A stretch of DNA of 19,479 nt from Candidatus Hermodarchaeota archaeon. GTDB taxonomy: Archaea > Asgardarchaeota > Hermodarchaeia > Hermodarchaeales > Hermodarchaeaceae. Shown piece after piece: positions 1 through 19,479 of this stretch. Within the stretch, counting starts at the first letter, position 1; every line of letters begins with the position of its first letter. Made by a program: the position numbers and the translations under genes. Under the pieces are notes generated by a model. The model did no database searches, was not told where the DNA came from, and worked only from the letters and a program-made list of their open reading frames with translations. The stretch covers positions 1 to 19,479 of the forward strand of contig JAEOTB010000017.1 in NCBI GenBank assembly GCA_016840065.1. The letters run 5' to 3'.

Positions 1-1541
1 AGTAGGGCGGGAAGGTCTTGAAATAGGTGTCAATGAATCGCTGGTGATCACCGAAAACAGTGCGCATCAGACCCGGCCATGGCTTCTTGATGACAAGATA
101 GCCACCCTCGTTCACACCGACTTCTTGCCCGGTCTCGTCAACGATTGCGGGTTCTATGCCAGGGAATGGAAGGGTACAGGAGCCAGGCTTGAGTGACACA
201 GCGCCAGGGATTGGAGTGATGACGACGCCGCCGGTTTCCGTCTGCCAGTATGTTAGTCGCCTGTAGGAGTTTTGCCTAGCAGGTATCGACAATAGGGCAG
301 CGGCTTTGTCCGACGACTTCGTAGTACCAGAGCCAGGCCTCGGGGTTGATTGGTTCGCCGACGGTTCCGAGGAGTTTGAGGCTGGTGAGGTCTCGTTTTC
401 TGACCCATTCGTCGCCGTGGCGCATGATGGCTCGGATGGCGGTGGGTGCGGTGTAGAATTGGTTTATCTTCCATTTTTCTACTACTGCCCAGAAGCGGTC
501 GGGTTCTGGGTAGGTGGGTACGCCTTCGAACATGACGCTGGTTGCGCCTGCGGCTAGGGGTCCGTAGACGATGTAGCTGTGGCCGGTGATCCATCCTATG
601 TCGGCGGTGCACCAGTAGATGTCTTCTTCTTGGTAGTCGAAGATGTACTTGAAGGTGGTCATGGTGAAGGTCATGTAGCCGCCGATGGTGTGGAGTACTC
701 CCTTGGGTTTGCCTGTTGAGCCGCTGGTGTAGAGGATGAAGAGGGTGTCTTCTGCGTCGAGTTGTTCGGGTTCGCATTTGTCTTGGACGTCTGGTTTTTC
801 TACTTCTTCGTGCCACCAGCTGTCTCTTTTTGCGGTCCAGTCTACTTCGATGCCGGTGCGTTTGACGACGATGCAGTGGCGTACGTTGGGGCAGCTCTTG
901 AGGGCTTTGTCTGCGTTGATTTTGAGTGGGATGGATTTTGTGCCGCGGTAGCTGCCGTCGCTTGTTATGACGCCGGTGCAATCGCTGTCAAGAATCCGGT
1001 CCTTAAGGGAATCGGCGCTGAAGCCTCCAAAAACCACCGAGTGGATGATGCCCAGGCGGGCGCAGGCAAGCACTGCGATGGCTAGCTCGGGGATCATGGG
1101 CATGTAGATGGCGATTCGGTCGCCTTTCTGGTAGCCGAATTTCTTGAGGACATTGGCGAATTTGTTGACCTCGTCGTAGAGCTGCTGGTAGGTGAAGGTG
1201 CGGCTCTCCTTGGGGTCGTTGCCCTCCCAGATGATGGCGATCTTGTCCTTGCGCTTGGTTTTGAGGTGGCGGTCTAGACATTGGTAGCTGGCGTTAATCT
1301 TGCCGCCTTTGAACCATGTGTGGCGGGCCTCTTTGGGGTCCCATGTGTGGATTGGTCCGGTCCATTTCTCGAACCAGTCGAGTTGTTCTGCTTGTTTTGC
1401 CCAGAATGCAGTTGGATCCCTGATTGACTCCTGATAGAGTTTCTGGAGTTCTTCTGGGCTTTTTATGTGAGCTTGTTTAGCGAAGGATTTGGATGGGTGG
1501 AAAACCCGTGCTTCCTTCGAGGTGATTTCAATCTTACTCAA
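1..1541 (-). CDS. acs: Acetyl-CoA synthetase (AMP-forming). Two exons: exon 1 is 1541-285 (419 codons) and exon 2 is 253 to <1 (continues beyond the window), separated by a putative 31-nt BHB intron
   Basis: Exon 1 has the ACS motifs [49 protein letters not shown] and [12 protein letters not shown]. My translation of 253-1 (minus) is [84 protein letters not shown], the expected ACS continuation with no stops. TTG start at 1541, with an in-frame TGA just upstream at 1550-1548. Confidence 0.95.
254..284 (-). other. Putative archaeal mRNA intron (31 nt) with a bulge-helix-bulge splice motif
   Basis: Minus-strand RNA: CUGCCCUAUU GUCG AU^A CCUG C UAGG CAAAACU CCUA CAGG CGAC UA^A C AUA CU GGCAG. 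Central 4-bp helix GUCG/CGAC, 3-nt bulges AUA and UAA on opposite strands, intron helix CCUG(C)UAGG/CCUACAGG, and exon-exon pairing UAU/AUA plus CUGCC/GGCAG after one U-C mismatch. Cleavage after the second bulge nucleotide on each side gives GUC GAU ACA UAC UGG CAG (VDTYWQ). Confidence 0.85.
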
Positions 1542-1576
1542 TATTGTTCACGTCTGGTGCTGGTTGTACACCTAAG

Positions 1577-1650
1577 GGTCTTGCAGGTGACGGTTCCCCT
1601 CCCCTCATATGGTATGGGAGTGAAGGGATGTGTGTCATCGCCTGAAGACC
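1577..1650 (-). other. Long stem-loop upstream of acs (candidate structured leader or small RNA with a relaxed BHB-like junction)
   Basis: Minus strand: GGUCUU/AAGACC, single C bulge, CAGG/CCUG, 3-nt bulge CGA, UGAC/GUCA, then UCCCUU/AGGGGA, CUCC/GGGG and CAUA/UAUG. The G-U pairs work only on the minus strand. Confidence 0.5.
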
Positions 1651-1651
1651 A

Positions 1652-1676
1652 TTATATAAAAATTCTGGATTTTTAT
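1652..1676. promoter_or_regulatory. TATA-like element overlapping the inverted repeat ATAAAAAT-N5-ATTTTTAT, between divergent acs and the PAS gene
   Basis: TTATATAAAAA at 1652-1662 (reads TTTTTATATAA on the minus strand). 8-bp inverted repeat at 1656-1663 and 1669-1676. Confidence 0.5.
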
Positions 1677-1844
1677 CAAACCAAAGAAGAAAAACTGCGA
1701 AAATCCACTTTACATTTCTCGAAAACATGTACTGGAAAGAAGCCTTTTAGTGCGATAGTTGATTATAGTGTGTTAGCGTCTCTGCTTGTCATGTGATGGC
1801 GGATCGGGTTAGACGCTAGAACGAATGATTGAGGTTGTGTTCTC

Positions 1845-4800
1845 ATGGTTCCAGCTGCGAAAGGCGGTTCATCTTTAAAGCTTAAGTCTACTCTCTTTCA
1901 ACTTTTGGCAGACAAGTCATCCTATGGTATCCTTATCTTCAGGGGCGAGAAGGTGTTTTATGTCAACAAGCAATTATCAAAGATATCAGGATACACACTT
2001 AAGCAGTTGAGAGCCTGGAGCATACAAGACTTCATTTCGATGATCAACGAGGAGGATAGAGGCAAGGCTCTTGAGGTATACGGGGACTTGGTTGGAGGCA
2101 AATCTGTTTCGTATCATTATCAGTTTAGGTTTCCTCACAAGAAGAAGGGAATGCGCTGGGTTGACGGTACTGGCATCTTAGTGAAGGTTGACGAAGAGGC
2201 TTTTCTTCAGGTTAGGTTAATTGATATCACTGACCACAAGCAGTTGGAGATAACAGTTGAAGAGTCGGAGGCGAAGTATCGGTCCTTTGTGGAGAACTTC
2301 CATGGTATTGCCTACCGCGCAATCATTGGTGGTGTTGTAGAATTTTTCCACGGTGATGTTGAAGAAATAACTGGCTACCATGAGGAGGACTTTGTGTCCG
2401 GTCGAGTGCTCTGGGATAAACTGATTCACCCAGATGATTGGGGGCGTATTGAAGCTAATTGGGAGCGGATTGGGTCTGAACCAGGCGCATTTAGTGACAG
2501 GGAGTATCGCATTATCCGAAAGGATGGAGCTATTCGGTGGATTCGTGATTTCGTTAGGAATATCTGTGACGCGAGTGGTAAGCCAGCCAATGTAGAGGGC
2601 GTACTCTACGATATCACGGAGCGGAAACGGATGGAGGAAGCTTTTCACTCGCTCGTTGAGTACTCTTTACAGGGATTAGTAATCATTCAGGGTGACCGCA
2701 TTGTCTTTACAAATACTGCCTTTGCTGAAACCCTCGGTTATACTGTAGAGGAGATACTAGCGTGGTCGCCTAAACAGGTGAGAGCTTATGTCCACCCTGA
2801 TGACCAATCTCTTGTTTGGGGGCGATTTGAGGCACGTCTTAAAGGTGAGCATCCTCCTAATAACTATGAATTCCGTGTTGTCTGTAAAGACAAGTCTGTG
2901 CGTTGGCTAGAAGTTTTCGCTCAACCCATCGAATACCAAGAGAAGCCTGCTGTTCAGGCATCCTACATTGACATAACTGAGCGAAAGCTAGCAGAAGAGG
3001 CTCAACGCGAGTCTGAAGCGAAATACCGTAGCCTCATGGAACAAACACAAGAAGGCATTGTCATCGGACAAACCCCACCCCCCCGCCTTATCTTTGCGAA
3101 TCCTGCGATGAGGACCATACTGGGCTATACTCCCGAGGAACTCACCACAATGCCCCCTGAAGCGTTATTAACGCTAATTCATCCAGATGATCGAGATATG
3201 TTCTTTGGACGTTTTGTAGATCGCATTACAGGAAAACCAGCCCCATCTCGATATGAGGTTAGAGGAATAAGAAAGGATGGAACGGTTCGTTGGATTGAAG
3301 TCTTCTCTCGTCGAATCCAATATGAGGGGCAGCCAGCAGCCCATGCCACCTTCGTTGACATCACTGAGCAAAAACTGGCGGAGAAGGCGCTGCAGGTCTC
3401 AGAAGCGAAGTACAGAGCAGTAATTGATCAGATGCAGGAAGGTCTTATAATCTTCCAAGATGAGCGAGTTGTTTTCGCTAATCCTGCTATAGAGAAAATT
3501 ACCGGATACACAGTAGAGGAGATTCTAGCTCTTCCCTCGACAATGCTCTGGGAAGGCATATACCTTGAGGACCGAGAGAAGGTTATGAGGTATTTCCAAG
3601 ATCGCTTTGCGGGTAAGGAGGTTCCATCCCACTACACGATTCGAATGATACGAAAGGATGAATCGGTCTATTGGGCAGAGTTGTCAGTTCAGGTCATTGA
3701 GTATTTAGGTAAGCCAGCGATACAGGCTAGTTATATCGACGTTTCTGACCGTAGGGAAGCAGAGTTAGCAGCTAAAGAATCAGAGAAGCGTTATAGAGAT
3801 CTTTTCGATCATGTTCCCATTGGGCTTTACATTACCTCACCTGATGGTCAAATCATCGATGCGAATCCAGCATTGGTGGAGGTGCTAGGCCATAAAGATA
3901 GGGAATCCCTCCTTGCTAGGAAGGCATCAGAGTTCTATGTTAATCCTGAGGTGCGGCAGCAATGGCTAGACCTTATGACTCATGAGGGTGTAGTCCGTGA
4001 TTTCGAGGCACAGTTCCAGCTACCTGATGGTCGCTTGATCTGGATTGTGAATAACGCAAGAGCCATCCTTGATAATAGCGGCAAAGTACTCTATAACGAA
4101 GGATCTATGGAGGACATCACAGAGCGAAAGATTGCCCAAGAAGGGCTTGCCGCTTCTGAGGCTAAGTTTAGGGCGTTGGTCGAAGAAACTTCGGACTGGG
4201 TCGTGGAACTGGATTCTGAGGGGAGGGTGACTTACTCGAATAACGCCATTGAAGGAGCTCTGGGTATCACTGCTGGCCAGATTCTTGGGCGTTCAATCTT
4301 TGAGTTCATGGTTGAAGAAGCTGGTCCGCCGGCTAAGGCAGCCTATAGCCAGTATGTTTTGAAAGGCAAACCCTTTGAGAACCTCGTGTACAGGTTCACT
4401 CATAGGACAGGTCAGATGATTATCCTTGAGGGAGGGGGACGCCCAGTCTTTGATGAACAGCACCGTGTAACTGGCTTTCGAGGGATTTTCCGGAACATAA
4501 CAGAACGTGTAGAAGCAGCTAGTGTAATTCGGGAATCTGAGGAGAAATACAGATACCTGGTGGAGCAATCATTGCAGGGGCTCGCAATAATCCAGGGAGA
4601 TCCTCCTCGAATAGTCTTTGCGAATCCTGCTTTTGCAGAGATGCTAGGCTATGCTCCTGACCAGTTAATCGCTTTCTCGGCCGAGTCGGTTAGAAGAATC
4701 ATCCCAGCTGAGGATTATCCAATGCTGATAGAACGATTCGGTGAACTGATTTCTGGTGCACCTTCATTCCCACGTATCATACGTATGGTGAGAAAGGATG

Positions 4801-6341
4801 AAGATATCCGATTAGTGCAGGTCTTTGGACACCGCATTGAATACGAAGGTCAACCAGCACTTCAACTATATGGGATTGATGCCACAGAACATAAGGAAGT
4901 CGAAACGGAATATCGCACATTGGTGGAAGCTACACCTGACGCTATCATTTTGACTGATTTGCAGGGCATTATCCTAATGGTAAATGAGCAGACCGTGCAG
5001 TTCTATGGCTATACTCGCGAAGAACTCATAGGAATGAATTCCTTTAATCTTGTTGTAAAAGAGGAACAGCAACGCGCAGCGGGAGAGTTACAGAGGCTGC
5101 TCCAGGGTAAAAGTGTAAGTGCTGTTGAATTCAAAGCCCTTAGAAAGGATGGGACCATGGTAGCCATAGAGCTAAACGCAACACCGATTATGGATCCAGA
5201 TGGGACGCCACGGGCTTTTCTTACAATTGGAAGAGACATCAGTGAACGTGAAGCAACATTTGCTATTATTCGAGAACGCGAGGAACAATATCGTTTGCTC
5301 TATGAGAACACAGTAGCTGGCATCTTTCTTGTCGACAACCAAGGAGAAATAATGATGTGTAACGCCTACGGTGCAGAACTCTTTGGATACAAACCATCTG
5401 AACTTGCAGGAACGAAGTTTGAGTCGTTACTTCATCCAGAGGATAAAGAAAGAATTCTACAGCGTTTTCAAGAGGGAATTGAACAGGGTAGAACGCTTGT
5501 AAGTGGGATAGAGGGAATAGGACTTCGAAAGGATGGATCCACTTTCCATTATCATGTAACCAGTACAGCTCTCGGAAAGGATGGCATGGTCGATGGCTTT
5601 CAATCCGTAATTCTTGATATCACTTCGATAAAAGAGACTCAGGCTGAGCTTCAGGCGGAACAGGACCGCATCGAGTTCCTCAATGACCTGATGGTCCATG
5701 ACCTCATCAATGTCAACCAAGGTATCCTTTCAGTGCTAGAACTTCAATTGAGAGAACCCACCCTCCCCGAAGGCTTCAGGGAACTCGTAGAGCTTGCGCT
5801 TTCACAGGTCACTCGAAGCACAGCCCTTATCGCTAGGATGAGACGACTTTCCCGTATTAAAACAGAGATTCCCCAATTTGAGAAAAGGGATATTGCAGTG
5901 ACCCTTCATTCTGCTGTAGAGTCCTTGGAGGAGGTTATTCCAGATAAGACCTTGCAGCTGGAGACTAATGTAGAAGCAGGAAAGTATATCGTGCTAGCTG
6001 ATTCTCTTCTCTATGACCTCTTCTATAATCTAATCTATCGCGCCTTGAAGATTGACGAGCAGAAACAGGTTAGAGTGAATCTCATGGTAGGTCCTGCCAA
6101 GTCCAAAGGGTTTCTCCAGATTCTTTACAAGGATTATGTCCCCACAAGTTCAGCTGAAGAAGGCGTCCATCTTGTTGGTAGAGTTACTGGCGATACAGCA
6201 GCACTTGACCTGGGAATCAGTCTCACTCTAGTTGAGCGCATCGTAATGAGATATGGAGGGAAAGTCTGGGTTCAGGATCCCACCCCTGATAGCCCAGCAG
6301 AGGGCACAATCCTCATTATCCTCCTTCCCAAACCAAACTAA
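1845..6341 (+). CDS. Multi-PAS (about 10 PAS/PAC domains) sensor protein with a C-terminal degenerate HisKA/HATPase module
   Basis: Ten repeats that start with (Y/F)RxLVE-like helices and end in DITERK-like motifs. The C-terminus has an H-box (LMVHDLIN), an N-box-like FYNLIYRALK and LVERIVMRYGGKVWV. No transmembrane helix is evident. Confidence 0.92.
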   Translation: MVPAAKGGSSLKLKSTLFQLLADKSSYGILIFRGEKVFYVNKQLSKISGYTLKQLRAWSIQDFISMINEEDRGKALEVYGDLVGGKSVSYHYQFRFPHKKKGMRWVDGTGILVKVDEEAFLQVRLIDITDHKQLEITVEESEAKYRSFVENFHGIAYRAIIGGVVEFFHGDVEEITGYHEEDFVSGRVLWDKLIHPDDWGRIEANWERIGSEPGAFSDREYRIIRKDGAIRWIRDFVRNICDASGKPANVEGVLYDITERKRMEEAFHSLVEYSLQGLVIIQGDRIVFTNTAFAETLGYTVEEILAWSPKQVRAYVHPDDQSLVWGRFEARLKGEHPPNNYEFRVVCKDKSVRWLEVFAQPIEYQEKPAVQASYIDITERKLAEEAQRESEAKYRSLMEQTQEGIVIGQTPPPRLIFANPAMRTILGYTPEELTTMPPEALLTLIHPDDRDMFFGRFVDRITGKPAPSRYEVRGIRKDGTVRWIEVFSRRIQYEGQPAAHATFVDITEQKLAEKALQVSEAKYRAVIDQMQEGLIIFQDERVVFANPAIEKITGYTVEEILALPSTMLWEGIYLEDREKVMRYFQDRFAGKEVPSHYTIRMIRKDESVYWAELSVQVIEYLGKPAIQASYIDVSDRREAELAAKESEKRYRDLFDHVPIGLYITSPDGQIIDANPALVEVLGHKDRESLLARKASEFYVNPEVRQQWLDLMTHEGVVRDFEAQFQLPDGRLIWIVNNARAILDNSGKVLYNEGSMEDITERKIAQEGLAASEAKFRALVEETSDWVVELDSEGRVTYSNNAIEGALGITAGQILGRSIFEFMVEEAGPPAKAAYSQYVLKGKPFENLVYRFTHRTGQMIILEGGGRPVFDEQHRVTGFRGIFRNITERVEAASVIRESEEKYRYLVEQSLQGLAIIQGDPPRIVFANPAFAEMLGYAPDQLIAFSAESVRRIIPAEDYPMLIERFGELISGAPSFPRIIRMVRKDEDIRLVQVFGHRIEYEGQPALQLYGIDATEHKEVETEYRTLVEATPDAIILTDLQGIILMVNEQTVQFYGYTREELIGMNSFNLVVKEEQQRAAGELQRLLQGKSVSAVEFKALRKDGTMVAIELNATPIMDPDGTPRAFLTIGRDISEREATFAIIREREEQYRLLYENTVAGIFLVDNQGEIMMCNAYGAELFGYKPSELAGTKFESLLHPEDKERILQRFQEGIEQGRTLVSGIEGIGLRKDGSTFHYHVTSTALGKDGMVDGFQSVILDITSIKETQAELQAEQDRIEFLNDLMVHDLINVNQGILSVLELQLREPTLPEGFRELVELALSQVTRSTALIARMRRLSRIKTEIPQFEKRDIAVTLHSAVESLEEVIPDKTLQLETNVEAGKYIVLADSLLYDLFYNLIYRALKIDEQKQVRVNLMVGPAKSKGFLQILYKDYVPTSSAEEGVHLVGRVTGDTAALDLGISLTLVERIVMRYGGKVWVQDPTPDSPAEGTILIILLPKPN

Positions 6342-6403
6342 TGTAATACTCTCCATTCATTTGAAAGGGAAATAGGCTAATAAGGCTCTAATTGGAGTTT
6401 CTC

Positions 6404-6604
6404 CTATCTTGAGCGCTGGCGGCGAGCAGCAAACCAGCACAAAAGAGTGAGTGCGAAGAAGAAGACTCCAAGAACCACAAACAACTCACCCAGAAACATA
6501 TTACCAATGAAATAGAAGGCACCACCCAGAAGTAGGATGGAAAACCCTATGACAACAAACAAGGAAACGACAAGAAGTGAAGGACGTGAAGAAGTTGAAG
6601 ACAC
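6404..6604 (-). CDS. Small hypothetical membrane protein (two transmembrane helices, basic C-terminal tail)
   Basis: Two hydrophobic stretches followed by ARRQRSR. GGAGATG RBS-like sequence lies 8 nt before the GTG start. Overlaps the possible 5' end of the opposite-strand gene. Confidence 0.5.
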   Translation of the reverse strand: MSSTSSRPSLLVVSLFVVIGFSILLLGGAFYFIGNMFLGELFVVLGVFFFALTLLCWFAARRQRSR

Positions 6605-7157
6605 TGGTAGACCATCTCCGATGGACCTGATTATTTACATCGTCATAGCTATTTTAGTTACGGTTATAGTATATTTTCTACCTGACATCTTCTTCTCCTT
6701 CTATCTCGCCATCCCAACCGCATATATCTCCTCTGTGATGCTCAATGGTTTGGGAGTGCCAGCACCTTTTGTAGTGGACTGGGCGCAGGCTGGAGTCTTT
6801 GTCGGAAACTACCAGATTATCAAAGACTGTACAGGGGTGCAGGTGATTGCTGTCTTTGCTGGCCTGATCTTTCCCTTACCTCGAGGGACCTGGCGGAGGA
6901 AAGGGTTGTCGATGGCTGTTGTGTCTGTAATACTATTTGTTGCGAATATCCTCCGGGTCGTCTATGAGATATGGCTGGTAGAGATGGGAATTCTGCCTTG
7001 GGAGTTGGCTCATTATCCAATGTCCTTTGTGCTCGGGGTTGCGGGGGTCTTCGTCCTCTGCCTTGTGGCAATTTGGCTACTACCCGGGTTCATCGAAACG
7101 TTTGAGGATATGCTCTACTATCTTTTCCCCCCGAAAGATAAGGGAGCTACTGGGTAG
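6549..7157 (+). CDS. Archaeosortase/exosortase family transpeptidase (start uncertain: 6537, 6549 or 6621)
   Basis: Multi-pass membrane protein with the family's Cys-Arg-His pattern: IIKDCTG, ANILRV, LAHY. Confidence 0.8.
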   Translation: MTTNKETTRSEGREEVEDTGRPSPMDLIIYIVIAILVTVIVYFLPDIFFSFYLAIPTAYISSVMLNGLGVPAPFVVDWAQAGVFVGNYQIIKDCTGVQVIAVFAGLIFPLPRGTWRRKGLSMAVVSVILFVANILRVVYEIWLVEMGILPWELAHYPMSFVLGVAGVFVLCLVAIWLLPGFIETFEDMLYYLFPPKDKGATG

Positions 7158-7335
7158 TGATTGCAGGAACTGGTCTTTGAGGATATTACACCCTTTATAA
7201 CTGGGTGTTTTACTTATCCGGCTGCCTCTCAGCGATTAAAAGCACAATCGTGGTATGATGGGCTAGCCATCGTGGTCAAGGATTCAGGCGTGCTAGGTTT
7301 TAAACGCCCTCTTGATCGGTGGAGTTTGGTTGGCT

Positions 7336-7482
7336 ATGGTGCTGGTCTTTAGGTGGCAAGAATGTGAGACTTGCCTCTATTGCTGGATAGGTTTACCCCA
7401 TTCTTGTCCCGAGTGCGGTTCACATTGTGTTCACTCACCGGAAACCATGGAAGAGGCTGCAGATATTCGGAACGATTCCTGA
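7336..7482 (+). CDS. Small CPxCG-type zinc-finger (zinc-ribbon) protein, 48 aa, absent from the ORF track
   Basis: MVLVFRWQECETCLYCWIGLPHSCPECGSHCVHSPETMEEAADIRNDS*, with CxxC and CPECG knuckles. GGAG at 7321-7324 and TTTTAAA near 7298-7304 upstream. Confidence 0.75.
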   Translation: MVLVFRWQECETCLYCWIGLPHSCPECGSHCVHSPETMEEAADIRNDS

Positions 7483-7582
7483 GCATAGAGATCAAGCTTC
7501 TCAGAAATGTGTAGCCTATTCAGGGGTCGTTGGATAATCTTAAAGCGAGTCTGGCTCATTAAGATGATTTGTGGGATTTGAG

Positions 7583-8194
7583 ATGTCTACAAGGTTTGAA
7601 ATTTTGAGCTGGGGATATTGTCAACAGCTTTGTTTCCGTATCTACAAGAAGGTGGTCGAGTCTGGATATCAGCCCGATGTGATAATTGGTCTAGCTCGCG
7701 GTGGATGGATTCCTGCTAGGATTCTTTCAGACTTTTTCTCAAAGGACCTTTCCACATTGAGGGTAGAATTCTATCGGGGGATAGAGGAGCGAGAAGGGGC
7801 TCCAAGGCTCACACAACCCTTTTCCTCGTATAGGGAATGGAGACACCCCTTGGTTATTGATGATATCGTTGATACGGGGAAGAGCCTTAGCTTAGCCTTA
7901 GATCATCTGAAATCCCTTGGATTCGAGGAAATCAGGAGTGCCTGCCTTCACGTCAAACCACATACAGAAACGATTCCAGATTATTACACGAAAAAAACAG
8001 CGGCATGGGTTGTATATCCATGGGAAATTGCCGAGTTCACGGTCAGTCTTGCTACTCTGCTTAGTAAGGAGAAGGTCCCCGTGGACAAGATTGAGGAGCA
8101 GCTATTGAGTTTCGGATTATCTGAAACCTATATTAGACATTTCTTCAAGCGATGGCTTCGTCAACAGGGTGAAGGTGGGTCTTCCTCCTCTTAG
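7583..8194 (+). CDS. Type I phosphoribosyltransferase (purine PRTase, archaeal HGPRT/XGPRT-like)
   Basis: IIGLARGGWIPA, PRPP-binding LVIDDIVDTGKSL and WVVYPWE. ATG at 7583 preferred over GTG at 7571. Confidence 0.9.
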   Translation: MSTRFEILSWGYCQQLCFRIYKKVVESGYQPDVIIGLARGGWIPARILSDFFSKDLSTLRVEFYRGIEEREGAPRLTQPFSSYREWRHPLVIDDIVDTGKSLSLALDHLKSLGFEEIRSACLHVKPHTETIPDYYTKKTAAWVVYPWEIAEFTVSLATLLSKEKVPVDKIEEQLLSFGLSETYIRHFFKRWLRQQGEGGSSSS

Positions 8195-8200
8195 GAGCTG

Positions 8201-8887
8201 TCATTCTCTAGTGAATTCTTTGTAGGGTTCTTTCTCTGAGAAGAGGAGGCAACGATTGTTTACAAGGTGGCTTCTTACATAGATTAGGCGTATCAGGTGG
8301 AGAAGTGTTCCTTTGTCTTCTATCTCTCGAACTTCAATTACACCATCAGCGGAGAAGCGAAGTGCAGCCACGATTTCAGTGTCGTGAACTCCCTCTTCAA
8401 GTAAATAGATGCCAGTTATTTTGAGATTCTTGGCCCGGGCGCTGAGTACTTGGTAGAACTTCAGGACCGCGGTGGGTTCCGCGTAGGACATGAGGGTGGA
8501 TAGGCTGTCGATACAGAGATGTCCGTTTTTCAGGTCTGACATGGTTTGGAGGAGCGTGAGGCTGATTAGGTTCAAGTTAAAGAGGCTTTGGAAGGCGATT
8601 GGTTCATCTGAGGGTTGTGATGTAACACAGGAGACACCGTCAACGACTCTGAGCTGTTTTGCCTTTACCTTTCCACAGAAACCTATGGTCGTCTCCCTAA
8701 TTTGCTTGGGGGTCCACACGGTTGTTGCATAGATACCAGCTTCGTTCTGTTTTAGGCGGCTACTGAGATATCGAATCGCGAAATGAGCTTTCACAGTGCC
8801 GGGAGGACCAATCAGGAGTAGTTGAGAACCTCGAGGGAACTCTAGAGTGTTAGCGGGTGTGAAGCTCACATGAACGAGATCGCTCAA
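8201..8887 (-). CDS. RAD55/KaiC-superfamily ATPase-like protein with degenerate Walker A
   Basis: LLLIGPPGTVKA (GKT replaced), LCIDSLSTL, LEEGVHD, ADGVIE. Confidence 0.8.
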   Translation of the reverse strand: MSDLVHVSFTPANTLEFPRGSQLLLIGPPGTVKAHFAIRYLSSRLKQNEAGIYATTVWTPKQIRETTIGFCGKVKAKQLRVVDGVSCVTSQPSDEPIAFQSLFNLNLISLTLLQTMSDLKNGHLCIDSLSTLMSYAEPTAVLKFYQVLSARAKNLKITGIYLLEEGVHDTEIVAALRFSADGVIEVREIEDKGTLLHLIRLIYVRSHLVNNRCLLFSEKEPYKEFTRE

Positions 8888-8890
8888 TAT

Positions 8891-9685
8891 CTAATCTCCT
8901 TTTAGCTGAAACCCCTTTTCGTCCAGAATCATCTCCTTCCATGAGGTTAGTGGACTGGCCCCAATGAGGCTTAAGATTCGAAGTTCACGGCGCAGGGCAC
9001 AACCATCCTCATCTATTATCCGAGTCCTTATCGTTCCTTGGACAAGTGAACGTAGGCTGTTAATCATTGCTACGTCGTGGGCGCCCTCTTCTAATACAAA
9101 GATGACTCTACTACCTTGACGAAGAATTCGATGGGCTAGAACGTGAATGAAGTTGCGAATTCTTTCCTTCATTTGTGAAGCTAGCGTCAAACCAGAAACA
9201 GAATCGACGATGACCAATGAACTAGGGGAGAGGAGTTGGACCTGGTTCATTATTACTAGACTGACCTTGTTGATGTCTGAAGGGTTATTGATTCGGTCTA
9301 TGGCATATTCATCTTTGCGCATCCCAATTGCCCAGCTATAGGCGTCGATGAACTTGATTTTTTGACCTATTGGATCATCTCCTTGAAGTAGTCCAACTCC
9401 AAGGGCGTGGGCTAGAATGTTTGTAGGTGTACTCTCGGTGGTAAGATAGAGGACTTCACATCCCTCGCGTATTGTATCTAATGCTAGCTGGAGACAGAAA
9501 CTGGTCTTACCGCTACCCGGAGGACCGACCAGGAGAAGACTTGTTCCTTGAGGTAAGCCCTCTTTTAGAAGTGTATTCAACACCACGTCCGATGCCCCAA
9601 AGAGGTCTTGGGATACGCCTAGAAGATGATTGTTCTGTGAAAACGAATAAGTCTTTGGGAAATCTTCAGGTGAAAAAAAATTCAC
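8891..9685 (-). CDS. RAD55/KaiC-superfamily ATPase
   Basis: GLPQGTSLLLVGPPGSGKT (Walker A), YLTTES, FIDAYSW, VIVDSVS (Walker B), LEEGAHD. Confidence 0.88.
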   Translation of the reverse strand: MNFFSPEDFPKTYSFSQNNHLLGVSQDLFGASDVVLNTLLKEGLPQGTSLLLVGPPGSGKTSFCLQLALDTIREGCEVLYLTTESTPTNILAHALGVGLLQGDDPIGQKIKFIDAYSWAIGMRKDEYAIDRINNPSDINKVSLVIMNQVQLLSPSSLVIVDSVSGLTLASQMKERIRNFIHVLAHRILRQGSRVIFVLEEGAHDVAMINSLRSLVQGTIRTRIIDEDGCALRRELRILSLIGASPLTSWKEMILDEKGFQLKGD

Positions 9686-9765
9686 ACTCCTGAGAATAAC
9701 CTGACCTACTTTAAAGGGAGGAAGATACCAATACTAGCTGGACAACGAGATTTTGGAGGATTACA

Positions 9766-10512
9766 GTGGTAACCTCGAAAAGAACTAAATCAGGAATTCC
9801 AGGGCTTGATGAGGCCCTTCATGGAGGCTTCCCTGTTGGTAGCGTCATCCTAGTCAGTGGCGGACCTGGGACTGGCAAATCAATCCTAATGAACCAGTTC
9901 CTTGTTAAAGGGGCTCTAGAGATGAATGAGCCTGGGGTCCTTGTGTCGATGGAGGAGCCCTTGGAATCAACATACCAGAATATGAGCATGTTCGGTTGGG
10001 ACCTAGAAGTACTACAGAAGCAGAAATCACTTGCATTGATTGATGCCTCACCGATGATTGAGCAGGATCGTGTTGTGATGAAGCCTGCTCATCCAGTTTT
10101 AGGTCGTGAGACATTCACAATGGAGTCTCTTCTATCCCTGATTCACAGGGAGATTCGTCGTGTAAAAGCAAAGCGGATAGCCATTGACTCTATCACAACG
10201 CTTACCTTGCAGCATGAGGATTTGTTCCGTATTCGACATGATCTGCTTCAGCTGGTGCGGTCTCTTCATAAAACTAAGGCCACTTGCTTGATTGCCGTTG
10301 AGAGTCCCGGAGATTCAATGATTGGTCGATTCGGAGTGGAAGGGTTTCTGGTGGATGGGGCCTTGATGATGAAACTAGTAAGCAAGGGCGAAGTTAGAAT
10401 GCGTACAATAGAAATCGTCAAGATGCGAGGCACCAGCCATGTTATGAATCCCCTTTTACTTATCATCAGTGATAAGGGGATTGAGGTTTCTGACCTGCCT
10501 CCCATCAGCTAG
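9766..10512 (+). CDS. Single-domain KaiC-like ATPase
   Basis: SGIPGLDEALHGGFP, GGPGTGKS, SMEE, IAIDSIT and EIVKMRGT (arginine finger). GGAGG RBS before the GTG start. Confidence 0.92.
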   Translation: MVTSKRTKSGIPGLDEALHGGFPVGSVILVSGGPGTGKSILMNQFLVKGALEMNEPGVLVSMEEPLESTYQNMSMFGWDLEVLQKQKSLALIDASPMIEQDRVVMKPAHPVLGRETFTMESLLSLIHREIRRVKAKRIAIDSITTLTLQHEDLFRIRHDLLQLVRSLHKTKATCLIAVESPGDSMIGRFGVEGFLVDGALMMKLVSKGEVRMRTIEIVKMRGTSHVMNPLLLIISDKGIEVSDLPPIS

Positions 10513-10636
10513 CTTCATTGAATCTCTTGTTGAAACTGCATAAATTAGAGTTTTATCTCCCCCTAGAAATCTTTCTAAGTTAACTTTATGTAGAATGAAG
10601 TTGTCTTCTAATGTGTGAGAGCGGGGTCGTGAACAC

Positions 10637-12058
10637 TTGAACTTACCTAGAGAAATCCCAGAGTTCTTGAATCGCCAACATGGCCAAACTCTTCTAATCA
10701 AGGGTAGAACAGGCACAGGCAAAACCACTTTTGCTCTTTCCCTTTTCGCAGAACTAATGAGAGCGTTCCCTGAACGGTTTCAAAAGAAGAATTTCCTCTA
10801 CCTTTCTTCCCGAGTTGATACTCCAAGTCTAGAAACCCAATTTCCTTGGATCAAGGAGATACTTTCCTCTGAGAACATTGTCGACGCAATCCCCACTGCT
10901 GTGCATGATTCGGAATCATCAATTTTCTCCGATGAACTCACCTTCATCAGCGCCGTAAATGACAGGCTGCTATCCCTAGAACCTTGTGTTTGTGTAATTG
11001 ACTCCTTTGATGCCATCGTAGAAGCTACCCAGTCTGATCCTCAGCGGCTCGTTGTGGCACTCAGTCACTTGAGTGCTCCGACAAAGGCAAAGATTGTCCT
11101 CATTCAAGAGGGCGACCACGATAGCCCCCTTGACCACATCGCAGATAGTATTATCGTTCTAACCAAGACAATGACTGAGGGTAAACTTTGGCGAAGCATT
11201 CGTATTGATAAACTTCGTGGAACCCGCATTCAGAAGGGAGTGCAAGGCTTTACCCTTTTTGACAATCGTTTCCAACTTCTTCCACATTATGATGCGGAAC
11301 AAACACGTCGCCCCCCAGCCTTTGAGGTCATCCCTCATAGCGCTGGTAAGTTCTCGTCAGGTATAGAGAAGCTGGATGAAATCATCGGACATTTCCGGCG
11401 AGGAAGTACAATCTTCCTAGACATTGGCAGGGGAGTACAAAATGAGGTAACGAACACTCTTGTCTTGAACTTCATTGCTAACTTCGTACTTCAAGGAGGC
11501 GGCGTAGTCATGGTTCCCCCCAACAAGCTCAGTTTTCGTCGGCTAAAATCAGCCGCCCTTCGCTATGGTTTTGTTGATCAATTGAATACAAGACTCCGCC
11601 TTTTCGTGAGTGCAATATCAGAACTTAGTACATCAAGTAGTAGAGCTGAACTTGGTGAACCTTACTACAAACCAATTGCTTCCCGTGAAAGCAAGGACCT
11701 TGAAAATGCCTGGATTAGGGTTCCTGAAGAGCTTCGAAGCCAAGACTGTACCAATATATTGAATATCGTAGGTTTTGGCTGGCTACAATCACGTCTCGGT
11801 TTGAAGGACCTGCCTCAATGGGCTACTCGTATAGCAAACGACACTGCAAGAGAGAGTAACCTTAGCATAGTCATCGGCTATAGCAGCACCGCAGAAATCA
11901 ACAAATACCTGGCAGACCTCTCCGAAGTGCATATTTCTTTATCAATAAAGGCTGGTGCGACAATTTTAAGGGCTATTAATCCCCCCACAGCTCAGTACTG
12001 CATCTTCCTTTCTGAAGATGGAGGTAAAACAAGCATTGGCTTCAGAGAAATCGTCTAA
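10637..12058 (+). CDS. GvpD-like tandem KaiC/RecA-fold P-loop protein
   Basis: N-terminal LPREIPEFL...TLLIKGRTGTGKTTFAL typical of GvpD-type P-loop domains, VIDSFDA and IDKLRG. The second domain starts FSSGIEKLDEIIG and has a degenerate Walker A. Confidence 0.82.
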   Translation: MNLPREIPEFLNRQHGQTLLIKGRTGTGKTTFALSLFAELMRAFPERFQKKNFLYLSSRVDTPSLETQFPWIKEILSSENIVDAIPTAVHDSESSIFSDELTFISAVNDRLLSLEPCVCVIDSFDAIVEATQSDPQRLVVALSHLSAPTKAKIVLIQEGDHDSPLDHIADSIIVLTKTMTEGKLWRSIRIDKLRGTRIQKGVQGFTLFDNRFQLLPHYDAEQTRRPPAFEVIPHSAGKFSSGIEKLDEIIGHFRRGSTIFLDIGRGVQNEVTNTLVLNFIANFVLQGGGVVMVPPNKLSFRRLKSAALRYGFVDQLNTRLRLFVSAISELSTSSSRAELGEPYYKPIASRESKDLENAWIRVPEELRSQDCTNILNIVGFGWLQSRLGLKDLPQWATRIANDTARESNLSIVIGYSSTAEINKYLADLSEVHISLSIKAGATILRAINPPTAQYCIFLSEDGGKTSIGFREIV

Positions 12059-12422
12059 ACAAGTCAAAGTACTCCTGGCAGATGATTCACGAATCTTCCT
12101 TCGCGCCGCTCAAATCCTACTAAGTGAACACTATCAAGTCGAAATTGCTTATGATGGACAAGAAGCACTCGATAAGATACAAGAAAACCCACCTGATGTT
12201 TTTATTGTCGACTTGGTCTTACCTAAGATTAGTGGTACCCAATTAATCCCCCAAGTCAAAGAGAAATTTCCTGACCTCATTATCATAGCCCTTACAGCAA
12301 TCGACGATGACGAGACCGTCCGGGAGGTCCTGGCTCTTGGAGCCCACCACTACCTAATCAAAGGTGCACTCACTGGAGACGAAATCTATCAGACAGTTGA
12401 GCGTCTCCTCGCCTCTAAGTAA
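12036..12422 (+). CDS. Stand-alone response regulator receiver (CheY-like)
   Basis: VLLADD, phospho-acceptor in FIVDLVLP, IIALTA and YLIK. TTG at 12036 follows GGAGGT (12020-12025); alternative ATG at 12018. Overlaps the end of the GvpD-like gene. Confidence 0.9.
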   Translation: MASEKSSKQVKVLLADDSRIFLRAAQILLSEHYQVEIAYDGQEALDKIQENPPDVFIVDLVLPKISGTQLIPQVKEKFPDLIIIALTAIDDDETVREVLALGAHHYLIKGALTGDEIYQTVERLLASK

Positions 12423-12434
12423 CTATAACCTGTT

Positions 12435-12821
12435 CTACAGGTCTTCAACCTTACGACCAGTCTTACCCAAATACTCCTCAATCGCCTTATGGAGCCCGTC
12501 AGCAGCAAGATTACTACAATGCATCTTAATCGGCGGTAAGCCCTCAAGAGCTTCAGCGATATCTTTACGTGTAATCTTAAAGGCTTCTTTCAAGGTTTTA
12601 CCTTTTGCTAGCTCTGTTAGCATACTGCTTGTGGCGATGGCTGCTGCGCAACCAAAGGTTTTGAAGCGGATGTCTTCGATGACATCATCCTTTACCTTGA
12701 TATAGATCCAGATAAGGTCACCACAGGTTGGGTTTCCAACCTTACCAATGGCATCGGCATCAGACATCTCGCCCATATTTCGTGGGTTTTGGAAATGGTC
12801 AATGACTGTATCACTATACAT
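12435..12821 (-). CDS. iscU: Fe-S cluster assembly scaffold IscU (NifU N-terminal type)
   Basis: DHFQNPRNMG, GNPTCGD, FKTFGCAAAIA and LPPIKMHCS. Confidence 0.96.
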   Translation of the reverse strand: MYSDTVIDHFQNPRNMGEMSDADAIGKVGNPTCGDLIWIYIKVKDDVIEDIRFKTFGCAAAIATSSMLTELAKGKTLKEAFKITRKDIAEALEGLPPIKMHCSNLAADGLHKAIEEYLGKTGRKVEDL

Positions 12822-12837
12822 CTTTTATTTTCATCTC

Positions 12838-14007
12838 CTAACTTGGTGGATAGAGGGGTGACATCTCTCGTAGACGCCCAATAATGGGAGGTAACACCTC
12901 GATGAACCAGTCAATATGGTTTTCGGTGTTATCCCGCCCAAGGGTTAATTGAAGCGCACCGTGAGCCTCTGCTTCGTCAACCCCCATTGATAAGAGAACA
13001 TGAGAGGGTTCTAGGGTTCTAGAGGTGCAGGCTGAGCTTGTTGCAACAAGGAAGCCTTGGAAGCTTAAGTGGAGGGTGATAGCTTCACCCTCGATGAAAC
13101 TGAACCTGATATTAGCGTTATTAGGTAGGCGGTCGGTTGGGTGGCCATTAAGATAGGTGTGTTCCATCTTGCCTATAATTCCGTTGATGAGGCGGTCTCG
13201 TAGCCCTGTGAGATGTCGGCTGTTGGCAGCGAGCTCGTCGGCTGCAATTTCAGCGGCGATTCCCATCCCGACAATTCCTGATACATTTTCTGAACCAGAG
13301 CGTAGCCCCATCTCTTGTCCCCCACCTAGAAGGATTGGCTGGATTGAAGTCCCTCGCCGGATTACTAGGGCACCCACACCCCTTGGACCATAGAGGTCGT
13401 TGGAGGAGAGGGTCATTAGAGAAGCTCCTACATCCGGGAGATTGATGGGAACTTGTCCAGTACTTGCCACTGCATCTAGGTGGAGAGGTATCTTCGCGTC
13501 CTGGGCAATATCTGATATTTCTTGGATTGGTTGGATTGTTCCTACTTCGTTGTTTGCATGCTGGATTGAGAGAAGAATCGTCTGATCGGTTATCGCTTCT
13601 TTTAGGGCTTCAAGCTTGAGGACACCGTGTTTGTCAACTGGTACCCTTGTTACTTCGAATCCCTGTTTTACTAGGAATTTGAGGGGATTGAGGATGCTTA
13701 GGTGCTCGACCTCGCTTGTGATGATGTGGTTGCCCTTGCGGCGGTTCCGATAGGCAAATCCGATTAGTGCGAGGTTGTTGGCTTCTGTTGCACCACTTGT
13801 GAAGACGATCTTGTCTTTAAGGTCCGCGCCTAAGAGTTTTACGATTTGCATTCTTGCATTGGCTACTGCTTTGGCTGCTTGCCGCCCTGCGAAGTGAACT
13901 GAGGAAGGATTTCCGTAAAACTCTTGAAAATAGGGCAGCATTCCCTTGAGAACCCGTTTATCCACTGGGTTGCCTGCAGCATGGTTCAGGTTGACTCTTT
14001 TTACCAT
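12838..14007 (-). CDS. iscS: IscS/NifS-family protein with Asp in place of the PLP-binding Lys (Archaeoglobus-type)
   Basis: YGNPSS, FTSGATEANN, HANNEVGTIQP, RSGSEN and the catalytic loop TSSACTS. SSNDLYGP replaces SxHKxxGP. Start at ATG 14007 (MVKRV), or 14040. Confidence 0.92.
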   Translation of the reverse strand: MVKRVNLNHAAGNPVDKRVLKGMLPYFQEFYGNPSSVHFAGRQAAKAVANARMQIVKLLGADLKDKIVFTSGATEANNLALIGFAYRNRRKGNHIITSEVEHLSILNPLKFLVKQGFEVTRVPVDKHGVLKLEALKEAITDQTILLSIQHANNEVGTIQPIQEISDIAQDAKIPLHLDAVASTGQVPINLPDVGASLMTLSSNDLYGPRGVGALVIRRGTSIQPILLGGGQEMGLRSGSENVSGIVGMGIAAEIAADELAANSRHLTGLRDRLINGIIGKMEHTYLNGHPTDRLPNNANIRFSFIEGEAITLHLSFQGFLVATSSACTSRTLEPSHVLLSMGVDEAEAHGALQLTLGRDNTENHIDWFIEVLPPIIGRLREMSPLYPPS

Positions 14008-14042
14008 TATTTCAGCACCTTCTCGGAATCCTTTGATCATTC

Positions 14043-14405
14043 TTAGAAGACCAGTAAACCATCAGACTTCAGCGCTAGGTCGTTAAGCGTTGCTGCTCCA
14101 ACAACCTTTGCGCCTTCAATGTAGCCGCCTCTATCTAGACCGAGAAGCTGGGTGCTTTGGTCACACACCATCAACTTTACCCCCGCTTCAATGGCTTGGT
14201 CTATTACCTCTTTTAGGGGAGGATAGTTGCCTATCTTGATTTTCTCCGCTTCTCCCTTCTTCACTACTTTTACTCCATGAATCATGAAGTATATAGTGGC
14301 ATCTATATCCATCATCTTCGCTGTGGTTGCGAGTATGAAGGGGGCGTAGAGGCGTTCTGGTGTTTCGGGTCCAGCGGTCAGAAGATATACTAGGTTCTTG
14401 GTCAT
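14043..14405 (-). CDS. DsrE/DsrF-family sulfur carrier protein
   Basis: PERLYAPFILATTA, IYFMIHGV, GVKLMVCDQS (conserved Cys) and VVGAATL. Confidence 0.85.
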   Translation of the reverse strand: MTKNLVYLLTAGPETPERLYAPFILATTAKMMDIDATIYFMIHGVKVVKKGEAEKIKIGNYPPLKEVIDQAIEAGVKLMVCDQSTQLLGLDRGGYIEGAKVVGAATLNDLALKSDGLLVF

Positions 14406-14412
14406 TTTCGTT

Positions 14413-14676
14413 TCACCTTTCGGTCTTTTGGATTAGGAAGCGAATGAATTCGTCGGACTTTTCGATTACTAGAATCTTGTTTCCAGTTCTTTCTGCCCAG
14501 CGAGTTATGTCCTCCTCGGAAGCAGGGTCGTCGGCTAAGAGTTCGATTATCTCATCGGGTTTGGCTTCAAGGATAGCTTGCCGGGTCTTGTAGACTGGAA
14601 TCGGGCAAAACATGCCCCGTGTGTCAATTGTACAACAAGGTTTTTGGTCTGTGCTACTGGAGGGTTCTTGTTTCAT
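14413..14676 (-). CDS. tusA: TusA/SirA-family sulfurtransferase
   Basis: IDTRGMFCPIP and LLADDPASEEDITRWA. ATG at 14676 preceded by GGGAGG. Confidence 0.9.
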   Translation of the reverse strand: MKQEPSSSTDQKPCCTIDTRGMFCPIPVYKTRQAILEAKPDEIIELLADDPASEEDITRWAERTGNKILVIEKSDEFIRFLIQKTER

Positions 14677-14694
14677 TTTTGGTACGCCTCCCAA

Positions 14695-14714
14695 AACTTA
14701 ACAATTGTTAAGTT
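14695..14714. promoter_or_regulatory. Perfect 20-bp palindrome AACTTAACAATTGTTAAGTT, probable operator of the tusA-dsrE-iscS-iscU operon
   Basis: Self-reverse-complementary. Lies between a minus-strand TATA-like TTAAATA (about 14738-14744) and the tusA RBS. Confidence 0.7.
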
Positions 14715-14860
14715 CTGTGGATGATTTGTATTACAGCTATTTAAGAAAAACGCTTCTGCTAATAAAAGTCACTGAAGGCAACCAGTTAGAGCATTACCTA
14801 GAAGAGAGTAAAAGACTAAAAGGCTGTAATGTAATAATGTTACATAATGGGGGATTCATC

Positions 14861-15259
14861 TTGCCTTCAGAGACTAGACCAAAACGGAAAGTTACGAAGC
14901 GAACACCAGCAGATACTGAAACACATGAAGAGATGCAGAGAGGCCTTGATCCCGAGGTTCTGCAGGAGCTCAAACAACTCTTTATTAGTGGATCTTTGCC
15001 CACGGCAAAGCGCCGTGACTCCATCGTCATGACCCGAGTGTTTGACAGTGACCTTCGTATCGTAGATGCGCTAATATCATTAGATATCTTCAAGAGCCGC
15101 AGTGAAGCTGTAGCCTTCTTGGTTCATGAGGGAATCCTAGCTAAACGAGAACTAGTAGACACCATTCTCCCCGCAATCGATCAGATTGAAGAGATTAAAC
15201 AGAGAGCTCGCAGAGAAGCCGTCAAAGCGCTCCACAAGTCAACACGAGAAAAAGAGTAG
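14861..15259 (+). CDS. Ribbon-helix-helix (CopG/Arc/MetJ-like) domain protein, putative regulator
   Basis: IVMTRV strand followed by DSDLRIVDALISLDIFKSRSEAVAFLVHEGI (SRSE-type RHH signature) and a coiled-coil-like tail. TTG at 14861 after GGGGG is preferred, because the ORF-track start at 14705 runs through promoter DNA. Confidence 0.65.
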   Translation: MPSETRPKRKVTKRTPADTETHEEMQRGLDPEVLQELKQLFISGSLPTAKRRDSIVMTRVFDSDLRIVDALISLDIFKSRSEAVAFLVHEGILAKRELVDTILPAIDQIEEIKQRARREAVKALHKSTREKE

Positions 15260-15359
15260 ACCTTTGGTCATTTTCAATAAACCCATTTTTCTGGTTACAC
15301 TAGCCTTATTAATACCTTCTAACTGAAAGGGAATTACATCAGAATTCATAGCTAGTGTT

Positions 15360-16529
15360 GTGATTGTATTGTCATCAGAATTCTACTTAACTGAAAAGGA
15401 ACTTAAGTTTCAGGCGGATGCTAGAGGCTTTGTTGAACGCACACTCGCACCCTTTGCTGAGAAAATCGAGCGAGGCGAGACAGAGGCCTGGGATGTCATC
15501 CGCAAGTTCGGGAAAGCTGGTTATCTAGGATCCCGTTATCCACCCGAATTTGGAGGTACAGGATTAGGACTGGTCCACGAAGTGTTGGTTACCGAAGAGA
15601 TTTGTGCTGTTTCTGCTGGATTTGATATGGCCAGAGTAGCCTCCTGTATTCTCTTTGCTCATCCGACTTTCGAGTTTGGTACAAAGGCTCAAAAGGAGAA
15701 GTATCTGAAACCAGTGGCTCAGGGTGAAAAGATTGGAGCCCTTTGTATTACTGAACCAAATGTTGGTAGCGATGTTGCTGGAACCGAAACCCGTGCCGTG
15801 AAACAGGGTGACAAATTCATCATAAACGGTGAAAAACGCTTCATCACAAACGGACCAATTGCAGACTTTCTGCTGGTCTACGCAGTCACAGACCCATCAG
15901 TGAAAGCCAAGCAGGGAATGACCGCCTTTATCATCGAGTCAAAATGGAAGGGATATGAGGTCATCGAAGAGTACGAACTACTTGGTATGCACGGTGCCCA
16001 TGTTGGTCATATGGGCTTCCGTGACGTTGAGGTCCCAGCCGAGAACGTGTTGGGCACCGTCAACGACGGCTTCAAAGTAGTCATGGCAGGGCTAAACGCA
16101 GAAAGAACAATCCTTGCCGCAGAAATGAATGGAGTCGCCCGAGCCGCCATGGAGGAAGCAATTCGCTATAGTGATGAGCGGATGCAGTTCCGACGAAAAA
16201 TAAGAGAATTTGAAGGAATAAGCTTCAAGATAGCCGATATGGCTGTCAAACTAGAAGCTGCAAGGTTGCTCACCATGAAGGCTGCACGCCTCATTGAGGC
16301 AGGTCTACCATCAACTAAAGCTGCTGCTATTGCAAAGCTCTATGCCTGCGATACTGCAATAGAGACAGCAACAAATGCGCTCCAAGTACTGGGCGGAATC
16401 GGCTACACCAAGAAACGACCGGTGGAACGTTACCTTAGAGACGCACGTCTCATGAGCATTGGTGGAGGAACCGCAGAGATACTTCGATATCTGATTCAGA
16501 GAGAAGTGTACAAAGAACAAGGGTTCTAA
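15360..16529 (+). CDS. Acyl-CoA dehydrogenase
   Basis: CITEPNVGSD, INGEKRFITNG, ERMQF, LQVLGGIGY and ERYLRDARLMSIGGGTAEI. The start may be TTG at 15369. Confidence 0.95.
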   Translation: MIVLSSEFYLTEKELKFQADARGFVERTLAPFAEKIERGETEAWDVIRKFGKAGYLGSRYPPEFGGTGLGLVHEVLVTEEICAVSAGFDMARVASCILFAHPTFEFGTKAQKEKYLKPVAQGEKIGALCITEPNVGSDVAGTETRAVKQGDKFIINGEKRFITNGPIADFLLVYAVTDPSVKAKQGMTAFIIESKWKGYEVIEEYELLGMHGAHVGHMGFRDVEVPAENVLGTVNDGFKVVMAGLNAERTILAAEMNGVARAAMEEAIRYSDERMQFRRKIREFEGISFKIADMAVKLEAARLLTMKAARLIEAGLPSTKAAAIAKLYACDTAIETATNALQVLGGIGYTKKRPVERYLRDARLMSIGGGTAEILRYLIQREVYKEQGF

Positions 16530-16585
16530 CCAGCAAGTTATTATATTGTTGAGTAGCGCATGGGTCCTCCTCGAAGGGGAATACC

Positions 16586-17866
16586 ATGACATCAGTTTTT
16601 GAGCGAACAGGATACTTGAAGCGAATACGCTTGTTCAGTCCTAACGCCCAGAAACTTATCCTTAGCAATGTTATCGGCTCCTTTGGTTGGGGAGTTAACC
16701 AAGCAATCTTCAACATCTATCTCCTGTCGCTAGGCTATTCGAATACTTTCCTTGGAGGTATCATGGGACTTGGTGCCTTTTCGATGGCGATATGCTCGCT
16801 ACTCGTTGGACCTTACGTTACTCGTGTCGGTACGAAAAATGCCTTGATCCTTGGGAGCCTCATGCATCTTACCATCTCTATACCAAGAGTGTTGACGCCC
16901 TTTCCTGAGATGTTCATCGTTGGTGCTGCTCTTAGCGGGATTAGTAGTGCAATGGGAAATGTAGCCTTTGCCCCCTTCATTGCAAAGCATAGCACATCCT
17001 TTGAGCGAACACACCTCTTTGGCACGAATCAATCACTTGCTATCCTCAGTAACTTTGCTGGTTCAACTCTTGCAGGTTTTCTTCCCAGCTGGGCCTCCCT
17101 TGTCTTCCTGTTGCCTATTGACAGTGCTCCTTCCTTCCAGCTTGCCCTTATCGGCTGGGTTGTACCCATAATCCTAAACATAATCCCCATTTTGACGATT
17201 CGTGAATTCGAAGACGAGACAACCATAGAGAAGATGGAGAAAGACTCCTCTCCCAGAAGTTCCGCTCCTGAGCCAAAGGGGAGAAAGGAACTATTCCTCC
17301 TATTTGCCATACCCACAGCCCTAATTGGTCTAGGTGCAGGTTTTGTTGTGCCCTTTCTTTCTGTGTTTTTCTGGGACTTCTATAATTTGCCAACACCTCT
17401 TGTCGGATTCATCCAGGGGATGGGCTCGCTTACTGTTGCCACTGGTGCTTTCATATCTCCTGGGCTTTCAACTCGTCTTGGGAAGGTGCGGACAGTCGTA
17501 CTCTGCCAAGCCCTTTCTCTCCCGTTCCTCTTCCTCATTGCTGTCTTAGTCAACCCAGTTATTGCTATTCTTTGCTTCCTTGCTCGCGGAGCACTCATGA
17601 ACATGACTGGACCTGTTGATAACTCTTTCAAAATGGAAATGGTCCCCAATCGCTGGCGTGCCTACTTGACGTCTGTGTCCTCGTTCGCCTGGAGCTTTCC
17701 CTGGGCATTCTCAACGCAGGTTACTGGTCCTTTGTTTGACGCGGACCTCTACCTGTTACCCTTCTGGTATACGCTCATCTGCTATAGTACCTCCACGGTT
17801 CTCTATTGGATGTTCTTCCGAAAGTCCGAGAAACGCTTAACCAAGGAGCTAGCCGCTGCAAAATAA
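16586..17866 (+). CDS. MFS transporter
   Basis: About 12 hydrophobic segments in two halves with a central hydrophilic loop. Motif-A-like GPYVTRVGTK and GLSTRLGKVR. Confidence 0.9.
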   Translation: MTSVFERTGYLKRIRLFSPNAQKLILSNVIGSFGWGVNQAIFNIYLLSLGYSNTFLGGIMGLGAFSMAICSLLVGPYVTRVGTKNALILGSLMHLTISIPRVLTPFPEMFIVGAALSGISSAMGNVAFAPFIAKHSTSFERTHLFGTNQSLAILSNFAGSTLAGFLPSWASLVFLLPIDSAPSFQLALIGWVVPIILNIIPILTIREFEDETTIEKMEKDSSPRSSAPEPKGRKELFLLFAIPTALIGLGAGFVVPFLSVFFWDFYNLPTPLVGFIQGMGSLTVATGAFISPGLSTRLGKVRTVVLCQALSLPFLFLIAVLVNPVIAILCFLARGALMNMTGPVDNSFKMEMVPNRWRAYLTSVSSFAWSFPWAFSTQVTGPLFDADLYLLPFWYTLICYSTSTVLYWMFFRKSEKRLTKELAAAK

Positions 17867-17876
17867 CTCGGGTTGA

Positions 17877-18674
17877 TCAGGACCGTTTAGGTCGCCAAGC
17901 ATACACGTGATCAGCGTCTAGCCATTTCACAGAGTAGCCATAGTATCGTAATTGCGCTTCTGCCCTAGCCTTCCATTCAGGATGCGTGTCTAGTTCGTGA
18001 ACCTCTATGAGCCAGCGCTTGATCTTGTGCATAACTGGTTCGGCACCTTCCAGTATGAGCCATTCACCGCCTTCGGTATCTACCTTAATCAAATCCGCTT
18101 CTCGATCCTCCAGTAGGGTGGAGAGGGTCAATATTTTGACTTGGATTCTCCTAGTGAGTCCTCGGTTTGAAAGTTCGATCAGTGAGCTCCATCCCGAGAT
18201 AGGGGATACGTGAAAGATAGCAACCCCGTCGTGGTTTGATATTGCGCATTCAAGAACTTGGATATTCCCAAGACCAGCTCGTACCGTGTTGAAGCGGAGA
18301 TACTGCACCATCTTGGGATGGGGTTCAACCGCTATGATGTGGGTATATTGTTCGTTGAGAAGTATGGAATACCGTCCAGACTGGGCACCTACGTCAATGA
18401 AGAGGCCGCCCGATGTTTGTAAGACTGTCTGTGAGACTTCTGGTTCAGATAGATAGGGATTGCGGTAAAGCATGTTCTGAATACGCGCAGGGACAAGGGG
18501 CATGTAGAGTCTTTGGCAAATCGGATGAAGGAAGTCCTGCCAAGACTTGGTTTTCTTGAAGTGGGTCTTGACGACGAAGAGGAGGCCGAGAAGGCCTGAA
18601 AATAGGAATAAGAGGAGGTTATGGTTTAGGATGCGAAATCCTGAGAGAATTTGTGCAATTCGTCGGATAGGCAT
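17877..18674 (-). CDS. FkbM-family SAM-dependent methyltransferase with an N-terminal hydrophobic segment
   Basis: FIDVGAQSGRYS, IAVEP, CAISN and LIKVDTEGGEWLILEG. Confidence 0.88.
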   Translation of the reverse strand: MPIRRIAQILSGFRILNHNLLLFLFSGLLGLLFVVKTHFKKTKSWQDFLHPICQRLYMPLVPARIQNMLYRNPYLSEPEVSQTVLQTSGGLFIDVGAQSGRYSILLNEQYTHIIAVEPHPKMVQYLRFNTVRAGLGNIQVLECAISNHDGVAIFHVSPISGWSSLIELSNRGLTRRIQVKILTLSTLLEDREADLIKVDTEGGEWLILEGAEPVMHKIKRWLIEVHELDTHPEWKARAEAQLRYYGYSVKWLDADHVYAWRPKRS

Positions 18675-18745
18675 TGATAGACCCCCTTGTCACTTCTCAT
18701 TCGGGCTATAATAAGCCGCTGTTCTAAAGTGTAGGATAATATGCA

Positions 18746-19372
18746 ATGAAAGACAGGAACTACATAGTGAAAGGTATGAAGCGAGAACTTGTTGAGACCC
18801 TCATCAAGGTGTTCCTCGTCTTTATTCTTATTCTAATCCCCATCAACATTGTTCAAGGATTCTGTGCAGAATGGATTCATGAACTGCTTTCCCCATTTGA
18901 GAATAGTTATCCTTACATCAGTAGTGGTTTTGAACCTCCCCCCTTGACTGCAGCGTTCTTTACCGCGTCTGGCGTTATGTTCAGACTTAGATTCTACTTC
19001 AGCTGTTATATCGCGATTGGAGCAATACTAGGGGCGCTGACAGGAAGATTTATCGTATTAGTTCGAGAACTGACAACGCGTTCACAATCTAGGTGGCCCG
19101 TGGTTACAATCTTTTTTGTAAGTATATTTGCGGGAGTTGGGTTTAGTACCACTATTGTAATCCTTCAATACCGTCTACAGCTACTGACCCTGATTAATGG
19201 ATATAGTGGGTTTCTAGGGATATTTCTTCCAATTGCTAGCTTCGAGTATATTTACCCTCTCGCCGTTATATTTGCCCTCTCCATTGCGTTTTTCCACGGG
19301 TCTCCATCTTCTTTTCGAAGAGTACTCGCTCAGCAAAGAGGGTCTAGGTATTTTTGGTATCGAAAAACATAG
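18746..19372 (+). CDS. Hypothetical multi-pass membrane protein
   Basis: About four to five hydrophobic segments. TATAATAA upstream near 18706. No family motif I can assign confidently. Confidence 0.7.
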   Translation: MKDRNYIVKGMKRELVETLIKVFLVFILILIPINIVQGFCAEWIHELLSPFENSYPYISSGFEPPPLTAAFFTASGVMFRLRFYFSCYIAIGAILGALTGRFIVLVRELTTRSQSRWPVVTIFFVSIFAGVGFSTTIVILQYRLQLLTLINGYSGFLGIFLPIASFEYIYPLAVIFALSIAFFHGSPSSFRRVLAQQRGSRYFWYRKT

Positions 19373-19479
19373 GAATCCGTTTCTTTCTGGTCTGGTTACT
19401 ACCTGACATAAATAGATGGAACACCTTCCTAGCAACCGAGGTAGACACCGTGGTTATTTCACAAGACATCTTTGAGATA

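Follow-up and report, generated by a model that had tools for sequence, protein, structure and literature searches.

Is the acetate-CoA ligase gene (acs) at the edge of this contig a dead gene, or is its mRNA repaired by the machinery that splices archaeal tRNAs? The window, i.e. the whole stretch of DNA analysed here (19,479 nts), is contig C105 of the metagenome-assembled genome G000, where acs runs on the minus strand from position 1541 to the contig end. The first-pass annotation had described a 31-nt insert at 254–284 (minus strand) which shifts the frame and brings in an in-frame TAG, and the same 31-mer was found there. The truncated 421-aa product expected without splicing was also retrieved, the frame ending at TAG 278–276; it lacks what follows in the AMP-binding motif, as well as the entire C-terminal part. 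The organization of the gene is as follows:

285–1541, minus strand: acs exon 1, 419 codons, the last one being the Asp of the AMP-binding motif (PRK00174 positions 4–413)
254–284, minus strand: predicted 31-nt BHB-type intron, frame-shifting, with an in-frame stop
276–278, minus strand: in-frame TAG ending the unspliced 421-aa product
1–253, minus strand: first 84 codons of acs exon 2, cut by the contig end (about 235 codons further in homologues)

Removal of the insert leaves a stop-free acs frame of 503 codons up to the contig end. By profile search, the two halves adjoin without gap on the acetate-CoA ligase profile PRK00174 (4–413 and 413–494), and comparison with the Salmonella protein places the first residue of exon 2 at T412 of Salmonella Acs. 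Excision at the cuts given by the BHB rule restores D-T-Y-W-Q-T-E of the AMP-binding motif, so that the motif repair proposed earlier was reproduced, with continuity on PRK00174 regained. On another contig, the same genome has a divergent paralogue of the Acs family which is intact (C104:3013–4854, 643 bits). The rest of the window carries a gene, transcribed divergently from acs, for a 1498-aa sensor histidine kinase with multiple PAS domains (1845–6341, plus strand), an archaeosortase-like gene (6537–7157, plus strand), four clustered KaiC/RecA-like ATPase genes with a response regulator (8201–12422) and a TusA-DsrE-cysteine desulfurase-NifU sulfur-relay cluster (12435–14694, minus strand).

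The predicted fold of the insert and its flanks is composed of the following elements:

287–290, minus strand: central helix, 5′ strand (exon 1), 4 bp
256–259, minus strand: central helix, 3′ strand (intron)
284–286, minus strand: first bulge, of the strict 3-nt form, with a cut expected between 285 and 284 (cut rule from PMC2738675)
253–255, minus strand: second bulge, which widens to an internal loop, with a cut expected between 254 and 253
260–283, minus strand: intron hairpin of 4 bp, 1-nt bulge, 4 bp and 7-nt loop; the loop varies and the C113 copy has one compensatory change, U-A to A-U
242–251, minus strand: exon-2 arms of the exon-exon helices, with partners at 292–294 and 296–300

Five registers of a 31-nt excision restore the acs motif by homology, and only one of these five (cuts 285/284 and 254/253) combines a 4/4 central helix with the intron stem. 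It is in this register that the borders predicted from fold and from homology coincide, as had been claimed. At random coding positions, a 4/4 helix together with a 4-bp stem is reached with p = 0.0005; when the best of five registers is taken, a helix of at least 3/4 is reached with p = 0.016; with the hairpin taken as given, the 4/4 helix with the acs exon end has p ~0.009. The insert folds with z = −3.4, none of 200 shuffles folding equally well. Pairing probabilities reached 0.84–0.89 for the central helix (290–287 with 259–256) and 1.0 for the intron stem in contexts of 40–200 nts, flank length being immaterial.

The central helix, the first bulge and the intron stem of the BHB fold initially drawn were thus recovered, but the short exon helix beside the second bulge is absent from the minimum-energy structure (−18.0 kcal/mol for the initial fold versus −18.4 kcal/mol with an open internal loop). 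Because this helix is 0.4 kcal/mol less stable than the open loop, the acs motif as modelled is a relaxed BHB of the bulge-helix-loop type, not a strict one. The BHB intron features present here are a 4-bp central helix, a bulge and an internal loop, predicted cuts which restore the product, and EndA and RtcB in the host.

Copies of the acs insert in relatives and selection on the gene

We found an insert at the same acs codon in four assemblies of one genus: C105 and C113 (both from G000), G001 and G003. Of 400 Asgard genomes searched with a gapped pattern, 3 have it, and these belong to the same genus as G000; 396 other Asgard genomes are without it. It was missing from the 12 sister-genus genomes, whose sequence was inspected, and from the other homologues fetched, all uninterrupted, and a pattern scan of metagenome contigs gave no match. 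No joined acs of G000's genus occurred among the best 120 protein matches; the closest named acs relatives belong to Ca. Hermodarchaeota, followed by Thorarchaeota and other Asgard archaea, and G000 is accordingly a presumed member of Hermodarchaeia. The four intron-bearing copies form one clade in the tree (support 94/91, slightly below the tool's support mark) and, because of this grouping, the acs intron fits a single gain, in the ancestor of G000's genus.

Related acs copies were aligned, a check proposed earlier. The insert is kept at the site and all 16 pairs (16/16) are kept in the three alignable copies, with one compensatory double change and a loop free to vary, but covariation is not significant with n = 3 and pairing in the G001 copy is weak. 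The G001 insert is 30 nt long, unrelated in sequence to the other copies and interrupted by two in-frame stops. It restores D-T-Y-W only in a register moved by one base, where the helix is 3/4 (A.G mismatch), the stem has 9 bp and the exon helix 3 bp; its central helix is out-competed in the predicted ensemble. In these models, G001 is the weakest of the acs intron copies.

The G000 assembly amounts to 2.59 Mb and is 84% complete and 5% contaminated. Identity to C105 is 87% for C113 and 82% for C95, the latter being collinear with C105 over 5 kb; C113 and C95 probably come from other organisms of the genus and would not be paralogues. The presence of three overlapping acs pieces (C95, C113 and C105) at 82–90% nucleotide identity suggests that congeneric organisms are mixed in the assembly.

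Selection was measured on six pairs of copies. For exon 2, dN/dS was 0.033–0.057 at dS 1.0–2.6, and for exon 1 it was 0.065–0.13, exon 2 being the more strongly constrained in 6/6 pairs. Exon 2 is free of further lesions.

Further BHB inserts, dnaG and cbf5

It had been suggested that other broken genes of this genome might carry introns. This was supported for EF-1alpha (twice), MoxR, Kbl, dnaG and a gene for a 535-aa protein, found by a motif-free census and a dnaG comparison. The census compared G000 with 2.17 Mb of the sister-genus genome G004, looking for clean insertions which disrupt the frames of orthologues; 1,309 coding ORFs had a match. Motif-first genome scans produced many chance matches at gene junctions, and only homology-backed cases were retained. 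The inserts are:

G000 C10:75524–75552 and 75365–75395: EF-1alpha, two inserts (29 and 31 nt) in GTPase switch regions, both introducing stops; single-copy gene in the assembly
G000 C10:39546–39571: MoxR, 26 nt, in Walker A
G000 C104:14835–14868: Kbl/BioF enzyme, 34 nt, in the PLP-lysine motif
G000 C85:7196–7226: 535-aa protein, 31 nt; no Pfam family (scanned via the G004 orthologue)
G000 C10:107682–107712: dnaG, split near codon 28
G004 L116:12651–12691: cbf5, 41 nt
G004 L178:11117–11145: Roadblock/LC7 protein, 29 nt
G004 L201:15791–15825: CoA-transferase subunit, 35 nt

In each of the ten top census inserts (7 in G000 and 3 in G004), a motif-restoring register gives a helix of at least 3/4 with a stem of 4 bp or more, for a null of 0.016 each. 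In total G000 holds at least 8 BHB inserts in 6 protein genes (acs and EF-1alpha both counted twice), nearly all in catalytic motifs; the analysis shows that this number is a lower bound, yet a handful rather than hundreds. Three kinds of census matches were discarded: a 69-nt match on C78, located upstream of the rpS19e start, an HdrA-MvhD match reflecting fusion versus fission, and shifts of 1–2 nt. Separately, a 31-nt BHB-shaped hairpin was noticed at G000 C10:114656–114686, and near 2464 of C74 (minus strand) a one-base frameshift without insert, an error or a true lesion, lies close to the end of a 473-aa orthologue.

The distribution of these inserts varied within the genus. The MoxR insert is present in G000 and G003 and absent from G002; that of Kbl is present in G000 and in G001, which has a second one, and absent from G003; those of EF-1alpha were seen in G000 only. 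A search of sequencing runs for the EF-1alpha region listed none of RNA. When G000 and G004 were tested for shared introns, only dnaG remained.

dnaG is split in 18 of the 18 family genomes holding the gene, and the BHB is kept in all four copies inspected at base level. Among about 40 database DnaG proteins of the family, all but one lack the true N-terminus. The exceptional one lies on a 1524-nt JGI contig (Ga0395754_008471, dataset 3300036486) which starts ~100 nt ahead of the start codon, and its sequence has precisely the junction expected from G000 dnaG. A protein identical to it at 285 of 286 positions (99.7%), on a 74-kb contig of another sample (dataset 3300042731), was called as two pieces, and from the distance between them a 28-nt insert is deduced. 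A spliced transcript beside its gene would look like this; the joined contig, which may be RNA or DNA, comes from a related species and concerns dnaG, not acs. It could also be DNA from an intronless allele.

The cbf5 gene of G000's genus is intact. In the sister genus it carries a 40–43-nt insert with the central helix kept in 12/12 genomes, at a site different from that of the crenarchaeal intron, and no joined Cbf5 of this genus was found in protein searches. G034, from another Asgard family, has a cbf5 intron in the catalytic Asp codon, which is the crenarchaeal intron site, as read at base level. Several genomes of Asgard families f7, f12, f15, f17 and f18 have cbf5 split at the catalytic Asp; outside the sister genus, such splits were read at base level for G034 and otherwise mostly from coordinates. 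In G005:C9 and G012:C30, cbf5 has an insertion of ~1.6 kb close to residue 196 which looks in-frame and may be an intein; the open frames measure ~900 aa.

Splicing machinery, alternative readings and known systems

G000 encodes RtcB (on C10) and two EndA paralogues (in the regions of C85:17046 and C10:100418), one of which shows the catalytic Tyr-His-Lys region. Two-subunit EndAs are the type which cleaves relaxed motifs and the cbf5 pre-mRNA (PMC2738675, PMC12397907), and the G000 paralogues would assemble into such an enzyme, with a substrate range extending to relaxed motifs. In the mechanism that we propose, the last bases of exon 1 would pair with the end of the insert to form the 4-bp helix between two bulges, the hetero-oligomeric EndA would cut after the second base of each bulge, and RtcB would join the exons, intact acetate-CoA ligase then being translated. 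The inserts would be tolerated insertions which a permissive EndA removes routinely; genomes would gain and lose them, and now and then one would be copied into another gene.

The BHB-type mRNA intron predicted in the first-pass annotation, one which EndA and RtcB could excise, is supported by its retention in four assemblies, by purifying selection on exon 2 and by the presence of the machinery genes. Judged from sequence, the acs insert is in all likelihood a functional tRNA-type mini-intron, spliced as a routine step shared with other mRNAs; for acs itself, we infer cleavage, ligation and the absence of a regulatory role. Very probably, the mRNAs of acs, EF-1alpha and DNA primase must be spliced.

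Because the insert is shared by four assemblies and exon 2 is under strong purifying selection, it is very unlikely that acs reflects an artefact or a pseudogene. An error of assembly or sequencing might be suspected in a metagenome-assembled genome with 5% contamination, but the four assemblies are independent and carry diverged insert sequences at the same codon, and its probability is practically negligible. As to a dead gene, in which a palindromic element would have inactivated acs and the BHB shape would be incidental, the second Acs-like gene could cover the function. This reading is nevertheless already largely refuted by the stronger constraint on an exon 2 without added lesions, by the same inserts in essential single-copy genes and by the 4/4 helix with the exon end, and we hold it to be extremely improbable.

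Ribosomes might also repair the message without RNA splicing, by programmed frameshift, read-through or a hop over the hairpin. Translational bypass operates in phage T4 gene 60 and in fungal mitochondrial byps, and the acs insert resembles byps in size and hairpin; moreover, in C105 and G003 the exon-2 frame crosses the insert without meeting a stop, and MoxR has a matched codon pair before the stop. However, identical take-off and landing codons occur in none of the four acs copies (a synonymous Thr pair in two only) and an exact codon match in only 1 of 16 inserts; the C113 insert has stops in all three frames, and the two in-frame stops of G001 add to this. Bypass would in addition leave the conserved exon-intron helix and the joined dnaG sequence unexplained, and appears very improbable. 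A dedicated on/off switch for acetate activation, the role initially claimed for the intron, is an added claim compatible with splicing: unspliced Acs would end within the AMP-binding motif, and copies separated by dS > 1 still have the intron. Yet because an intact Acs paralogue is present on C104 and the same intron type resides in constitutive housekeeping genes (EF-1alpha, dnaG, cbf5), the switch is unsupported. The lack of the acs intron in the sister genus, the fact that species of a single genus differ in whether they carry the introns of MoxR, Kbl and EF-1alpha, and a predicted fold which is independent of context and has no alternative state in three of the four acs copies speak in the same direction, and we consider such a switch unlikely.

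Routine splicing of a tRNA-type mini-intron, the reading retained for acs, has several relatives. In eukaryotes, IRE1 and RtcB splice the XBP1/HAC1 mRNA, a proven regulatory switch; this system likewise involves a short frame-shifting intron, a protein nuclease and a tRNA ligase, but the nuclease and the motif are different. The cbf5 pre-mRNA of Desulfurococcales and Sulfolobales contains a BHB intron (Watanabe 2002; Yoshinari 2006; Yokobori 2009, PMC2738675) which shares with the acs insert a short frame-breaking sequence in a catalytic motif, an unconventional BHB, a cut after the second bulge base, a hetero-oligomeric EndA and patchy gain and loss. The acs insert would function like this archaeal BHB intron but is not the cbf5 intron: it lies in another gene and phylum, and six genes of one genome are concerned instead of a lone case. 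An orthologous crenarchaeal intron was accordingly ruled out, the host gene being acs and G000 cbf5 being intact. A BHB intron carrying a homing endonuclease was also ruled out, the total being 31 nt and three LAGLIDADG_3 matches lying elsewhere in long ORFs, as was a group I/II self-splicing intron, given a single 24-nt hairpin versus a ribozyme core of some hundred bases.

Coding-region cases beyond cbf5 are described as only predicted (PMC2738675), and cbf5 is named as the only other archaeal mRNA case in the study of Haloferax HVO_1309, where a BHB site is located in the 5′ UTR (Schwarz 2020, PMC7714728). EndA acts on an mRNA there too, but the HVO_1309 site is outside the reading frame. 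Asgard archaea have many non-canonical tRNA introns, and their genomes typically encode two EndA paralogues (bioRxiv 10.1101/2023.11.21.568159; 10.64898/2026.10.13.758758). Motif, size range, enzymes and repeated independent gains are the same as here; the acs insert differs in lying in coding sequence, and the passages searched in these two reports cover tRNA introns only, without splicing shown in an Asgard cell. In the literature searched, most subscription journals being outside the search, we found no earlier report of Asgard or Bathyarchaeia mRNA introns, and confirmed coding-region splicing of archaeal mRNA is that of cbf5 only.

If acs, EF-1alpha and DnaG of an Asgard lineage need mRNA splicing, as they appear to, protein-catalysed mRNA splicing would be normal in close prokaryotic relatives of eukaryotes, which bears on the origin of RtcB-type mRNA splicing and of intron tolerance. 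Annotation breaks intron-bearing genes into fragments or gives them false N-termini, as in the ~40 DnaG entries, which distorts metabolic reconstructions. The RNAs being short and defined, the splicing question is directly testable with recombinant EndA.

Intron origin and T/G-poor tracts

The first EF-1alpha intron, found in G000 only, nearly duplicates the family-wide dnaG intron, and the exon hexamer in front of it is the same. By this resemblance, the dnaG intron is a copy source for EF-1alpha, i.e. a putative transposition between protein genes. In Thermoproteales, introns reportedly moved from one tRNA gene to another (Fujishima 2010). Both situations have in common that unrelated loci hold near-identical introns after one and the same short target sequence, and the difference is that protein genes are concerned here. 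No look-alike of the acs intron was found elsewhere in G000 or in G004.

Exon 1 of acs has a further peculiarity:

297–1001, minus strand: stretch of exon 1 with hardly any T/G in third codon positions, reaching to within a few codons of the intron

T/G-poor third positions extend over ~235 codons upstream of the acs intron in all four copies; third positions are normal downstream and in intronless relatives. G000 contains 27 such tracts (window 297–1001 and 26 other ORFs), several at contig ends. Tracts end at the P-loop of MCM (an intein follows), the P-loop of V-ATPase A, topoisomerase VI A and the Kbl site; several of these conserved motifs are known mobile-element sites. The tracts were absent before the EF-1alpha, MoxR, dnaG and cbf5 introns. 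As a guess, a T/G-poor tract would be the scar of one-sided gene conversion or of cDNA. A broader scenario, which we put forward tentatively and as somewhat doubtful, is that this Asgard family routinely splices the mRNAs of many genes, that mobile mini-introns are copied via an RNA intermediate (dnaG to EF-1alpha) and settle in catalytic motifs, and that repeated conversion leaves the one-sided T/G-poor scar upstream of acs, Kbl and intein-type sites. The tract at the Kbl site is present even in the intronless G003.
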